NCBI GenBank assembly: GCA_000165345.1
Contig: CM000431.1
Coordinates: forward strand, 896,001-960,000
Direction of reading: 5' to 3'
Length of the DNA: 64,000 nt
Shown: positions 1 through 64,000 of the stretch, piece by piece
How positions within the stretch are numbered: the first letter of the stretch is position 1
How the letters are laid out: every line of letters starts with the position of its first letter
The notes under the pieces: model-generated
Database searches by the model: none
Told to the model about the DNA's origin: nothing
What the model saw: only the letters and a program-made list of their open reading frames with translations
Made by a program: the position numbers and the translations under genes

Positions 1-98
1 TTTGGACACTTCCTTTTCTTGTAAGAAGTTGTGAGAATTTTATCAATATTTCACTCAATAGTTCTTTTTACGACTCTGAAGATACTTCAAATGAATAT

Positions 99-1439
99 AT
101 GAAAAGATCTTTAGACTCTTTTGCTTTTCCAATCACATCAGAAAAGGGAAAAAAGCAACTTATTGCAGAATTTGAATCGTGTTGTAAAGTTTTGAATATT
201 AAAAGTTATCCAATTGAAGTTAAAAGCAAAATACCTATTCTGAAAACAATTACTGTAGTTTTATCTTTTGTTACTTATATTCCAATTAATCATTTAATTT
301 TAGCTAGTGGTAATGAAATCTTTCAACAGAAGCTTAAAGATGAAATCTTAAACTTGGAAAATACTATCGAGGAAATTATCTTGAAAGAATATCTTCAAGA
401 ATGTCAATCATTAGTTATTTCAGATGAATCTATTTTGGAAGCTGGAGATAGACGACAGTCTTTTAATTATGGTAATAATGAATCTGCTTTAATCTCAAAT
501 TATTCAGGAGTTTCTTGTAATTTGAAATTCAAATGTATTGGAATTGCTCCTTTAGAAGTATTAAGTGACTCTACTATTAAACAAGATAAAATTTCTATCT
601 ACGTTCCTGGTCTAAATTCATTAATTAATACAAAGTTAAATAATAAAAGCTTCCCTAATAATCTTGTTGTATCAAATCACTATCAAGAAGATCTTGAAAT
701 TAATTCTATTAGTTTCTTGTCTACAATGTGGCTTCAGAATTTCCATAAAGGATTGAATATTAAGGATAGGATTGGTAATAATATTAAAGGATGTAATGGC
801 AATATAGAACTTTCGTTATTTAAGGAGGCCATCAGAATTGGTTTTATAGATTGTTTTAGACTATTTACAAATGGAAATATAGATTGGATATTGGTTTCTG
901 GAAATTGTTCTTACACGGAAATTAAGGAAATCATTATTTGGATTTATGACTTGTATATTAATTCTATGGCATGCTTTGATAATGGTTTATTGGCTTCTTT
1001 AACACCAAGAGTAAGTTCTTTTCCAGGAAGTTTATCTTGGGATTCAAGAGATTCTTACAAGATTAGAGATTTATCAGGTGGAATTTTGAAACAATATGAG
1101 AGATATATTAAAGCTATTTCAGATTCATTAAATAATAAATATAAAATATCAGCTTCTTCTATAAATATTCCAAAGGTCATTTGGAATGTTATATTTGATC
1201 ATTTACAACCTATTAATACACTTAACTCCGTTCTTTCTGACTCTACCTTGTTTGAACAATTTTCTAATCTAATTTTAATTAGACAAAACTTACAAGAAGA
1301 TCATCAGGAGCTAGTTAAAAACTTGAAAAGAGAACAAATTTTGGATTCTATGGACTTATTGTCAAAAATGGACAAGGAGCTTTTCAATTATAGAGCTTTT
1401 AATTACTCTAATAGATTTAAGCTTGGTAGAGACGGATAA
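99..1439 (+). CDS. hypothetical protein (446 aa from first ATG). The reading frame is open upstream all the way to window position 3, so it may be 5' partial.
   Basis: A long ORF in a >70% AT background is highly non-random. Purine-rich codon usage matches the other genes in the window. No recognisable domain. Confidence 0.55.
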   Translation: MKRSLDSFAFPITSEKGKKQLIAEFESCCKVLNIKSYPIEVKSKIPILKTITVVLSFVTYIPINHLILASGNEIFQQKLKDEILNLENTIEEIILKEYLQECQSLVISDESILEAGDRRQSFNYGNNESALISNYSGVSCNLKFKCIGIAPLEVLSDSTIKQDKISIYVPGLNSLINTKLNNKSFPNNLVVSNHYQEDLEINSISFLSTMWLQNFHKGLNIKDRIGNNIKGCNGNIELSLFKEAIRIGFIDCFRLFTNGNIDWILVSGNCSYTEIKEIIIWIYDLYINSMACFDNGLLASLTPRVSSFPGSLSWDSRDSYKIRDLSGGILKQYERYIKAISDSLNNKYKISASSINIPKVIWNVIFDHLQPINTLNSVLSDSTLFEQFSNLILIRQNLQEDHQELVKNLKREQILDSMDLLSKMDKELFNYRAFNYSNRFKLGRDG

Positions 1440-1678
1440 ATTTAATTAGAAATAAATAAATATATAATCAAAAAGTAAATAATAATGAATTATATCGTTA
1501 GGTTAGATTTTTAACTAGGAAATGAGTATTACTAATGCAAATTACTTTAATTACCACAAATTTTATGTTTAATTATTTTTGAAGTAATGACGTGGCAAAT
1601 TAAATAAAAGAAAAAATAATTACTTAAGATATTTGATCTTATATTGTTTAGAATTTAATGATCAAGATTAAAACTTTA

Positions 1679-2785
1679 CTACTTTTTAATAATTTGAACA
1701 ACGTCTTCATCAATTAAAACATGGTCTTTTCCTACTCTTTGGGGATTATGTCTAACAGACTGACCCCAAACTAGAGCATATTTCATCTGAGGGAGTAATT
1801 GTTTATGTATTCTCCTACAAAAATCTGCTATAGTAGACTTATCACGTTTTAAAATAACTGGAGCAGCATAATCAGGAATCTGACCTTTAGGCTTAGTATA
1901 AATCCTAATAAGATCTAAATACTGCCATATTTTCTCAATAAGACCATCAAGATTCCATTCATGATGAGCAGATACTGGAACATAATGTGGACATTGTGAA
2001 AGAACATCCAATTCTTCAATAGTAATTTGATCAATCTTATTTAGAATATAAATACAAGGTAAATATATACGATTACCTTCAATAATATCAATAATATCAT
2101 CAGCAGTTGCATCACAACGGATAACAAAGTTAGCATTATTGATTCTATACTCTGAACAGATTGATTTAATAGTCTCCTCGTCAATATTTTTAAGTTGTAC
2201 AGTAGAAGTAATTGTAATTCCACCTCTGTCTTTTCTAGTAAATGATATATTTGGTGGTTGCTTATTTAACCTAATTCCAAAACCTTCCAATTCTCTCTCA
2301 ATAATTCTTTTATGTGTTAAAGGTTTTAAAGCATCTAAAACAATGAGAATTAAACTACATGTTCTACCTACACCAATAACTTGACGACCTCTACCTTTAC
2401 CATCCTTGGCTCCTTCAATAATTCCGGGTAAATCTAAGAGCTGAATTTTAGCACCTTTGTAATTAAATACACCAGGAACACATGTAAGAGTAGTAAATTC
2501 ATAAGCTGCTACTTCACTAAAAGTACCAGTTAATTTATTTAATAGGGTTGATTTACCTACAGAAGGAAAGCCAATAAGTCCTACTCTTGCTTCTCCTGTC
2601 TTGCTGACATCCCAACCTTCATTCCCTCCGCCACCTCCTCCTCTTCCATCGCCACCACTAATTACCTGTGCTCTTAGTTTTGCTAATTTTGCCTTTAATA
2701 AACCCAAATGAAAATTGGTTGCCTTATTTTTTTGAGTTCTGGCCATTTCGGCCTCTATCTCGGCAATCTTCTGAAGTAAACTCAT
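1679..2785 (-). CDS. DRG: developmentally regulated GTP-binding protein (DRG/Rbg1 family, Obg-like GTPase with C-terminal TGS region)
   Basis: N-terminus [36 protein letters not shown] is the canonical DRG start. G1 [10 protein letters not shown]3 DLPG, and a Gly-rich insertion are present. Full length. Confidence 0.9.
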
Positions 2786-3358
2786 TTCAAATTCCTAAAG
2801 AACCACTCCAGAAATTCTTCTGATTATTTTTATCTTTTTTCCCCTTAATTTTACTCCTATTGAATTTATTTGTCTAATTGTCAATTATAAACCGGAACTT
2901 TTGGCGCCACAAATTTTTGAAATAATATTTTTGCTAAATATAATTTTTAATAGGTAATAAAAAGAGGGGCAAGGGAAAGGGTGTAATATTTTATTTATTA
3001 AGTGGGAAAATTATAGGCAAATTTAATATTAAGATTTGACAGATTAATATAAATAAAATATATTTTAGGATATATTTTGAAATATTAAGGTGTTAACTAA
3101 ACGTTGAAATGTTGAAATCTAATGCAAAATAGGAGAAAAGAACGACTATTATTTGTATAATGATTGAAATCATAAGAATCCCAGAAATTGAGTTCTATTA
3201 GATTTTTAAATAAGTTAAGATTTTTTTTTCTTAATAATACAAGATAGAAAAATTGAATATATATTGAATTGTATTTTTAACATTTTCCACCCTGTAGTAG
3301 TAATTATAACTTACGCTTAATTTAGAATGAAGATTTAATGCTTTAGCTTGGCATAATT

Positions 3359-3705
3359 CTAAAAATAAATTTTATTTATTATGAAGAATGCCATATTAAT
3401 TTTAAGTAAAATTCCATAAATCTTTGACTTACCATAAGTTAGCTCTTTAATTATTCTTTCAGATTTCTTCTTAACATATCCATTTTGACTGTTTAAATTA
3501 AAATCAGAATTAATTTTAATTTCGTCCATTTGTAGCCATGAAACTGGTGATAATAATGAAATAATACTTTCTGGATGATTATATTCGCTTAAATCTTCGT
3601 TCATTATCTTGAAAAATAATTAATTATTCATTTATTCTCTTTATTTTTAAAATTCATTAATTCAATTCTACTTACTTTTTCCACGTTATTTTCTTCGCTT
3701 GTCAT
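3359..3705 (-). CDS. candidate small multi-exon gene. Exon 1 is 3676..3705 (MTSEENNVEK). A GTAAGT intron spans 3608..3675. Exon 2 runs 3433..3607. A possible second GTAAGT intron spans 3350..3432, with a short third exon below 3349.
   Basis: ATG then 10 codons, then GTAAGTAG donor and tttttcAAG acceptor in frame with the ORF-track ORF 3359..3604. A second GTAAGT follows ..ELTYG. The product is not recognised. Confidence 0.3.
3608..3675 (-). other. intron (GTAAGT donor, AAG acceptor) of the candidate small gene
   Basis: Donor read as plus-strand ctacttac 3668-3675. Acceptor read as plus ct 3608-3609. Confidence 0.3.
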
Positions 3706-3911
3706 TGAAATATAATTTTTCAGAGTATTTATGAATATTTCAGTATTGTCCGACTATTTAAGAAAAAAATAGTACAATTTTGTACTTGAATTTCTTTATT
3801 TTTTTAATATTATTATTAATATTTAATTTTTAATTTACTTCTAAATTATTAACTACTTTGATTCTTCTTTAAATTATTGCCAGATGATTATTTCAATTAC
3901 GTGTAAAGAAA

Positions 3912-3928
3912 TTTGCATGCATGCAAAT
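3912..3928. promoter_or_regulatory. TTTGCATGCATGCAAAT perfect palindrome (double GCATGC core)
   Basis: GCATGC(A) cores also occur at 15481, 22433, 22544, 34797, 36396, 40885, 43132, 46628/46637 and 59318, all intergenic. Confidence 0.4.
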
Positions 3929-4047
3929 ATAATATATATATCATTACTTGCATGTAAAAAAGGAAAATAAATATTTCATTTGCAATAATCCTATTAAAAT
4001 TTAATGAAATTATTGATTTTTTATCTAAGCAAAATACTAAATAAAAA

Positions 4048-5925
4048 TTAAATTTTCTCATAAATGTACAAGTAAGACCAAAAAACTAAGCCAATGGGTG
4101 TTTCAAGAAAAAATGAATCAAAAACTCTGCGAATAAGTTTATAATTATGTTTATGGAGCCATTCTTGCAGATTTTCATTAAAGTATGAATTAATTACAAA
4201 GAATTTTGGTAATTCCCCAGAAAGTTTTCTATTAAATCTGTAATTCAAACAATTGTCAAAATTTGAAGTATTTAACTTAGTAATATTTGATGAAATATAT
4301 GGACTGGGGTAAGATGTATTCAACAAGGGATTAATAACAAAAATCTCCTCCAATAACTGTGTAGTATTTGGATGTGTCCAAAGTATTTCATTCATATTCT
4401 TATGTTTGATTGATTGATTAATATTAGGAGAACAATCAAAGAATCCAAATTTCACGTCTTGGTTTAAGAAAGAGTAGGCTGGATACATATGGCATTGAGA
4501 AACAAAGAAAATGGATCCATTCTTCTGCAAATTCAAATTGGACAAATATCTAATCGCAGATTCACCACCTCTTTGAAATATTGTTGTAAAGAAAAAAGCT
4601 GGAATAATTTGAGCTAGTAATGTTACTAGAAGGTACTTATTATTGAGATATATTCGAAAAATGCTAATACTACTAAATAATAACCCCATACAGTTATTAT
4701 TATCCATTTTGAAGAGCTTATGTATTTCTAAAATGAGTTTATATATTCCAAGGCTCGTGGTAATTAACAATATGGGAAAATAAGGGATAATAAAACGATG
4801 TTCTTTATGTGATGTAGTAGAAAGCAAGATCATAGTAATTAAAGTAGAAATTTGTGATATTTTAAATATTTGATTTTTTAAATTAAATGATTCGATGATT
4901 CCAAGAATCATAAATGGTAGATAAGAAAGTAAAGTAACAATTGGCATTTCAGTAAAGTAATAAAGTCTGGAATTTGAACCATATATTTGTCCTGGATCTC
5001 CCATCAAATTAAATTTAACAAAGTTAATCATTGGAATTGTAAATTTTTTGTAGAACAAATAATCCAAATAAAACATTACTGGTATTGTGATGAAAACAAC
5101 AACTATGCAAATTTTTAACAATTTCATGATTGTAAAAATTGAATATTTACTACCTTTATTAATAATATCTTTAATTTGAAAAATAATCAAAGTTAAGTAT
5201 AATATTAGCCAAAATTGAACAGATGAATGCCTAACTAAAACACTTAATGAAGAAAGAAATATTCCAATTATAAGAGATTGATTATCTGAGTAACTACCAT
5301 TAATCAATTCTTCTGATTTAATGATAAAATATATACTCCAGATATTAATACAATTTTCAACAGTTTGGGCATAAGTTCTACATAAAGTATAGAAATTATA
5401 CCAACTAAATAATGAAATAAATAATGCCACAAAATCTAATTTATATTTATTACATATTTTCTGGTAAAATGAAATTTTGAAGAAGATAGAATCTTTCAAA
5501 TTACTTTTGGATTTATTATCACTATCTTCAATTTTAGTTTCCATTCGAGCATAATAATTTTTGTGAAATATTGAATAAGCAACTTTACTTGTACCAATAT
5601 CTGTTAATATAGCAAATATAGACTGATAAAGCCTTGGAATAATGAAATAATAATTTGTATGATATAAACATTGGTAATTATTCTTACAGAAAAATTTTAC
5701 AATCTTTTTAAAGAAATTTATGATAATATAACATATAGTAAAAATTAGTGGATGAATAATACTTCTTAAAGATACACATGGTTCCCATTCCCATGTAAGG
5801 TACCCAAACTTATTCACAATTTTGTGTGCAACCTCTAAAGATTGCCAATACTCATCTGGATTATAAGTTGTGCGGATAAATAATGAATTTAGGATTCTAA
5901 AAACAATAATAATTATATAGACCAT
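4048..5925 (-). CDS. GT22-family Dol-P-Man dependent alpha-mannosyltransferase, most likely a GPI mannosyltransferase (PIG-B/GPI10-like or SMP3-like)
   Basis: N-terminal PDEYWQSLEVAH...GYLTWEW signature of GT22 (ALG9/ALG12/PIG-B/PIG-Z). HKEHRF motif. Multiple TM helices. 625 aa. Confidence 0.8.
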   Translation of the reverse strand: MVYIIIIVFRILNSLFIRTTYNPDEYWQSLEVAHKIVNKFGYLTWEWEPCVSLRSIIHPLIFTICYIIINFFKKIVKFFCKNNYQCLYHTNYYFIIPRLYQSIFAILTDIGTSKVAYSIFHKNYYARMETKIEDSDNKSKSNLKDSIFFKISFYQKICNKYKLDFVALFISLFSWYNFYTLCRTYAQTVENCINIWSIYFIIKSEELINGSYSDNQSLIIGIFLSSLSVLVRHSSVQFWLILYLTLIIFQIKDIINKGSKYSIFTIMKLLKICIVVVFITIPVMFYLDYLFYKKFTIPMINFVKFNLMGDPGQIYGSNSRLYYFTEMPIVTLLSYLPFMILGIIESFNLKNQIFKISQISTLITMILLSTTSHKEHRFIIPYFPILLITTSLGIYKLILEIHKLFKMDNNNCMGLLFSSISIFRIYLNNKYLLVTLLAQIIPAFFFTTIFQRGGESAIRYLSNLNLQKNGSIFFVSQCHMYPAYSFLNQDVKFGFFDCSPNINQSIKHKNMNEILWTHPNTTQLLEEIFVINPLLNTSYPSPYISSNITKLNTSNFDNCLNYRFNRKLSGELPKFFVINSYFNENLQEWLHKHNYKLIRRVFDSFFLETPIGLVFWSYLYIYEKI

Positions 5926-6327
5926 AATTAAGAATAAATTTTTTTTAACTTTGAGAAATTTTCAAAAACGAGTTTCTGGTAGTTATTTTGATTACTTACA
6001 AGATAATAAAATTCTAAAAATCAAATTAAATATTTATTAATACATAGAATCAATTACTCAAACTATTTCTTCTATTCAAAAGTTGAATTATTTTTTTTTT
6101 AAATTTCCATTACTAAAATTAATTTCTTATTTATTCACAAAAAAAAAAGTGGCGGGAAATGTCTGAACTATTAGTAATTATTTGACTTGAAGTTTTGGCA
6201 GTGGGGATATGTGGGGCGTAAATAAAATAAAAATTGACAAAAATAAAAAAAAAGACTATGTAAAATCTATTAATTGACAGAATTTAATATGGCAAAAATG
6301 ATAATTGCATTGGAAATAAATAATTAA

Positions 6328-7908
6328 TCAGATCAACTTGCTAATAACAGAATTTGAAATGCTTAGAGCAAGCTTAGGAAACTCATTTGAAAGTTGAACG
6401 AATTTAGGACTGTTAATTAGTACATCTACATGACAGGATGCAAAATCAACACAAAATTTGACAAGTTGATCAATTTTACAACGATGAGCAATAATAAGGA
6501 TTTCGCAAACATTATTAACTTCCACTAATTGTTTAACAGTTTTAATGCATAAATCAGAAAGAGCTGATAAGTTATAGGAATCTGCAATAAGTAATACATT
6601 ACACAATGTTTGGAGATCAGTTTCATCCAAGTAAGAAGTATAAAGAAATCTAATAATGACTTTGAATTCTTTTTTCGGAATATGTTCAAGACGGATTTCT
6701 TTTGAATTTGTTTCAGCCATGCCATTTTTGAACATTGATTTAAAGTATTGACTTTGAGCAACTAAAATGCATTTGTGTGCATATAAAGTTTCTTCATTTT
6801 CAAGAATGAAAATAATATCGCTAAATTCTGGATTATCAACAAGACTTTCCAAATTTGAAAGCATTGGTAATGAAATATTTTTGCTATGCATTGAACACGA
6901 GAACTTTCTTATATCTAATAAATAAGTATCCGATTTCCAACAGTTACCGTCATATCCACCAAATAAAAGACATTTACCGCCTGGAATAGTTGTTAGGGAG
7001 TTTCTTTGCCTAGGACTTGGAGAGTTCTTCTCAATTATCCTTTCCCAACGTACTATTGAAGGTAACTCAGAAATATCAAGAATAAATAAATCATTACACC
7101 TATTTTTTCCATCATATCCTCCAAACATTACAGCAGAAACATCATCTAATAAAGCTAAACTGTGACCTTTTCTTGCTGATGGACAGACACCAAAGACTTT
7201 TGGGGTTTGAAATTCTTTTTTTTCTGGATTATATAATGAAACATCACCAATATACTCTTTACCTGTGTTTCCACCAAAAAATATGATTCCTTTACTTGAA
7301 GAAATAGCACAATGACCATTTCTGTATCTTGGAATATAATTTTCAAATTCTATTTCATTCCAAGTCATTTTTGCAATATCATAAACCCATAAATCATTAA
7401 AACATTGAATTCCATCAAAACCTCCAAAAAGATAGAGCCTTCCAAAAATTCGTGTTAAGGAATGGCATGCCCTGGCTGAAGGTTTTTTTAACTTATTTGA
7501 AACCTTAACACGTTTCCAGCTTCCCAAAAGTTCTTCATTCACTTCTTCAGTGTAATTAAATGCATTCAAGTTATCGCTATTTAAATGATCTGTTCCTTTT
7601 ACTGTAAATTCATACAAATCACTAAGCCAAAATTCACCATTGTGACCTCCATGTATATATAATGAATTCCCATATACGGCAGATGCATGATTATTTCTAT
7701 TTTTTGGCCTCTTTTCAGAAGGTATCAATTTTTGCCAAAACATTACTTCTGAACTCGTATATAACACATAAAAATCATTTAGTGCTTGAAATCCATTCCA
7801 ACCACCAAATAAATATAACTTATCTTCTATTATGTTACACGTATGTGCAGCTCTTGGGGATGGGAGTTTACCCCTGAATTCCCCTGACATCCAAGGAGTT
7901 AATGACAT
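6328..7908 (-). CDS. Kelch-repeat protein with C-terminal BTB/POZ domain (LZTR1-like order: Kelch beta-propeller first, BTB last)
   Basis: Six Kelch-like repeats (LYLFGG.., IYVFGG.., W/Y spacing). C-terminal DIIFILENEETLYAHKCILVAQSQYFKSMF is a BTB domain. Confidence 0.8.
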   Translation of the reverse strand: MSLTPWMSGEFRGKLPSPRAAHTCNIIEDKLYLFGGWNGFQALNDFYVLYTSSEVMFWQKLIPSEKRPKNRNNHASAVYGNSLYIHGGHNGEFWLSDLYEFTVKGTDHLNSDNLNAFNYTEEVNEELLGSWKRVKVSNKLKKPSARACHSLTRIFGRLYLFGGFDGIQCFNDLWVYDIAKMTWNEIEFENYIPRYRNGHCAISSSKGIIFFGGNTGKEYIGDVSLYNPEKKEFQTPKVFGVCPSARKGHSLALLDDVSAVMFGGYDGKNRCNDLFILDISELPSIVRWERIIEKNSPSPRQRNSLTTIPGGKCLLFGGYDGNCWKSDTYLLDIRKFSCSMHSKNISLPMLSNLESLVDNPEFSDIIFILENEETLYAHKCILVAQSQYFKSMFKNGMAETNSKEIRLEHIPKKEFKVIIRFLYTSYLDETDLQTLCNVLLIADSYNLSALSDLCIKTVKQLVEVNNVCEILIIAHRCKIDQLVKFCVDFASCHVDVLINSPKFVQLSNEFPKLALSISNSVISKLI

Positions 7909-7973
7909 TTTATCTTCTGACTGAATTTTACCCTTTGTGATTTACCATTAAATTTCTTAAAGTAGATAAAGTA

Positions 7974-7998
7974 TGTATATATATATATATATATATAT
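7974..7998. repeat. (TA)n microsatellite in the Kelch / aminopeptidase divergent promoter
   Basis: About 12 TA units. Confidence 0.9.
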
Positions 7999-8356
7999 TG
8001 ATTACTAGATTAAATATCATAAAAAAAAGTTTGTAGAATAAATGGAAATGATTTAAATAATAATGGCCAAAATTAATTAAAGTTTCTTTATAGAAATGAC
8101 CATTTTACTAATATTAATCTTTAAATAATAAATATGAAATAGTTTTTCTTAATTTTTCAAATTGATTGAAATATGAATGTTTTTCTTTTTCAAGTAAGAA
8201 GAATTATTATGTTCAAAAGTCCCAATTATTGTTATAAAATTTACAGAAAAACACAGTTATTCCAGTTTTTGTTATTTTTATTTAATATCAATTTTTACTT
8301 TTTGCTTTTATTATTTCAATTATTAGGGTTTTTACATGTAAAATATTCAAGTCAAG

Positions 8357-8368
8357 TTGGCGCCAAAA
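8357..8368. promoter_or_regulatory. TTGGCGCCAAAA palindromic motif upstream of the aspartyl aminopeptidase gene
   Basis: The same TTGGCGCCA(A/C) core recurs at 2901-2910, 20403-20412, 32148-32157, 50673-50684 and 63634-63645, always intergenic and within about 100-550 bp of a start codon. Confidence 0.4.
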
Positions 8369-8640
8369 TGCAAAACATATTATTATATTTAAGTATTTAA
8401 TATTAAATGAAATATAATAAATAAATTATACATTAAAGTGAATATTAATAGGAATTATTAATTAATTATAATTAATATATATTTATAAATGAATTTAAAT
8501 ATATAAATTCGTGGGGAAATAATTAATATTTGAGAATAAAATAAACATTACAGATAAATAATAATTGGAAAGAAAGGGTTTTAAATCAAAGTATTAATTA
8601 TTAATAATCAAAGTTATTATCTATAAATTAAGTTTCAAAG

Positions 8641-10038
8641 ATGACAAAAGAGTTTTCTGATAAATTTCTCGAGTTTCTAAATAATACAGGTTCGCCATAT
8701 CACTCAGTGGATGAAACAATTAAGATACTTAAAGGGAGTGGGTTTGTAAAGTTGGATGATAATGAAGAAATAAAAAAAGGAGGTAAATACTATATAACTT
8801 TAAACTATAGTACTATTTTAGCATTTAAAGTAGGGGAAGAATTTGATTTAGAAGATGAAAGGAGTATGGTGGTTATAACAGGTTCACACACAGATAGTCC
8901 TTGTTTGAGAGTTAGACCGAGTTCTATAACTTGTAATGAAGGTTACACTCAATTGAGTGTTTCTACATATGGTGGAGGACTTTGGCATACATGGTTTGAT
9001 AGAGGTCTAGGAATTGCGGGAAAAGTGGTAGATAATGCATGCAATGAATATTTAATCAAAATTAAGAGACCAATATGTGCAATTCCAAATTTAGCAATAC
9101 ATTTAACAACTTCAGAGGAAAGATCTTCATTTGTATATGATAAGGAAAAGCATTTACAACCAATAATATCAAAAACGGATACAAATGATAAATATGGAGA
9201 ACAACTTTTATCTCTTCCACGTAGTTTGCTTGATGAGATTTGCAGAGAAATTAATGTTCAACCTCAGAACATTTCTTCATTTGATCTATGTTTGATGGAT
9301 TCAGTTGATTCTAGATATGTTGGTATTAATGATGAATTTATTGATTCTCCAAGACTTGACAATCTTGGAGGTGTTTTTTCATGTTTTACAGCTTTAATTG
9401 ATGCATCAGAATCAAATAGTAGTGATTTATTAATTTCTGTTGCATTTGACCATGAGGAAGTAGGAAGTGTCTCATTTTCAGGAGCTCACTCAGACTTTCT
9501 TAAACAAAGTCTAAAGTTAATTTTGGCTGGTTTGGAAAATTCTAATTTGAATAAATCAACACCTAAAGGAGTGGTAAATGCTAATCGAAATTCTGACTTG
9601 GAATTCTGTAAGATAATGAAGAGATCTATCTTTTTGAGTGTTGATATGGCTCATTCAATACACCCAAATTATCCCGAAAGGCATCAATCAAAGCATAAAC
9701 CTTCTCCAAATAATGGTATTGTAATTAAGACAAACTTTAATCAAGCTTATACAACAGACTGCACAACAAGAACATTCTTAAAGACTATTGCAAATAATTT
9801 CAATATAAAGACTCAAGATTTCCTAGTAAAAAATTCTTCTCCATGTGGTTCTACTATAGGCCCAATAGTTGCCTCCAATTTGGGAATTCGTACTGCCGAT
9901 ATTGGTGCATGCATGCTTGCAATGCATTCATGCAGAGAGTTCATGTACTACTCTGATATTTACGACTTGCAAAACTTTATTAAGGTATTTTACATGACTT
10001 GGTCAAAAGTAAAACTTGAATCAAAACTACTAGAATAA
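8641..10038 (+). CDS. aspartyl aminopeptidase (peptidase family M18)
   Basis: GSHTDSPCLRVRP, DHEEVGS, and HSCREF motifs. Length 465 aa is typical of M18. Confidence 0.9.
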   Translation: MTKEFSDKFLEFLNNTGSPYHSVDETIKILKGSGFVKLDDNEEIKKGGKYYITLNYSTILAFKVGEEFDLEDERSMVVITGSHTDSPCLRVRPSSITCNEGYTQLSVSTYGGGLWHTWFDRGLGIAGKVVDNACNEYLIKIKRPICAIPNLAIHLTTSEERSSFVYDKEKHLQPIISKTDTNDKYGEQLLSLPRSLLDEICREINVQPQNISSFDLCLMDSVDSRYVGINDEFIDSPRLDNLGGVFSCFTALIDASESNSSDLLISVAFDHEEVGSVSFSGAHSDFLKQSLKLILAGLENSNLNKSTPKGVVNANRNSDLEFCKIMKRSIFLSVDMAHSIHPNYPERHQSKHKPSPNNGIVIKTNFNQAYTTDCTTRTFLKTIANNFNIKTQDFLVKNSSPCGSTIGPIVASNLGIRTADIGACMLAMHSCREFMYYSDIYDLQNFIKVFYMTWSKVKLESKLLE

Positions 10039-10790
10039 TGGAAGTTGGTTGAAATTGAAATAAGTCCCAATTGTTAAAAGTTATTTTTTATTTATTAATA
10101 TTTTTTTATTAGACTTTTATGTTATAAGAATTTTTCCATTTTTTTATTTAATTTTATTATTGCATTAATTATTTTCCTTATTTCTAATTTATACAAAATA
10201 TTTTGTAATTTGCACTAACATGTAATTAAATGACGTGTAGTTCCCGCCGTTTTATTCAAGTCAATAAAAATAAATTAGACAAAAATAATAATGTAAATGA
10301 AAAGAGTAAAATAATTAAATATAAATTATAATTTTTTTTTCAAAAAGAAGGAAACGAATAATTTATTAGATGAAGAAGTTTAGAAATCAGGTTATTTTTG
10401 GTTAAATTTAATATTAATTAATTTTAAAGAAAGAAAGTTAAATTTGAAAAGTATTTATTTATTAAAGCAAAAATTTGAATTAGTTTAATTAATGGAATTA
10501 AGGAAAAATATTCGTGATATATATATTTAAGTTAATGGGTTTTTTAATAAGAAGCAAGATCCTATTGTATTTGACCAATTAATTGAATTGAAAAAAAAAG
10601 TGGTTATGAATAGAAAGTGGGGAAGAAATAGTTATTAATTGGAATTTAAGAGTTTGTGAAATATATAAATATTAAAAGAAAGACGTAATTTTTAAAGAAA
10701 TTAACATTTTTAAGCTGTGAAACATATTTTTATTTTCATTTCTTCTTCACTACTAATTCTAAACCATTAACTTTTTTTTTCAACGAAAAG

Positions 10791-13700
10791 ATGAATATAA
10801 ATAAAGAATTAATTAGAGAATTAAAGTTGGAAGATATTCCAATTAACTTAATACTTGATGCAACTTGTAAATCTCCTCCTGGAATAAAAAATAAGTTGAA
10901 TTCAAGAAGAAATGATTTAAATGGCTTTGATGAGAATTCTTCTATGGACGAACCAGGATTAAGAATAATGACAGAAGGAGGGATTTCAAGAGAAAGCTAT
11001 TATTACAAAGATCAAAGTATAATAGAAAATATTTCAAAAATTGGTAATTTAAAAGAAAGTAAGAAAATCTATGAATCTAGTGTTAATAATGAATCAAATT
11101 CAGAAATATATTCGAAAATTAAAAAATCTACAACTAATTATGAATCTAAAAAGAACAGAAATATTCCAAGATTACATCTTCCAATCAAGACTTTGAATAA
11201 TGATATTAAGGAAGAACAATTATCAAGACAAGATAAATCCTCTGATAATAATGATTTTATAAATGATGATTCTTGTCATAATTCAAAGTATGATGTTTTT
11301 AATAATAATAGAAAAGTTAATTTATCAGAAAACGAATTGGAAATTGGTTATTCTCCTTTACATTCAAATAATTTGTCCATGTATTTAAATAATTACTATT
11401 CTAACCGAGATGATACCAAATTTGATAAAGAAGTTAATCATTTACAAGAAAAGTTACCAAATACTTTGAATACTTTTGAAATTTCAGATAATAGTAGCAA
11501 ATTCAAAGATCATCAATTAAAATCTATTTTTGAAAATTATAATTACTCTAAATCTGATCCATCGGAGACAAATTTTGAATTAAACCATATAAATAGAACA
11601 TTAAGTGAAACAAGTTCTAGTTTACAAACAAAACATTATCAAGAATATAAATATGATTCAATTAAGAAATTTGATTATAATGAAGAAAAATCTAATATTA
11701 CCAATTCAATATTAAACCGTGAAAAAGACAAAGACAAAGACAAAGACAAAGACAAAGATAAAGATAAAGAAAGTGATAAAAATCTAAGTAACCGTTTAGA
11801 TAGATTGATTCCTGTTTCAAAGTTATTAAAACACGAAGATAGTGAAATAAAATTGAAGGAAATAACTAATAGAGAGAAATATTCTAATATATTTAAAAAT
11901 GATGATGAGTTTACAAGCATCTTTCAGAAATGTTGGGATGATGCAGGAAACGAATTAAGAAATAGAAATGAGAATCATTTAAATGAAGGTAATACAGAAG
12001 AATCTGATAAAGATTTATATTTGAATCATGTTCCATTTCAATCTGACTTAATTATGGTTAATTCAAAAAGAAAGATTAAGACTACAATACCAATAGAAGC
12101 TATGAATAATAGTAATAATAAAGTTCTTGCTTATAATAGTAGTTATTATTCTGATTCAATTAATCCAATGGGTTTATTGAAGTATGTTAAGAAACAAAAT
12201 CAAAAAGATGAATTATATGTAAATATGAATAATAAAATAAACCAACAAACAGATAGAGGAACTTATGTATTATTGGCAGAAGATATGAGTACAAGAGCAT
12301 CAACTTTTAATAATTTGGCAAGTTTTGGAGTTAATAGTAATATTGCACTAGAAACTCATAGTAGTGGTGGTAATCATAATGATTCAAACTTAAATTATAA
12401 TATAATAGAAAAAGCTAAGAATAATAAGGAAGATTTTGATGATTTAACGGAATTAGATTATAAAGAGGATATTATATCAGTTGATAAAGTCAGTCATTCT
12501 ATTGTTAATGGCGATTATTATAGACAAGAAATTAAATCATATGAAGGTAAAAATAGGTTAATAAATGAGACAGAGTTACATCGGATTAATAATTCAGATT
12601 TGGAATCAAATCTTGATCTTGAATCTGGTAGTAATACTAATAATAACAGAATTATTACTTATAATAAAGATGATGACATTAAGAGTATTGTTGAAAATTT
12701 TTTGAAGATTGAAAAAAATAATGAAAGTAAATATAAGAATAAGAAGATGGTTAGGTTATATAAAGATGATCCAAAAGTATCTATTCAGAAATTGAGAGAT
12801 AATTTAAAGAATATTGAAAATAAAAGATTAGGGAATATTTCAAATAATTTACTATCAGAAGAAAATATCCATAAGAGTATATATGAAGAATTTAACGAGG
12901 TTAGAAATAAATTACCAAAGAATAAAGAATTTATTATAGATATGGTTGATGAAAACAAATATGATTATGGATTTAGTTTTGAAGTATTTAAAAAAGATGA
13001 TAATATGAAAATTACTGATATGGGAATGAAGATACAAGAATTTTACGCTCCAATAACATCTTCTTTAGATTCTAAAAAAAGAGAAAAAGTAGAAGGTTTA
13101 GATAAAAGTCATTTTATTAATATTCCGAATATTGAGATTGAGGAAATTAGTGTGAGTGATCAGAATGAAGTAAATGGCAGTTTGAATGTACATGAGCTAA
13201 AAATGGTGGAGAATATTCAGGAGGTTTTTAAAGATGAAAAAGTTAAAGGAAAAGGAAAAGGAAGAATGAAAGAGGAGGAGGAGGAGGAGGAGGAGGAGGA
13301 GGAAGAGGAAGGGGAAGAGGAAGAGGAAAAGGAAGAGGAGGAAGAAGAGGAAGAAGAAGGAAAAGAAAAAGAAGGAGATGATGAAGAAGATGATGGAGAA
13401 AAGGGGGAAACAGAAGAGGATATAGATTTTGTTGAAGGAAAAGAAGGATATTTTAATACAAGTACAAGATATTATAACAGCTTGGGACTAACTGAAGATT
13501 TTCTACTGGTTTTCATGAACTTTAGTTTAGTAAGGATACTATCATCAAATTCTTATGGGAATACATTTAAAGAAATGAAGGAATTGAAATTATTGGAAAG
13601 AGCAAAAGAAGATAGAAAAAATATTAATAGGAATTGGAAACAAACAATAATGAATTATGAGAAATTGGGAATGTTTGCAGAAAAGAGAAATTTAATATTA

Positions 13701-15434
13701 GTTTTTGCTATTTTAGTAAACATTATATTAATTTCAATGGCAAATATAATTATTCCAATAGTTTATAGTATTAAAAATACACTATTTCCAATATTAACAG
13801 TAAATGCAGTTATTAACTTTCTTATATTTTACTTAATTAATGGTACTTTAATTTACATATTCACTAGAAAGATGAACAGTTTTAACAAATCAATTTTGAA
13901 TGACTATTTATTACTTTTACAGAGAATTAATCAAATGAGAAAAGAAAGGAGAAAGTTGGAGTATGAAGAAGTGGAAGAGGAGGAAGAAGAAGAGGAGGAA
14001 GAAGAAGAGGAAAAAGAAAAAGAAGAGGGGGAAGAAGTCTATAACTACGATATTAATCACAAGGGAATAAAAGACAGTAGTGAGATAGAGGAATTGGAAA
14101 AGAGAGAAATAGAAGAAGATATAATGGAATATATTTATAGTGAACTATTGTATTGTTATATTCAAACTATGCAAGATTTGAATACTGAAAGTAATAAAAA
14201 ATATAAAAAGTCAATGTGGTTATTTTTTGGAATTGGAATCGTTCAAATGACTTTATCACTATTTTTGGATACATTTGTAATTAATAAATTTAACTTTAAT
14301 GGATCATTTGTGAATATTTTTAATGTTATAAATTTGCTAATATCAGCAACACTAAATTTAATATATATAAGTAAAAAGATTGGAAGATGGGATCTTTTGG
14401 ATATATTTAATAAGAATTTACTTATAATTATGGATGGAGTAATTCAAGAAAATCAATTAAAGTTTTTAACTTATTCTTCTAGTATTGTTGAACATATTTT
14501 ATATTGGAATTATATATTTAATCATAGTAATGATAATAATGTCAATTGGAGAAACTTTGTTTCAAATATATCATTATTAGAAATGGACCAACATAAATTA
14601 CAAAATATTAAAAATAATAAGAATAAAAATATTAATGTATTATGCAGAATACATTTAGATATTAATAAAATACTAAAAACTCCCAACTCTAATAATAATA
14701 TTAATGAATTATGGCCATTCTTTTATCTACATTATAATTATATTCAAAAAAAATTAATAATATCATCTCATAATTTAATTTTATACAAACAAGAGAATAA
14801 AGTTCATCAAAAAAATAATCATTTAATGTCAATTCCTGTTAATTTAATTTCCATTGAATCTATTCAATCTTCAGTTTTTCCATGGGCATTTATATATAAT
14901 AATAGTGGAAAAATGATAGAGAAAGATAATCATTTAGTTACTAATATTAATATGGAAAATAATAATTTAAATTTCAAAAATCAAATTCAGCAATATATTG
15001 AAATATTAGAGAATTTCATTTTCTCATCAGAAAATCAAAGTCTTACAATCAATTCATTACTAGAATTTACTGACACTTTTAAAAAGAAATATCAAACAAA
15101 TAATTTTCAAATGTCTAAAGAATTTCAAAATAAATTAAGTCAAATTTTTTATAATTATAATTTTATTTCATTATACGATAATAATAATTCAGGCGCCAAA
15201 ACACATTATAAGGAGGAGTCAGACAACTGGCGCCTGGATGAAAGTTTGGAAATAATTAAGTTAAAGGATGATCCATTATATATTTTAAATTGCACAATAC
15301 CAATAGAATATTTACTAAATATGGATATAAATATCAGCTTTGAAGATTTAGTTGCAAAAGATGAAGTTATGAAGTTACAAATTGCCTGTTTTTCTTTTGC
15401 TGACCTATTGAGTATATATACAGCTATTAGTTAG
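10791..15434 (+). CDS. large lineage-specific protein (1547 aa). It has (DK)n and two poly-Glu/Gly blocks, plus a cluster of hydrophobic helices (aa about 960-1200), suggesting a membrane anchor.
   Basis: Uninterrupted 4.6 kb ORF. Low-complexity acidic repeats encoded by (GACAAA)n and (GAG/GAA)n. Hydrophobic runs LILVFAILVNIILISMANIIIPIVY etc. Confidence 0.7.
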   Translation: MNINKELIRELKLEDIPINLILDATCKSPPGIKNKLNSRRNDLNGFDENSSMDEPGLRIMTEGGISRESYYYKDQSIIENISKIGNLKESKKIYESSVNNESNSEIYSKIKKSTTNYESKKNRNIPRLHLPIKTLNNDIKEEQLSRQDKSSDNNDFINDDSCHNSKYDVFNNNRKVNLSENELEIGYSPLHSNNLSMYLNNYYSNRDDTKFDKEVNHLQEKLPNTLNTFEISDNSSKFKDHQLKSIFENYNYSKSDPSETNFELNHINRTLSETSSSLQTKHYQEYKYDSIKKFDYNEEKSNITNSILNREKDKDKDKDKDKDKDKESDKNLSNRLDRLIPVSKLLKHEDSEIKLKEITNREKYSNIFKNDDEFTSIFQKCWDDAGNELRNRNENHLNEGNTEESDKDLYLNHVPFQSDLIMVNSKRKIKTTIPIEAMNNSNNKVLAYNSSYYSDSINPMGLLKYVKKQNQKDELYVNMNNKINQQTDRGTYVLLAEDMSTRASTFNNLASFGVNSNIALETHSSGGNHNDSNLNYNIIEKAKNNKEDFDDLTELDYKEDIISVDKVSHSIVNGDYYRQEIKSYEGKNRLINETELHRINNSDLESNLDLESGSNTNNNRIITYNKDDDIKSIVENFLKIEKNNESKYKNKKMVRLYKDDPKVSIQKLRDNLKNIENKRLGNISNNLLSEENIHKSIYEEFNEVRNKLPKNKEFIIDMVDENKYDYGFSFEVFKKDDNMKITDMGMKIQEFYAPITSSLDSKKREKVEGLDKSHFINIPNIEIEEISVSDQNEVNGSLNVHELKMVENIQEVFKDEKVKGKGKGRMKEEEEEEEEEEEEEGEEEEEKEEEEEEEEEGKEKEGDDEEDDGEKGETEEDIDFVEGKEGYFNTSTRYYNSLGLTEDFLLVFMNFSLVRILSSNSYGNTFKEMKELKLLERAKEDRKNINRNWKQTIMNYEKLGMFAEKRNLILVFAILVNIILISMANIIIPIVYSIKNTLFPILTVNAVINFLIFYLINGTLIYIFTRKMNSFNKSILNDYLLLLQRINQMRKERRKLEYEEVEEEEEEEEEEEEEKEKEEGEEVYNYDINHKGIKDSSEIEELEKREIEEDIMEYIYSELLYCYIQTMQDLNTESNKKYKKSMWLFFGIGIVQMTLSLFLDTFVINKFNFNGSFVNIFNVINLLISATLNLIYISKKIGRWDLLDIFNKNLLIIMDGVIQENQLKFLTYSSSIVEHILYWNYIFNHSNDNNVNWRNFVSNISLLEMDQHKLQNIKNNKNKNINVLCRIHLDINKILKTPNSNNNINELWPFFYLHYNYIQKKLIISSHNLILYKQENKVHQKNNHLMSIPVNLISIESIQSSVFPWAFIYNNSGKMIEKDNHLVTNINMENNNLNFKNQIQQYIEILENFIFSSENQSLTINSLLEFTDTFKKKYQTNNFQMSKEFQNKLSQIFYNYNFISLYDNNNSGAKTHYKEESDNWRLDESLEIIKLKDDPLYILNCTIPIEYLLNMDINISFEDLVAKDEVMKLQIACFSFADLLSIYTAIS
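11721..11770 (+). repeat. coding (GACAAA)n hexamer repeat encoding (DK)n
   Basis: gacaaagacaaagacaaagacaaagataaagataaa. Confidence 0.9.
13271..13380 (+). repeat. coding (GAG/GAA)n purine tract encoding poly-Glu. A second block lies at 13969-14032.
   Basis: Direct trinucleotide repeats inside ORF 10791..15434. Confidence 0.9.
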
Positions 15435-16081
15435 TTTTTCTAATATAATAATAAAATGCACACAACACACGTAATTAATTGCATGCACACGTAAATGGCT
15501 AAAATGTAATTATTTTAGAGTAAAATGCCAATTTCGTTTTTTTAACGATATATATGAATATATATATATATATCTAAATTAATTGTAAATATGATTTTGA
15601 ACTTTTTTTTTTCTATTTATTTTTTTTAAAGCATGAAAATTGAAAATCTATTGTAACAAATTAGTATGTTTTTGAATTTGTTTTTTATTTTTAGTTTACT
15701 TAGTATATTCGAAAATCGAAGTTATTGTCAATATATCAATTTTTGTGTGTAAATATATATGTACTGTATCTCTGTATAAAAATTAAAAAAATCTATTAAG
15801 AAAATATAAATTAAAGTTAAAAGAAAAATAGTATGCCAAGAAATGTTGTAATTGATAAAATAAAGTATTAAAATTAGGAAGAAGAGAAAATTCTGCTAAT
15901 GAAGAAAAGTCAGTATTTATAGTTTAAAAGTAATATATTAAAGTAATAATATTTAAGATAATTTTAAATTGGGATTAAAAAATAATAATAAAACAATAAC
16001 AAAAAAACTGAAAATAAAGATATAAAGTAATTATTATTTTTTTTCTGTTTAAATAAATTATAAAAAAAAAAAGTAAAGAAA

Positions 16082-17554
16082 ATGAGCAGAAAACATTCTA
16101 TTTTAAATAATACCAAAATTATTATGAACTTATTTTCATTCTTGGAAATCTCGGATTTAGTTAAAATGAGGAATTTGAATTCCTGTTGTAAACTAATTAG
16201 TGACCACTATATTAAAATGTCTATTCATAGAGATAAGTCAAAATATAAAAATATTGAGATTGAGAATAATGATGAAAGTAATAGTAGTAATAATAATAAT
16301 ATGAACAATATTGCCAATTATTTTTGTCCAAGTAAAATTAATAATAATAATAACATTTCGCAATTAAGAATGAAATTTCTTCAACTTTGGAATATTTATT
16401 CAAACAAAAATTTAATAGAAAAAGTCAATTACTATGATTATAACTTGTGTTTTATAATAAAGATATTAATATATTTAATTTCAAATGTAAAAGATGGACT
16501 TGATTTAAGTTTGATTTTTGCAACAAATAATTTTTATTTACAACAAATTTATGGATACGGATTAGATGATTCAAATTCTTTATCTTCTAATATTAATAAT
16601 CACTCAAAAAATAGCCATATTTTTAATATAGAGCGTGATTTAGATATAGATATTGAACAAGATGAATATATAGATTTTCAAAGTAATTCTTCAACTATTG
16701 GTTTGAATCATAATCACGAAAGTATTCCAATATATATTCAAGAATTTTTTAGAAATGAGGGAATCTGGAAGGTAATTGCAAAACTTTCTGGTTATAATCT
16801 CTCAAACGCCGAATTATCAAGTGAATCCAATGGAATCTTTGAATATTATCTTTGGCCAGAAAAAATGGAAGATCCTAAATACTCTATCATTGATCAAAAT
16901 ATTATTGAAAATATATTTTCAACAATATTAAAAATGAAAACGTTGGATCCAAATATACGTAAACAAGTTACTATTCTTATGAATAAAAATTTGAAAGCTG
17001 AATTAACATTTTATAGTAATACTGGCAATATAATAAATAGATCCAATATTAATATTGTTAAAGATCAATTCAACCCAAGTTATTATAGTAGTATCGACAA
17101 TAATAATAATAATAATCATCATCATCATCATCATCATCATAACTGTAATACTGATTTTCAAAGAGATAATTCCCATAATATTAATAGTAATTACCCATCA
17201 GAAATGATTTATTCTTTATTACAGCCTTGTACATTTATTAATTCTCAATTATCTTCCATTATTCTACTTTGGATTATCAACTTTTTGAAACTACAAAAAC
17301 AACTTCCATGTTTAAAACAAATCCCAAAAAATGATAAATTTTTGTTTAATGCCAATAACAATAACAATAATAAATATCGTCTTCAGCATAGAAATCATCA
17401 ATTTCTTCATAATCATAACTATAATTACAATAAAATTCCATTGAATTCAAAATTTTCTTCCACATCTAGATTCTCTAAATTAAATAATATTAATAATCAA
17501 AATCAAAGGTCAAATCCAAAGTCAAAACCAAAGCCAAAGTCAAAACCAAAATAA
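16082..17554 (+). CDS. hypothetical Asn-rich protein with an N-terminal F-box-like motif, a (His)9 tract and a C-terminal (KPKS)n tail. The C-terminus is uncertain (see findings).
   Basis: LFSFLEISDLVKMRNLNSCCKLISDHY resembles the F-box consensus. (CAT)8 encodes poly-His. 490 aa ORF. Confidence 0.6.
   Translation: MSRKHSILNNTKIIMNLFSFLEISDLVKMRNLNSCCKLISDHYIKMSIHRDKSKYKNIEIENNDESNSSNNNNMNNIANYFCPSKINNNNNISQLRMKFLQLWNIYSNKNLIEKVNYYDYNLCFIIKILIYLISNVKDGLDLSLIFATNNFYLQQIYGYGLDDSNSLSSNINNHSKNSHIFNIERDLDIDIEQDEYIDFQSNSSTIGLNHNHESIPIYIQEFFRNEGIWKVIAKLSGYNLSNAELSSESNGIFEYYLWPEKMEDPKYSIIDQNIIENIFSTILKMKTLDPNIRKQVTILMNKNLKAELTFYSNTGNIINRSNINIVKDQFNPSYYSSIDNNNNNNHHHHHHHHNCNTDFQRDNSHNINSNYPSEMIYSLLQPCTFINSQLSSIILLWIINFLKLQKQLPCLKQIPKNDKFLFNANNNNNNKYRLQHRNHQFLHNHNYNYNKIPLNSKFSSTSRFSKLNNINNQNQRSNPKSKPKPKSKPK
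17101..17139 (+). repeat. coding (AAT)5(CAT)8 encoding N5H9
   Basis: Perfect trinucleotide runs inside ORF 16082..17554. Confidence 0.9.
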
Positions 17555-17770
17555 AAACCAATTTTCAAATAGTAATCTTGGAGATATACCAGAAACCTTT
17601 GGAAAATTGTGTAATATCATTAATTCACAAGAAAATCTTTTGACTGAACTTAAACAAATATTAAATACCATCAAATAAATTAAAAGAATAAATTTAAGAA
17701 ATTAAAAATGGAATCGTTTGGAATATTTGTTGAATTTTATATAATAAAAGTGGGTATCTATTTACCAACT

Positions 17771-20077
<2,307 letters not shown>

Positions 20078-20426
20078 AATATATATTTGCTAGAATAAAA
20101 AAATCATATATATCCTGTTTTCAATTTGTTTTTCTTCAAATAATAATATATTTAGTGTATTTATATACTTATTTATCCTTCCACACAAGATCCAATAATA
20201 TTTGTTCTGTTACTTAGTATTATTATTCCTACTTAATACTTTTTTTCAGCTTCTAAATCTCAAATTCCTCTTTCAAAATACTTTAACATGAATAATTAAT
20301 ATAATAATTTACATTAAAGCCATGCAAATCTATTTGAATAACCATTCAATTCTTTGTTTTTTTTATTCTCATAGGGAAAAAACACAAAAAAAAAATGTAA
20401 TAATTGGCGCCAAATCCCAGATCAAC

Positions 20427-21842
20427 TTATTTATTTATACCTTTAATTATATATTCTTTTTTTAATAAATTTTTTAATTCATTTTGCAATAGGATAACAT
20501 TCTCCTTCAGTTTTTGTGTTGATTCGGTATACCTCTGCTGAGATTCACTCAAATCTTGATGATATTGCTTAATCCTATTCTCCAAATTATTAATTAAATT
20601 TTGCTGATTGATTATATTATTAAAAATGGAAAAAAATACTTCAACTTTCTTCTCAATAACAACGTATTTATTTCTTTTGAATGTGATTATTTCATAATTT
20701 TCAGATTCAGTTAATTTTCCTATAATTTTTTTGACCAAATTATAAAATTCTATTATTGTTTTATATTTTGTGTCAGTATTCATATTTATTTTTGCCTTCC
20801 ATTCCATACCAAAGCTTTCAACTAAACTCCTCTTAATAAATGACTCAATTTCATAAAGTTCCATGAGTAATTTTCCAAAGAGTTGACGATCCTCAAATAA
20901 TCGAATAAGAAGCGGTGATTCTTCTAAAATTACAAAATTTTTAAAATTTTCATCAGAAACTGAATTTTCTATAGTTGAATCATCAATTAATTCAATAGAA
21001 TACTTGTTTTCTTTTTCATTATCGCTTAATTCAGATTCACTTCCAATTTTTTCTAGATTTCCAATCAACATTTTCAAAGTTGGGAAATTTATTAAATGTT
21101 CCATTATATATTTATCGCTATCAACAAGATCTACGTTAGCTTCCTTAATTAATTCAAGATATAAATTAAATAAAACATCATCCTTTAATAATTCATTAAT
21201 TTCTTCAAATAGTTCTGACGAGAAATGTTTAAGCTTTTTATCATAAAAATTCTGTAATCCATCTGAAATTTTGTCTCTTGGAAAATAATCTGTATTTAGT
21301 CCAACTTTACTATAAGTAATAATATTCTCTAATCCAAAGCTTGATAATTCACTATTAATTAATTCTATATTTTTATCTTTTGTAGTATTTAATTCTTGCA
21401 CTTTCTTCCTAGTATTTTTAATTTTCGAGACTATTTCCCTCTGTTCCTTCTCTAAATGACTTAAACCAAACTTTAAAATATAATTGGCTTCTTTTGCTGC
21501 TTCTGATAAATATAAATTCTTATCTTGATACCGTTTTTTTATATTTAATAATTCATTAATTAGCTTAGATTTATAATTCCCAAAAATTGTCTTCATCTCA
21601 CCCTCTTTTGAGGAAATCAAAAACTCTATAAGTTTATTTAGAAATTTGTAATTCTTTTCATCATCCTTAATATTATTTAAATAAATTTTCACTTCTTCTG
21701 ATAACTGATCATTACTGCCAATGTTACTTTTTACCAATTCATTCAGATCCTTTTCGATATCTTTTAAAAGAATTCCCCAATTCCTTGGAACCAGTTTTTT
21801 ACCAAGTAAAAATTCATTCAAGAAAGAAAATTGGATCTCCAT
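20427..21842 (-). CDS. hypothetical coiled-coil protein (471 aa)
   Basis: Long ORF with heptad-like, K/E/L-rich composition. No catalytic motif recognised. Confidence 0.6.
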   Translation of the reverse strand: MEIQFSFLNEFLLGKKLVPRNWGILLKDIEKDLNELVKSNIGSNDQLSEEVKIYLNNIKDDEKNYKFLNKLIEFLISSKEGEMKTIFGNYKSKLINELLNIKKRYQDKNLYLSEAAKEANYILKFGLSHLEKEQREIVSKIKNTRKKVQELNTTKDKNIELINSELSSFGLENIITYSKVGLNTDYFPRDKISDGLQNFYDKKLKHFSSELFEEINELLKDDVLFNLYLELIKEANVDLVDSDKYIMEHLINFPTLKMLIGNLEKIGSESELSDNEKENKYSIELIDDSTIENSVSDENFKNFVILEESPLLIRLFEDRQLFGKLLMELYEIESFIKRSLVESFGMEWKAKINMNTDTKYKTIIEFYNLVKKIIGKLTESENYEIITFKRNKYVVIEKKVEVFFSIFNNIINQQNLINNLENRIKQYHQDLSESQQRYTESTQKLKENVILLQNELKNLLKKEYIIKGINK

Positions 21843-22735
21843 TTTACCTTACTAGGTTCTTATTTTCAAATTTCTATTTTCTCCCCACAATTTATGCTTT
21901 CCAACTATTTCTTCGAGTATTTTCCAGAGGTATTTTATCAATATAAGTATTTTAAAAATTTCCTATATCTGTACTTTTTTTACTCTCCCTTTTTCCAACA
22001 AAACTTTCAAATCAAAAAATGAAAGAAAAAGAAAATAAAACCAAATATTTGTTTTTAGCAATTTGACAATGTGAATTATTATTGCGCCTTATAAATTTAG
22101 CTTCAATTATTAGTAATATTTGATTTGAATCAATATTTTTATACTATTCATTATTATTTCCATCAAAGTTTTGTTCATAAAAATAACTAATTAAATGCCC
22201 TGATTAAATATAATCCTCACTTTTTTACTTCATTTCATTTCAATAATTCATTTTTTTATGTTTATTAATTGGAATATATTTATCTCATTCTTTTCTACTT
22301 AAATAAATCAACTGCGACAAACTTACATATTTAGATAATATTTTTTTATTAATATTTATAACTTTCCCGTCTTTCAATTCAATTTAAATAATAACTTCAA
22401 CTTATACTATTGTTAATCGTTCCATCTTAATTGCATGCACTTGAAAAAATAATTGTCCACATTAAATTATTAAAAAAAAAACACGTAATTGCACAAACTC
22501 CGGTATAGAAGTATTAAAAAAAAATGCAGAAGCATAAATTTCTGCATGCATTATTTTTAAAAATAAAATTATTTATCTAAGTTTATAAATTCCCAGGATA
22601 TGAAAATATATTAATTAAAATAATAAGATATAAATATAACAAATATATTAAAATTTGACTTTCCGTGATCAAGTGTAAGAAAACATGACGAAACAAAGGT
22701 TAAAAAAAGTGAAAAAAATATAAGAAACACGAAAA

Positions 22736-22996
22736 TCATGCTGAATTCTGAGATTTAGAGTATTCCTCAGAAGTATAACACTTCATAGTGACAGAATGGA
22801 TTTCATTATAAACCTCTCCAATGGCTTCGTTAACCAATCTTTGTCTTTCCAAGATTCTTTTACCGACAAAACAGTCTGATACAACAATAACTTTAAACAT
22901 ATACCCACAATTACAATTGCTGACATCTACAACGTCAAGAAGTGTAGGATTCAAAGATTTGGAAATTCTTTCATTGATAGTTTCTTGGATACTCAT
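22736..22996 (-). CDS. BolA-family protein
   Basis: 86 aa. CGYMFKVIVVSDCFVGKRILERQRLVNEAI...EIHSVTMKCYTSEEY matches the BolA fold signature (GGCG-like start, FxGK, HRLV, IHA/S). Confidence 0.7.
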   Translation of the reverse strand: MSIQETINERISKSLNPTLLDVVDVSNCNCGYMFKVIVVSDCFVGKRILERQRLVNEAIGEVYNEIHSVTMKCYTSEEYSKSQNSA

Positions 22997-23441
22997 TTGC
23001 GATAATTTGAATCAATTCTAAATTAATCAATAAGTTTAAAAATCAAAAATGGTAGTATTGGCGAAAATTTAATCGAATTTTTTGATTTAAAAAAATGGAT
23101 AAAATTTTTCCAACCGAATAATTAAAATTTCTTTTTATTATTAAAATATCAAATTAAAAAAAAATTTATTTAAAAAAAAAATCCCTGCAGAAATAATTAT
23201 TGTCAAGACAAATCATGCGCCTGAATTTTGGTTTTTAATAAAAATTTAAAAAAAAAATATTAATAAATTAAAGAAAAAAGTTATGAAACAAAGCTTATAG
23301 ATGTACTAACTCACATATATATATTAAGCATTTATATATATATTTATATATATCTGTAAATTAATATTATATATAAGCATATATTTTACCTATTTCAGTT
23401 AAGTTTTATAAAAAGAAAAAAAAAGAAATCCATTCTGGAGA

Positions 23442-24242
23442 GTGAAATTAATAATTACAAACAAAACACATCATTTTGGAAAAATGGATAACACTTCGGA
23501 ACCAGGTGATAGTATGGAGTATTCATTTTCTGGAAATGAGCTGGATTATGAAGAAGAGGCTAGCTGGATAGAATGGTTTTGCTCACTTAAGAGAAGTGAA
23601 TTTTTTATTGAAGTAGATGATGAATATATTATGGATGACTTTAACTTGACTGGTTTAAATGAACATGTAATATACTACGATGATGCTCTTGACATGATTT
23701 TAGATCGTATTGATGATGACTTTAGTGAGGATGAAATAAGTGCAATTGAATCATCTGCCCAGCTACTTTATGGATTAATACACGCAAGATATATATTAAC
23801 ATCTAAAGGAATGCATTTGTTATTTGAAAAATACCAGACACAAAAATATGGTCTTTGTCCAAATGTTTCATGTAATAATTTCCCTTTATTACCTATTGGA
23901 CTTAGTGATCTACCAAATGTGAATAGTTGTAAAGTATACTGTGCAACATGTAATGAAGTATATAATCCAAAATCAACAAGACTAGCCTCCATAGATGGAG
24001 CATTCTTTGGTACAAGTTTTGCTCCACTATTTGCTTTGCAATATGGATTAGTTACCTCAAAAAATAAATCCCCCCAATATTATGTACCTAGAATATATGG
24101 ATTTGCCGTTTATAGAAATAAGAGAGATTTGCTTGCAGAAGAAGCTGAAGCTGAACTAGAAGCAGAAACTGAATCTAACGAATTTAAAAAAGATTTCAAA
24201 GGTGAATCAAGATTATTGATTCAGAAAAAAAATTCAAGATAA
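23442..24242 (+). CDS. casein kinase II regulatory (beta) subunit. The true start may be the second ATG at 23484 (MDNTSEP..).
   Basis: SWIEWFCSL, LLYGLIHARYILT, the zinc-ribbon CPNVSCNNFPLLPIGLSDLP..CATCNEVY, and the acidic loop are all canonical CK2beta. Confidence 0.9.
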   Translation: MKLIITNKTHHFGKMDNTSEPGDSMEYSFSGNELDYEEEASWIEWFCSLKRSEFFIEVDDEYIMDDFNLTGLNEHVIYYDDALDMILDRIDDDFSEDEISAIESSAQLLYGLIHARYILTSKGMHLLFEKYQTQKYGLCPNVSCNNFPLLPIGLSDLPNVNSCKVYCATCNEVYNPKSTRLASIDGAFFGTSFAPLFALQYGLVTSKNKSPQYYVPRIYGFAVYRNKRDLLAEEAEAELEAETESNEFKKDFKGESRLLIQKKNSR

Positions 24243-24698
24243 ATCAATTCTCAAACGATTTGAATACTACAAACATTTTTACATTAATTAAAATATTCAG
24301 GTTATTCATATAATTCTATTAAGAAAAAGTTACATTGCTCCATAATAACTATTAATTAAATTTTCAACAAAAGCGGGGTGATCATTAATATGAGATTTTT
24401 CTATTATTAATTTTACCCTCAGATTTGTGGTTATTTATTGTTGGAAATAATTAAATGCAAAAGATGGTCATTTAATTAGTGCTTGCAAGATATTTGAAAA
24501 TACAGTCCCATTATCAGAGATACATAACACTTTTTTGTTGAGTAATAAAGAAATTTTTTTTTTTAATTAATAAGATTTAATATAGAAAAATACACAAAAT
24601 TGGTTATTGTTCATTCTTATAAAGTCTTTAAATTAAGAGATATTGGCTTTTAATTTTCAAAGGCAAATTTGAATCTCAAGTGATTTTTAAATACAAGA

Positions 24699-26669
24699 AT
24701 GAATTCTTTTGGTGCAATAAATGGGCAAGGAGAAGATGATGATGACTTAGAACTTCAGCGTGCATTATCTGAATCCCTTCGCGAATTTAATAATACCAAT
24801 AATATATTAAAAAATAATGGCATTCAAACTCTGGATGAAAATAAAAAGCAGAGTAAGGATAACAACGATATTGAATTTATCAATAACTCTGTAACATTTG
24901 ATGATTTGATAAATTATTCAGAGTCTATGCAGAATGAATTGGTGAATATATTGAATCTTAATAATAATAATTGTAATAATTGTAAGAAAAAGAATGATAT
25001 TGATTCTTTAACTCAGATAATAACAGGAAAGAAAGTTATTATAGATAATAAATTACACGAACATTTTAATGAAACTTATGACCCCTATAAAGATAAAGAA
25101 TTAAAACCTTTACCCATTGACAATGTAAATGAAATTATTGAAATAATTTTTGGAATTAATGGAAATTTATTGGCTCAGGATGAAGACATTAAAAGATGGA
25201 TCTATCATTCAATTGAGTTTACATGTAATTCAATTCCAAAAATAGAAGATGATAATAAAACTGATTTTTTTAAGGAAAATCGATCAATTTTCACTTTTAA
25301 AGAAAACTTTAAAAGTATGAACTACTGTTTAATTCAACAAGGAGGTGGTCCTTGTGGAGTTTTAGCTTCCCTGAATGGATTTATTATAAGTCAATTAATA
25401 TTTAATCCTTTAAGGCTTAAAATGATTAAGGAAAAATATCAGGAAGATCTGGTTGAGTATTTGAATTCTATAAGTGAGGAGGATTGTTGGGAAGCTTTAA
25501 TTCAATCAATATGTATGATATTTTTCCAATCGTCTCCTGAAAGCAAGTATCGTGTTATTCAGTATAAACCATATGAAAAAATGGAAACACTTCAACAGAA
25601 TAGACATTTTGACTTGATAAGTAATTGTTTAATTGGAAATGGAAACAATTTGTATTATTATGTTGAATATGATGATATTATGGAAGTTTATAAATTCTAC
25701 TGGAGACGTTTAAAATCTGGAATCTTCTCTAATATTGGCTCATTATTTTCAATATTAGTTTCGATTGTTGGTTCAAGAACTCCAAATCAGATTCGCTTGG
25801 ATATGGATGACTTTACGAATCCTTTAGTAGGAATGTTTGGTCATTGTAGTCAAGAGCTTGTGAATCTATTTATCACAGGAAGTGCAGTATCTAATGTGTT
25901 TGATGGTGTAAAGATTTTGAACGATAATGGTGGAGGAACAGTAACAGGAGCAGGTGATACTAATGAATCGCTATCTTTAAAAGGTATTTATAAGAAGTCT
26001 ATACTAGGTTATTTAACAGAACATGAAGCATTACAGTATTGTAAAGTTGGATTAAATTATAAATATCCTCTTTATCCTATTTGGATTATTGTTAATAAAA
26101 ATCACTATAAATGCTCATTCAGTTTTAATTTCAATGAATGTATTCTAACCATTTCTCAAGAGTTTATTCAAGTTATGCAAAAAGCTTTTGAAAAGTTTGA
26201 TACTGAAAATTCTGGATTTATCTTTGATAATCAATTAGAAAAGTTTCTAAATGAAATTAATTTAAAAGACTGTATGTTTGAACTTAAAAAATTTAGTGAA
26301 AATGGAATAATTCTGTGGAATGATTTAAAGAAGTGTATATTAAATTTGGTGGGAATCGAAAATGAAGAAGATAATCAACTTAGAGGAAGTAGAACAGGAG
26401 ATAATTCTTTAATAAGCCAATATAAATTATGGACTTCTGTATATATTTTTGATGGTCAAAATCATATTGGAAAGAAATTAATCATTTCTACAATATTTCC
26501 ACTTGAAAACTATTCCAAAACTAAAAAACTTTACGATAAATTTTCTTCTAATCATAAACAAAATGACAATGATAAAAGAAAATCTATTGAAGAATTGGAT
26601 TTAATTTCAATTTTACAAACAAGATGGGGAGGAGAGACTGTAATTGAAACTAAAATCTTAAACCTATAA
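24699..26669 (+). CDS. MINDY-3 (FAM188/DUF4205) family deubiquitinase with an N-terminal UIM and a C-terminal EF-hand-like region
   Basis: UIM-like DDDDLELQRALSESLREF. The catalytic-Cys motif QQGGGPCGVLASLNGFIISQLIF aligns with human MINDY-3 EGGPCAVIAPVQAFLL. ITGSAVSNVFDG, LQYCKVG and YPIWII blocks are conserved. EF-hand-like FEKFDTENSGFIFDNQLEKFL. Confidence 0.75.
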   Translation: MNSFGAINGQGEDDDDLELQRALSESLREFNNTNNILKNNGIQTLDENKKQSKDNNDIEFINNSVTFDDLINYSESMQNELVNILNLNNNNCNNCKKKNDIDSLTQIITGKKVIIDNKLHEHFNETYDPYKDKELKPLPIDNVNEIIEIIFGINGNLLAQDEDIKRWIYHSIEFTCNSIPKIEDDNKTDFFKENRSIFTFKENFKSMNYCLIQQGGGPCGVLASLNGFIISQLIFNPLRLKMIKEKYQEDLVEYLNSISEEDCWEALIQSICMIFFQSSPESKYRVIQYKPYEKMETLQQNRHFDLISNCLIGNGNNLYYYVEYDDIMEVYKFYWRRLKSGIFSNIGSLFSILVSIVGSRTPNQIRLDMDDFTNPLVGMFGHCSQELVNLFITGSAVSNVFDGVKILNDNGGGTVTGAGDTNESLSLKGIYKKSILGYLTEHEALQYCKVGLNYKYPLYPIWIIVNKNHYKCSFSFNFNECILTISQEFIQVMQKAFEKFDTENSGFIFDNQLEKFLNEINLKDCMFELKKFSENGIILWNDLKKCILNLVGIENEEDNQLRGSRTGDNSLISQYKLWTSVYIFDGQNHIGKKLIISTIFPLENYSKTKKLYDKFSSNHKQNDNDKRKSIEELDLISILQTRWGGETVIETKILNL

Positions 26670-26670
26670 A

Positions 26671-28260
26671 TTAAAAATTTTTTAGTTCGTTTGGTATTGG
26701 ATTATTTGAAGTTAAAAGGATTTTTTTGAGCTCAGGAAATAATCCCGAATCTTCAGGTGTTATAAATGAAATAGCAATACCATTTTTCCCAGCTCTTCCT
26801 GTTCTTCCAATACGGTGAGTATAAGTATCAATCGATTTTGGGAAATCATAATTTATAACAAGGTTAATATTATTAATATCAATACCACGTCCAGCAACAT
26901 CGGTAGATACAAGAATGTCAAATACTCCGCTTTTAAACAAATTAAGACTATTTTCTCTAACTTCCTGCATTTTCCCACCATGTAGAGAAGTTGCTTTAAA
27001 ACCATGAGATACAATTTCTCTACATACAATATCTACCATCTTTTTTTGGTTAAGAAAAACAATAATTGGTGGTACTGCCAATTCTTTATTATTTAAAGTA
27101 TTAATTAACGTAGATTTCTTTTTATTTTCACTAATAAAATTGAGTATTTGTTGAATTGATTTTTTTCCTGCTCCAATATCTCCAATAGTAACATTAATTG
27201 GCGAATTAAGATACCTTTTCGCAATGTTTTCAAGCTCTTTCTGCATAGTAGCACTAAACATATGAGTAGTTCTTTGAATCTCTGGCGGTATCTGATCAAG
27301 AATAAAGTTGAGAGAGTCTTGAAATCCTAAATCAATCATTCTATCAGCTTCATCCAAAATAACATATGAACATTGTACTAATACTGTTAATGTTTTTTCA
27401 AGACAATCCTGCATTCTACCTGGAGTTGCAATAATAATCTCCACTCCTTTTCTAAGTGAAAATGCTTGTTGATCAATATTTCTTCCTCCAACAATAGATA
27501 AAGTACGTATTCTTTTTAATTCATGAGTTTTATTTAATAATTTTTGAGCTTCATCTTCAATTTGAAGTGCTAATTCTCTGGCTGGAGCAAGAATAAGTCC
27601 ATATGGTCCTTCTTGACTTGTTTTATAATCAAGTATTGGTTTATTCCCTACATAACTAATAAGTGGAATTAGAAAAGCTATAGTTTTACCACTACCAGTT
27701 TCTGCTATTCCTATCATATCCCTAAGTTTTAATCCAATAGGAATACATTGCATTTGAATTGGAGTTGGCTTTTCATAACCAATATTTCTAATTAACTCTG
27801 TTTGTATTTCTAAAACATGACAATCTTTCCAATTACGTATTGGATTTGGAACATCTTTGCCACGTACATTAATTGAGTAATCTTCTCTAAATATTTTCCA
27901 ATCTCTCTCAGTCATATCAAAATATCCCAAATCTGATTTCTCATCCAAAAATTCATCATTCTTTCCATTACTATCTTCTTTTCTTATTCCTTTCTTTTTC
28001 CTCTCGCTTAACATCTTTTCTATATTTAATCGATTCATATATAATTCATTTGACCCCAATGAAAAAGTATCCTCATTATTGCTCCATTCAAACTGTAGCA
28101 TGCCTCTATGTCTTTTTTTGCTCTTTCCATCTTCAACATTACTACTTATTAAGTCATAATTAACAACATTATCCTTCTCATCCGAATTAGCTTTATTAGC
28201 TAATATTGATTGATCGTTTTCATACCTATCTAACCTCTCTAGTCCCGGAATCTTCAACAT
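26671..28260 (-). CDS. DEAD-box RNA helicase of the PRP28/DDX23 (U5 snRNP 100K) type
   Basis: MTERDWKIFREDYSINVRGKDVPNPIRNWKD is the DDX23-specific N-terminal extension. AETGSGKT, DEAD (VILDEADRM), SAT, and HRIGRTGRAG are present. Confidence 0.9.
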   Translation of the reverse strand: MLKIPGLERLDRYENDQSILANKANSDEKDNVVNYDLISSNVEDGKSKKRHRGMLQFEWSNNEDTFSLGSNELYMNRLNIEKMLSERKKKGIRKEDSNGKNDEFLDEKSDLGYFDMTERDWKIFREDYSINVRGKDVPNPIRNWKDCHVLEIQTELIRNIGYEKPTPIQMQCIPIGLKLRDMIGIAETGSGKTIAFLIPLISYVGNKPILDYKTSQEGPYGLILAPARELALQIEDEAQKLLNKTHELKRIRTLSIVGGRNIDQQAFSLRKGVEIIIATPGRMQDCLEKTLTVLVQCSYVILDEADRMIDLGFQDSLNFILDQIPPEIQRTTHMFSATMQKELENIAKRYLNSPINVTIGDIGAGKKSIQQILNFISENKKKSTLINTLNNKELAVPPIIVFLNQKKMVDIVCREIVSHGFKATSLHGGKMQEVRENSLNLFKSGVFDILVSTDVAGRGIDINNINLVINYDFPKSIDTYTHRIGRTGRAGKNGIAISFITPEDSGLFPELKKILLTSNNPIPNELKNF

Positions 28261-28934
28261 TATATTTGCATTTCTACTAATTTCTCCCTACTTTTTAATA
28301 ATTAAACAACTCTTATAATTACTAATTATTATAATTCATGCCAAAATACCGCCAGCGCCAAAAACATGCACGACCATTATTGATAAATATTAAAAGGTTA
28401 CCAATTTAAAGTAAATATGTAATGAAAAAAAAAAATGTTTTTTTTTGGCGGGAGATTTTGTTAAATATAAAATGCATGGAATAATGCAATTAATGTTAGA
28501 GGTAGAAAATGTTAAAATATTTAAAGATTACGAGAAAGTGAGAGTATGTTGGAGAAAAAAAATAAGGAAAAAAAAATAAAGAAAAGAAGTATAGGAAGAA
28601 GCAAAAGAAAAGAATAATATTTATTTGAGCTTAAGAATGAATAGATCCCGAATATTATTAGGTTTTATTAATTGAAATATAAAAATACGTAGATTTAAAA
28701 CTTTAAAAAATAATTATTATTAGTTTTATTTTTGTAAGAACTATCTTAAGTTAATTACGTTAAATTCAAACAGATTTTCTATTATTCTAACGAGGGTGAA
28801 ATGAAAAATAAAAGTTTAAGTAATTTGCATTCCGCCAATCATTGCTGGATTAAATATTAATAGATTACACAAATTTTTTTTAATTAGTTATAAGTAAATA
28901 ATATTGCTGAATTAAAATTAGCAACAAAATTTTA

Positions 28935-29078
28935 ATGGGAATTTCCCATACATTTATAAACTATATAATCACTTTCTGTTTAATTATATTACTGGAGTTT
29001 ATTTTTTCTATTGATATTTTAGACAGAGAGGATACTTATTGTAATGAGAATAATATATCAGATTTAATTTGTGTACCA
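28935..29078 (+). CDS. exon 1 of a 3-exon gene for a roughly 1000-aa secreted Cys-rich, Asn-rich protein (signal peptide exon)
   Basis: ATG at 28935, then MGISHTFINYIITFCLIILLEFIFSIDIL (hydrophobic signal), then the GTAAGT donor at 29079. Confidence 0.55.
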
Positions 29079-29167
29079 GTAAGTATTATTGTTCATTTTT
29101 TTTTCTTTTCTTAAAAAAAAAACTTTATTCATACAAAATTATATACAAAATTCACTCATTATTTTAG

Positions 29168-29569
29168 AATGATAACATTATTGAACTTATTAATAAAATA
29201 ATTGAAGATTTATCACCAAAATTGCAATTAAAAGAAGAATACCAAGATATAAATACATATTTAGTTTTTAATGAGTTGGAATTTGTTAAAAGCCCATTAT
29301 ACTCTTGTGGTCATCCAAAATCAAAATTAATAGAACTGGATAACATTAAGAAAACATTCTTATGTATGGTAACAGAAGAATTACAAAAAGTTCTACAATG
29401 TAAAAGTGGATATGAATTAACTGAGGTATTAATAGAGAATCCTAGTAAAAAACTTGGATATGGTGAATCTGAAATTAGACCAAGAACTAATAGAGAGAAG
29501 AAATATGCAATAAAAAGTGATAAAATTTGTATTAAAACTGTAAAAGTTCCTGTTGAAATTATATGCAAA
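29168..29569 (+). CDS. exon 2 of the same secreted-protein gene
   Basis: ttattttAG acceptor at 29166-29167, in frame with the ORF-track ORF 29222..29590. Ends ..EIICK, followed by GTAAGT at 29570. Confidence 0.6.
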
Positions 29570-29637
29570 GTAAGTTTTCGCTATTTTTAAATGTTGAATT
29601 ATTAATATTTAAAAAAAAAAACAATTTTATATTTTAG

Positions 29638-32115
29638 GATGGCAAATTTAAAGATGGATTTTGTGTTAAGGAAGAAACAACAAATCCATTATATGAATGC
29701 CCTAAAGGATTACATGTGACTCCAAGAAGATGGTGTGGATATATTAAAAAAGAATTAAATGAAAGTTTAATGGAAAATGTAATTAAAAGAACAAATCCTG
29801 GATGTGTTATTAAAACAGTACATCCATGGTTTAAATCTACAGCTACTGTTGAATGTTATAATAGTAATAATGGTTATATTGTAGGTATTACAGAGGATGA
29901 TTGGGTTAATGTTATACCACCAACAATAAAATGTCCAAGAGATTTTGAAATAATATTCCCAACATATCCAACAGAAGATACAATTAAAGGTAATTTTACT
30001 TTTCCTCCGGTATGTCTTGCTAGAAGATATTTTCCAAGAAGTATAAGTTGTCCAGGAATATTATTAAGAAATGGACTTATAGTAACTGATAGATATATTG
30101 TTGATAACGAATTGAATCCAACTCCATTTAAGCAGAAAATAGATGTTTCACATTATTCTTGTCAGGTACAAAGTAGGGTGAAGCCAAATATAGTTTGTCC
30201 AATAATTAATATGGATTATTACTCAAGATTAAGATATGTTTTCCCAAATAATGAATATTATTTGAATTCACATTTCAATACTGAAGAAGTTATTAATTAT
30301 CAATCGGGACTTTTTGATTTTACAAGTTATTCAAATTTTTTAAATGAGAATCCAAATATTATTAATGAGTTAAAGGAAAATCAGTTAAGTCAATTGAGTA
30401 ATGTTTCTGATACTAATTCCACAATATCCAATAGTTCTATTTCCAATTCCAACTTAAATGACTCAATTGTATCAACATCCAATGATAATGATAATGATAA
30501 TGATAACTCAACTTTGAAATCTAGTCCATATTATAACTATAAGGCCTACAAAAATGAGTTTCATGAATATAAATACTATTATAATGATACTTTAAATAAA
30601 CACTTAAAGTCCATGAATGATTACAATAACCATGAATACTCATATTATCCATTCAGGTTGAATACTACTTTGGATAATCCTTGGAATACAAAAACTAGTA
30701 ATAATATTAGTAACAATTTGAGACGGGAGGATCATAGAAAAGTACATTCAATTCATTCAAAAGGTTCACAAATAGAAAAAGTGGTTGGAGCAAAACAATT
30801 CGATAAAGAATATGATAACTTTCTACAAGGATTAAAAATAGATTTATCAAAACAAAGTGAGTACTTTAATGATTATCAATGGGATTTCTTAAGCAAATTC
30901 TATAGAGTTTATATATCAGATCAATATAAATTTGTATCAAATATTCCAGTTTCTTCTATTTCACATAAAGCATTGACAATAGATGGAGGTTATCAACTGA
31001 ATATTAATTTAGATCCAACTTATCAAAGCTTTGTCAATTATACATTGGAAAATATGAAAATGATGGATTCTGAATTGAAAATTAACAATTTAATGGATAA
31101 TCTGAACGATACAATGATTAATAATAATGATAATGTTACTGATAGTAATAGTAGTAATGATAATAATACCGATAGTAATAATAATAACATTACTGAGATT
31201 AATATGAATATTAATAATCCTCAATTAATAGAAAAGTTATTAATTTTAAATGATACTAATACAACCAATAATCTTAATTTTACAAGAGATCATGAATATA
31301 ATGCTTGGGAAAAATCTGCAAGAATATATTTTATGGATTTAGATTTGATGAAAAAGAATCAAATAATTTATTCGAGTATTAGTAACTATAAACATAAGAG
31401 AAAGTTTCCATTTCTATATTATTATGGAAGACAACCAAGTATTAATAATGATTATGGACATATTAGAAGACCAGCAATTTCTGACCACAAATATAGATAT
31501 GGAAGTCCTGCAGAAGATTATCACAAATACAGTGGAAGACATGAAAATAGCGATTTACTTTATTATATTAACAAACATTTAAATCAGACAAAACCTTATA
31601 GACATTCTCCAGGGCCACAAACTTATCATAATTGTATATCTATAAATGAGACAACTCCAATAATAGAGTGTCCAAATTCAAATATTATTATTCCAAAATG
31701 TTTTATACTTGATATAATATATGGAATTTTTACAGCAAATAGTCAAAAGAATATTAATGATACATTGATTAAAGATATTGACGAAATGAATTTGAATAAT
31801 TCAATTTCTGAAACAAATGGCAATATTCAAGAAGAAGAAAAGAAAAAAAGGGAAGAGAAGAAAAAGAGAGAAGAAGAAGAGAAGATTAAGAAAGAAAAAG
31901 AAGAGGAAGAAAAAGCTTTTATGGATAATTATATTAATAGTAGACCAATTTCAATTCAAGAAGGATTGAATGATTTGGGAGATTTAGAAGCTATTGAAAG
32001 CATGGAGGATTATGGAAATATTTTGAATGAATTAGGTTATTTTGGAAATATAGGAGAACTTCAAAATTTGGAGATGTTGGAAAATCTCCAAGGACTTGGC
32101 CAAATAGCAGTTTAG
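29638..32115 (+). CDS. exon 3 of the same gene: Cys-rich N-terminal half, (DN)n and N/S-rich low complexity, K/E-rich C-terminal block
   Basis: attttAG acceptor at 29636-29637, in frame with the long ORF 29716..32115. The ORF-track M at 29716 is a GTG codon, not a real start. Confidence 0.75.
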   Translation, partial: DGKFKDGFCVKEETTNPLYECPKGLHVTPRRWCGYIKKELNESLMENVIKRTNPGCVIKTVHPWFKSTATVECYNSNNGYIVGITEDDWVNVIPPTIKCPRDFEIIFPTYPTEDTIKGNFTFPPVCLARRYFPRSISCPGILLRNGLIVTDRYIVDNELNPTPFKQKIDVSHYSCQVQSRVKPNIVCPIINMDYYSRLRYVFPNNEYYLNSHFNTEEVINYQSGLFDFTSYSNFLNENPNIINELKENQLSQLSNVSDTNSTISNSSISNSNLNDSIVSTSNDNDNDNDNSTLKSSPYYNYKAYKNEFHEYKYYYNDTLNKHLKSMNDYNNHEYSYYPFRLNTTLDNPWNTKTSNNISNNLRREDHRKVHSIHSKGSQIEKVVGAKQFDKEYDNFLQGLKIDLSKQSEYFNDYQWDFLSKFYRVYISDQYKFVSNIPVSSISHKALTIDGGYQLNINLDPTYQSFVNYTLENMKMMDSELKINNLMDNLNDTMINNNDNVTDSNSSNDNNTDSNNNNITEINMNINNPQLIEKLLILNDTNTTNNLNFTRDHEYNAWEKSARIYFMDLDLMKKNQIIYSSISNYKHKRKFPFLYYYGRQPSINNDYGHIRRPAISDHKYRYGSPAEDYHKYSGRHENSDLLYYINKHLNQTKPYRHSPGPQTYHNCISINETTPIIECPNSNIIIPKCFILDIIYGIFTANSQKNINDTLIKDIDEMNLNNSISETNGNIQEEEKKKREEKKKREEEEKIKKEKEEEEKAFMDNYINSRPISIQEGLNDLGDLEAIESMEDYGNILNELGYFGNIGELQNLEMLENLQGLGQIAV

Positions 32116-32940
32116 TAAATTGATTCATAAAATGAAATAATAGTGTATTGGCGCCACATATGCATGTAATTTTTGCATTTATTCATTAAATTGTTTGCAT
32201 TTTAATTTCATAAATTTTTAAAGTGATTCAAATTTTTCAAATTATTTTTTTCCTCAATATTGGGTGAGTTTATAGTTTAGAGAATATATTTTTGATTCTT
32301 TTCTCTCTTTTTCCTTTCTTTCTTATATGTTTTATTCTAAATTATTATTATTATTATTATTCATTTTTTCTAATAAAAACAAATGGTTACCGCTCAACGT
32401 GGTTGGCGGGAAATATGATATTTAATAATAAATATGAAAAAGCAGAGGAAAATAATGTGAGGTAAATAAAACAAACCCCACTGAAAAAGGACGGATAAAT
32501 TAATATATATTTTTTTGAAAAAATTTTTATTATTGAAAGGAATATTAAATTCGCAAAGTAGAAGGAGGGAGTAAGAAAAAATATACAGAGTTGATTTTTA
32601 GTGCTAAATTTGGTATTTTGAGACTACTCTGGGTTTGAAAAGAAAACTATTATAATATAAATTCAGCTTGATAATGGAATAAGTATTATTAATATATATA
32701 TATGTATATATGTATTTTCCCCTTCTTCTTTTTATCTTATTTAAATAGTAATATTCTTGAACAAGTTTAATTTCTGTATAAAGTTAATAATTAATATTAA
32801 GAGTGGTCCTGAATAAGAGCTAATACAAGATATTTTTGATTTTACATCGCAATAATTAGATTTAAAAAAAAGCTTCATTTTAATAAAAAAAATAAAAATA
32901 AAATAAATTACAATATTTATATTTTAATGAAAAATTTAAT

Positions 32941-34581
32941 ATGAGTACTTTTTTAAGAGGTCAATCTCAGATTATGGGAATCAAACCATTATTCCCGGTA
33001 AAACCGTTACTATCAATTTCTTCACCAGATTTTGAGCAAATTTGGAAAGAGGTGAAATGGGATACAAAAAGAGTAAATAGCACATTAGATTTGTTTTCAA
33101 GATTTTGCAAGGATGATTTAGATATTTTACCATATGACTCTACTTCCAATGATATTAATTCAAATAGCGGAGGAGGAATAAACCATTCACAGTTAATGTC
33201 AAACCATAGACTAATGGCATTGTTAAAGTCAATAGCTATAGTTGGTACAGATAGTGATGATTTTAATAACATGGACTTTTTCACAAGAAATGACTTATGC
33301 GTAATAATGACAGGAATTCCTTATATTGACAAAAAGAACTTTCTAAGGTTAATGTGTCTTTTAGACAGATCTACTCCTCACACAACGACTTCACCAGCTG
33401 GAATTTCAAGATTAAAGTTGGTTTTTTCTTATTATGATTGGGGTTGGAAAGGGTATCTGGATGAGTTTGATTGGAAGAGATTAAGAAGTGATATTTTGAA
33501 TTTGACTTATTATGGAAAGTTATACGATACAAATAATAATAGCCATGATTTAAAATCTAGATTAAATGGAACAAACAAAAAAGGAGGTCCAATGCCAGAA
33601 ACTTTAGAGGAAGGACTTAAACAACTTAGTCAAGAAATATCTATTAGATCCTTAAAAAGTACCAATAGTGGATCAAAACTTTTAAAGAATGATAGTATAC
33701 ATATTTCTATTAATGCTAGTAGTACTAGTAATATGAATAGTAATGGTGGCCATTCAGAATATAGCTATTTTGATAATAATCATAATTTTACTGCATCAGT
33801 TCCTTATTCAGTTCAAAACAATGATTTAATCATTGATTTTCCACTTTTTATTAAATTGGTTGAATATAGAATAATTAAAGGAACGTCACAAATCTTACGT
33901 ATTGAACTTCCTGGTAGAGATCAAGAAGAATTTATTGCTAGAAGCATCTTAATAAATGGTGGGAGTATTTTCTTAGATAATTATAAGAATGATAATGCTC
34001 ATTATTCCCCTGATAAGTCTAGTAAAGCTTCTATATATAATCCAATTTCATCTTCAGCACAAAATATTAAATCTGAAATGAACTCACCATCAAAAATTAA
34101 CAATGTTGAGAATGAAGAATTAGATAATATTGAGAAGAAAAAACAAATCATTACTGAACAAATCCAAGAACTAGATAATGAATTAAATAGTCTCAAGATT
34201 TCCATAAAGAATTCACATCTTCCATCAAACTCCCTAGGTATTGATATTTCAAATTTGAATGGAGATACCACTTCAAAGAGTGCAATGGAATCCATTTTTG
34301 GGCCTCCCCCTGAAGATCTACATGGAATTTTCTGTGATCAGCCCAATGATCAACAAGATTTGGCATTTTCCTCTATTGTAGTTCCTTCTTCTTCCACACC
34401 AATTAGGAAGTCAAGATCAATAAGATCAAATGCAATCCCCATAACTCCTATTACAAAAAATGATTCAATCTCGGAACACGCCCACGACTCTAATTCTTTC
34501 ATTGCTGAAAGAAGTAGCACAAATGACTTTCCAAATAATGTTAATAATACAGAACTTGCGGGCCCGCCTATTTTACTTTAG
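32941..34581 (+). CDS. hypothetical protein (546 aa) with a C-terminal coiled-coil segment
   Basis: Long ORF. No recognisable catalytic motif. Confidence 0.6.
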   Translation: MSTFLRGQSQIMGIKPLFPVKPLLSISSPDFEQIWKEVKWDTKRVNSTLDLFSRFCKDDLDILPYDSTSNDINSNSGGGINHSQLMSNHRLMALLKSIAIVGTDSDDFNNMDFFTRNDLCVIMTGIPYIDKKNFLRLMCLLDRSTPHTTTSPAGISRLKLVFSYYDWGWKGYLDEFDWKRLRSDILNLTYYGKLYDTNNNSHDLKSRLNGTNKKGGPMPETLEEGLKQLSQEISIRSLKSTNSGSKLLKNDSIHISINASSTSNMNSNGGHSEYSYFDNNHNFTASVPYSVQNNDLIIDFPLFIKLVEYRIIKGTSQILRIELPGRDQEEFIARSILINGGSIFLDNYKNDNAHYSPDKSSKASIYNPISSSAQNIKSEMNSPSKINNVENEELDNIEKKKQIITEQIQELDNELNSLKISIKNSHLPSNSLGIDISNLNGDTTSKSAMESIFGPPPEDLHGIFCDQPNDQQDLAFSSIVVPSSSTPIRKSRSIRSNAIPITPITKNDSISEHAHDSNSFIAERSSTNDFPNNVNNTELAGPPILL

Positions 34582-35081
34582 CATAATATTTAATTTTGCT
34601 TGTATACAAAATATATTTGAAGATAATGATAAATTAATAGAAATATAAACCCTAAATTGAACTAGAATAATAATTATTTTAGGTTATGCCGTTATTTAAG
34701 TTAACTTTTTTTGTATTTATTTATTAATAAATGAGTGTCAGTAAATATATTTGAAACCAACTCATATACAGCAATACTTTTGTTTCTTTGTTTATTGCAT
34801 GCAAAGTAAAAATAATTGTGGGAGCTTTGCCGCGCATTTAATTAAAATATTAGTAATAATAGTTGATTCATTCAATAACATTGTAATATATTGGATGAAT
34901 TTGTAGTTATATTGAAGATTAAATTTGAATTGAGTTCATATGATTGTTTTCCAATATATCTAAGCTGATTAAGGTTGCGTATATTTATATATACATATTT
35001 ATGCAAATTGAGTTTGTAATCTTGTGCAATAATATAATACTTTGAAAAAAAATTACCATTACTATATGGCAAATTGATTTC

Positions 35082-35408
35082 TTGAGAAAAACTACTATGA
35101 ATGAAAGTATTGGAGAATTAACAACAATTCCGATCATATATTCGAAACAACACAAAGAAAGACTAGTTCTACTTGAATTCCAGGGATCTTTAAGTATATC
35201 TAAATTGAATACAGAAACTGGGGAAATGATTAATTCTGAAAACAATGACGATTTTAATGACACAGTTATTGGTCAATTGATTAACTTTGATAAAATCTCT
35301 CAAAGTTTAAATAATCCTGAAATTGTCAATCCATTAGAATCTGCAATTCAATATTCTAAAAACAACCCAATAGAACTTAAGGTGGGATACCACAAACTTA
35401 TTGGCAAA
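35082..35408 (+). CDS. CTF8: CTF8 (chromosome transmission fidelity 8, CTF18-RFC subunit) exon 1. The start may be the ATG at 35097.
   Basis: VLLEFQGSLS.. and KVGYHKLIGK align with human CHTF8 VLMELQGEIE.. and IVGHHILYGK. A GTAAGT donor at 35409 interrupts the K of ..LIGK|. Confidence 0.65.
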
Positions 35409-35500
35409 GTAAGTTAAATTTTTCTTTTCATTAATAAAAATACTCATAATTTATTACCTCTAATTTTTCTACTACCAATAATATTAAAATATCATTCTAG

Positions 35501-35638
35501 TTAGTGAAACTAGAAAAACCTTTAGCCGTCATTCAAAATTCCTCAGAAACACAAGAAAAAGATAAAAGTCACTTAAATATATATGATATTATTCATTTTA
35601 AACTAGTTTTTGAATCTAGACCTTTATTTTCTTCTTAA
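35501..35638 (+). CDS. CTF8: CTF8 exon 2
   Basis: cattctAG acceptor at 35499-35500. LVKLEKPLAVIQN...YDIIHFKLVFESRPLF aligns with CHTF8 IIHLEKPFAVLVKH..YLVTALIKDKILFKTRPKPI. Stop at 35636-35638. Confidence 0.65.
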   Translation, partial: LVKLEKPLAVIQNSSETQEKDKSHLNIYDIIHFKLVFESRPLFSS

Positions 35639-36019
35639 TTATATACAATTTGGACAATATATTGAGTTATTGTATGTGTTATTGCCATAATTATAATTGC
35701 CACATAAATTACATATAACGAGTTCGCAATTACTGCATTCTGATAATTTGCAATTAGCGTTATCGCAAGTACTTCTATCGCAATACCCACATTTTACTTT
35801 TTCGATATTCAAATTACTCTTATTCAGAGATCTTCTATTACATAGAGAACAATATTCTTTGATTATTTGGTTCAAATTCTTTTGGCTTTGAGTTAAACAC
35901 CATACTGTATGCTTTTGTTTATTATCTTTATCAATAACTCTCTCTGATTTTTTAATTGTATTAAAGTTTGTTTCATTTTCGTAATCATAATTTCTTTCTC
36001 TTTTCATTTTTTTCCCCAC
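35639..36019 (-). CDS. small Cys-rich putative zinc-binding protein (126 aa, 14 Cys in CxxC pairs)
   Basis: CSLCN..CGYCDRSTCDNANCKLSECSNCELVICNLCGNY..CPNC. Its stop codon directly abuts the CTF8 stop (convergent, zero spacer). Confidence 0.5.
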   Translation of the reverse strand: MGKKMKRERNYDYENETNFNTIKKSERVIDKDNKQKHTVWCLTQSQKNLNQIIKEYCSLCNRRSLNKSNLNIEKVKCGYCDRSTCDNANCKLSECSNCELVICNLCGNYNYGNNTYNNSIYCPNCI

Positions 36020-36644
36020 TTTCTTACTTAATTATTGAATCTCCAATTCGAAATCCAAATAGATTCTTCCTCATGCTATGGGTGAATTAATTCAAAAAAA
36101 TAAAATAAAATAATCCAATTGATGAAAACTCTAATTTAACTTAATGAATGAAAGATATTACTCACTGTAGATAAGATAATTGAAAGTGGAACAAGTAACC
36201 CAACTTTCTCTATCTTACTCAATTCACAATATCCGAAGTAATTAATCGTTAAAATAATTTCTTTTTAAACCGATTTATTATTATTACTTTTATTTATTTT
36301 TTTTTTTATATTTTTTAAATTACGTAATTATTTATTAATTTCAGAACATGTGGGGAAATGTGCAAGAAAAGACACGTAAGTGCATGAATTTCGGTGCATG
36401 CAATATAAATTAGCAATCAAATTACAAAAAAATCATATTTGTCCGGTACTCTAATAAATCTATATAATTAATTTGAGTAAAACTTATATTAAACATCTTT
36501 TTGAGAATGAATACATCAATTTATATTGAGCATTTTTGGTAGAAAATTAATTTTAATAATTAGTTCAAGATAACTACAAAGAAATTATTAAATTTGTGAG
36601 TAAACTGGATGAAATTAAGACTATTTACTTTAATAACTTATTAA

Positions 36645-39600
36645 TTGGGAATATTTAAGCTGGAAATTAACTTTTTAATAACATTTAATAAAATGAATTC
36701 TCTTGATTTACAAGTTAATGGAATGACATGTACGTCATGTGCTACTACAATAAAAAACTTATTATTACATTACAAATTTGTAAAAGATGTTGAAATAAAT
36801 ATCATTTTAAATAGTGTACGTGTAATATTGAATAAGAAAATCACACTTGATGAAAGAAAAAAGATTTGTGACACAATTAACAATGCAGGATTTATTTGTT
36901 TATTAAAGTCAAGTACAATAATGAATGACATGTTAACTTTAAGTATTGATGACCTTAAGTTAGAAGAAAGAAGTTTAGAAAGTGAAATAATTTATGGAAG
37001 TTCAAAAGATATAGCTGAACAAATTTTGAACAGTAAAGGAATAAAGTTTTTAAAATTACATCAAATACCAACAGAAGAGATGAAATTAATAGTAAAAGCA
37101 TTAGAAAATAAAGCTGGAATTATTACTATAATAAGTTATTTGAAGTGGGGACAATTATGCATTTTATTTGATGAAAATCAGATTACTATAACGCAGATAC
37201 AAGAAATTCTAGAGAAATCTGATATTTGGATGCTAAGTTATATGAAATTCTATTGTTTATTTGGTAAGGAAAAGCTTTCATGTGTAAACAATCTTAAAAT
37301 TAAATGTATTTTCCGTTTAAATTCTGATAGAGAAGGTATTAGCATAATACAAAAGATATATAATTGTTTAAGACGAAGAAATGCAAATATTGAGTTCAAT
37401 AAAGATTTTACAGCAAGTATTGGTTGTATTGTAAGTGGAATCTTTGGGATTTACAATGTATCCGTTGAAAGAATGAATGAAAATAATTTGGAGAGAAATC
37501 TTGTTCTAATGATTTGCATTGATTATAATCCTTACTTTATTTCTGGGAGGAATCTATTAAAATATATGAATGATGAAGTTTTAAAAAACTACGTTAATGA
37601 ACCAATTCTAGATGAACAAATTAATGAAAATAAATTGAGAAAGCAATACTCACATAGGTTAGTGAATTCAATGCAAATTATTACAAAGTGTAATTTGGAT
37701 GAAAGTGTTAATTACTCAAGCCTGCAAAAAATTAAAGATAAGGAGTCTCGATATTATGTTATTTGTTTTACAATTTCTTTAATTTTAACTATTATGGTAC
37801 TATTATATAATTTCTTGGGTGATAAACCCTTTATGTCCAAGTTTACAAGAATTATCTCTTTTAATACAATCAAATCTTTGCAAGATCAAACAGGATTATC
37901 TGGTATTAGTTGGAAATATTTGATAAATTTAATATTAGTCACAGTAGTGGTATATTTATGTGGATATACATTTCATAAGAAAGGAATCAAAAGTATGCTA
38001 TATTTGAATCCAAATATGTATAGCTTAATTTCACTTGGAACAAATACATGCTATTTGTATTCACTTTATATGATGATTTATATAGCAATAATATCTTCAA
38101 AAGGTCCTGAAAATACAAAAATATATTCAGATAAGTTACCCAATTTTTTTGATATTGCTTGTATGCTTATCACAATAAGCTTATTTGGAAGAATTTTGGA
38201 TGTACATTCAAATCTACTGATATTAAGAATTATTAATAATAATAGTAATAAAAATGAAGTTGGTGAAAATGGAGATTCCATGAGGTATAATATAAAAGAT
38301 AATTTTCAATTACTTGGTGAAACTAAATTTGAATCACTTGAAAAAGTTTATTATCATTTTTCAAACTCTGAGAATTGTCAGGTATTACCTTTAGCATCTC
38401 CAAAAGATTTAAAGAAAAATAAGGAATTCCGATCAAAATATAAAAATACAGAAATTGGACAAAAAATGAATACTATGAGCATAGACTCAATTTGTTTGGA
38501 TGATATTTCACCTCAATCTATGGAAATGAAGGAACAGAGCTCAATTATTAATAATATAGTAAATGTTGATTTAATAGATTTGGGGGATGTTATTATTTTA
38601 AAAAAGGATGAAATTGTACCATATGATGGAATTGTTATTTCTAATGATATCGCAGTTTTGGATGAATCAATGATTACTGGTGAAAGCAGAATCATTGAAA
38701 AATTATATGGAAATTTTATATCCAGTGGAAGTAGAGTATTATCTGATAATGTATTCATATTTGTTACTGAAGTAGGAACTGAAAGTACTCTTGGAAAGAT
38801 TCAAAAGTTAAAAATAAAAGCAAGAGAGAGTCAAATAGAGTTACCTGGAATTATTGATATATTTTCCAGATATTTTGTACCTTCAATCATATTATTATCT
38901 TTATTGGCTTTTGTTGTTTGGTTCTTATTAGCTTATTATGACAAAGTGGATCCAGCTAGAATGTTTAATATTGACAGAATAAACTTTAATACAGAATTTG
39001 ATAATATATTTAAAGAATTTCCAATTTCATCCAGAGTTATGTTTGCACTGCATTTCTCACTTTCAATATTGGCAATATCTTGCCCATGTGTTATTGGTAT
39101 TACAGTTCCTATTGCTGTACTTATTTCAACTTCTTTAACTTCAAAAAAGAATATATTGGTACAAAACACAAATATTTTCAATAATATAGGATTTATTGAT
39201 AATATAGTTTTTGATAAAACTGGTACTTTGACAAATGGAAGACCAACTGTCAAATCTATTATTATTGATCATGAACATATTCAAGAAATAATAAGTACTA
39301 CATTTAATAATGGTTACAGTTCAAAATGGGAAAAGTCGACTGATATAGATTTTTCTAATTCTTCTATTGAAACATTTTATATTAATAAGAATTCTAATAT
39401 TCAAGAAAAAAATATTGTTTTTGAAGAATTATTCGAATCTTATTTAAAGTTTTGGTGGATTATTGGATCTTGTGAATATTATAATAATCATCCAGCTGGA
39501 AATGTATTAAGATCTTTCTCAATTCGTCTATTTAATAATAAAGAACAATATAAGTTTACTCAACCTATTGATTGTAAATATATTCCAGGAGTAGGAATGA

Positions 39601-40043
39601 CTTGTATTATTAATAGCATGAAAGTTTTAATTACAAATCAATATAAGCATCTTGATCAAGATTTCAGTTTAGTTTCAGTCAATTCTAAAGATTATAATCA
39701 TTATCTAAAGAGTCCATCTAATACTTTAGAAATTTCTTTAGATAGTCCTGAAAATAAGAGTACAGAATATTCATCATTATATTTGCAGAATTGGCTTAAA
39801 TATTGGTCTAAAAAAGGATCAATGATTATTTACATTTTTATTGGTGATATAAATAACTTCAGTGATAATGAACATGGATTAATTAATGCCAAAAATATGA
39901 AATTAGTTGGTGCAGTTTCTATGATTGATGAACCAATGTTTGGAGTAGAGTCTACAATTAATTATATGAAAAAATATGTAACAGATCAAATATGGTTGTG
40001 CTCTGGTGATTCTTTTTATACATCAAATTCAATTGCGTCAATG
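36645..40043 (+). CDS. Cu(+)-transporting P1B-type ATPase, exon 1. The start is probably the ATG at 36693 (MNSLDLQVNG..).
   Basis: HMA motif GMTCTSCA. TGES (MITGESR). CPC (SCPCVIGITVP). DKTGTLT. Exon ends ..SIASM|, followed by GTAAGT at 40044. Confidence 0.9.
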
Positions 40044-40105
40044 GTAAGTTTATTAAAAGAAAAATTCAATAATTTTTGAATAACTTAATATATTTTTAAT
40101 TAAAG

Positions 40106-40494
40106 GTTGGAATAGATTATGATAAAATTATGAGTAATTCAACTCCTAATGATAAGCTTCATCTTATTCAAGATCTTCAATTAAATAAGGAATTAGATAA
40201 GATATCTAATATTGACTTAAATGAAGAAAAAACAGATAAAGAGTTCTTCAAATCTTTTGATTTAGAATTTCCTGAAAAGAATGAAGAAAATATAAAGAAA
40301 AAACAAAAAAAATCCAAAAAAAATCTAAAAAAAGTAATGATGATTGGAGATGGAATAAATGATTCAGCTTCAATAGAAGCTGCTGACATTGGAATATTAT
40401 TAGGAAAAGGCGGGATAAATAATTTTACGCATGCAGATGTAATAATATTGTCAAATTATCAAAATAATATTAAATTCTTATTTAAGCTTGGAAG
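40106..40494 (+). CDS. Cu-ATPase exon 2
   Basis: taaAG acceptor at 40104-40105. VGIDYDKIMS...LHLIQDLQ ... MIGDGINDSASIEAADIGI (the GDGxND hinge). Contains a K/E-rich insertion. GTAAGT donor at 40495. Confidence 0.8.
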
Positions 40495-40610
40495 GTAAGT
40501 TAAAAAGAGTAAATTAGGAAATTTTGAAGATGAGATTTTTGAGTTGTTTTTTTCCTTCTGATTTACTTAATAATTTATTGATTTAATAACTTTATTATTA
40601 TTATTATTAG

Positions 40611-40797
40611 AGAAGCACATAAAGTAATTAATAGAAATTTAATATGGGCATATATATTCAATGTTTTGACTATTCCAATGGCGGCGGGAATTTTTTATCC
40701 CAATATAATTATTTCTCCCGTTGTTGCAGCATTTTTAATGCTATTAAGTTCAACAATTATTGTATTTTCAAGTTTAATTTTGTATAAATTTAGATAA
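40611..40797 (+). CDS. Cu-ATPase exon 3 (last two TM helices)
   Basis: (tta)nttAG acceptor at 40609-40610. R|EAHKVINRNLIWAYIFNVLTIPMAAGIFYP.. matches the C-terminal TM7-8 of P1B ATPases. Stop TAA at 40795-40797. Confidence 0.7.
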
Positions 40798-41359
40798 ATA
40801 AAGATAGAATTTTAAGAAGATAATAAAAATAATTTTTGAATAAAAGAGAGAAAAATAAATGAAATATGAATAATGTAAAATACTGCATGCATTATTGAAT
40901 GATTATATATATTTATAAAAAGATTATGTGGGTGCAAATTTCAAAAAAAAAGTTCAAATAAGAAAATTTAAAAGTTAGAGAGTCAGATAATAAAATAAAA
41001 TTAAAATGAATTATCTTTTTCTCTCTTTCTTATTTCATTAAGTTAAACATTATAGAATATTATAAAAGCTATCACTTATAAATGAGAAAATGGAGTTGAT
41101 TAAACAAATTTAAGAAGAAAAGTAAAAATAAATAAAATAACTAGTAATGTAAATGAAATATTTACTTAAATTGTGAATTTATATTATGACTATTAAATCT
41201 AGATATACTATTAAAAAAAAAAAAAAGTTTAGTGAGATTGTTGATCAGTATTTAGATATGTAGGAGGTACCTAATCTATATAGAAGATTATGAACCTATA
41301 ATATTACTTAAAAAACATAGGGAAAAGTGTGATTAATAAGTAAATAGACAATTGTTCTG

Positions 41360-41803
41360 TTAATCATTATTATTATTATCAGGCTTTTTCTTTGGGGCGG
41401 GCTTTGGTAAATTGACTCCCAAACATCTGGACATCTTTTGAACCAATATAGGGTTTGGAATAGCCTTTCCAGATTCATAATCATTAACAACACTAGCTTT
41501 TTCGTTAATCATTTGTGCAAGTTGAGCCTGAGTGAGCTTTTTTGCAACTCTAGCTTGTTGTAAAGCTCTAGAAAATTCCCCAGAAACTCTGAAGATACGA
41601 TAGTCACCAGTATCTTCGTCTAATTTGGCAGCATTTTGAGGGATATTTTGTTTAGTTGATGCATTTCTACCTCCAAGAAATTTTTTCTCGGTAATGATTT
41701 CTTCACCTTTTCTTCTTGCTTGATTAAGATCTTGTTCTTTTGATATTCCTTTTGGTCTAGAACCACCTTTTTTCCATACCACTTGATTCCAATCCTGACT
41801 CAT
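41360..41803 (-). CDS. MBF1: multiprotein bridging factor 1 (MBF1, HTH transcriptional coactivator)
   Basis: MSQDWNQVVWKKGG... N-terminus and the HTH RALQQARVAKKLTQAQLAQMINEKASVVNDYESGKAIPN are canonical MBF1. Confidence 0.9.
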   Translation of the reverse strand: MSQDWNQVVWKKGGSRPKGISKEQDLNQARRKGEEIITEKKFLGGRNASTKQNIPQNAAKLDEDTGDYRIFRVSGEFSRALQQARVAKKLTQAQLAQMINEKASVVNDYESGKAIPNPILVQKMSRCLGVNLPKPAPKKKPDNNNND

Positions 41804-41886
41804 TTTTGAAATATGATTCAGTAGAGTAATTTTTTGTTAAACGTAATATAAATATTATTAATGAAATGAATTGTTCGTCAGTTAAA

Positions 41887-41909
41887 AATTCCCGCTAAAG
41901 GCGGGAAAT
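41887..41909. promoter_or_regulatory. palindromic pair of E2F-type sites AATTCCCGC-TAAAG-GCGGGAAAT in the MBF1 / EF-hand divergent promoter
   Basis: Near-perfect inverted repeat. The GGCGGGAA core is of the kind reported as over-represented upstream of Cryptosporidium genes. Confidence 0.45.
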
Positions 41910-42205
41910 GTCAATTAGACAATGTATTGTGGCTTAATGTGTGTGAGGGGCGGCGCCAATCTGAAAAATTAATGCATTTACAAGTTAAATCAGTAAATTT
42001 AATTCTATTGTTAGAAAGGTTTGAGACTGAGATAGGAAAAAGGAGCGAGATAGTAGTAAAGTTTATAATTTAGAAATTATATATATTTGATCGATTATCC
42101 ACTAATACAAATAAGAAGAAATTTAAGGCTCAACTTTTCTATTCATAATTACAACTTCAAAAAGTTTGTTTGTGGTTTATAATTGAATAATAGTAATAAA
42201 ATAAT

Positions 42206-42316
42206 ATGTCATTAAATAAACAGAGTTTGAGGTTAAATGAGGCACAGCTAATAGCAGTAAGAGAGACTTTTGATTTAGCAGATGATGATTCAGATGGAAA
42301 GATTAACTTTGATCAG
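42206..42316 (+). CDS. EF-hand light-chain / calmodulin-like protein, exon 1
   Basis: ATG at 42206. EF-hand loop DLADDDSDGKINFDQ. GTAAGT donor at 42317. Confidence 0.65.
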
Positions 42317-42559
42317 GTAAGTTATTTTTTTTGAAATCGTTGAATAAATATATAAAAAATATAAGATTAATAAAGTATATTACATATAATTTATAAGGAG
42401 TGAATCGATTATTCTGTTTTTTTATTTGACTAAATAATTTTACAGTAATTTTGTATGCTTTATATAAATGATTCATTTCCTAATAATAAATTATTATTAT
42501 TATTTTGAAAATATAATAAATAACTAATTAATTATTTTATTAACTCTGAAATGTTTTAG
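42317..42559 (+). other. intron of the EF-hand gene (243 nt, the longest seen here)
   Basis: GTAAGTTATTTT donor, tgttttAG acceptor. Confidence 0.65.
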
Positions 42560-42991
42560 GCATGTATTCTGTTTAGAGTACTTGGGCAAACAATAACAGA
42601 CCGCGATTTAAAAACAGCATTGTTGGAAGGTTGGCCAGGACTTGATATTCAATCTGATGAAACTAAGGACAAAGGGTTTAAGAAAATAGATACAAGTTCA
42701 TTGGCTCCAATAGAATTTGATGCATTTATTAAAATTTTCAGAGCCAAATATAAGATTCCTTTTGATGAAGATACAATAATTGAAGCTTTTCAAGTTTTTG
42801 ATCCTGAAAATACAGGACTTATGCCAGCAAATTCTTTTGTAAAATTAATGACAACAACAGGAGAACCTGTTCCAGCAAATGATGTTGAAGATTTATTACT
42901 ACTTGCAAATGTTGATAAAGATGGCAAATTTGACTATACTCAATTAGCAAAGAGGCTTGTTGAAGGTCCCAAGAACGTTCGTGTTTTATAA
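42560..42991 (+). CDS. EF-hand light-chain / calmodulin-like protein, exon 2
   Basis: ttttAG acceptor at 42558-42559, in frame with ORF 42620..42991. A 243-nt intron. Myosin-light-chain-like C-terminal lobe with DKDGKFDY. Confidence 0.75.
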   Translation, partial: ACILFRVLGQTITDRDLKTALLEGWPGLDIQSDETKDKGFKKIDTSSLAPIEFDAFIKIFRAKYKIPFDEDTIIEAFQVFDPENTGLMPANSFVKLMTTTGEPVPANDVEDLLLLANVDKDGKFDYTQLAKRLVEGPKNVRVL

Positions 42992-44125
42992 TAAAAAATT
43001 CAAAAATTTTTCGAGTAAAATTTCATTTAGTAAATATAAACAAAGGAAGACATTAATTTTTTTCTTTTTTTTTAATACATGTCTATTATCTCTGCAATAA
43101 CGGTATTTCATAAATTGTTTATCCACATGAGTGCATGCATGAAAATTTGCATCCACATGACGTAGTGCATGATTGAATTAATTATTATAATGTAAGTTAG
43201 TAACGGTGATAAGTTAAATTGAGATTTGGACATAAAAAAAAGGAAATAAAGGTAAATTTGATGCTGAAAGAATGGGATAAGAAATTTGGGAGGAATACAA
43301 ATTTAGGTATTATGCAAGCGTGATACAAATAGAAAAGAGTCTTGAAGAAAAGCTTGCATACATGACTATTTCGTGGTAATTCAAGTTCTTTCAATAATAC
43401 AATTTATTCTTGAGAATACATATGAACAGTTAAGTTTTAAAATGGAATATTTAAATTTTCGACTTAAATATTCAGCAAAAAAAAATTAACAAAACGACAA
43501 GAAAACAATTTAATCTTATTTTCTATGCAATAAATCAACATTCACTAAAGTGTTGGGAAAGTTAAAAATAATCTGGAGAAGAAAATATTGTGAGGGTTAA
43601 TGGGGGGTTACGACGTTGTTAGAGTGGGATAGCAGAAAATGAATATTGAGAAGTAATACGATCATTTCCTTTCAATATAATGTCACAGATAACACAGTAA
43701 AAATATATTTAAATTAATTTCTGGCACTAATATTTAATACGCAATAAATATAACTAAGAGGGGAATTCAAGTAATTTTTTATGAGGGTATCGGTGAGACG
43801 GGTACGCAAGTATTGTCTCAACAATTACCCCCATTTAAAATAAAGTTAATAATCAAATTAAATAAATAGATAAGAATAATTAAATAGATAGTAGAATAGT
43901 AAAGACCGGAAATGCATAGACGTAAAAGTAAATATAGTTATATAATGCCAAATAAATGGTGAGATATTTAATAGATAAGTCAAGGGGGGGAAGTTTAAAT
44001 TAAAATTGAATAAAATAGGGGCAGGTGAGAGAAGAGATAAAATCATTCTATCAAAAAAAGGGTAATTTTCATTTTTTAAGAAAACTTGAAGATTTTTTAT
44101 TTCTATAAAACAAATAACCATCAAA

Positions 44126-46225
44126 ATGGTAGAGACTTTTGCATTCAATGCTGATATTCAGCAGCTGATGAGCTTGATCATCAATACTTTTTACAGCAAT
44201 AAGGAAATCTTTTTGAGAGAATTGATTTCTAATGCCTCCGATGCTTTAGACAAGATCAGATATGAATCCTTGACTGATCCAGAACAATTAAAGAGTAATG
44301 AGGAAATGCATATTAGAATTATTCCAGATAAAGTTAATAATACTTTAACTATTGAAGATTCTGGTATTGGTATGACTAAGAATGAGCTTATTAACAATTT
44401 AGGTACTATTGCTCGTTCAGGTACAAAGGCATTCATGGAAGCAATCCAAGCTGGTGGTGATGTTAGTATGATTGGTCAATTTGGTGTTGGTTTCTATTCT
44501 GCTTATCTTGTTGCTGATAAAGTTACTGTAATTACCAAACATAATGGTGATGAACAATACATTTGGGAATCATCAGCTGGTGGTTCATTCACTATTACTA
44601 ACGATACATCAGACAATAAGTTACAAAGAGGTACTAGAATCATCTTACACCTTAAGGAAGATCAATTAGATTATCTTGAGGAGCGTACCTTGAGAGATTT
44701 AGTAAAGAAGCACTCAGAATTTATCTCCTTCCCAATTGAACTTTCTGTTGAGAAGACTACAGAAAAAGAAATCACCGATTCTGATGTCGATGAGGAGGAA
44801 GAGAAGAAGGAGGGTGAAGATGGTGAAGATGCACCAAAAATTGAAGAAGTTAAAGAGAAGGAACCAAAGAAGAAGAAGATTACAGAAGTAACTCAATCGT
44901 GGGACTTACTTAACAAGAATAAACCAATCTGGATGAGAAAACCAGAAGAAGTTACTTTTGAAGAGTACTCTTCTTTCTATAAATCAATCTCAAATGATTG
45001 GGAAGATCCTCTCGCAGTTAAACATTTCTCAGTTGAGGGTCAATTAGAATTTAAGGCAATTCTCTTTATTCCAAGAAGAGCTCCATTTGATCTCTTTGAA
45101 ACCAGAAAGAAGAGAAACAACATTAAGCTTTATGTACGTAGAGTATTCATCATGGATGACTGTGAAGAATTGATCCCAGAATTCTTAGGATTTGTTAGAG
45201 GTGTTGTTGATAGTGAAGATCTTCCATTAAACATTTCAAGAGAATCATTACAACAGAATAAGATCCTTAAGGTCATCAAGAAGAACATTGTTAAGAAATG
45301 TTTGGAATTGATCACTGAAATTACTGAAAAGCCTGATGATTACAAGAAATTCTATGAACAGTTCAGTAAGAATCTTAAGTTAGGTATTCATGAAGATACT
45401 ACCAACAGAAATAAGATCAGTGAGCTCCTAAGATATCAAACATCAAAGAGTGGTGAGGAACTCATAAGCTTAAGAGAATATGTTGATAGAATGAAGGAAA
45501 ATCAAAAGGAAATTTACTACATTACTGGTGAATCTATTCAAGCAGTACAAAACTCACCATTCCTTGAGAAGCTTAGAAAGTTAGATTATGAGGTAATTTA
45601 CATGGTTGACCCAATTGACGAATACTGTGTACAACAAATGAAGGAATTCGATGGCAAGAAGTTGAGATGCTGTACTAAGGAAGGTCTTACTTTAGAGGAA
45701 ACTGCTGAGGAGAAGGAAGCCTTTGAAGCTCTCCAGAAGGAATATGAGCCTTTATGCCAGTTAATTAAAGAGGTTCTTCATGATAAGGTTGATAAGGTTA
45801 TCACATCTCAGCGTATTTCTGACTCACCATGTGTACTCGTTACATCTGAATTTGGATGGTCTGCAAATATGGAACGTATCATGAAGGCTCAAGCTCTTAG
45901 AGATACAAGTATGACATCTTATATGATGTCCAAGAAGACTATGGAAATTAATCCATATAACTCTATCATTACTGAGCTCAAGACCAAGATTGCCAATGAC
46001 AAGTCTGATAAGACCGTCAAAGACTTGATTTGGTTACTCTATGATACTTCCCTCCTTACTTCTGGTTTCTCATTAGAAGATCCAACTCAATTCTCATCCA
46101 GAATCAACAGAATGATCAAGCTCGGTCTTTCTATTGATGAGGAAGATATTGTTGATGATCTCCCACCTCTTGAACCAGTTAATGATGCAGAGCTCCAAGC
46201 ATCTAAGATGGAAGAGGTTGACTAA
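44126..46225 (+). CDS. HSP90: cytosolic heat shock protein 90
   Basis: [22 protein letters not shown]. GxxGxG ATP lid. Charged linker. C-terminal MEEVD. 699 aa. Confidence 0.97.
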
Positions 46226-46689
46226 TTATTAAATTAGTACTTCAGAAAGAGAGGTAGAATTTGGGAATTTAAATCTGAATAATTTCATGGGGGGAAAAAA
46301 AGTTCGTGATTGAATAAAACCTAAAGAGTAATGTTATTTTTGAATTTACTTGGTAATTATAATTTCTATTATTGTAATTACTAATTTATTCAATTATTAC
46401 GTTGCTTATGCTCTGATAAAATAAGTCAAAATTAATTTATTTACAGTCATTAATGTGGCTTTTTTAGTTATTACTTAAAATAGTGATTAGAAAAGAAACT
46501 TAGTCCATAAATCATGCAAAAAAAACAGAAATCTTGCATTCTAATAGTCTTTTGTGTTTGCTGTTAATTTTGTCCACATGAAAAAAAGAGAATGTACACG
46601 TAAGTGAAGGATAAGTTGGTGAATGTATGCATGCGTGCATGCATATTATTGAAGGTGGTTAAGTAAAATGAAAAAAATTAAATCTAAAA

Positions 46690-49116
46690 TTATACAGGAA
46701 TATGTATATCTAATCTTCCAGCTCTAGTAATACTTTCATCTAGCTCAAGGATATGTTTGTTTGAAAATGCAATCACAATAACGTTTTGATTCTTCTTTTC
46801 AACATTATCTAAACAAAGAAGAAGAGTAGTGAGTAGAGTTCTGGAGTCATTGGAATTTTTTGAAGAAAATTGATCATCATTTTGGTTGTTTTCCAAGAAT
46901 ATATTAGACTGAATTAAGTTTTGTGAAGTCCAATTCAAATTAAACATATTTTTAATTTTTTCTTTATGTGAATTAATTCTAAAAGAAATATCATTAAATA
47001 AATTTGGTGAATAATTAATGAAATTTTGGTTTAATTTGGACTCTTTGGAATCATTTGTTAAGCTTAAATCCATATTTTCTTGAAAAGAGAAAGTATCTGT
47101 TTTATTATTTTGAATTATAAAATTATTTGAAATTACATCAATTCCTTCTAGAATAAGTATTGTAGGAATATTTGTATTGAATAGTTGCCTAATATTTTCT
47201 TCAGACTGTCCAACATAAGGACTTAATAAAGTAAGTATATGTTTTTGTACAAGCTTGTAATTAATATATTGTTTTTGGATATATTTAATTAATTCTTGCT
47301 TTACAATAGAAAGTTTACTTCCATTTAAGTTATTTCTACTATTATATATAAGTATTCTTGGAGTAAATTGTTGATTCATTATTTGGTTTATTTTACTATA
47401 TTCATTCTCAAACAATTTGTAAATTATTAATTGATCATTAACTTGTTGTAATATTGATTTAATACTCTCATCTTTAAAACTAAAATCTCCAGTATTTAAA
47501 GTATTAATCTTCCCATCAAATTTTTCCACAGCTCTATTCTTAAATAATAGCATTTCTTTCTCTTGCAAATAATTATTATATAATGTATTATCAATTACTA
47601 AATTTCTAAATAATATTTCCACTACTTTATAAATTAATTTTTTATCTGAAACTCCAAAACATACTCTAATTATCCAATTCACCATATTAATTCCTGTTAA
47701 ATCATCTCCATTTTTTAATAAATCTTCCTTTAATTGCTCAAAACTATGTTTGTTCAAACTTTGATAATACATTAATTCCAAAAATGTGTCATAATTTTTA
47801 TCTAATAATAAAATAGATATATATTCATTCAATTCCTTTTTTAACCTCAAATATCTACAAAGTAACTCCTTTTCATCCAATTCAGTCTCATTATTAATTT
47901 GTTCTAATAGTAATAATTTAACATTTACATGCGAACACTTGGCGCCAAATGTGTGGAAATTATTTCTTGTCATTAAACATTTTAGGTGGTAAGTATTATG
48001 AAAAGAAGGTTTGGAAGAAATATTATTTTTTTTAAAGATATTAACAAGTTCTGGTTTTTGTGAGTCATTGTATTCAATAAGAATCAGTTTTTTAATGCAA
48101 GTAAATTTTGAAAAATGTTCTTCTAGTTGATCAATTAAATTGTCATTAATTGACAAATTTGAAAAAGATGTAATATAATTATACATAAATATATTAATGG
48201 AAATTATATTTTCCAAATTTGAAATATTAAATCTTGTGATTTCCTCTAAAATATCTTTAACTCTCTCAATTATGTTATTTCTAATATTTTTCAAAACTTT
48301 TATGGAAATATTATTCTCCATTACGTATTTATTCAGAATATACGTAGTATCTAAATAAAAATAACTTAAAGCAATATTATTATTATTAATAATGTTTTTA
48401 ATATTATTAATATTTTTAACCATAAAACTTTCAATTTCTAAATTTTTTGATGTATTATTATTTGTGTTAGAATTAAAGTTTAATTGATTCACATTTGGGA
48501 TAATTAATAGGTTTGAAATAAATTTCATGTAGGTATTCTGAAATTCTTCAGAAATTAGTTTATTCTCTTTAATATATTGAATTTGAAAAAAGTAGTATTT
48601 TTCATTTATTAAAAAAGGTAGGATTAAATTATTGAGTATATCTTTTAAATTATATTCTGTTGAAATAAATTTTAAGTAGTAATAGAATTGCCTTTTTAGA
48701 CCCTCCACTAATAAATTCTTATAATTTAGTAAAAATATATCTGATTGAGTAGTTAATTGTGAAAAAAGAGGTCCAGAAAACACAATATCTGATATAATTG
48801 TTCTATTTGTAATATTTAAGCAATTCTCATTTTTTATATATTTAATATATCCTTTATTAAAATGGCTAATACAACTTAGCCCAGAATGAATATACACTAT
48901 ATCTTCTTTACAAGGATTAATATCATTATTAATTTTAAAAAAAATAAGAAATTTCAAATTTTCCAAATTTAACTCGAGTAAAATAATTCTATCATTCTTA
49001 ATATCATCAAAATCATTATTAGTCAATTTATTCACTAGTTCTCTACTAATTAAAGAAATCCCATCTTTGAGGTCTTCTCTAACCTCGATATTGCATGGTA
49101 TTATATATCTTTTCAT
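46690..49116 (-). CDS. hypothetical 808-aa protein with a C-terminal degenerate AAA+ ATPase-like module lacking a Walker A P-loop
   Basis: LLSPYVGQSEENIRQLF..PTILILEGIDVI (Walker-B-like) ... VIVIAFSNKHILELDESITRAGRLDIHIPV parallels AAA yvGesE..vR.lF..iiFiDEiD .. viviaaTNrpd.lD.AllRpGRfDr.i.v. No GxxGxGKT. Confidence 0.65.
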   Translation of the reverse strand: MKRYIIPCNIEVREDLKDGISLISRELVNKLTNNDFDDIKNDRIILLELNLENLKFLIFFKINNDINPCKEDIVYIHSGLSCISHFNKGYIKYIKNENCLNITNRTIISDIVFSGPLFSQLTTQSDIFLLNYKNLLVEGLKRQFYYYLKFISTEYNLKDILNNLILPFLINEKYYFFQIQYIKENKLISEEFQNTYMKFISNLLIIPNVNQLNFNSNTNNNTSKNLEIESFMVKNINNIKNIINNNNIALSYFYLDTTYILNKYVMENNISIKVLKNIRNNIIERVKDILEEITRFNISNLENIISINIFMYNYITSFSNLSINDNLIDQLEEHFSKFTCIKKLILIEYNDSQKPELVNIFKKNNISSKPSFHNTYHLKCLMTRNNFHTFGAKCSHVNVKLLLLEQINNETELDEKELLCRYLRLKKELNEYISILLLDKNYDTFLELMYYQSLNKHSFEQLKEDLLKNGDDLTGINMVNWIIRVCFGVSDKKLIYKVVEILFRNLVIDNTLYNNYLQEKEMLLFKNRAVEKFDGKINTLNTGDFSFKDESIKSILQQVNDQLIIYKLFENEYSKINQIMNQQFTPRILIYNSRNNLNGSKLSIVKQELIKYIQKQYINYKLVQKHILTLLSPYVGQSEENIRQLFNTNIPTILILEGIDVISNNFIIQNNKTDTFSFQENMDLSLTNDSKESKLNQNFINYSPNLFNDISFRINSHKEKIKNMFNLNWTSQNLIQSNIFLENNQNDDQFSSKNSNDSRTLLTTLLLCLDNVEKKNQNVIVIAFSNKHILELDESITRAGRLDIHIPV

Positions 49117-49564
49117 TCAGTCCATCAATTTTGTTATTTTTTTCTTGATTTATTTCCATTTACATTTATAATACATTATTTTGAATGCATATTTTGTATG
49201 TAAACTTTATGTAAAATAAGATAATTTATATTCTACTTATTACGTGTAAAATATAATATATATTATACTAAGCGGCTAATTTCCTTATACAATATTTTAA
49301 TATATAAATTACAAGGAGGAAAAAAAATAGAAATAATAAGAATGAATTCGGGATAAAAAAAGAAATTATAGATAAAATCATAATCTCCAAATAACAAAAT
49401 ATAGAATCTATTATCCTTGATGTAGAATGCCTCTAACTTCTTTCAACAGGCCTTATTCAGTTTCACCTTCCTCTTAGACTATATAAGTACAGTCAAATCT
49501 ATAGAATAGACCTTAAATCATTCGAGTAAATCAATTACAAGATACTTTTCATCATTCGTATATG

Positions 49565-49613
<49 letters not shown>

Positions 49614-49711
49614 AATGATGTTAAATGGAAGGTATTCCAGATTAAAGACCGGAAATAAGCAAAAGAGGATGATGTTTTGAATTTGAGGTCGCTGATGAAG
49701 TATTAAGGATT

Positions 49712-50239
49712 TCATTGAAGAACCTTACGCTTTTGTTTCAAATTGGCTGCTCTAGCCTTACGAGCATCAAGCTGATCTTGTAATGCCTTCTCCTTAAGAT
49801 GTTCTGCCTTAGCGATGTGAATAGCTTCAATCAAGACTCTCTTATTCTTGTATTGGTTACCCTTTGATTTTAAGTAGAATTGTTTGTACATAGTCTTATT
49901 AATTTTGCCAGATTCACGATATTTACGTAAGAGACGTCTTAATACTCTTTGACGACGCATCCATAAGACCTTCTCTGGTCTTCTGGCATCCTTTGTACCT
50001 CTTCTTTTACCAAGACCCATAGAACGACCTTTTCTCTTAGCCTCATGGACTCTACTAATTCTAGCTCTTGAGTGAGTAGCAACAGCCTTCTTCAAGATCA
50101 AACCATCCTTGTATAATTTACGGATACTTTGACGAGAGTTCGCTGTTGAGATTGTGTCCATTTCAGTTGGGTCCAACCATACTCTATTTGCTCCACATTT
50201 TAAAACCTCCTTTGCTAAACGTTTTTGTAATATCAAAGG
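49712..50239 (-). CDS. RPL19: 60S ribosomal protein L19e, exon 2
   Basis: ..[21 protein letters not shown]... K/R-rich L19e body. ttattAG acceptor (minus strand) at 50241-50240. Confidence 0.9.
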
Positions 50240-50304
50240 CTAATAATTTAAATAGAAACAAGATGAGTTAATATTATCCAGAATAAAGAAAATTTAAGAT
50301 TCAG
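50240..50304 (-). other. RPL19: intron immediately after the RPL19 start codon
   Basis: GTAAGTTTATTT donor (minus strand), aaattattAG acceptor. Confidence 0.55.
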
Positions 50305-50307
50305 GTG
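50305..50307 (-). CDS. RPL19: RPL19 exon 1, consisting of the ATG start codon only
   Basis: On the minus strand, ATG at 50307-50305 is immediately followed by GTAAGT (plus 50304-50299). A 65-nt intron. Splicing gives [10 protein letters not shown].., restoring the conserved L19e N-terminus. Confidence 0.55.
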
Positions 50308-51305
50308 TGAAAATAAACTTACCATTCTTACTAGTTATTTGATTCCTTTAATCAACGTGAAATTTAACTTTGATTTTTTTTTTAAAAAAAAAGTTTCCTC
50401 CTTTTTTTCCGGTGGATGTTTTTTTTCCCTTGAAGAATATTCACCTTAATTTAAAAAAGAAACAAAATATACTTATTGTCACGTGTATATTTTACGTTGA
50501 CTTTTAATTATTATATTATATTTACTTTAGTATATAATTTATTAATTATTTATTTAAACAAAAAAAAAATAAATATTTGTCTCGTCGGTACCGCTTTAAT
50601 GCCGGTCAATATATTATTATTTTCAAGAAGAAAAAAAAATATTTTTATTTTAAATAAAAATTGTCTCAAAAATGGGCGCCAATTATAACTTATGAATTGA
50701 ATATATAAATAATAATAAATGCATGAATTAGAGGAATTTTTTTTTTGTTCTTATTTAGAATTTCAATTGATAAATACAATTTTAAAATAAAGATTTAGTG
50801 ATATGAAATGAAGATAGAAGAAGATAAAACTTTTAATTGTTGATATTAAATCTTTATTAATTTCTTTTGAGTACTATGTTTTTTTTTTTCTTAATATAAA
50901 AAAAGTTATATACAAATTTAATACTCAATTATAATTATAAGGAAAAAAGATAAGCGCACACAAAATCTTTAGTTATTAAGTATTTATTAAAACCTCAAAG
51001 TTAAATAATATTGCATTATTTGTAAATTAGTATATTTAACCTTTTAAAAGGGTCCTATTTTAAATTGTATAAATAAAATGATTTATCGATTTCTAAAAAA
51101 AAAATCTTAACTTTAATAAGTTGGTCTTGTTAAATTACATTCAATAATTCTAAATAACTTATCTGAAAAATTTTAAAACCAAATATATTATGGCTAACAC
51201 GTAATATATTTATTAATGTAAAATAAAAAGGTTTGCACTTTACCGCCAAAAGTCTAAATAAATATTAATTTAAATATAGGAATAATTTGATCATTATAAA
51301 TTAAT

Positions 51306-52691
51306 ATGGATGGAATACAGGAAAATTTTTCAAAGACTTTAGATATTGATTGTAATTCATCCATTTCATCTGTAGTTTTGACAGAATTTTATGCATTTGT
51401 TGGTTTAATAGGAGAAGAATCAAATGTAAATGTATATTGTTATAAAGATCATGAAGATAATAAAGACAAGAATTATAAACCTAAATATATATTAGAAAAT
51501 AACCATGGTGGGATTTCAAAACTTGTTTTATCTCCCTGTAAGAATTTATTGATGGGTTTAACATGTTATGGATGGATATATATTTGGAATATTGAACAAT
51601 TAGGTAATAATACAAATAATGATGTTGAAATGAGTATAGAAGAAAATAATAATAAATCCAATATTAAGAGTAATATTAATGAATTAACCGAGGAAATTCC
51701 AGTGATAAAGCCAGATATATTCTTTATGAATGGCCATCCTGGTGATTCTATTTGTGTAGAATTTATTAATTCAAAAATAATAATAGCAGCTGGAATTAAT
51801 CCAGGCTCTAGTATTACTTTTATATCAGTAAAAACTGGAAAAAGAGTTGGTCAATATATTTCTAGAAAGAATGAAATATCAGGTCTAGCATGGCCAATGT
51901 ACTATAAATTTGATGAGAAAGAAATTAAAGAACAAAATTTTGAGCTTGCAGTATTTTCTTTTACAAACATTGCCATAGAAAGGTCAAGCTCAAGTGGAGG
52001 ATGTTGGATTGCTCTCGGTGGTTCTAATGGACTTATTACTTTAATATACCTACCATTTGCAACTATTTCAAAGTTTGAAAAGTTATATGAAACCATTAAT
52101 ATTGAAAATGAGGATATTAACTTGTCAAATACAGAATTTCTATGGAAATGCCATCAAGTTAGTGAATTATCTACAGAAATTAAATCATTAATATGGAGAC
52201 CTCGTAATAATAATAATACTGGATTATGTCTTGTATACGGTACCGATGATTCATTATTACGATATTGTTTTATTGAGGCTGAAAATAAAAATATTATGAT
52301 TAAAAAAGTTAATTTAGTAAAAATAACTGATGGCACTTCAACTTGTAGTGAAATTAATTCTATTTCTTTTCCTATGGATGGACAAAATAATTCTATTTTG
52401 GCTGTAGGATTTAATAGATTTTCATCAGCAAAAAGGCATCCAATATTTGCTACTTCAGAAAATTTGACCAAGAAATCTCAGTCATTTTCTTCATTTAAAG
52501 TTTATATTCAAGATGTTATAACTTATTCAAATAATAGTAACAACGCAACATCATCTACGTATACTCATTTCTATTGTATAGGAAATCATTATGATATAAT
52601 TACAAGTGTACATATTAGCCCATGCTGTAGATATATTGCTTCGTCTTCTATTGATGGACATGTACACATATATAAAAAATCAAAGGTTTAG
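51306..52691 (+). CDS. hypothetical protein (461 aa), possible WD40/beta-propeller
   Basis: Repeated segments of the form ..GWIYIWNIEQ.. and SSIDGHVHIYK resemble WD repeats. Assignment is weak. Confidence 0.55.
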   Translation: MDGIQENFSKTLDIDCNSSISSVVLTEFYAFVGLIGEESNVNVYCYKDHEDNKDKNYKPKYILENNHGGISKLVLSPCKNLLMGLTCYGWIYIWNIEQLGNNTNNDVEMSIEENNNKSNIKSNINELTEEIPVIKPDIFFMNGHPGDSICVEFINSKIIIAAGINPGSSITFISVKTGKRVGQYISRKNEISGLAWPMYYKFDEKEIKEQNFELAVFSFTNIAIERSSSSGGCWIALGGSNGLITLIYLPFATISKFEKLYETINIENEDINLSNTEFLWKCHQVSELSTEIKSLIWRPRNNNNTGLCLVYGTDDSLLRYCFIEAENKNIMIKKVNLVKITDGTSTCSEINSISFPMDGQNNSILAVGFNRFSSAKRHPIFATSENLTKKSQSFSSFKVYIQDVITYSNNSNNATSSTYTHFYCIGNHYDIITSVHISPCCRYIASSSIDGHVHIYKKSKV

Positions 52692-52771
52692 TAATTATAG
52701 ACTTCTTATATAGTAGAAAAAAAAAATTATAAACTTATAAATCCTAGCTCAAATTTCATTTAGTGTTATCG

Positions 52772-53182
52772 CTACTTAATTAAACCTTTTATATTTTTCA
52801 TTGAAGTTCCTATAACTTCTCCTCCAAGAATGATCTCATCTATAATTTTCATATACTTCTTATTATTGTAAATCACATCCACATCTGAAATATCACGTGA
52901 ATGACTTCCAAATGCTTCATTTATTAGTTGTATTGTTGCAAGCATAAGCAAAATATTCTCATCAAAATCTACTCCTGTTATCATGAATATTTTCTTATAT
53001 TTTTTAAATATAATTCGTGTATCTCCCAATGTAAAATAAGAAAGATGTTTTTCTTCTAGGCATGAAAGTCTTTCCTTTATAGCTTCCTGTAATCTATTTC
53101 TGTTTTCAATATTTTCTGAATTATACCACTTTGAAAATATTGTACTTCCACTTAAATTTTGAATAATAAAGAAATGGATCAT
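52772..53182 (-). CDS. clathrin adaptor complex small (sigma) subunit
   Basis: MIHFFIIQNLSGSTIFSKWY matches the AP sigma N-terminus MIxFxLLxxRQGKxRLxKWY. C-terminal IIDEIILGGEVIGTSMKNI matches ILDElllGGeiqeTSkk. Confidence 0.7.
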   Translation of the reverse strand: MIHFFIIQNLSGSTIFSKWYNSENIENRNRLQEAIKERLSCLEEKHLSYFTLGDTRIIFKKYKKIFMITGVDFDENILLMLATIQLINEAFGSHSRDISDVDVIYNNKKYMKIIDEIILGGEVIGTSMKNIKGLIK

Positions 53183-53722
53183 TTTCTTTGTTTATTTTCC
53201 ACTTTTTATTAATTAATATTAGTACAATAATGAATACTGGTTCTCATTAAAATGTAAGAATTTTCAGAACTTCTTCATTTCAATAAATATTAGAAATTAT
53301 TTTATTCTTATTATTAAGACTTTTTCTTATAGAATTTTTTTATTTTATTTTTATTTTTTTAATCGTTTTTAGCTTGCAATTATGCCGGTATAGGAAATCG
53401 GACTTTTTAAAAAAAACATTTGCACCCCACATTTTACCGCCACACGTAATTAGTAATTTTTACATGAATTAATTAAACATGGGATATAATTATCAATGTA
53501 AAAATAAATTATTAAAAAAAAAAAAAAAAAAGTTGACAATAGAAATTCGTGGAAAAATTAATTTATAATTAAGAATTTTCATTCGAGAATATTAATAATA
53601 AGATTTCAATAATTTCAATCAAGTTTGAATTGAGGTGAAAAAGTGAAAATAGGGAACAGAAAAGGACTTGTGTGAATTGATGAATTCAAGAAAATTGCAT
53701 CTACAACTATTTTTGAGCTAAA

Positions 53723-56200
53723 ATGACCGGTAAATGCCTAGATTCATTATTTAATGAGGAAGATGATATGAATGAAATTATTGAAACAGAGGATTCAATT
53801 ATAGATTCAAAGGAAACAATTATTAATGAAAAAATATCCCTAGATAGTATTTTAGGAAGAGAATTAATGAGTAATGTTAAGAAAGATGAGAAAAGATCCA
53901 AAAAAATAAAGTTAGACTCAAATATTCAACAAAAGTTATCGTTTAATTTTGGGACTGGAAACACACCTTCTAGTGTTAATAAAAGTAAGCCTACAAAGCT
54001 TGAGAAAGTTCCAGAGAATGAGGAAAGTGGAGATTCTTGTACCAAGAATGGATCTGAAAGTTTAAGTAAAAAGATAAAACCTAGTAATGCAGGCCTCTTT
54101 TCACCATTTTCTATTAATATTACAACAGGAGATGAAGACATTCAAAGTCCAATGTTTGATCCTTGTAATATTAGCAAGGAAAAGATAATGGCAAAAGGGA
54201 AAAGTAATTCAATATTATTTTCTGTGTTGACTGATGCCTTTTCAAGGATAGAGCAACTAAAAGGAAGTGGATCTGGTAGCAAAAAGGGTTGTATAGTAAT
54301 CCTAGCAAATTTATTTCGACTGATAATACATCATAATCCAAGTGATTTAATTGATGCAGTTTATATTTGTATGAATAAAGTTGCTCCTGATTATGAAGGG
54401 AAAGAATCAGGAGTTGGTGATTCTATTCTAATAAAATGTATATCAGAGTCTTCTGATAAGTCAGAGAAGAGAATTAAAGAGGATCAAATTAGTGGAAAAT
54501 TTGAAGATTTAGGTGAAATTGCAGCAATCTGCAAGAAACAAATGAGGCTTCTTTTTGAACCACAAAGATTAACAATACACGATGTTTATAGTGACTTGTA
54601 TTCACTTACGGAGATCACAGGTAAACAATCTCAACAACTTAAGAAAGATAAGATCAAGAAATTATTAGTTTCTGGCAAACAGGATGAAGTTAAATATATC
54701 GTAAGATTTTTACAGGGAAGATTAAGAATTGGAATACAACAAACCACTGTTTATCAGGCATTAGCAAGCGCATTTGTGTTAACAAAGAATATTCCAGGGG
54801 ATAATTTGGCTAGTTTTTCTGATTATAGACTTGCAAAAAATGAGAAAAAATATAAGAATCTACAAGAATTAGATTGCGAAATACTCGAAATGGAAACCTC
54901 ACTTAGATCATCTCTTTGTCAGCTTCCAAATATCGAAAAGATCATTAATGTTGCCATTCAAGGAGCCTCTAGCGATGAAATTTCTGCTAAATGCAAACTT
55001 ACCACTGGAATACCTTGCGAACCTATGCTTGCAAGACCTACAAAAGGCATTCAAGATGTTCTAAATAGATTTGAAAACTTTCTTTTTACTGCTGAGTATA
55101 AATATGATGGTGAAAGAGCTCAAATACACGTATATAAGGACAAATCTAATAAAAGAGTGATTAAAATCTTCACTCGTAATTTAGAGTCTGCTACTGATAG
55201 GTATCCAGATTTGATTCAATATTTAAATCAATCACTCAATTCGAGTGTAGAAGATTGTATTTTAGACTCTGAAGTTGTTGCATACTCTAAAAGTGAGGAT
55301 AAGATTTTACCATTTCAAGTTCTGAGTACAAGAAAAAGAAAGAATGTTGCTTTTGATGATATACAGATACAAATATGTTTAATGCTTTTTGATTGCATGG
55401 GGTTTAATGGAGAATCTTTACTAAAAAAGTCACTCTTTGAAAGAAGACAATATTTGAGAAAATGTATCAATGAGGGTCAATCTGAGTATATTAAATTTAC
55501 TACAAGTACTGAAACTAATAAACTTGATCATTTAGATTCTTTCCTTTCTGAATCTATTGAAAATAATTGTGAGGGACTCATGGTTAAGACTTTGCATGAT
55601 AATGCAAGCTATGAACCTTCAAAAAGATCTCTTAACTGGTTAAAAATTAAGAAAGATTATGTGGATGGACTTACTGATAGTATTGATGTTGTTCCTATTG
55701 CAGCATGTTATGGAAAAGGTAAAAGAAATGGGGTTTTTGGAACTTTTCTATTAGCTGTTTACAATACAGAGGAGGAGGTATATGAAACTGTATGTAAGGC
55801 AGGAACAGGATTTTCTGATGAAATTTTACAATCGTTATACACAAGTTTGAAAGACCATATTATTGCAGAAGGTGCCCCAAAAAGTTACTATAAGTTTGAC
55901 TCAAGTGGACAATTATCTTCACTCAAACAAGATGTTTGGTTTGAACCAAAATTTGTATGGGAAGTTAAAGGTGCTGATTTATCACTATCTCCTGTGCATA
56001 CAGCAGCTATAGGCACTATTGATGAAAACAGAGGAATAGGACTTCGATTTCCAAGATTTATAAGAATTAGAGATGATAAGTCTCCAGAACAAGCTACTTC
56101 ATCAATTCAAATTATGGAAATGTATAACAGTCAATTGATAACTAATAATACAAAGAACGAGACCAATTTCAGTGATGATCAATTCCAAGAAGATGATTAG
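53723..56200 (+). CDS. LIG1: ATP-dependent DNA ligase I
   Basis: Active-site EYKYDGERAQIH (KYDGER). Adenylation and OB-fold blocks (LMVK, NWLKIKKDY). 825 aa. Confidence 0.95.
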   Translation: MTGKCLDSLFNEEDDMNEIIETEDSIIDSKETIINEKISLDSILGRELMSNVKKDEKRSKKIKLDSNIQQKLSFNFGTGNTPSSVNKSKPTKLEKVPENEESGDSCTKNGSESLSKKIKPSNAGLFSPFSINITTGDEDIQSPMFDPCNISKEKIMAKGKSNSILFSVLTDAFSRIEQLKGSGSGSKKGCIVILANLFRLIIHHNPSDLIDAVYICMNKVAPDYEGKESGVGDSILIKCISESSDKSEKRIKEDQISGKFEDLGEIAAICKKQMRLLFEPQRLTIHDVYSDLYSLTEITGKQSQQLKKDKIKKLLVSGKQDEVKYIVRFLQGRLRIGIQQTTVYQALASAFVLTKNIPGDNLASFSDYRLAKNEKKYKNLQELDCEILEMETSLRSSLCQLPNIEKIINVAIQGASSDEISAKCKLTTGIPCEPMLARPTKGIQDVLNRFENFLFTAEYKYDGERAQIHVYKDKSNKRVIKIFTRNLESATDRYPDLIQYLNQSLNSSVEDCILDSEVVAYSKSEDKILPFQVLSTRKRKNVAFDDIQIQICLMLFDCMGFNGESLLKKSLFERRQYLRKCINEGQSEYIKFTTSTETNKLDHLDSFLSESIENNCEGLMVKTLHDNASYEPSKRSLNWLKIKKDYVDGLTDSIDVVPIAACYGKGKRNGVFGTFLLAVYNTEEEVYETVCKAGTGFSDEILQSLYTSLKDHIIAEGAPKSYYKFDSSGQLSSLKQDVWFEPKFVWEVKGADLSLSPVHTAAIGTIDENRGIGLRFPRFIRIRDDKSPEQATSSIQIMEMYNSQLITNNTKNETNFSDDQFQEDD

Positions 56201-56625
56201 TTTCCAAAGTGAAGAAAAAGAGACTAAATTGACTTCAATAATATCAGTTATTAATATTAAATAAAATGTCTAAATTAGCTAAACAATTTGTTTCTACCTA
56301 TAAAATTCCCAGTTAAAAATTGAAATTATAATTATTTCAAAGCTAAAAATATGTAGAAAGATATTCAAGAGCGAAAATAGCATAAGAGTTTCAAAAAACA
56401 TTAACAAATATGATAATAATAATTACTTGCCAACAGAAAGATGTGATAAATTATTGAATTTTCATCCCATTTCAAATAAATTTGAATTTGAAAGTTTGAA
56501 TGGAATTGTGTATTTAATGAATTTTTGGTATTTCTAATAATTGGTTCAGAATATGAATAATATTTATTGTTTCTAATTTACTTATTGAAATCCTCATAAT
56601 ATGAAGATATCTAGTATACATTCTT

Positions 56626-58404
56626 CTACAAGATATGATGGTCATTAAACCTGAAAGAATACTTTGCAATTTCTTGATAAAGATAAGATAATGTCATTTT
56701 ACATATTTTAACGTCAGCTTCTATTGGTAATTTTAACTTTTTTTGATTCTCTTTTTCAAAGACTTCAAAACCAGATAGTTGAAGAATCTCAATTCCTTGA
56801 CTAAATTGGCCAATCGAATTTTTAAATATTTCATTTTCAAGACTTACTATTCTATAGAAGGGGTTATTTGGAAATGAAATAACATTTTTAAGTATAATTA
56901 CAATATTTTTAAGACATTCATAAATCTTTTCTTTATTTTTGGAAGCTCTTTCTGAAAAAATACTTTGAATAATTTTAATAACTTTTTCTTCAAATTCAAG
57001 ATCAACAACTTTATCAATTGGAAATTGAATAATAGGCCTAACAGGACGAAGTTTTTCTGGAGTTGATTTAGTTTTATAATAAACCTCCTCAAACAAATCA
57101 AGAATAAATCCATCAAAAGTGAATCCAAATTTTCTTTCTGTAATAAATTGAATAACTTCAGATGGTTTATAACCTAATTCAATTAAAAATAATGCTACAA
57201 TATTAAGTGAATGGTAATCGCCAGTGTTATCTACTAATAATACAGATTTACGTAAATGATGTGTTTGTCTAATAATATTAACAACTCCCCAATAATCCGG
57301 AGTTTCTGTATTATAACAAGGAACGCTATAATATTTAATTTTTGAATTTTTTGGGAAATTGAAGATTTCTGGCTGATTTGTCAAATTAACAATTTTTGAT
57401 ATGTTAAACTTATCTTTATATTTATCCCAATCATTATGTACAAGTATTCCAATATCACAAGTAAGAACACAAAAGTGAGTGAGAATAGGAAACAAAGGAA
57501 TAGATTCACATGCAAATCTGGATGGTAAATTATTATCAGAAAATTCTGAACAAATTGGATTTTCATCAATACATCCCTCATATCTTGGACTAAGTGAAGC
57601 AAATCCTCCAGCTAAAATGAAAATACGCTCAGGTTTACAAGAACAACAATTCATTATATCAAGAAAAGTCTGTGATTCATGTGAAACACGATCACCTCTT
57701 ATTGAAGCATTTCCTTCCCAAAGATGATCAAAAAGTACAATTACCTTATTATTAATTTGTTCAAGAAGCCAACTATTTATTGTTCTTGAATATCTTAATA
57801 TTGCATCTGAATATTTACTACTATTAATTTTTTTAAAAGCTAGCTCATTACTACTTTCATAAATAGTAGTGCTTTGCCTGGAAAAGCTTCTAAAAGGTTG
57901 TAAAGCTCCTATTACAGTTCTTTTCATTAAAGCTCCTTTTGATGCAAGTCTAGCCATGGCTTCCTCTTCTTCACTATTGGCTTCTAATACTTTAACATCA
58001 AAATAAAAACTTTGTGAATCAACAAAAGTAATACCACAATTACCAAGTGGATTTGAATTCTTTGATTGAGCCCAAAGATTAAAGAACATATTTGGTGTTA
58101 TATATCTAACTTTAAACCAAGAATTTTCTACTTCAATTTCTTTCCATTGAAAAGTTAAATCTTCTAAAGATTTCCATGGTCTTGGTATTCTTTCTTTAAC
58201 AGATTTACTATTAAATGATGGAATTTCTAATACTTTTTCTTTTTTATGCTTAATTTTCTCACAACCATCATTTGATTTTGCATTTTTTTTATTTATTTCG
58301 GAATTATCATCATTTTCAGGAACTTTTTCTTTAATTATTGAATCATTCCTCAAAGACACATCATTTCTTGAATCTAATTTGGACTTGGAACAATTAGAAC
58401 CCAT
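56626..58404 (-). CDS. MKP-like protein: N-myristoylation/palmitoylation motif (MGSNCSK), rhodanese-like region and a C-terminal dual-specificity-phosphatase-like fold. The HCxxGxxRS catalytic loop is replaced by VDNTGDYHS (probable pseudophosphatase).
   Basis: MG-x3-S start. KVIVLFDHLWEGN..RIFILAGGFASL resembles a rhodanese/CH2 domain. SVLLVDNTGDYHSLNIVALFLIELGYKPSEVIQFITERK resembles the DSP PTP-loop plus following helix, with the Cys and Arg missing. Confidence 0.6.
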   Translation of the reverse strand: MGSNCSKSKLDSRNDVSLRNDSIIKEKVPENDDNSEINKKNAKSNDGCEKIKHKKEKVLEIPSFNSKSVKERIPRPWKSLEDLTFQWKEIEVENSWFKVRYITPNMFFNLWAQSKNSNPLGNCGITFVDSQSFYFDVKVLEANSEEEEAMARLASKGALMKRTVIGALQPFRSFSRQSTTIYESSNELAFKKINSSKYSDAILRYSRTINSWLLEQINNKVIVLFDHLWEGNASIRGDRVSHESQTFLDIMNCCSCKPERIFILAGGFASLSPRYEGCIDENPICSEFSDNNLPSRFACESIPLFPILTHFCVLTCDIGILVHNDWDKYKDKFNISKIVNLTNQPEIFNFPKNSKIKYYSVPCYNTETPDYWGVVNIIRQTHHLRKSVLLVDNTGDYHSLNIVALFLIELGYKPSEVIQFITERKFGFTFDGFILDLFEEVYYKTKSTPEKLRPVRPIIQFPIDKVVDLEFEEKVIKIIQSIFSERASKNKEKIYECLKNIVIILKNVISFPNNPFYRIVSLENEIFKNSIGQFSQGIEILQLSGFEVFEKENQKKLKLPIEADVKICKMTLSYLYQEIAKYSFRFNDHHIL

Positions 58405-58471
58405 TCTTGTAATACAAAAGATATTGATGATATAATTTTATTATTCAGGTTGAATTTTAATGGTAGTGAAA

Positions 58472-58509
<38 letters not shown>

Positions 58510-58800
58510 TAATCAACGAAACTTAACCTAAACTAATTATTATTATTCTTTTTTTTAATAACAATAATAATAATAATAATATAACTAAACTAGTATAAAT
58601 TTTTCAACTCAAATTTAGTAAAGTTATAATACAAGTATTTATTTCAAATATATTTACAGATTTCACTGGATCCAAATTTTGAATAATTATACAGCTCCAA
58701 TCTTGTTTATATTTGGAATTACCAAAGAAGAGTTAGTTATAGCGGAAATTATTGATAAGAATTATATAAAATATATATACATATATTATTTATTTATATA

Positions 58801-58860
<60 letters not shown>

Positions 58861-59592
58861 TATTTCAAGAAGGTTTGGAATCGGATTATAATTTCAAAAT
58901 TGCTTGGTTTATTGAAACTATTTATTACATATATATAATACTAATTTCCATATGCAGTCTTCTAAATTATAACAATGTTATTATTATTATTATTATATAT
59001 TACCTAAAGTTGGAATATACATAACCAAATTTGAACCTTATCAGTATATATGTAATTTTTTGTTTAAATAAAATACCAATTAATTATTAAAGTAATTTTC
59101 CAGTCTCCTTATTATGTCTTTAGCTCATTTAAATTGACTAGGCAAGTTGTTAGCCTCAAGAAATTTTGGGAATATTACTTTATAATAAAATGTTATGTTA
59201 ATCCCTCACCTAAATTAATCAAGTGCAAAAAAGGCCTCTTTTTACATTAAATTAAAAATTTATAATTAAATATTACTTCTTTATAATCCATTTATTCAAG
59301 ATATTAAAAAAGGCGGTATGCATGCAATTAGTGATATTATCATTTTGTGCTAATACCGGTATTAATAAAAATAATAATAATAAATAATATATAATGCAAT
59401 TATATATTATTATATTTATGGAAAAATTTTGAAATTAAAGAAAATATATTAATAAAGTTTTAATTCTAAATTTTGAAATTACATTAAAAAATTCCTGAAA
59501 AAAAAAATAATATATATATTTATATAAAGAGTTGTCAATTAATGAATTTTCATTTAATTCAATATTTAATTAATATTGATCGTGTGTTTTTT

Positions 59593-59603
59593 GAGCGGGA
59601 AAA
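59593..59603. promoter_or_regulatory. E2F-like GAGCGGGAAAA site about 255 bp upstream of the IleRS ATG
   Basis: Same core as the sites at 6149-6161 (GTGGCGGGAAATG), 32404-32415, 28447-28454, and 10241-10248 (reverse orientation). Confidence 0.35.
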
Positions 59604-59857
59604 TTTTCCATATCTAGAAAAATTAAAATAATTTGGCAAATTAATATTAAAAATATTTTTTGATAATAAGAGGGGTATGGTGGGAATTTTGGTCAAAAAG
59701 AGCAAAAGAGAAGAAAGAAAAATATATTTTTTAAAAATTTAATTAAAGTTGAAATAAAATATAAATTTTATATATTAATATTAAGAATTTATTTGAAGAA
59801 TATTTAATAATTTTAATTTATCGAAATAAACTTCTCATTATTTGTAATTAAAGAGAA

Positions 59858-62800
59858 ATGACAACATTTTCTGTAGTATCAGAAAGACCAGATTTTCCTA
59901 AATTGGAAGAAGAAATCCTTGAATATTGGCGAAAAATCAATATATTAAAACTAACTCTTGAAAAAACAAAAGGAAGACCAAATTATTCATTTTATGATGG
60001 ACCTCCATTTGCTACAGGATTACCACATTATGGTCATATACTTGCAGGTACTGTTAAAGATGTAGTTACAAGATATGCAACTCAAAAAGGATATTATTGT
60101 GAAAGAAGATTTGGATGGGATTGCCATGGATTACCAGTAGAACATGAAATTGATAAACAATTAAATATCACAAGTAGAGAAGATGTTTTAAATAAAGGTA
60201 TAGATTTTTATAATGAATCATGTAGATCAATTGTATTAAGATATACTCAAGAATGGAAATCAACTGTTGAAAGAGTTGGAAGATTAATCGATTTTGATAA
60301 TGGTTATAAAACTATGGATTTAAATTTCATGCAAACTGTATGGTGGGTATTTAAACAACTTTTTGATAAGAATCTTGTTTATAGAGCTTATAGAGTAATG
60401 CCATATTCTACAGCATGTGCTACACCATTATCTAATTTTGAATGTAATTTAAATTATAAAGATGTTAATGATCCATCTGTAATTATTACATTTCCATTAT
60501 TAGAAGATCCAAATATTCAATTCTTAGCATGGACAACAACACCATGGACACTTCCTTCAAATGTTGCAATTGCTGTACATCCTGAAAAGAAATATTTATA
60601 TTTTAAAACTAATCATTCTAATGATATTACTTATGTTGTTGCTGAATCCAGATTAGAATGGGTACTTTCTGAACTTAAAATTAAAGAATATAATATCATT
60701 TCTGATTGTATTGGAGCAGAATTACATAATAAAAAAGTTATACCTTTATTTGATTATTTTAAAAATCATGAATCAAGTCATCAATTCTGGAAAATACTTG
60801 CTGATAATTATGTTACTGATAATACTGGTACTGGTATTGTACATATGGCTCCTGCTTTTGGTGAAGATGATTATAGAGTTTGTGTAAGTAATGGTATTAT
60901 TGATAATCATGGTACAAATTTACCATGTCCTATGGATTCTAATGGTAGATTTACTGAACCTGTTAATGATTTAAAAGGAATATGGTTTAAAGATTCTGAT
61001 AAAATTATTAAACAAGAATTAAAAAAAAAATCCAGATTATTAACTGATAATACATGTATGCATTCTTATCCTTTCTGTTGGAGATCTGATACACCTTTAC
61101 AATATAGAGCTGTTCCTTCTTGGTTTATTAATGTTGAATCTTTAAAAGATAAATTATTAATTAATAATGAAAAAACTAATTGGATTCCAAATTATGTTAA
61201 AGAAAAAAGATTTCATAATTGGTTACAAGATGCTAGAGATTGGTGTGTTAGTCGTAATCGTTTTTGGGGAACACCTATACCTATATGGGTATCAGAAGAT
61301 TATACAATTATTAAATGTATTGGTAGTATTGAAGAATTAAAATCTTTAGCATCCAATTTAAAAGATAAAGAAATTAATGATATACATCGTCATTTTATTG
61401 ATTATATTGAAATTCCTGATCCAAGAGGAAATAATTATCCACCATTAAAAAGAATTGAAGAAGTTTTTGATTGTTGGTTTGAATCTGGTTCTATGCCTTA
61501 TGCATCCATTAATTATCCATTTGAAAATCAAGAATTATTTAATAATATATTTCCTGCAGATTTTGTTGGTGAAGGTTTAGATCAAACAAGAGGATGGTTT
61601 TATACATTAATGGTATTATCAACAGCATTATTTGATCAACCAGCTTTTAAAAATATTATTGTTAATGGTTTAGTTTTAGCATCTGATGGTAAAAAAATGT
61701 CAAAAAGATTAAAAAATTATCCTGATCCATTAGATATTGTTAATAAATATGGTGCAGATTCTTTAAGATTATTTTTAATTAATTCACCAGTTGTTAGAGC
61801 AGAAACTTTAAGATTTAAAGAAGAAGGTGTAAAAGATGTTATTAAAGATGTATTACTACCATGGTATCATTGTTATCGTTTTTTTGTACAAGAAGCTATT
61901 AGATATGAAAATACTAATCATAATATAAAATTTAAATCAAATAAACAAGTAATAAAGAATACTAATAATATTATGGATAAATGGATATATTCTGAAGCTC
62001 AATCATTATTAAAATTTGTAAAGACTGAAATGGATGCTTATAGATTATATAATGTAACACCAAGATTAATATCATTTTTAGATACACTTTGTAATTGGTA
62101 TGTACGTTTAAATAGAGATAGAATGAGAGGTATTTATGGTATGAATGATACAAAGAATTCTTTAGAAATACTTTATCAAGTATTAATGTTAACAGTAAAA
62201 TTATTATCTCCATTTATACCATTTACATGTGAATTATTATATTCAAATTTAAAGAATGCTTTAATTGATGAATTAGAAGAAGAAAAGCCAGAAACTGTAC
62301 ATTTATTATTAATTCCAGAAGTTGAAGAAGAATTTATTGATAAAAAGATTGAAGAAGCAATAAATCAATTAAGAGAAATTATTGTAATGGGGAGAAATTT
62401 ACGTGAAAAAAAGAAAGTTAGTGTTAAAACACCACTAAAAAGTATTAATATTGTACATAAAGATAAATCAGTATTAGATTATTTAGTAGAATCAAAATTA
62501 ATAAATTATATTAAAGAAGAATTGAATATATTACAAGTAATAACAGATAATAATTCAGAATTTGAAAAGATTACAAAATTAGTAGCAACTCCAAATTTTA
62601 AAGTATTAGGTTCAAGATTAGGAAAATCTATGAAAGATGTAACAAATTATATTAAGAATGAAATGAATAATGAAATTATTCAACAATTTTTAAAAGATGG
62701 AACAATAAAGATTCATGGTTATGAATTAAATTTGGATGAAATAATTATTCAAACAGTTGTTGATAATAATTCTGTAATAGATATGAATAATGAGATAATT

Positions 62801-63160
62801 TATGAAGGTAGTTCTCAATTTGTGATTGGTTTAGATTTTACTTCTGATATAGAATTTGAGAATATGGCTTATTCAAGAGAATTAGCAAATAAGATTCAAA
62901 AGATACGTAAAGAGAAGAATATGGATCCAGATGCAAATGTAACAATTTATTTACAATTAATTTCTAATAAGAATGAATCAAAGAAATTTCATACAGTTAT
63001 GACATCTTATAATGATTATTTACAAAAGATTATTAGAAAGCCAATAAAGGAGATTTCAGATTCAGAATTATTGAATAGTATAAAAGATAGAATACTATTT
63101 GAATGTGAGATTGAAGTTGGAATGGATGATAAAGTTAATGTAATAGTGATAAAGAATTGA
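59858..63160 (+). CDS. IARS: cytoplasmic isoleucyl-tRNA synthetase
   Basis: PPFATGLPHYGHIL (HIGH). KMSKRLKN (KMSKS). CP1 editing blocks. WCVSRNRFWG. 1100 aa. Confidence 0.97.
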   Translation: MTTFSVVSERPDFPKLEEEILEYWRKINILKLTLEKTKGRPNYSFYDGPPFATGLPHYGHILAGTVKDVVTRYATQKGYYCERRFGWDCHGLPVEHEIDKQLNITSREDVLNKGIDFYNESCRSIVLRYTQEWKSTVERVGRLIDFDNGYKTMDLNFMQTVWWVFKQLFDKNLVYRAYRVMPYSTACATPLSNFECNLNYKDVNDPSVIITFPLLEDPNIQFLAWTTTPWTLPSNVAIAVHPEKKYLYFKTNHSNDITYVVAESRLEWVLSELKIKEYNIISDCIGAELHNKKVIPLFDYFKNHESSHQFWKILADNYVTDNTGTGIVHMAPAFGEDDYRVCVSNGIIDNHGTNLPCPMDSNGRFTEPVNDLKGIWFKDSDKIIKQELKKKSRLLTDNTCMHSYPFCWRSDTPLQYRAVPSWFINVESLKDKLLINNEKTNWIPNYVKEKRFHNWLQDARDWCVSRNRFWGTPIPIWVSEDYTIIKCIGSIEELKSLASNLKDKEINDIHRHFIDYIEIPDPRGNNYPPLKRIEEVFDCWFESGSMPYASINYPFENQELFNNIFPADFVGEGLDQTRGWFYTLMVLSTALFDQPAFKNIIVNGLVLASDGKKMSKRLKNYPDPLDIVNKYGADSLRLFLINSPVVRAETLRFKEEGVKDVIKDVLLPWYHCYRFFVQEAIRYENTNHNIKFKSNKQVIKNTNNIMDKWIYSEAQSLLKFVKTEMDAYRLYNVTPRLISFLDTLCNWYVRLNRDRMRGIYGMNDTKNSLEILYQVLMLTVKLLSPFIPFTCELLYSNLKNALIDELEEEKPETVHLLLIPEVEEEFIDKKIEEAINQLREIIVMGRNLREKKKVSVKTPLKSINIVHKDKSVLDYLVESKLINYIKEELNILQVITDNNSEFEKITKLVATPNFKVLGSRLGKSMKDVTNYIKNEMNNEIIQQFLKDGTIKIHGYELNLDEIIIQTVVDNNSVIDMNNEIIYEGSSQFVIGLDFTSDIEFENMAYSRELANKIQKIRKEKNMDPDANVTIYLQLISNKNESKKFHTVMTSYNDYLQKIIRKPIKEISDSELLNSIKDRILFECEIEVGMDDKVNVIVIKN

Positions 63161-63842
63161 ATATGATAGTATACGATAGGATAGGGTAGGATAAGGGATA
63201 ATGTTGTATTGTTTTGAATTGGATTTTACAATTGAAATTAATACAAATATGCATAATAAAAAGATTGAACAAGAAAATAAAATGACAGGATTAAATAAGA
63301 ATGAAAGAAAAGAAGAAAATTCTTTTAATTATTATAAAATAGATAGTAGTTTTTTTAATATTAATTAATAATAAAAATATGAACAATTTCTCAATTTGTA
63401 TTATATGAAGAGAATTTGTTAATATTTAATATTGTGTAACTATATTATCATAAACAATAAATCTAGATTTGAATATTTGTTTAACAATTTCTAAAGAAGT
63501 AAGACCCAAATTGAAATAATAATTACTTTGGAAATATGTTTCACATGGATTAATTAAAAAAAAAGAAATTATGTTATTAATAATAAGAAGAATCTTTTTC
63601 AATTAAATATTAAAAAATGTATAAGTTTTCTGTTTGGCGCCATAATCAAAAAAAGACAATGTTTGGGCGGTATAATTAGAAAAATAATAGAGACTGATAG
63701 AGTTAAAAAAAAAAAAAAAATAAAGATAAAAGGACAGAAAAGTAGTGACTCTCGTATTTATTTATTGACTTAAAAGGATCAAGATAGACGAGGATTTATT
63801 TTGAGGTAGTGAGAACGGAATATAATTAGAGGATAATCATCC

Positions 63843-64000
63843 ATGGGCAAACGTAAGGAATTAGAAGAGATGAGTGACGGCAAGATTGAGACTGTAATAA
63901 AGCCAGAAAGTAAGTCTCAGCCGATTGACACTTCAAACTGGCCGTTATTATTAAAGAATTATTCAAAGTTGAATGTTAGAACAGGGCATTATACTCCACT
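63843..64000 (+). CDS. CBF5: H/ACA snoRNP pseudouridine synthase Cbf5/dyskerin, 5' part. It continues beyond the window end.
   Basis: [47 protein letters not shown] is the canonical Cbf5 N-terminus. Confidence 0.85.

Follow-up and report, generated by a model that had tools for sequence, protein, structure and literature searches.

The protein encoded by cgd3_3700 of Cryptosporidium parvum is regarded here, with moderate confidence, as a divergent and non-canonical structural glycoprotein of the oocyst-wall type. The window (the whole stretch of DNA analysed, 64,000 nucleotides) is from C. parvum chromosome 3, and the features of the locus are listed in Table 1. The gene had been catalogued earlier under the database name "Uncharacterized protein", and its ordinary gene model had been correctly inferred; the link to the oocyst wall proteins (COWPs) is modestly new. 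The ORFs flanking cgd3_3700 are exact C. parvum proteins in the order cgd3_3680/3690/3700/3710, and the synteny of the locus is kept in five species. The UniRef name of the C. muris orthologue is "Oocyst wall protein". The published RT-PCR primers for cgd3_3700 map to exon 3 (29888..29911 and 30002..30022), and the main text of the literature searched did not mention "cgd3_3700". Exact look-ups in the protein collection found neither the spliced protein nor the exon-3 translation from 29638; the GTG-start ORF from 29716, the truncation starting at M227, the exon-1 read-through ORF and the exon-2 ORF from M115 were also absent.

Table 1. Predicted features of the cgd3_3700 locus (positions in the window; aa, residues of the spliced protein)
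Feature	Position	Strand	Remark
E2F-like site GGCGGGAG (GGCGGGA)	28447..28454	.	187 bp from DDX23 ATG
Candidate proximal promoter blocks TTCCGCCAAT (28830..28839) and ATTAATAGAT (28856..28865)	28830..28865	+	
Exon 1 (aa 1-48)	28935..29078	+	start codon, hydrophobic leader, conserved C36 and C46
Putative cleaved signal peptide (aa 1-25)	28935..29009	+	sole strongly hydrophobic segment
Conserved Cys-rich region (aa 26-375)	29010..30216	+	split by both introns
Intron 1, 89 nt, phase 0	29079..29167	+	GTAAGT...TTTTAG, length 3n+2
Exon 2 (aa 49-182), 402 nt	29168..29569	+	
Degenerate oocyst-wall-protein type-I-like repeat region (aa about 112-289)	29357..29958	+	spans intron 2
Intron 2, 68 nt, phase 0	29570..29637	+	GTAAGT...TTTTAG, length 3n+2
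Exon 3 (aa 183-1007 and stop codon)	29638..32115	+	
Variable Ser/Asn-rich linker 1 (aa 426-475)	30367..30516	+	five sequons; identity 0.23-0.30
(GATAAT)4, a (DN)n microsatellite	30481..30506	+	inside linker 1
Conserved Tyr-rich middle blocks (aa 476-525, 576-650)	30517..31041	+	
Variable Asn-rich linker 2 (aa 651-725)	31042..31266	+	eight sequons; identity 0.21-0.34
Conserved C-terminal domain (aa 726-875), Tyr/His/Arg-rich	31267..31716	+	
K/E-rich low-complexity run (aa about 914-941)	31829..31915	+	poorly conserved
Acidic Gly/Leu-rich C-terminal tail (aa 950-1007; ...ELGYFGNIGELQNLEMLENLQGLGQIAV)	31939..32112	+	

Comparison of the orthologous loci indicates that cgd3_3700 is one gene of three exons, separated by two short introns in phase 0, with a product of 1007 residues. 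The earlier note had joined one gene of about 1000 residues from three ORF fragments, and this assembly is upheld by the conserved intron sites and the drop in identity between exons and introns. The ATG-start ORF (28935..29114), the TTG-start ORF (29222..29590) and the GTG-start ORF (29716..32115) are all present. The donor and acceptor of intron 1 (at 29079 and ending at 29167) and those of intron 2 (at 29570 and ending at 29637) are in the sequence too. Removal of 89 and 68 nt keeps the reading frame, and the three exons sum to 3024 nt, equal to 1007 codons and a stop. In five further Cryptosporidium species, among them C. muris, the annotated orthologues are interrupted at exactly these two residues, each time by a phase-0 intron, and the join is therefore far beyond chance. 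In the orthologue models exon 1 has the same Met start and ends with ...LICVP, the position of intron 1 is identical in the five other species, and that of intron 2 (...IICK|DGK...) is likewise kept. All the orthologue introns contain stops and/or have a length not divisible by three. In C. parvum, intron 1 contains an in-frame stop and has a GC content of 16% (26% in the exons); intron 2 contains two in-frame stops and has a GC content of 13%. When C. parvum is compared with C. ubiquitum, 78-83% of the nucleotides are identical in the exons and 50% in the introns, with indels in intron 1. Exon 2, whose length is 381-402 nt among the orthologues, aligns without gaps with its counterparts in C. 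canis and in C. ubiquitum (83% identity to the latter).

It is hardly conceivable that the three ORFs are unspliced, separate genes or pseudogene fragments. Such a reading could draw on the 78-aa product P0028, which reads from exon 1 into intron 1, and on the models starting with MENVIK in C. hominis TU502 and the chipmunk genotype I. However, the same intron positions and phase recur in the five other species with introns that break the frame or contain stops, the conservation ends at the exon edges, and both the cysteine pattern and the alignment to oocyst wall proteins continue across the junctions. Truncated or fragmented models of cgd3_3700 are still present in some annotations.

The predicted protein begins with a hydrophobic leader, whose Kyte-Doolittle value reaches 2.58 over 19 residues; the signal peptide call is based on hydropathy only, and cleavage would occur near residue 25. 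A hydrophobic core lies within the first 35 residues of all seven orthologues; its sequence is divergent, and conservation begins at SIDIL. Past residue 60, no 19-mer with a Kyte-Doolittle value above 1.6 was found in any orthologue, which indicates that no TM-like segment is present there. The following Cys-rich region contains 17 cysteines that are invariant in seven species, with a block identity of 0.6-0.8. The middle blocks include an invariant YYPFRLNTT sequon and an NLDPTY motif, and 20 tyrosines are located at residues 481-660. The C-terminal domain has the invariant cysteines C848, C860 and C870 (spacing 12 and 10) and conserved sequons at N831 and N852. Altogether the protein contains 24 NxS/T sequons, of which N524, N831 and N852 are conserved; N-glycans are made by C. 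parvum (PMC9713705). The C-terminal tail is kept in C. parvum, C. meleagridis, C. ubiquitum, chipmunk genotype I, C. canis, C. felis and P0005; whereas it is missing from C. bovis, C. ryanae and C. muris.

Most of the profile drawn in the earlier note is borne out by these features, namely the hydrophobic leader, the Cys-rich N-terminal half (17 of the 20 mature cysteines), the (DN)n and Asn/Ser-rich stretches with many sequons, and the K/E-rich run. Together with the lack of any other membrane-like segment, they fit a secreted glycoprotein. The alternative wording of a "surface" protein is unsupported, because the protein has neither a TM segment nor a hydrophobic C-terminus for a GPI signal. 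Cysteine contexts of two kinds had also been proposed: five CP dipeptides are present (residues 203, 281, 320, 369 and 860); whereas the protein contains no CxxC motif. AlphaFold2 gave no confident fold, either for the full-length C. meleagridis orthologue (pLDDT 33.7) or for the N-terminal 382 residues (pLDDT 40.0), and these models therefore lend no structural support to the oocyst-wall reading.

The 20 mature cysteines are all invariant in the seven orthologues, including that of C. muris. COWPs have a cysteine at every 10th-12th residue (PMC12548878). In cgd3_3700, gaps of 10-12 residues account for 10 of the 19 cysteine intervals overall and for 8 of 16 in the N-terminal domain, where 1.46 would be expected and none of 20000 shuffles reached 8 (p<5e-5). 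The spacing is unbroken only from C169 to C215 (C169-C181-C191-C203-C215), a run contained in the type-I-like region. Strictly, a long tandem Cys array is absent: the 982 mature residues hold 20 cysteines, residues 376-847 are free of them, and the cysteine share is only 2.1% overall. In the N-terminal half about 1 residue in 21 is a cysteine, compared with about 1 in 11 in the COWPs.

The earlier note had stated that the protein is not of the COWP repeat type, a view at odds with the enriched spacing and with a profile-profile comparison, in which residues of about 112-289 matched the oocyst wall protein (OWP) type I repeats. The hhalign comparison with the OWP6 alignment gave a probability of 90.9% and an E value of 1.2e-6 over 138 columns (score 60.3), and similar values were obtained with TgOWP6 and EnOWP6 only (90.5%, E 1.4e-6); the comparison set consists of coccidian OWP6-type sequences rather than COWP1-9, and the profiles are shallow (Neff about 2). 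Reversed profiles scored 20-22, 30 Cys-preserving shuffles scored at most 28.2, and alternative registers of the match scored 40.5 and 39.2. Since the Cys-preserving shuffles and the reversed profiles remove the signal, residues other than cysteine contribute to the match. A BLASTP comparison with P0031 gave an E value of 3e-4. The C-terminal half did not match the OWP repeats significantly (E 0.055), and the OWP-like share is only about 180 of the 1007 residues.

The OWP likeness might instead reflect convergent small disulfide hairpins in a genus-specific orphan, whose role could not be inferred from the COWPs. This is quite unlikely, although a HMMER profile search of 1.84 billion representatives retrieved only Cryptosporidium orthologues and the 78-aa mis-call, with no COWP at E<=0.001. 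Pfam scans at E<=10 gave nothing meaningful for the entire protein, for four of its sub-regions or for four orthologues, a PDB profile search gave no match, the OWP profiles are shallow, and the degenerate Eimeria OWP2 matched the cgd3_3700 profile weakly (E 0.006, 40 columns). A synthetic COWP1-like query from translated published primers also found nothing. However, the match does not survive Cys-column-preserving shuffles or profile reversal, and the negative searches are weak evidence, since both Pfam and the collection miss TgOWP6 itself. No Pfam model detects even genuine OWPs, so the Pfam result says nothing about COWP-type repeats; moreover, a TgOWP6 fragment did not retrieve TgOWP6 from the sister collection, which weakens the genus-restricted reading.

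Relatedness of the N-terminal half to the OWP repeats is thus preferred over convergence. Like COWP1-9, TgOWP1-7 and EnOWP2/6, cgd3_3700 has a putative signal peptide, no TM segment and the 10-12 residue Cys spacing, and it shows the CxxG[YF]xL...C and ...P..YECPxG motifs of the COWP/OWP type I repeats, with profile similarity to the TgOWP6/EnOWP6 repeats over about 140 columns. It differs from these proteins in having only about one and a half to three degenerate units, in which several Cys pairs are lost, and in the unrelated sequence, Tyr-rich and of low complexity, that follows over about 630 residues; it is also not among the nine named COWPs (PMC12548878). The His-rich type II repeats of some COWPs were not seen in its sequence or alignment; these are not obligatory, as the TgOWPs are without them (PMC4514997). 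In TgOWP2 and EnOWP2 the cysteines are irregularly spaced within type I units, described as "degenerated type I repeats" (PMC4514997). The irregular Cys spacing in recognisable type I units and the two short introns of cgd3_3700 are similar; whereas TgOWP2 and EnOWP2 are of about 460 aa and Cys-rich along their whole length.

Some similarities to other secreted proteins were also found. POWP1-5 are possible oocyst wall proteins identified by mass spectrometry of C. parvum walls, and cgd3_3700 resembles them as a non-COWP secreted protein in the same late expression classes (PMC3734150); nothing found here identifies it as one of the five. The conserved residues 476-660 and 736-880 contain about 11% tyrosine, a composition like that of the Tyr-rich wall proteins of Eimeria. 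Cryptosporidium walls reportedly lack dityrosine cross-links. GAM56 and GAM82 of Eimeria are tyrosine-rich proteins of the wall-forming bodies. A Tyr-rich sporocyst wall protein is also mentioned for E. tenella (PMC4776368). The CPW-WPC proteins of Plasmodium and Cryptosporidium are likewise Cys-rich and of the secreted type, with CP motifs; membership of that family (PF09717) was rejected, as cgd3_3700 gave no match at E<=10 and contains no WPC motif and no PC dipeptide.

The upstream region was also compared between species. The E2F-like site GGCGGGAG is present where the earlier note had placed it, 488 bp from the cgd3_3700 ATG (about 480-500 bp across species). It is a conserved site, and in both C. 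ubiquitum and C. canis its distance from DDX23 is 135-139 bp. By its position, the site more probably belongs to DDX23 (cgd3_3690) than to cgd3_3700. E2F-like motifs occur upstream of clusters holding 2,379 genes (PMC3734150), and this near-ubiquitous motif class says little. C. parvum, C. ubiquitum and C. canis share the conserved blocks TTCCGCCAAT and ATTAATAGAT, which lie 60-105 bp before the ATG and might function as a proximal promoter. The proposal of a divergent promoter shared with DDX23 gains no support from a site near DDX23 and separate conserved proximal blocks for cgd3_3700.

Published RT-PCR data for cgd3_3700 showed about zero transcript at 2-24 h, followed by an increase at 36, 48 and 72 h. 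This late transcription (36-72 h) is like that of COWP class I/II, and expression in the classes of the COWPs and POWPs is highest at 48 or 72 h (PMC3734150). Expression is low. The log2CPM in bulk RNA-seq was about 2.4 at 24 h and about 5.1 at 48 h, compared with about 4.6 in sporozoites. The protein was quantified in a TMT proteome of excysted oocysts (whole lysate). The gene belongs to a listed group of sporozoite genes that in vivo females do not share, and is absent from the sheet of genes differing between sorted female and asexual parasites. The COWPs are female-specific; absence from this sheet may reflect low-count filtering. The gene was not found in the oocyst-wall proteome supplements, from which its two neighbours are missing too, so the identifiers may differ; the lncRNA supplements did not contain it.

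These data also bear on two other secretory roles. The protein might be cargo of a sporozoite-specific secretory organelle (an adhesin or effector of the micronemes, dense granules or small granules). It would then be produced while the oocyst sporulates and discharged when the sporozoite invades, with the Cys modules acting as adhesive domains instead of wall material. In line with this are a sporozoite transcript at about the 48 h level, the listing as a sporozoite gene that in vivo females do not share, the protein in the lysate of excysted oocysts and sporozoites, and the putative signal peptide without a TM segment; COWP6 itself was reported in sporozoites and secreted (bioRxiv 10.64898/2026.05.05.722909). 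Such a role is nevertheless unlikely, as transcription is near off at 2-24 h, when the merozoite invasion organelles are built, and cgd3_3700 is therefore not part of the general invasion machinery. Moreover, HCT-8 cultures express the gene at 48-72 h; such cultures reportedly (Tandel and colleagues, in 2019) yield no sporulated oocysts, which counts against sporozoite cargo. A secreted protein of the gamete or fertilisation stage, for example specific to male gamonts and unrelated to wall building, is very unlikely. Transcription sets in at 36 h and is highest at 48-72 h, which is when gamonts develop, and a gene expressed in neither females nor asexual parasites would be expected to be absent from the sheet of differing genes; however, transcript and protein persist in oocysts and sporozoites, and this reading leaves the wall-repeat similarity and the conserved Tyr-rich blocks unexplained.

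For the favoured oocyst-wall-type role, the following sequence of events can be proposed. Transcription of the gene is off during early asexual growth and starts at 36-72 h, as the sexual stages and the wall proteins form. The N-terminal signal peptide would direct the protein into the ER as a soluble secretory protein, where the 20 invariant cysteines would form disulfides and the conserved sequons might receive the simple N-glycans of the parasite. The N-terminal half would represent a degenerate C-x(9-11)-C module array, as in the type I repeats of COWP, TgOWP and EnOWP, joined to Tyr-rich domains that are specific to Cryptosporidium and to variable linkers rich in Asn and Ser. The protein is carried in the oocyst, most likely as an extracellular component, structural or matrix-forming and cross-linked by disulfides, either of the oocyst wall or of the material within. 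A narrower proposal, which is tentative and rather doubtful, is that cgd3_3700 could be an unrecognised and highly divergent tenth member of the COWP lineage, found genus-wide and combining a degenerate type I array with a Tyr-rich domain. Free cysteines, suggested by the odd counts (17 N-terminal and 3 C-terminal), might then form intermolecular disulfides, and the protein could cross-link or anchor the COWP layers to one another, or the wall to the glycoprotein matrix that tethers the sporozoites.

The oocyst wall makes Cryptosporidium chlorine-resistant and waterborne, and the inventory of wall proteins beyond COWP1-9 is incomplete. A genus-wide, single-copy, late-expressed protein with wall-type repeats would be a reasonable candidate for studies of the wall and of excystation.

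The earlier note had joined three open reading frames with TTG, GTG and ATG starts into one gene. These frames were confirmed in the ORF list, and removal of the two introns gave a 3024-nt CDS of 1007 codons. Both junctions are also read through in the annotated orthologues of C. ubiquitum (1020 aa), C. canis (940 aa), C. felis (1100 aa), C. bovis (899 aa), C. meleagridis (988 aa) and C. muris (951 aa). Five orthologous loci were then fetched, and each protein was threaded onto its own DNA. Synteny of the MINDY, DDX23, target and cgd3_3710 homologues was kept in all five, and Ctf8 in four. All five have two phase-0 GT-AG introns (50 to 159 nt) at identical residues, after LICVP and after IICK; each shifts the frame or introduces stops, and AT content is above that of the exons. 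Between C. parvum and C. ubiquitum, the exons are 78-83% identical nearly without gaps, whereas the introns are 50% identical with indels. The three-exon model is as firm as comparative data allow, and on these data it is right. Public data still contain broken or truncated versions of this gene. P0028 is a 78-aa product in which exon 1 runs on into intron 1. Two further models, those of C. hominis TU502 (645 aa) and of chipmunk genotype I (747 aa) (P0002 and P0003), start at M227 (MENVIK), so that about 226 residues are lost together with the signal peptide.

The flanking genes match C. parvum proteins exactly, and a published proteomics table gives the order cgd3_3680 (EF-hand), cgd3_3690 (U5 snRNP), cgd3_3700 ("Uncharacterized protein") and cgd3_3710. 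The published cgd3_3700 RT-PCR primers lie at 29888..29911 and 30002..30022 in the window. Therefore, the gene is cgd3_3700 of chromosome 3, which is already catalogued yet uncharacterised. Further downstream, a 1144-aa ORF (36645..40079, +), probably cgd3_3740, encodes a P-type ATPase with an HMA domain. The ORF list gives it a TTG start; translation may in fact begin at an internal ATG or in an exon further upstream.

Features of the cgd3_3700 locus and its neighbours
Feature	Position	Strand	Description
MINDY/EF-hand protein	24699..26669	+	exact match to C. parvum protein; Pfam
U5 snRNP 100 kD/DDX23 helicase (CPATCC_001393)	26671..28260	-	exact match to C. parvum protein; Pfam
Conserved block CCGCCAGCGCCAAAAACATGCA	28340..28370		identical in C. 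parvum and C. ubiquitum; 68-95 bp upstream of DDX23 start
E2F-like site GGCGGGAG	28447..28454		nearer to DDX23 than to cgd3_3700
TTCCGCC(A)AT and ATTAATAGAT	28830..28865		conserved in C. parvum, C. ubiquitum and C. canis
Exon 1	28935..29078	+	GTAAGT donor at its end
Intron 1	29079..29167	+	89 nt, 3n+2; in-frame stop(s); TTTTAG end
Intron 2	29570..29637	+	68 nt, 3n+2; in-frame stop(s); TTTTAG end
(DN)n microsatellite	30481..30506	+	perfect (AATGAT)4.3
Acidic Gly/Leu-rich tail	31939..32112	+	GDLE, GNIL, GNIGEL, GLGQ motifs; final residue V
cgd3_3710/CPATCC_001395	32941..34581	+	exact match to C. parvum protein; Pfam

A divergent promoter, shared with DDX23 and carrying the E2F-like site at 28447, had been proposed. 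The GGCGGGA of this site is kept in C. ubiquitum and C. canis; the DDX23 ATG is 135-187 bp away, and the cgd3_3700 ATG about 480-500 bp. The site adjoins the second conserved block; this block includes an E2F-like GCGCCAAA core and is probably part of the DDX23 promoter. In C. parvum, clusters that together hold 2,379 genes show upstream enrichment of E2F-like motifs, without any particular pattern of expression (PMC3734150). Moreover, cgd3_3700 has its own blocks 60-105 bp upstream of its ATG, which are candidate stage-specific promoter elements; the overlap of TTCCGCC with a CCAAT box is found in C. parvum only. Since the site is nearer DDX23 and cgd3_3700 has blocks of its own, a shared promoter is neither shown nor needed. 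The spacer between the two genes is 125 bp in C. muris (L005 2876..3000) versus 674 bp in C. parvum, and a motif scan found no GGCGGG or GCGC motifs in the C. muris spacer.

The secretory, cysteine-rich and sequon-rich character described earlier was borne out by the hydropathy, the cysteine and sequon counts and the orthologue comparison. Strong hydrophobicity is confined to residues 1-30; a divergent hydrophobic core is present at the N-terminus of all seven orthologues, none of which has further TM-like segments, and sequence conservation starts at SIDIL. The C-terminus is not hydrophobic, and the product is therefore a soluble secretory protein, not obviously surface-anchored as "surface" had implied. 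From C. parvum to C. muris, none of the 20 mature cysteines varies; 17 lie in residues 36-369 (29040..30198) and three at 848, 860 and 870 (31633..31701). Both groups are odd in number, which implies that either a disulfide joins the N- and C-terminal domains or some cysteines stay free for intermolecular links. Of the proposed CP and CxxC contexts, the protein has five CP and no CxxC. The majority of the 24 sequons lie in variable Asn/Ser-rich linkers, and N524, N831 and N852 are conserved; N-glycosylation of oocyst proteins occurs in C. parvum (PMC9713705). The conserved blocks between linkers contain about 11% tyrosine. The K/E run and acidic tail are variable, or missing in C. bovis, C. 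ryanae and C. muris; the tail is kept in the parvum, meleagridis, ubiquitum, chipmunk-genotype-I, canis and felis sequences and in the sequence P0005. In the C. hominis TU502 fragment the (DN)n repeat is two DN units shorter, and in C. meleagridis it has another length again; it could serve as a length-polymorphic typing marker.

For cgd3_3700, the Pfam scan found no family, the PDB profile search gave no match, and an exhaustive HMMER profile search of 1.84 billion representatives returned Cryptosporidium orthologues alone, as a rival reading of a convergent orphan protein would predict. Two AlphaFold2 runs gave pLDDT values of 33.7 and 40.0 (no usable fold), so a fold search was unjustified. 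Pfam also misses the coccidian oocyst wall protein TgOWP6, and the missing Pfam match for cgd3_3700 therefore carries no weight. A TgOWP6 fragment did not retrieve TgOWP6 itself from the protein collection, which therefore covers other Apicomplexa only thinly and also has no C. parvum entry for cgd3_3700; "genus-restricted" is thus provisional, and homology negatives for non-Cryptosporidium apicomplexans are to be read cautiously.

Profile-profile comparison argues against the orphan reading. Genuine OWP sequences were taken from the supplementary file of PMC4514997, and the OWP6-like P0031 was added to the OWP6 alignment via the TgOWP6-fragment search. The cgd3_3700 family matched this alignment with a probability of 90.9% (E 1.2e-6, 138 columns, residues ~112-289), and TgOWP6 and EnOWP6 only with 90.5% (E 1.4e-6). 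The score was 60.3, versus 20-22 for reversed profiles and at most 28.2 for 30 shuffles with cysteine columns held fixed; the signal is therefore more than cysteine spacing or composition. Alternative registers scored 40.5 and 39.2, as expected of repeats. BLASTP against P0031 gave E 3e-4, the degenerate Eimeria OWP2 matched only weakly (E 0.006), and profile comparison found no match between the C-terminal half and OWP repeats. Cysteine gaps of 10-12 residues, the periodicity reported for COWPs (PMC12548878), make up 10 of 19 overall and 8 of 16 in the N-terminal domain (1.46 expected; reached in 0 of 20000 shuffles). The UniRef name of the C. muris orthologue is "Oocyst wall protein"; this name and the cysteine periodicity were what first suggested oocyst wall proteins. 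The earlier "not COWP-type" has to be revised: cgd3_3700, lacking the tandem array and the cysteine density, is not a canonical COWP, but its N-terminal half has degenerate OWP type I-like repeats and its transcription has COWP-like timing.

By RT-PCR over 72 h, cgd3_3700 gave almost no signal at 2-24 h, with onset at 36 h and a maximum at 48-72 h (PMC3305300 supplement). For COWP and POWP genes, the peak comes at 48 or 72 h (PMC3734150). Such late onset might also suit a rival reading as a gamete-stage protein. cgd3_3700 does not appear in the full sheet of genes that distinguish sorted asexual from sorted female parasites (PMC6877471). Its place among sporozoite genes not common to in vivo females, and bulk RNA-seq log2CPM of about 4.6 in sporozoites, might suit a sporozoite-specific secretory cargo; at 24 h the same data give 2.4, and at 48 h 5.1 (PMC6877471). 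In proteomics of excysted-oocyst lysate, the protein was quantified with low intensity (PMC12548878). On balance, we lean towards the cgd3_3700 product being a disulfide-cross-linked extracellular structural component in or under the oocyst wall.

Follow-up and report, generated by a model that had tools for sequence, protein, structure and literature searches.

The locus described here lies on chromosome 3 of Cryptosporidium parvum, within a stretch of 64,000 nucleotides (the window) that matches CP044420.1 with 0 mismatches, one gap opening and 99.965% identity over 8.5 kb. It is best read as two ordinary nuclear protein-coding genes standing tail to tail with no intergenic DNA, one a spliced gene for the clamp-loader subunit Ctf8 and the other a gene for a Cys-rich, Siva-like protein, a reading to which we assign a probability of roughly 0.9 (Table 1). 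The stop codon of Ctf8 touches a TTA (35639-35641), which read on the opposite strand is the TAA stop of the convergent gene; a preliminary description of this DNA had placed one stop against the other at 35638/35639, and the sequence confirms it. Both genes are annotated in CP044420.1 with identical limits, abutting, and the gene order is conserved across a block that comprises a 546-aa gene, Ctf8, the Siva-like gene and a Cu-ATPase. A scan of the whole window against Rfam returned no matches.

Table 1. Features of the Ctf8/Siva-like locus, with positions counted in the window
Feature	Position	Strand	Remarks
E2F-like TTTGCCGCGC, candidate promoter element	34826..34835		putative; about 268 nt upstream of the Ctf8 ATG
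Ctf8 exon 1	35097..35408	+	ATG to ..KLIGK, 104 codons, phase 0 end; limits as for the gene in CP044420.1
Ctf8 intron, spliceosomal	35409..35500	+	92 nt, GTAAGT...TTCTAG, phase 0
Ctf8 exon 2	35501..35638	+	LVKLEKPLAV...FESRPLFSS, 45 codons; TAA at 35636-35638
AATAAA, candidate poly(A) signal of the Siva-like mRNA	35623..35628	-	motif scan; putative; inside Ctf8 exon 2
TAATTA, back-to-back stops	35636..35641		0-nt spacer, palindrome
Siva-like Cys-rich protein gene	35639..36007	-	122 aa, single exon
First two AATAAA, candidate poly(A) signals of the Ctf8 mRNA	36099..36109	+	motif scan; putative; beyond the Siva-like ATG

The exon-intron structure of Ctf8 largely follows the preliminary description, in that a GTAAGT donor after ..KLIGK (GGC AAA | GTAAGT, its G at 35409) and a cattctAG acceptor (last base 35500) delimit the intron, and exon 2, read from 35501, translates as LVKLEKPLAVIQN...FKLVFESRPLFSS before reaching its TAA. 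The start given earlier, at 35082, is a merely mechanical TTG of the open reading frame; the true ATG at 35097 yields a protein of 149 aa and agrees with the annotated limits. Thirteen GT..AG pairs in the region keep the frame open, and the consensus GTAAGT donor occurs in the 35409/35500 pair only; the 12 alternatives were rejected, having either a non-consensus donor or the effect of deleting conserved residues. Since this is the sole pair of the 13 with a consensus donor, and since the same junction recurs in every orthologue, the splice stands above chance expectation. The position of the intron is shared by all 10 Cryptosporidium genomes examined, C. muris and C. andersoni included, and its length ranges from 47 to 98 nt in the eight genomes in which it was measured.

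The spliced product is recognizable as a Ctf8 family protein over nearly its entire length. Residues 21-146 match positions 6-131 of the 133 in the Pfam Ctf8 profile (PF09696), scoring 56.5 bits against a cut-off of 22, and the match crosses the splice junction. Searches of the PDB recovered the yeast Ctf8 chains (5msm_B, 8tw9_D) as their only matches, with E=0.026 for the single sequence and 0.01 for the profile; this alignment also crosses the junction, and the pairwise similarity is weak (E about 0.01). Together with a GenBank spliced model of identical sequence and with hhalign, these matches support the two-exon CTF8 gene proposed at the outset. The accompanying proposal that its product of roughly 150 aa aligns with human CHTF8 is likewise upheld, as hhalign gave a probability of 94.7% (E=5.7e-8) against a human CHTF8 sequence, and paired VGHHILYGK|IIHLEKPFAV of that sequence with VGYHKLIGK|LVKLEKPLAV of the parasite protein. 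In yeast, a salt bridge joins Arg128 of Ctf8 to E724 of Ctf18 (PMC5376975); this Arg aligns with C. parvum R144 in exon 2, and both R144 and P145 are invariant in the 8 intestinal-clade Cryptosporidium orthologues aligned. Ctf8 proteins have a beta-rich fold that makes a triple-barrel with Dcc1; an AlphaFold2 model of the C. parvum Ctf8 monomer, built on a 4-sequence alignment, predicts strands in its C-terminal half, with a pLDDT of 48.8 that makes it unreliable. By homology, Ctf8 would associate with Dcc1 and with the C-terminal end of Ctf18, and the three would make up the accessory module of Ctf18-RFC, an alternative PCNA loader; this Ctf18-Dcc1-Ctf8 module would tether the loader to DNA polymerase epsilon and support sister-chromatid cohesion and checkpoint signalling. 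For C. parvum we infer this function from family membership; a Ctf18-type AAA+ protein of the parasite (QOY40793.1) has been reported (PMC10931551).

An alternative model of the gene, in which it is unspliced, the product is a 106-aa exon-1 protein ending in ..GKVS* and the downstream LVKLEKPL... frame is non-coding, coincides exactly with the older public models of C. parvum Iowa II, C. hominis and C. tyzzeri. An mRNA that retained the intron would indeed yield this product, because the third intron codon is an in-frame TAA (GTA AGT TAA). Against it, the exon-1-only proteins carry no recorded Pfam domain, whereas the spliced protein matches the whole Ctf8 profile, and the best-conserved block of Ctf8, with the Arg that touches Ctf18 in the yeast protein, is encoded by exon 2. 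Exon 2 is also conserved as well as exon 1 or better: across the four species compared, identity is 64.1-93.3% in exon 1 and 72.5-95.7% in exon 2, and it drops to 39-79% in the intron (in the comparison with C. meleagridis, 78.6% for the intron and 93-96% for the exons). Furthermore, the variable columns of exon 2 in six species fall at the first, second and third codon positions in the ratio 16/7/30, and this dominance of third positions is a coding-type substitution pattern. The spliced model has moreover been adopted in newer annotations, among which the BGF gene structures were curated with Iso-Seq and RNA-seq data according to the paper describing them (PMC12179316). We therefore regard the unspliced gene as extremely improbable, and the splicing of 35409..35500 as supported by the sequence itself, by comparative data and by the annotation of other groups.

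This gene model is already public, and orthologues of both genes already bear the names Ctf8 and Siva. The spliced 149-aa protein is an exact match to two C. parvum entries in GenBank, QOY42724.1 of IOWA-ATCC (CPATCC_0034730, with identical gene limits) and WRK31613.1 of BGF (cpbgf_3003720), both called 'uncharacterized protein', while two-exon models of the same structure are named 'Ctf8 family protein' in C. meleagridis and 'sister chromatid cohesion protein Ctf8' in C. felis. Unlike the IOWA-ATCC and BGF entries, XP_626920.1, the older entry for Iowa II, breaks off inside the intron, and 106-aa models that stop there are found in the older annotation of C. parvum Iowa II, C. hominis, C. tyzzeri and the chipmunk genotype; two C. 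canis models, of 157 and 149 aa, read through the intron. The earlier characterization of the subunit as rarely annotated accordingly holds for these older models, which stop in the intron, and fails for the newer annotations of C. parvum, C. meleagridis, C. ubiquitum, C. felis and C. muris, which carry the spliced gene. Literature searches retrieved no paper on Ctf8 in Cryptosporidium, nor any under guessed locus identifiers, and a search for Cryptosporidium with Siva gave matches that looked irrelevant, Siva being an author name in one of them. In practical terms, CPATCC_0034730 and cpbgf_3003720 can be named Ctf8, and a correction is due for the 106-aa models of Iowa II, C. hominis, C. tyzzeri and the chipmunk genotype and for the 157-aa and 149-aa models of C. 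canis. Outside such annotation hygiene the importance of these observations is small.

Upstream of Ctf8, the candidate element TTTGCCGCGC is the sole G/C run of 5 or more within 519 nt, and it differs by one mismatch from motif 3 (DTTGSCGCCH) of PMC3734150. Eight species of the intestinal clade have a similar site between -234 and -271, with the variants TTTGGCGCGC in C. canis and TTTGCCGCGT in the SRR18693150 contig.

The convergent Cys-rich gene had been described as encoding 126 aa with seven CxxC-type pairs. Its existence and its abutting stop are supported, and Siva-like protein is the more exact name; its dimensions need revision, as 36019 is the GTG start of the open reading frame, whereas the ATG at 36007 opens the MKRER with which every orthologue starts and gives 122 aa. 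An exact match to this protein exists in the C. parvum entries EAK88976.1 and QOY42725.1 (GenBank). Six Cys pairs are counted rather than seven: five strict CxxC and one Cx4C account for the 12 genus-invariant Cys among a total of 13. The N-terminal half of the protein appears basic and helical, and the 12 Cys make up a C-terminal module, which resembles the zinc-finger-like C-terminus of metazoan Siva and is predicted to bind probably up to three Zn ions. Against the Pfam Siva model (PF05458) it scores 30.0 bits with a cut-off of 26.2, a marginal excess of 3.8 bits. In hhalign comparisons with vertebrate Siva (E=1.1e-4, probability 56.8%), the alignment covers the Cys-rich C-terminus only.

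That the minus-strand gene might instead encode an unrelated, lineage-specific Cys-rich zinc-binding protein, its CxxC spacing having come to resemble that of Siva by convergence or composition, is less likely than not. Both the narrow margin of the Pfam score and the modest hhalign probability would fit such a protein, as would N-terminal halves that defy alignment. When the family profile was run against 1.84 billion representative proteins, moreover, the only matches at E of 1e-3 or better were three Cryptosporidium representatives, with no bridge to other lineages. The PDB contains no solved Siva structure with which to compare the family, sequence and profile searches of it gave chance-level zinc-ribbon matches only (E of 0.1 or worse), and an AlphaFold2 model from 12 sequences has a pLDDT of 48.6, falling below 50 over residues 62-122. 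What speaks for a relationship to Siva is that each of the 12 invariant Cys has its counterpart among the 12 conserved Cys columns of vertebrate Siva (C114, C117, C127, C130, C135, C138, C142, C145, C150, C153, C167 and C170), with order kept and with both modules C-terminal, and that the Siva model was matched independently by six of the nine orthologues (E<0.1), no other family recurring. As the alignment is limited to the Cys-rich C-terminus, the neighbour of Ctf8 is best called Siva-like, a protein that appears to share the C-terminal domain, rather than a full Siva orthologue. A Siva-type Cys-rich module in an apicomplexan is of marginal interest when set against the statement that SIVA1 has counterparts only in higher eukaryotes (PMC4068132), the similarity being already present in database annotation.

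Turning to the junction itself, we compared the stop-to-stop spacer in nine genomes, a series that leaves out the andersoni-type contig. The spacer is 0 nt in six of them, where the junction reads TAATTA or TGATTA; in C. ubiquitum it is -4, the two genes overlapping by 4 nt (TTAA), while C. felis has 76 nt and C. muris 52 nt between the stops. Abutment of this kind is not rare in the C. parvum genome, where tight packing is ordinary, since the window holds eight convergent ORF pairs and in two of them no more than 1 nt separates the genes; in the second such pair, a MINDY-type deubiquitinase gene is 1 nt away from a DEAD-box helicase gene. On the present reading the zero spacer results from the extreme compaction that genomes of the intestinal clade of Cryptosporidium have undergone. 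In the lineages with 0 nt the intergenic spacer was, on this reading, simply lost, given the 52 nt of C. muris and the 76 nt of C. felis and coding ends that lie at homologous residues. The locus offers a clean, conserved case of compaction, with spacers of 52 and 76 nt in two species against 0 nt or a 4-nt overlap in the others.

With a spacer of zero, any 3' UTR has to be transcribed from the coding sequence of the partner gene, and the transcripts would thus be partly complementary at their 3' ends. It is a sound inference from the sequence that a 3' UTR of the Ctf8 or the Siva-like mRNA must lie antisense to the coding sequence of the partner, and not to its UTR alone. This agrees with reports that UTRs frequently overlap in C. 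parvum (PMC12179316; bioRxiv 10.1101/2025.01.17.633476), for which a poly(A) consensus A(A/G)TAAA has been given (bioRxiv 10.1101/2025.01.17.633476). The candidate AATAAA on the minus strand lies 10 nt downstream of the Siva-like stop; in the junction sequences read, this hexamer is intact in C. meleagridis, whereas C. ubiquitum, C. canis and the chipmunk genotype have it in altered form. In DNA this rich in A and T, candidate hexamers of the poly(A) type occur often.

A different view of the arrangement would hold that the zero spacer is a selected regulatory device rather than the result of passive compaction, the antisense 3' overlap coupling the expression of the two genes or letting each limit the other, for example through transcriptional interference or duplex RNA. 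The tail-to-tail pairing is genus-wide and the zero spacer is kept in six divergent species, and antisense transcription is described as widespread in C. parvum in two studies (PMC7840661; PMC12179316). The spacers of C. muris and C. felis, however, imply that abutment is not required, and where no spacer is left every indel harms the end of a coding sequence, a state that would persist without special selection. In addition, synteny of the whole block is conserved anyway, and the deubiquitinase/helicase pair in the same window, unrelated to this one, is separated by a single nucleotide. We consider a selected device of this kind quite improbable.

One further attraction of a regulatory interpretation is that the two proteins could act in one pathway, as human SIVA1 binds PCNA and bridges it to RAD18 as an adaptor (PMC4068132), while Ctf8 belongs to a PCNA loader. 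In its fullest form, the genus-wide pairing would reflect a functional link in which both proteins serve a single PCNA pathway, their expression is coupled through the antisense 3' overlap, and the Siva-like protein is a minimal, non-metazoan Siva; were this true, the Cryptosporidium protein would display the ancestral role of the Cys-rich module. We hold this to be very improbable. The PCNA-interacting motif of human SIVA1, defined at residues 83-96 (PMC4068132) and including Q85 and I88, falls in a region left unaligned in the Cryptosporidium protein by profile-profile alignment. A canonical PIP box was also considered for the Siva-like protein, by visual inspection of the alignment, and rejected: its invariant Q42-K-N-L45-x-x-I48 resembles QxxLxxΦΦ, lacks the aromatic pair and is unaligned to the human motif.

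Taking the two genes as ordinary neighbours brought together by compaction, their resemblance to known systems can be set out as follows. Like Ctf8/CHTF8, as represented by the yeast structures 5msm and 8tw9, the C. parvum protein is small (149 aa versus 133 in yeast) and consists of a full-length domain with the blocks LLEFQG and GK-V-KL-KP and a C-terminal FxxRP block bearing the Arg that corresponds to the Ctf18 contact. It departs from that family in that some 30 additional residues, in which N, D and S abound, are inserted between conserved blocks one and two; the insertion is shorter in two Cryptosporidium contigs. In comparison with Siva/SIVA1 (PF05458, 'CD27 binding protein'), the Siva-like protein is likewise small, and its 12-Cys module has the same order, near-identical spacing and the same location at the very C-terminus. 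However, it has 122 aa in place of about 175, the N-terminal, death-domain-homology and PCNA-interacting regions of SIVA1 have no detectable counterpart in it, and at HMMER sensitivity the family is detectable within Cryptosporidium only. Finally, the pair resembles the overlapping convergent units of compact genomes, of which C. parvum generally provides examples, in that the genes converge with no room for separate 3' UTRs; it differs from C. parvum UTR overlaps in general in that here the overlap must reach into coding sequence on both sides.

Direct reading and translation of the window, whose G+C content is 25.8%, revealed a plus-strand gene of two exons followed by a convergent minus-strand gene for a Cys-rich protein (see table). 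The plus-strand frame opens mechanically at a TTG (35082), with its first ATG at 35097; the exon 1 product, MNESIGELTT...GYHKLIGK, is followed by GTAAGT, and the unspliced frame meets a TAA at the third intron codon (GTA AGT TAA). The acceptor, ...cattctAG, leads into an exon 2 that translates as LVKLEKPLAVIQNSSETQEKDKSHLNIYDIIHFKLVFESRPLFSS, and its stop codon and that of the minus-strand gene both lie inside the hexamer TAATTA, with a spacer of 0. The preliminary description had picked out this donor, this acceptor and the directly adjoining stops, all of which are seen in the sequence. It had placed the gene limits at 35082 and 36019 (a GTG); the start codons are instead the ATGs at 35097 and 36007, the minus-strand protein measures 122 rather than 126 aa, and its supposed seven CxxC-type pairs amount to five strict CxxC pairs and one Cx4C pair.

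Features of the locus and of a second convergent pair (window coordinates)
Feature	Position	Strand	Remarks
MINDY-3/4-type deubiquitinase	24699..26669	+	Pfam, 151 bits
DEAD-box helicase	26671..28260	-	
Upstream neighbour, 546 aa	32941..34581		syntenic in every Cryptosporidium locus fetched
Candidate E2F-like site TTTGCCGCGC	34826..34835		sole G/C run of at least 5 in the 519 nt upstream of the Ctf8 ATG
Ctf8 exon 1	35097..35408	+	
Ctf8 intron	35409..35500	+	
Ctf8 exon 2	35501..35638	+	TAA at 35636-35638
Candidate AATAAA	35628-35623	-	10 nt past the Siva-like stop, within Ctf8 exon 2; motif position only
Siva-like gene	35639..36007	-	stop is TTA 35639-35641
First AATAAA 3' of the Ctf8 stop	36099	+	beyond the Siva-like ATG; motif position only
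Copper P-type ATPase gene	36693..40498		HMA and E1-E2 ATPase domains

The spliced 149-aa protein matched Pfam PF09696 with 56.5 bits (cut-off 22 bits) over profile positions 6-131 of 133, the junction included; no Pfam hit is on record for exon-1-only models. Searches of the PDB with the single sequence, or with a profile of eight orthologues, recovered yeast Ctf8 chains only, and the alignment with yeast Ctf8, ..L(I/L)GK(L/V)(V/T)KL(E/D)(K/V)P.., crosses the splice site uninterrupted. R144, encoded by exon 2 and invariant among the eight intestinal-clade orthologues aligned, corresponds to yeast Ctf8 R128, for which the crystal structure shows a salt bridge with Ctf18 E724 (PMC5376975). The proposed alignment with human CHTF8 also held in a profile comparison (94.7% probability, E=5.7e-8) that pairs VGHHILYGKIIHLEKPFAV with VGYHKLIGKLVKLEKPLAV, a result to be taken as a lead. 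On sequence grounds, the spliced plus-strand gene is Ctf8. Modelling the monomer with AlphaFold2 gave a poor result (pLDDT 48.8), which is unsurprising because the alignment held only 4 sequences and the yeast homologue shares a large interface with Dcc1 (PMC5376975). Between the conserved blocks, residues ~65-90 of exon 1 (..KISQSLNNPEIVNPLESAIQYSKNN..) vary in length within the genus, being 8 and 17 residues shorter in two read-archive Cryptosporidium contigs, and this segment is therefore probably a dispensable loop.

The intron was compared across the loci of C. meleagridis, C. ubiquitum, C. felis, C. canis, the chipmunk genotype, the two read-archive contigs, C. muris and a C. andersoni-type contig. 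At all fetched loci exon 1 ends in ..GK followed by GTAAG(T/C), and after an AG acceptor the reading frame resumes as (L/I/F/V)(V/E)KL.KPLA. The intron spans 47 to 98 nt in the eight genomes measured (the muris-type introns were read only), and its retention would result in an in-frame stop or a frame shift in all eight. In C. meleagridis the intron is 78.6% and exon 2 is 95.7% identical to C. parvum; in C. ubiquitum the corresponding values drop to 39% and 81.9%. The variable columns of exon 2 are distributed 16/7/30 by codon position. Thirteen GT..AG combinations would keep the C. parvum frame open, and 35409/35500 alone among them has a consensus donor. This comparative evidence argues strongly for a real intron, and the two-exon CTF8 gene of the preliminary description is upheld by the shared junction and by the PF09696 match across it.

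Homologue searches with both proteins returned Cryptosporidium proteins only. An exact-sequence look-up showed that entries for the 149-aa protein already exist from C. parvum IOWA-ATCC (QOY42724.1, CPATCC_0034730) and C. parvum BGF (WRK31613.1, cpbgf_3003720), in both cases as 'uncharacterized protein'; the 122-aa protein is deposited as EAK88976.1 and QOY42725.1. CP044420.1 calls both genes with identical limits, abutting; over 8,542 aligned bases it shows one gap opening and no mismatch relative to the window (99.965% identity). The original Iowa II model (EAK88977.1/XP_626920.1) is an exon-1-only protein of 106 aa (..GKVS*). Orthologues of the first gene are named 'Ctf8 family protein' in C. 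meleagridis and 'sister chromatid cohesion protein Ctf8' in C. felis, and those of the second 'Cd27 binding protein (Siva)' in C. hominis, C. meleagridis, C. tyzzeri and C. felis. The feature is already in public annotation, and the useful output is the corrected naming as Ctf8 with a list of mis-annotated orthologues: 1) exon-1-only Ctf8 models of 106 aa in C. hominis, C. tyzzeri, the chipmunk genotype (L007, 3001-3321) and C. parvum Iowa II, and of 117 aa in C. hominis TU502; 2) C. canis models of 157 and 149 aa (locus L006, 3001-3474), which erroneously continue through the intron; 3) the Siva-like gene, present in the DNA yet uncalled in C. ubiquitum and an older C. meleagridis assembly (faulty-model loci L004, L002).

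The stops are spaced by 0 nt in C. parvum, C. meleagridis, C. canis and the two read-archive contigs (TAATTA) and in the chipmunk genotype (TGATTA), overlap by 4 nt in C. ubiquitum (TTAA), and lie 76 nt apart in C. felis and 52 nt apart in C. muris. The residues at which coding ends are homologous in every case (Ctf8 ..RP plus 4 residues; Siva-like ..CPNC plus 0-2 residues), so the spacer was deleted rather than absorbed via extension; the order 546-aa protein, Ctf8, Siva-like gene, copper P-type ATPase is kept throughout. As the spacer is absent, the template for any 3' UTR would have to be the coding region of the partner gene, and it is hard to escape the conclusion that, if both genes are expressed, the 3' UTR of each lies within the other gene. 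For C. parvum, A(A/G)TAAA has been reported as the poly(A) signal (bioRxiv 10.1101/2025.01.17.633476); were the AATAAA downstream of Ctf8 used, the Ctf8 3' UTR would run antisense across the entire Siva-like gene. Zero-spacer abutment is not unusual for the C. parvum genome: the stops of the deubiquitinase and helicase genes are separated by one base (TAA a TTA), and one more convergent pair in the window is spaced by 80 nt. The Ctf8/Siva-like arrangement is typical of Cryptosporidium genome compaction.

The 519-nt stretch preceding the Ctf8 ATG has a GC content of 22%. Eight intestinal-clade species carry a TTTGCCGCGC-like site between -234 and -271, which is absent upstream of Ctf8 in C. muris and C. 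andersoni; it says little specific, because promoters of C. parvum very commonly contain E2F-like motifs (PMC3734150). The 546-aa protein matched no Pfam family above threshold, with weak coiled-coil-type matches around residues 350-450. In the ATPase gene, a probable intron (GTAAGT...AG, ~40044..40105) joins a 1128-aa ORF to the next ORF, and since the public product has 1308 aa there may be additional exons.

The 122-aa protein, encoded by a single exon, matched Pfam Siva with 30.0 bits (cut-off 26.2 bits), and 6 of 9 orthologues independently hit the model. The genus-wide alignment contains 12 invariant Cys (C53, C56, C73, C76, C81, C86, C91, C94, C99, C102, C118, C121). When the family profile was run against 1.84 billion representative proteins, all members recovered were from Cryptosporidium (the intestinal clade, C. 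felis and the C. andersoni/muris/serpentis group), a PDB search gave no solved structure to compare, and the Cys-rich half of the AlphaFold2 model was unreliable. Against a profile of ten aligned vertebrate Siva proteins (E=1.1e-4, 56.8% probability, 63 columns), 12 of 12 Cys fell on conserved vertebrate Cys columns, and the C-terminus is the end of both modules; the N-terminal part did not align, including human SIVA1 residues 83-96, the PCNA-binding region (PMC4068132). The human SIVA1 sequence used showed 96% full-length identity to the representative of a primate cluster. Given this C-terminal-only alignment, we prefer the label Siva-like to that of a full Siva orthologue, what is shared being the Cys-rich module at the C-terminus; the likeness could possibly have arisen by convergence.

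By analogy with its family, Ctf8 would form a triple-barrel module with Dcc1 and the Ctf18 C-terminus (PMC5376975), which would dock the Ctf18-RFC PCNA loader on Pol epsilon and support cohesion and checkpoint signalling (PMC5376975; PMC7641331). A Ctf18-type protein of C. parvum has been reported in a proteomic study (PMC10931551). The Siva-like protein, in turn, probably binds zinc via its 12 Cys. As human SIVA1 is a PCNA-RAD18 adaptor (PMC4068132), one could speculate, at long odds, that both neighbours act in one PCNA pathway with antisense overlap coupling their expression.

Follow-up and report, generated by a model that had tools for sequence, protein, structure and literature searches.

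The eL19 locus on the minus strand of Cryptosporidium parvum chromosome 3 raises the question of where the coding sequence of this ribosomal protein begins. In the window (the whole 64-kb stretch of DNA analyzed here), the gene appears as a 174-aa open reading frame (ORF) that starts at a TTG, and the original prediction placed the true start upstream of it, in a first exon whose only coding content is the ATG. The ORF had been said to lack the conserved N-terminus, which is correct for Met1 and Pro2 but overstated otherwise: the TTG is the codon for Leu3, and nothing else of eL19 is missing.

We find that eL19 is almost certainly a two-exon, minus-strand gene in which an 83-nt intron follows the start codon and the ATG makes up the first coding exon; there is no substantive evidence against this model. 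The proposal of an ATG-only first coding exon was borne out by intronless contigs, conserved splice boundaries, purifying selection, and alignment with eL19 chains of solved structure. The results demonstrate that the junction is used, that its boundaries are conserved, and that a full-length eL19 is the product.

Structure and setting of the gene

The minus strand at the start of eL19 runs …aaataactagtaagaATG/gtaagtttattttcacacctgaatc…ctatttaaattattag/CCTTTGATATTACAAAAACGT…, where slashes mark the splice boundaries here and below. The strings on which the original prediction was built, an ATG followed by GTAAGTTTATTTTCAC and an aaattattAG abutting CCTTTGATATTACAAAAACGT, are present on that strand; the positions assigned to them required correction. 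The ATG lies at 50325..50323, 18 nt higher than had been proposed (the minus strand reads CAC at ~50305..50307), and both the start codon and the donor site fall outside the proposed gene span of 49712..50307. The distance from the A of the ATG down to the TTG, whose T is at 50236, is 89 nt rather than 65 nt. The intron occupies 50322..50240, with 50323 joined to 50239, in place of a junction interval of 50240..50304.

Exon 1 contains a 5' UTR of at least 110 nt (50326..50435, minus strand), a minimum extent set by a contig that is 100% identical to 50435..50323, and no upstream ATG occurs within it. The entire coding part of this exon is the initiator ATG (50323..50325), which is joined directly to 50239 in the same contig. 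It is the single ATG on the minus strand from 50500 to 50200, and its context is aagaATG, with an A at −3. Between codons 1 and 2 lies a phase-0, GT-AG spliceosomal intron (50240..50322, minus strand) of 83 nt and 22% G+C. Its 5' splice site, GTAAGT (50317..50322), is conserved in eight Cryptosporidium species, and its 3' splice site, TTAG (50240..50243), was read in the sequence, in the contig junction, and in the eight-species comparison. A branch-point-like motif, AATATTAACT, is found at 50266..50275; the putative branch A would be 50268, and the first base of exon 2, 50239, is 28 nt downstream.

The coding part of exon 2 (49712..50239, minus strand) comprises codons 2–176 and the TGA stop (49714..49712), as delimited by the ORF, the Pfam domains, and the match to structure chain 5xxb_Q, and it opens with CCT (Pro2), TTG (Leu3), and ATA. 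Removal of the intron restores the frame, such that the ATG and exon 2 together give 531 nt and a 176-aa product. Unspliced read-through from the ATG meets a stop after 25 codons, and a stop directly upstream of the acceptor closes the frame of exon 2. In this model, exon 1 consists of the 5' UTR ending in the initiator ATG, and a canonical U2-type intron, with its GTAAGT donor, TTAAC branch-like site, and TTAG acceptor, is excised from behind it. Splicing then fuses the first AUG of the mRNA to codons 2–176, and without splicing that AUG opens a 25-codon dead-end frame.

The 3' UTR approximately spans 49351..49711 on the minus strand. Its extent in C. parvum (~360 nt) appears by homology from the poly(A) site of C. 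tyzzeri, of which a contig aligns to 49351 and then continues into an untemplated A-run. A (TA)n microsatellite at ~49566..49612 in this UTR differs in length between C. parvum and C. tyzzeri.

The product is a cytosolic large-subunit ribosomal protein, eL19, full-length after splicing as judged by its domains and alignments, and its incorporation into the 60S subunit is predicted. The N-terminal eL19 domain (PF01280) was matched at residues 4–53 with 86.2 bits and the C-terminal domain (PF25476) at residues 56–143 with 108.2 bits, each against a cut-off of 25. The original prediction had called for comparison of the spliced protein with eL19 orthologues, and its alignment with eL19 chains of solved structure begins at residue 1: residues 1–174 are collinear with residues 1–174 of 5xxb_Q (E = 1.1e-65; chain start MSLQLQKRLA) and also align with chain 3j79_T (E = 7e-60, residues 1–174). 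We take these two chains to be the eL19 proteins of Toxoplasma and Plasmodium, respectively. The best matches in the PDB search were all ribosomal chains, none 100% identical to the query, and no C. parvum eL19 chain was found there. The protein has a K+R content of 29%, and in BLASTP it was 60–71% identical to nearly all of the 120 non-Cryptosporidium eL19 proteins among the matches listed.

The string ATGGTAAGT occurs three times on the two strands of the window, versus 0.6 ± 0.8 times in first-order Markov simulations. By an arithmetic estimate, chance would place fewer than 1e-3 occurrences in the correct orientation in the 150 nt preceding the eL19 ORF, and the ATG/GTAAGT arrangement at eL19 is more than chance.

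Elsewhere in the window, the occurrence at +40041 was rejected as a start-codon intron; the Met codon that precedes it is internal to a P-type ATPase. At this site (40041..40105, plus strand), an in-frame Met of a heavy-metal P-type ATPase ORF (36645..40076) precedes the GTAAGT of an internal phase-0 intron of 62 nt, which ends in …aattaaag and rejoins a 130-aa ORF bearing the hinge motif MMIGDGINDS. The occurrence at −3435 (3435..3427, minus strand) was likewise set aside, no start-codon intron being demonstrable. It falls within a 1.25-kb stretch without long ORFs, between a DRG-like GTPase ORF (1682..2794) and an ORF at 4051..5961. The minus strand at ~3300..3440 carries ATG/GTAAGT, a tttttag acceptor ~75 nt later, and then a brief stretch of open frame followed by another GTAAGT, and from this arrangement the region could be a small multi-exon gene.

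The neighbors of eL19 are an 808-aa AAA-type ATPase (46690..49116, minus strand) and a 461-aa WD40 protein (51306..52691, plus strand), which exactly match C. parvum Iowa II proteins EAK88974.1 and EAK88973.1, respectively. G+C content in the window ranges from 20 to 34%, in keeping with C. parvum. A local G+C peak is explained by an ORF at 44090..46222 (plus strand; G+C 0.35, GC3 0.33) that we take, from recognition of its N-terminus, to be HSP90-like. A six-frame ORF screen of the window for other ribosomal protein genes, based on length, K+R, and G+C, returned eL19 alone.

Spliced transcripts and conservation across the genus

The exact spliced eL19 protein is encoded without interruption on several short contigs. 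One of these, L014 (ENA ERZ21846244), aligns to the window at 100% identity over 50435..50323 and 50240..49617, two blocks from between which 83 nt have been removed; the G that both blocks share at their boundary places the intron at 50322..50240, with canonical GT-AG ends. This contig breaks just short of the (TA)n run in the 3' UTR. Two others, L012 and L013 (Logan SRR29943337 and SRR29943416), have the same junction and match the C. tyzzeri locus (L009) at 99.8–100% identity. L012 ends in …TATCCAAAAAAAA, versus …TATCCCGAATTC in the C. tyzzeri genome, and because its A-run is untemplated in the genome, it would represent a polyadenylated mRNA. A fourth contig, L004 (SRR26491568), shares 99% identity with C. 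xiaoi; in it, position 1483 of the C. xiaoi locus (L003) is followed directly by position 1760, and a 276-nt intron is missing from the same place between codons. The ATG is thus joined directly to CCT or CCC, TTR, and ATA in intronless contigs of three species (L014; L012 and L013; L004). These contigs lack the intron and include UTRs, and L012 ends in an untemplated A-run, which suggests that they are derived from mRNA. Exact look-up in the sequence collection of the hypothetical start-codon-spliced eL19 of C. muris, C. bovis, and C. canis found none.

We compared eL19 loci from eight species: C. parvum (three assemblies, including the window), C. tyzzeri, C. meleagridis (two assemblies), C. 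ubiquitum, C. canis, C. xiaoi, C. bovis, and C. muris. All share the pattern ATG/GTAAGT … YAG/CC(T/C/G) TTR ATW YTR CAR AAR CGT. The splice boundaries are kept, while the intron itself varies in sequence and in length (82, 83, 85, 138, 274, and 276 nt), and read-through from the ATG hits a stop codon in 8/8 species. Conservation within the intron is limited to GTAAGT, an AATAYTAACT-like block, and YAG. Every one of the eight species has a YTRAY motif (TTAAC or CTAAC) at a distance of 24–35 nt from the acceptor, and the AATAYTAACT-like block is a putative branch site.

Translation of an intronless gene from the TTG at 50236 has a negligible probability in light of these data. The call is found in the ORF list and is carried by Logan assemblies as well (P0002). 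The organism is eukaryotic, however, and a TTG start is a mechanical product of ORF calling under the bacterial code; the codon alternates between TTG and TTA from species to species. We rejected this start on the grounds that the TTG is a conserved Leu3 codon and that the spliced mRNA contigs provide an AUG two codons upstream.

An intronless gene translated from the internal ATG of Met27, to give a 149-aa eL19, is hardly credible. Met27 is the first in-frame ATG of the uninterrupted ORF, and GenBank models of C. hominis TU502, C. canis, C. bovis, and C. ryanae (XP_665419.1, KAJ1606825.1, KAH7648901.1, and KAH8739873.1) begin there. Codons 2–27 are nevertheless conserved as protein: C. parvum differs from C. 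xiaoi and from C. bovis by 11 synonymous and 0 non-synonymous changes each and from C. muris by 11 synonymous and 2 non-synonymous changes, a pattern by which these codons are under purifying selection. Because change is almost only synonymous, this stretch is coding, and a start at Met27 is therefore ruled out. The skipped residues also overlap the PF01280 match and align with residues 1–27 of the solved chains, and the spliced transcripts provide an in-frame upstream AUG. The Met27 start was rejected as already refuted in practice by this coding constraint and by the spliced transcripts, in favor of the two-exon model.

Retention, age, and possible roles of the intron

Yeast RPL30 has a start-codon intron whose splicing is autoregulated; its first coding exon ends at the AUG, and retention of the intron blocks protein synthesis. 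The first coding exon of eL19 likewise ends at the AUG, so that intron retention would abolish eL19 synthesis and leave a 25-aa peptide. We consider it very unlikely that the intron is regulatory in the same sense, with eL19 or another factor controlling its splicing. In favor of such a role, its position is kept genus-wide and recurs in deposited models of Cystoisospora and Vitrella, whereas the later intron positions of those models are empty in Cryptosporidium eL19. Unlike in RPL30, however, no conserved RNA structure was found around the 5' splice site of eL19, and there is no sign of feedback. When we looked for conserved structure as a sign of autoregulation, RNAalifold found 0 conserved pairs across the eight species from −50 to the acceptor, and the sequence is unconserved outside GTAAGT, the branch-like motif, and YAG. 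A further point against regulation is that a neutral process suffices to explain the intron, namely the tendency of introns in intron-poor genomes to survive near the 5' end (PMC8476143, PMC1626468).

Searches against Rfam, which cover described families only, gave no matches in the 64-kb window at the gathering score, and none at E ≤ 1 for a snoRNA-like element in the introns of C. muris (L001), C. xiaoi (L003), C. bovis (L005), and L008, a set that includes the longer introns of C. xiaoi and C. bovis. We attribute to chance a weak match to DdR8 in the 3' region of L008, which reached 25.5 bits where the gathering score is 80 (E = 0.68). We find no evidence of a hosted snoRNA or of an RPL30-type structured element, and a sequence-independent effect of splicing on expression is compatible with these results.

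Outside the genus, the deposited eL19 model of Cystoisospora suis (L015, 256–1422) reads ATG/GTAAGT…TCTTCAG/TCG, with an intron of 1164 nt at the same position, and that of the chromerid Vitrella brassicaformis (L017, 1501–1817) reads ATG/GTAAGC…CATCAG/TCG, with an intron of 314 nt, again at the same position. In Eimeria media (L016) the N-terminus of eL19 is contiguous and the start-codon intron is lacking. The original prediction had described the arrangement as typical of ribosomal protein genes in some apicomplexans; as far as eL19 models go, this holds for Cystoisospora suis (and for the chromerid Vitrella) but fails for Eimeria media. From these models, an intron at this position could be older than the divergence of apicomplexans and chromerids, or it could be the result of parallel gains.

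The later introns of the Cystoisospora and Vitrella eL19 models are absent from Cryptosporidium eL19, and the keeping of the start-codon intron amid their absence fits 5'-biased intron survival in intron-poor genomes (PMC8476143). Because the intron is present in every Cryptosporidium species examined and in the Cystoisospora and Vitrella models, one could also read it as ancient and selectively maintained, with splicing beside the AUG serving high expression or feedback and with AATAYTAACT as a strong, yeast-like branch site specific to such introns. This reading is unlikely. The intron has probably been retained as introns commonly are in intron-poor genomes, surviving preferentially near the 5' end of highly expressed ribosomal protein genes, and it may also benefit expression. 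So understood, eL19 is a further example of the well-described survival of the 5'-most phase-0 intron in an intron-poor genome and raises no new question.

Deposited models and known systems

That an ATG-only coding exon is easily missed by gene finders, as the original prediction anticipated, is evident from the many faulty eL19 models on deposit, although the current C. parvum annotation is correct. In at least seven Cryptosporidium assemblies eL19 is truncated, extended, misplaced, or fused because the 3-nt coding exon was missed; the deposited proteins that disagree are P0006–P0014 and P0029. The Iowa II record (XP_626926.1 / EAK89245.1) is the same ORF without its Met and is flagged "partial," and the models of TU502, C. 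canis (L006), C. bovis (L005), and C. ryanae are truncated to a start at Met27. In C. muris RN66 (L001), a spurious extension, MILPYFYNF, is gained from an ATG inside the conserved intron and a 42-nt GTTAAT…AG intron; for this species we predict instead the ATG at L001 1429–1431 and a 138-nt intron. The C. xiaoi model puts the ATG exon at position 1501 of L003, with a GC-AG intron, 20 nt too far downstream of the 1481–1483 shown by contig L004. Two models from C. hominis are fusions of eL19 with the AAA ATPase that lies downstream. The comparative rule ATG/GTAAGT … YAG/CC(N) TTR ATW would correct such models, and the main value of the present analysis is practical.

In C. parvum itself the start-codon intron of eL19 is already known: it is annotated and ordinary, and the general phenomenon has been published. 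The exact 176-aa product is deposited as QOY42731.1 (C. parvum IOWA-ATCC), as KAL5369734.1 (a further C. parvum assembly), and as POM83284.1 and KAK9173693.1 (C. meleagridis), and near-identical 176-aa records exist for C. hominis, C. ubiquitum, and chipmunk genotype I. Our model does not differ from the IOWA-ATCC annotation (QOY42731.1 on CP044420.1), which has the same product and the same 614-nt span (3 + 83 + 528). The introns of that reannotation are stated to be 100% supported by RNA-seq (Baptista et al. 2022, PMC8744675). We found no literature on the eL19 intron in Cryptosporidium specifically; the papers that bear on it are general reannotation papers and a survey of start-codon introns.

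Among the introns of its own genus, that of eL19 is typical. Cryptosporidium introns begin with GTAAGT in 84% of cases and have a mean length of ~82 nt (Irimia & Roy 2008, PMC2483917), and those of C. parvum average 84–99 nt with 22% G+C (Isaza et al. 2015, PMC4637869); the eL19 intron matches them in its GTAAGT donor, its 83 nt, and its 22% G+C. It departs from the genome-wide result for C. parvum, in which the branch point was "not clear" (PMC2483917), in having a conserved AATAYTAACT-like motif.

A close known system is the class of introns that directly follow the start codon, whose enrichment in ribosomal protein genes was described in 2002 and 2006 (Nielsen & Wernersson 2006, PMC1626468). 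In human ribosomal protein genes, the ATG exactly ends exon 1 in 20/73, and across vertebrates, arthropods, fungi, and plants such introns show an excess in proteins that are short, rich in lysine, and conserved, above all in ribosomal ones (PMC1626468). The eL19 intron shares the defining features of this class, being phase 0 and placed right after the ATG of a gene for a short, basic, conserved ribosomal protein. It differs from the scope of that survey, where Cryptosporidium is unmentioned and Plasmodium enters in the literature background only. The eL19 case thus adds Cryptosporidium to the survey of start-codon introns and, by deposited models, Cystoisospora and Vitrella as well.

Follow-up and report, generated by a model that had tools for sequence, protein, structure and literature searches.

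The window analysed here, a stretch of 64,000 nucleotides, encodes on its minus strand a 592-aa protein. In the first-pass annotation this was described as a membrane-anchored relative of the MAP kinase phosphatases (MKPs) whose phosphatase loop is dead, and which would serve as a MAPK scaffold or trap. The locus thus raised two questions: whether the domain assignments are correct, and what kind of partner such a protein would bind.

The gene and its orthologues

56626..58404, minus strand: complete single-exon coding sequence, 592 aa plus stop

The coding sequence is that of C. parvum Iowa II EAK88971.1 (UniProt Q5CU84, CPATCC_001407). Its identifier is presumably cgd3_3830, a guess made from the C. 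hominis tag CHM_3g3830; ID searches for cgd3_3830, TGME49_294570 and PBANKA_1404000 gave no match. The start at MGSNCSK is the first possible start codon after the upstream stop, and the sequence upstream of the ORF is an AT-rich microsatellite. The strings quoted in the first-pass annotation were placed at aa 221-234 (VIVLFDHLWEGNAS), aa 263-278 (ILAGGFASLSPRYEGC) and aa 388-426 (VLLVDNTGDYHS...ERKF).

The gene is single-copy, and the order IleRS - gene - DNA ligase I is also found in C. hominis and chipmunk genotype I. The neighbours (Hsp90, RPL19e, DNA ligase I, IleRS, a MINDY DUB and BTB-Kelch) were dropped as a functional clue because they represent ordinary eukaryotic gene order, which is uninformative on function.

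Comparison within Cryptosporidium was based on 11 orthologous sequences, and identity among the orthologues of this genus ranges from 43 to 98%. Outside the genus, orthologues were found in the chromerids Vitrella and Chromera and in Digyalum. A search of 1.84 billion representatives with a rhodanese plus dual-specificity phosphatase (DSP) profile returned only Vitrella and Digyalum besides Cryptosporidium. A homologue search with the mixed alignment yielded Cryptosporidium only, and with Vitrella and Digyalum the sole addition was Chromera. The four-part architecture and the Asp/His substitutions described below are common to Cryptosporidium, Vitrella, Chromera and Digyalum, indicating that the design is older than the Cryptosporidium/chromerid split. 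The whole protein is under strong purifying selection (dN/dS 0.10 against chipmunk genotype I).

A rhodanese domain followed by a phosphatase fold without catalytic residues

57568..58122, minus strand: rhodanese / Cdc25-homology (CH2) domain, aa 95-279 (AF2 fold match, hhalign, orthologue Pfam matches)
57673..57738, minus strand: VLFDHLWEGNASIRGDRVSHES, equivalent of the rhodanese 'active-site loop' (conservation within the genus)
57070..57513, minus strand: dual-specificity-phosphatase fold, catalytically dead, aa 298-445
57292..57333, minus strand: general-acid (D-loop) region YYSVPCYNTETPDY (LPATD of DUSP10 aligned to lpCye)
57208..57243, minus strand: degenerate P-loop VLLVDNTGDYHS, corresponding to (V)HCxxGxxR(S) (family-profile alignment to DUSP10)

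A Pfam search, one of the checks proposed in the first-pass annotation, did not detect either domain when the C. parvum sequence was used alone: there was no match to Rhodanese, and DSPc gave E=0.088 (13 bits against a cut-off of 33.5). Similarly, phmmer found nothing relevant in the PDB with the full protein or with the rhodanese region alone, and a Cryptosporidium-only profile was negative against the PDB. The two domains were detectable only once the Vitrella and Digyalum sequences had joined the profile.

The mid-protein rhodanese/CH2 domain that had been proposed was then supported in three ways. The Vitrella and Digyalum orthologues exceed the Pfam threshold for Rhodanese (E 6e-10 and 8e-8, respectively), and the Chromera orthologue likewise passes. 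The hhalign comparison with the rhodanese domains of DUSP6, DUSP10 and DUSP16 gave E 1.1e-5 and a probability of 82%, in a match covering only the C-terminal half of the domain, where LAGGFAxLSxxY..C aligns with LAGGFAEFSRCFPGLC of DUSP16. Finally, in the structure prediction that had been proposed as a check, the AF2 model matched STYXL1 over both the rhodanese and the DSP domains. (A full-length AF2 model made with the 11 Cryptosporidium sequences had a pLDDT of 56 and was left out of the fold search.) The top rank of STYXL1 reflects two-domain coverage, not orthology, because it was the only full-length rhodanese plus DSP chain among the matches listed; its sequence identity to the 592-aa protein is only 13-15%.

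The rhodanese domain carries large Cryptosporidium-specific insertions and has no active-site Cys: the Cys of catalytic rhodaneses and Cdc25 (CX5R or CRxGx[R/T]) would lie in the loop that follows the central beta-strand, here FDHLWEGNASIRGDRVSHES, which contains no Cys. Within the genus no other part of the protein is as conserved as the VLFDHLWEGNASIRGDRVSHES segment, which holds the longest invariant run (aa 223-234) and the best 20-aa window (85% invariant positions). This loop had low pLDDT in the model and is not conserved in chromerids. For the domain as a whole dN/dS was 0.026 against chipmunk genotype I.

For the C-terminal part of the supposed MKP, a 12-sequence family profile matched the catalytic domains of DUSP10/MKP-5, DUSP9, DUSP7 and SSH2 with E values of 2.4e-7 to 8.5e-4; over the active MKPs (DUSP10, DUSP6, DUSP16, DUSP9 and DUSP7), its best sequence matches, the range was 2.4e-7 to 1e-2. 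The profile segment LlvDssGdvhS was aligned to LIHCQAGVSRS of DUSP10, which places VLLVDNTGDYHS at the P-loop, as had been suggested. The loop reads VDNTGDYHS, with Cys replaced by Asp392 and Arg by His398, and with Gly395 kept. Since the domains are confirmed by the family profile and the orthologues, the loop is rightly assigned and the two catalytic residues are genuinely absent. Their loss is lineage-wide. The alignment with Vitrella and Digyalum shows no variation at D392, G395 or H398, the Chromera loop is VYDLSGSVHS, and Asp occupies the nucleophile position in all orthologues (at least 14); no intact HCx5R was found in any Cryptosporidium sequence or in Vitrella, Chromera and Digyalum. 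The dead domain (aa 298-445) is under selective maintenance rather than in decay: dN/dS was 0.052 against chipmunk genotype I, at a dS of 0.84.

It seems very unlikely that the domain is not dead after all and that Asp392 and His398, possibly with Cys363 of the D-loop region, have been repurposed for catalysis or metal binding. All three kinds of residue are typical ligands of metals, and the invariance of D392, G395, H398 and C363 from Cryptosporidium to the chromerids at a dN/dS of 0.05 is more than a scaffold would strictly need, but the general-acid position is unconserved (Asn365 in C. parvum; N, D, E, G or Y among orthologues) and no PTP-fold enzyme is known to work without the Cys/Arg pair.

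The rhodanese-DSP tandem is the MKP architecture, and on the evidence of the family profile, the AF2 match and the orthologue Pfam matches the first-pass annotation was correct in recognizing it. The domain order is the same as in the active MKPs DUSP10/MKP-5, DUSP6/MKP-3, DUSP16/MKP-7, DUSP9 and DUSP7. Unlike these, the 592-aa protein has no HCx5R signature, no conserved general acid and no canonical kinase-interaction motif, and has in addition the Cryptosporidium-specific rhodanese insertions, a lipid-anchor motif and a PUB domain. With a DSP fold and a substituted nucleophile Cys (sequence and AF2), it belongs with pseudophosphatases of the STYX/MK-STYX type. The prototype of the DSP pseudophosphatases, STYX, carries Gly in place of the Cys and can still bind phosphate; it has neither a rhodanese domain nor a PUB domain nor a lipid anchor, whereas the 592-aa protein has all three, the anchor being predicted. 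STYXL1/MK-STYX (DUSP24), a mammalian pseudophosphatase of the MKP family, likewise consists of a rhodanese (CH2) domain and a DSP fold without the catalytic Cys. Its nucleophile Cys is a Ser and its Arg is retained, in contrast to the Asp and His found here, and it lacks the PUB domain and the acylation motif. It functions as a binding protein without catalysis; one example is its structural role in radial spoke 3 (bioRxiv 10.1101/2025.05.19.654877).

The kinase-interaction motif and the MAPK reading

57919..57972, minus strand: EEEEAMARLASKGALMKR, helix lying where the kinase-interaction motif is found in MKPs (by-eye register with DUSP6/10/16 sequences)

According to the first-pass annotation the protein would be a membrane-anchored MAPK scaffold or trap. 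For this the rhodanese domain would have to dock a Cryptosporidium MAP kinase by means of a kinase-interaction motif, and the dead DSP domain would hold the phosphorylated activation loop unhydrolysed. The MKP architecture on which this rests is real, the best sequence-profile matches are DUSPs of the MKP subfamily (DUSP10, 9, 7 and 16), and the pseudophosphatase STYX binds ERK. A docking segment also appeared to be present: VLEAN-SEEEE-AMARLASKGAL, which is nearly invariant in Cryptosporidium, can be set in register with the DUSP6 segment and with ILEAIN-INCSK-LMKRRLQQDKV of DUSP16. However, the kinase-interaction motif of MKPs consists of two or three contiguous Arg/Lys residues (e.g. LRRLQKG; the MKP sequences used were checked against the PDB), and the EEEEAMARLASKGALMKR motif is degenerate, AMARLASKG against IMLRRLQKG, with the basic cluster cut to a single Arg (ARL against RRL or KRR). 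The segment was left unaligned by hhalign in the comparison with DUSP6/10/16, and the orthologues of Vitrella, Chromera and Digyalum lack it altogether, so it is no feature of the family. For these reasons the resemblance between AMARLASKG and IMLRRLQKG was rejected as evidence for MAPK docking. In addition, the replacement of Arg by His398 and of Cys by Asp392 leaves a pocket without phosphate-binding charge, and MK-STYX, the closest structure, is not known to bind MAPKs. No positive evidence for a scaffold or trap function emerged, and we regard it as unlikely.

A PUB domain at the C-terminus

56707..56934, minus strand: PUB domain, aa 491-566 (Pfam PF09409)
56824..56898, minus strand: 'PIM pocket' segment IILKNVISFPNNPFYRIVSLENEIF of the PUB domain (mapped onto the PNGase/UBXD1 residues of PMC6995525)

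Downstream of the phosphatase fold lies a PUB domain, which was overlooked in the first-pass annotation. Pfam PF09409 matched the C. parvum sequence alone with E 9.4e-16 (57.9 bits against a cut-off of 34.3), and every one of the 11 Cryptosporidium sequences scored above the cut-off, as did the Vitrella, Digyalum and Chromera orthologues. Its dN/dS against chipmunk genotype I was 0.079. When a PUB profile was compared with the PDB, the matches were the PUB domains of PNGase (4.9e-7), UBXD1 (9e-7) and HOIP (0.02). The PUB domains of these three proteins bind the C-terminal DDLYG motif of p97 (PMC6995525). Its presence directs attention to the Cdc48/p97-ubiquitin system and away from MAPK signalling.

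The canonical PIM pocket is made up of a Tyr (PNGase Y38), Asn41, Tyr51 and K/RxxN (R55/N58). Asn507, Tyr517 and Asn524 are kept in C. parvum, as in the PUB cofactors PNGase/NGLY1, UBXD1/UBXN6 and HOIP/RNF31, which share the fold and the Asn/Tyr/Asn residues; the three are invariant across the family in alignment A3, from which Chromera, with Phe for Tyr, was left out. In contrast to PNGase and UBXD1, the first pocket Tyr (Y38 and Y181, respectively) is replaced by Ile504, and the whole family has an aliphatic residue (I, L or T) there, as does the atypical PUB domain of SPATA2. The basic residue of K/RxxN (PNGase R55) is Ser521 in C. parvum and is lost in Cryptosporidium. In UBXD1 the Y181A substitution weakens p97 binding eight-fold, and the SPATA2 PUB domain, with Val at the site of the first Tyr, binds CYLD and does not bind any PIM peptide (PMC6995525). 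In view of these two changes, binding of Cdc48 by the domain is plausible but not secure.

The same changes would fit a SPATA2-like PUB domain that binds another, PIM-less partner such as a deubiquitinase or an E3 ligase and not Cdc48, the protein being a membrane adaptor for that enzyme. We consider this possible but not probable. The rest of the pocket, including the hydrophobic L505, V508 and V520, is conserved, RxxN is kept in the chromerid and Digyalum PUB domains, and the best PDB profile matches were the p97-binding PUB domains of PNGase and UBXD1 (E about 1e-6), not that of SPATA2.

The N-terminal acylation motif and tether

58384..58404, minus strand: predicted N-terminal dual-acylation motif MGSNCSK (Gly2 myristoylation, Cys5 palmitoylation; motif conservation)
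58123..58383, minus strand: disordered, fast-evolving K/N/S-rich tether, aa 8-94 (pLDDT, conservation, dN/dS)

The myristoylation plus palmitoylation signal noticed in the first-pass annotation is well conserved. M1, G2 and C5 are shared by all 11 Cryptosporidium orthologues and S6 by nearly all of them, and Met-Gly opens all 17 full-length N-termini. A Cys follows within three residues of Met-Gly in every copy from Cryptosporidium (position 5), Vitrella (position 3, MGCGSS) and Chromera (position 3, MGCASSK); Digyalum has no Cys after the first Met, and only Cys7 after an internal Met17. The PROSITE-type NMT pattern G-{EDRKHPFYW}-x-x-[STAGCN]-{P} was matched by 12 of the 17 N-termini, MGSNCSK among them; C. 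ryanae and C. bovis (MGHICS), C. muris (MGNICL) and Digyalum failed it. We infer from the motif that Gly2 is probably myristoylated and Cys5 palmitoylated, which would fix the protein to a membrane. Apicomplexan proteins with both lipids are usually found at the pellicle or plasma membrane. No rhodanese or PUB protein is mentioned in the main text of the myristoylome papers on Toxoplasma and P. falciparum.

Between the motif and the rhodanese domain, pLDDT was below 40 over aa 1-80 in the full-length AF2 model, only 11% of the columns are invariant over aa 8-94, and dN/dS of this tether was 0.36, as against 0.03-0.08 in the folded domains.

Relation to apicomplexan DSP(RHOD) proteins

The 592-aa protein resembles Plasmodium PfMKP1 (PF3D7_1305500) and TGME49_294570, of the DSP(RHOD) family, which are described as likewise having rhodanese and DUSP-like domains with degenerate catalytic residues and for which a pseudophosphatase role has been proposed. 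The family profile retrieved neither protein, and the literature examined makes no mention of a PUB domain or acylation in them. For PfMKP1 the putative pseudophosphatase character and the poor conservation of the catalytic residues have been described (PMC8949495, PMC2559854). Its disruption is reported to delay the transition from pre-S to S/M and to sensitise the parasites to heat shock (PMC5082630 for the heat-shock phenotype).

There is a lesser but real chance that the C. parvum protein is the orthologue of PfMKP1 and, like it, a regulator of the cell cycle and stress, which would be compatible with an adaptor function. The matching domain makeup agrees with this, the heat-shock phenotype (PMC5082630) would fit a link to proteostasis and Cdc48, and no C. 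parvum protein appears under DSP(RHOD) in the 2022 apicomplexan phosphatome table, which leaves the slot open. However, the rhodanese plus DSP profile found no Plasmodium or Toxoplasma protein at E<=0.001 among the 1.84 billion representatives. If the two are orthologous, the PUB/Cdc48 link would be a mechanistic lead for the cell-cycle delay and heat-shock sensitivity of the mutant.

A putative lipid-anchored adaptor

The explanation we favour, with a likelihood slightly better than even, is that the protein is a non-catalytic, lipid-anchored adaptor in which a dead MKP-like module is combined with a PUB domain recruiting a partner from the ubiquitin system, most likely Cdc48/p97. It is the presence of the PUB domain that suggests an adaptor without enzymatic activity and with a link to the ubiquitin/Cdc48 system, and not simply a MAPK trap. 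Myristoylated Gly2 and palmitoylated Cys5 would hold the protein at the membrane. The MKP-like module would offer a protein-binding surface, by analogy with STYX and MK-STYX, and the PUB domain would recruit its partner, most likely through the C-terminal tail of the AAA-ATPase Cdc48/p97. The pseudophosphatase module would recognise a membrane-bound client, and in this way Cdc48, or another PUB ligand, could be brought to that client. The domain annotation is solid; the mechanism is a hypothesis attached to it and is not demonstrated.

A more specific version, which we regard as doubtful, is that the protein is the founding, undescribed member of an apicomplexan/chromerid family (Cryptosporidium, Digyalum, Vitrella and Chromera) of Cdc48 adaptors built on a pseudophosphatase and located at the pellicle or plasma membrane, in which Asp392 and His398, perhaps with Cys363, may form a ligand or metal pocket. 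If true, this would be a new class of membrane-resident Cdc48 adaptor, with a dead phosphatase for client recognition and a divergent PUB domain for Cdc48/p97. Pseudophosphatases and Cdc48/p97 adaptors are each well known already. No known PUB protein joins the domain to a phosphatase fold, rhodanese domain or lipid anchor, and a narrow literature search on pseudophosphatase and PUB domain did not find any lipid-anchored protein uniting a pseudophosphatase with a Cdc48/p97 adaptor. The sole match of that search was, by its title, on myotubularin-related proteins.

Conservation from photosynthetic chromerids to Cryptosporidium, single copy number, synteny and constraint raise the value of the gene, which would offer a practical way into the question of how protein-quality-control machinery is coupled to a membrane in a minimal parasite. 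Judging from its N-terminus, the protein is likely to be a client of N-myristoyltransferase, an enzyme that is pursued as a drug target in Cryptosporidium (PMC10580320).

Identity and genomic context of the gene

The gene encoding the pseudophosphatase with a PUB domain lies in an AT-rich window (G+C about 25%) populated by eukaryotic housekeeping genes with few introns:

56626-58404, minus strand: open reading frame of 592 amino acids, whose MGSNCSK opens at the first start codon past the upstream stop

The protein was identical in sequence to C. parvum Iowa II EAK88971.1 (UniProt Q5CU84, CPATCC_001407), which databases list as "hypothetical protein" or as "PUB domain-containing protein". In C. 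hominis, C. tyzzeri and C. felis the copy carries the automatic label "Protein-tyrosine phosphatase-like protein with PUB domain", a name that already points to a PTP-like protein with PUB. The gene is flanked by IleRS and DNA ligase I, and C. hominis and chipmunk genotype I share this order. Between the gene and IleRS, which diverge from an intergenic stretch of 1.45 kb, two trinucleotide microsatellites, (AAT)n and (ATT)n, occur at 58472-58510 and 58562-58580; they precede the ATG by 70-180 bp. The old C. hominis TU502 model, from a contig of 1.6 kb, is a fragment of only 417 aa (equivalent to aa 106-522, starting MFFNLW); with neither acylation motif nor PUB domain, it could mislead orthology tables.

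Rhodanese and DSP folds with a dead catalytic site

The first-pass annotation had described a dead MKP-like phosphatase, and all the strings quoted there were found in the protein. When the C. parvum sequence was searched alone, Pfam returned no Rhodanese match, DSPc remained far below the cut-off (E 0.088) and phmmer against PDB was empty, so that a simple Pfam check would have made the idea look unsupported. The 12-sequence family profile (A4), however, matched the catalytic domains of DUSP10/MKP-5 (E 2.4e-7), DUSP9, DUSP7, SSH2 and DUSP16. It placed LlvDssGdvhS opposite LIHCQAGVSRS of DUSP10, so that Asp392 takes the place of the catalytic Cys and His398 that of the Arg, as the earlier assignment of the P-loop had it. 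From the same alignment, AlphaFold2 modelled aa 95-445 confidently (pLDDT 80.8, pTM 0.82), compared with pLDDT 56 for the full-length protein modelled from Cryptosporidium sequences only. With hhalign, the family rhodanese region aligned to the rhodanese domains of DUSP6/10/16 over its C-terminal half (E 1.1e-5). These results establish the rhodanese and DSP folds, and bear out the architecture and loop assignment of the first-pass annotation. Since the rhodanese loop contains no Cys, the domain is of the non-catalytic CH2 type.

The general-acid Asp of DUSP10 (LPATD) faces a variable family position (N, D, E, G or Y). In this region (57292-57333), two residues before the lost position, is an invariant Cys363, which adjoins the invariant Asp392/His398 loop; judged from sequence, these three residues could form a cluster that binds a metal or a ligand. 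That Asp, His and Cys form a repurposed site is, despite their invariance, very improbable.

Orthologues and selective constraint

The first orthologue search found Cryptosporidium proteins only (43-98% identity), in whose alignment M1, G2, C5, D392, G395 and H398 were invariant. A profile of aa 60-445, run against 1.84 billion representative proteins, gave only two matches outside the genus, Vitrella brassicaformis CEM31657.1 and a Digyalum oweni transcript; a later search added a Chromera velia orthologue. The Vitrella and Digyalum proteins exceeded the Pfam Rhodanese cut-off (E 6e-10 and 8e-8), had weak DSPc matches (E 5e-4 and 9e-7) and clear PUB domains. The proteins from outside the genus are less derived than the Cryptosporidium copies. 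Their P-loop equivalents (VYDHSGDVHS, IYDSLGKTHA and VYDLSGSVHS) share the Cys to Asp and Arg to His pattern, and no orthologue had an intact HCx5R.

Nei-Gojobori dN/dS values for C. parvum versus chipmunk genotype I (overall dS 0.63)
Whole protein: 0.10
Rhodanese domain: 0.026
DSP-like domain: 0.052
PUB domain: 0.079
N-terminal tether: 0.36

By these values the dead DSP-like protein is a maintained pseudoenzyme, not a relic. The most conserved stretch of the protein across the genus was the equivalent of the rhodanese active-site loop, VLFDHLWEGNASIRGDRVSHES (aa 223-244, 57673-57738), with 85% of columns invariant in its best 20-aa window. The loop is not conserved in chromerids; in the AlphaFold2 model it is flexible and at the surface, making it a good candidate interface that may serve genus-specific binding.

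The proposed MAPK docking

A MAPK trap, as proposed in the first-pass annotation, would be marked by a kinase-interaction motif, which we took as diagnostic. The Cryptosporidium AMARLASKG is in register with IMLRRLQKG of MKP-3, but has one basic residue instead of the two or three of the motif. Moreover, the segment was not aligned by hhalign to the DUSP6/10/16 rhodanese domains and is absent from the Vitrella, Chromera and Digyalum orthologues. A trap is therefore unlikely.

The PUB domain and its probable partner

The sole Pfam match of the C. parvum sequence alone, and the only feature seen by standard annotation, was a PUB domain (aa 491-566, E 9.4e-16), which the first pass had overlooked; it is present in every orthologue. 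Its profile matched the p97-binding PUBs of PNGase (4.9e-7), UBXD1 (9e-7) and HOIP (0.02). Pocket residues were mapped onto the UBXD1 and PNGase positions defined in PMC6995525. Asn507, Tyr517 and Asn524 are conserved, but the first pocket Tyr is replaced by Ile504 (aliphatic in all family members) and the K/R of K/RxxN by Ser521 in C. parvum, Arg being kept in chromerids and Digyalum. In UBXD1, Y181A weakened p97 binding eight-fold, and the SPATA2 PUB, with Val at the first pocket Tyr site, binds no PIM peptide (PMC6995525). Judged from these residues, Cdc48 is the most likely partner, yet not a secure one; a SPATA2-like PUB with another partner, which the aliphatic residue would suit, has perhaps one chance in four.

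A probable lipid anchor

Gly2 occurs in every full-length orthologue, and the acylation motif noted earlier for C. parvum stands. In Cryptosporidium the nearby Cys is residue 5, in chromerids residue 3 (Vitrella MGCGSS, Chromera MGCASSK). A PROSITE-type NMT pattern was matched by 12 of 17 full-length N-termini, including that of C. parvum, but not by C. ryanae and C. bovis (His3), C. muris (Leu6) or Digyalum. Retention of Met-Gly in four deeply separated lineages, and of a nearby Cys in three, argues for real dual acylation.

Proposed role and related proteins

Most probably, the protein is an adaptor without catalytic activity, tethered to a membrane. Myristate and palmitate would anchor it, and a flexible tether of 90 aa would hold the pseudo-MKP module, which would bind a client; PUB would recruit Cdc48/p97 or another ubiquitin-system partner. 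Domain architecture, inactive site, selective constraint and phyletic range are established by the sequence data, and lipidation, membrane location, client binding by the dead module and the PUB ligand are inferred. The closest known systems include the pseudophosphatases MK-STYX and STYX, the MKPs (by architecture), the PUB-domain p97 cofactors and PfMKP1, an apicomplexan rhodanese plus DUSP-like putative pseudophosphatase (PMC8949495). Among the matches listed, the top structural match to the AlphaFold2 model was STYXL1, a rhodanese plus dead-DSP pseudophosphatase that was lately assigned to radial spoke 3 (bioRxiv 10.1101/2025.05.19.654877); its rank is partly due to its being the sole full-length rhodanese-DSP chain among them, and indicates the same architecture, not orthology.

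The DSP(RHOD) class of the 2022 apicomplexan phosphatome (PMC8949495, Table S1) comprises PfMKP1, PbMKP1 and TGME49_294570 with no C. parvum member, so the gene was seemingly overlooked there. Orthology to PfMKP1, with a cell-cycle and stress role, would fit the shared domains; PfMKP1 was not among the matches of the aa 60-445 profile, and we consider this reading doubtful. No protein that joins an acyl anchor and a rhodanese domain to dead DSP and PUB domains was found in the literature searched for "pseudophosphatase" with "PUB domain". The outcome is mainly a well-supported annotation, to which a testable Cdc48-adaptor hypothesis is added.

Other genes in the window

6328-7908, minus strand: Kelch-BTB protein
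10791-15434, plus strand: open reading frame of 1547 amino acids without Pfam match
24699-26669, plus strand: MINDY-3/4 deubiquitinase
44126-46225, plus strand: cytosolic Hsp90
46690-49116, minus strand: Asn/Ile-rich open reading frame of 808 amino acids

The Kelch-BTB and MINDY-3/4 genes belong to the ubiquitin system; in a eukaryotic genome this is no reason for a functional link to the PUB protein. The 1547-aa product is probably repetitive or of low complexity; it is encoded where strand composition is most extreme in the window (12001-14000, GC skew 0.48, AT skew 0.20). In the 808-aa product the only recognisable feature is a distal portion of an AAA ATPase domain at the very C-terminal end (aa 749-807, ending RAGRLDIHIPV); neither a PDB homologue nor an evident downstream exon was found. 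At the Hsp90 gene G+C rises locally to 0.34, against about 0.25 for the window, as one would expect of a conserved gene with high expression.
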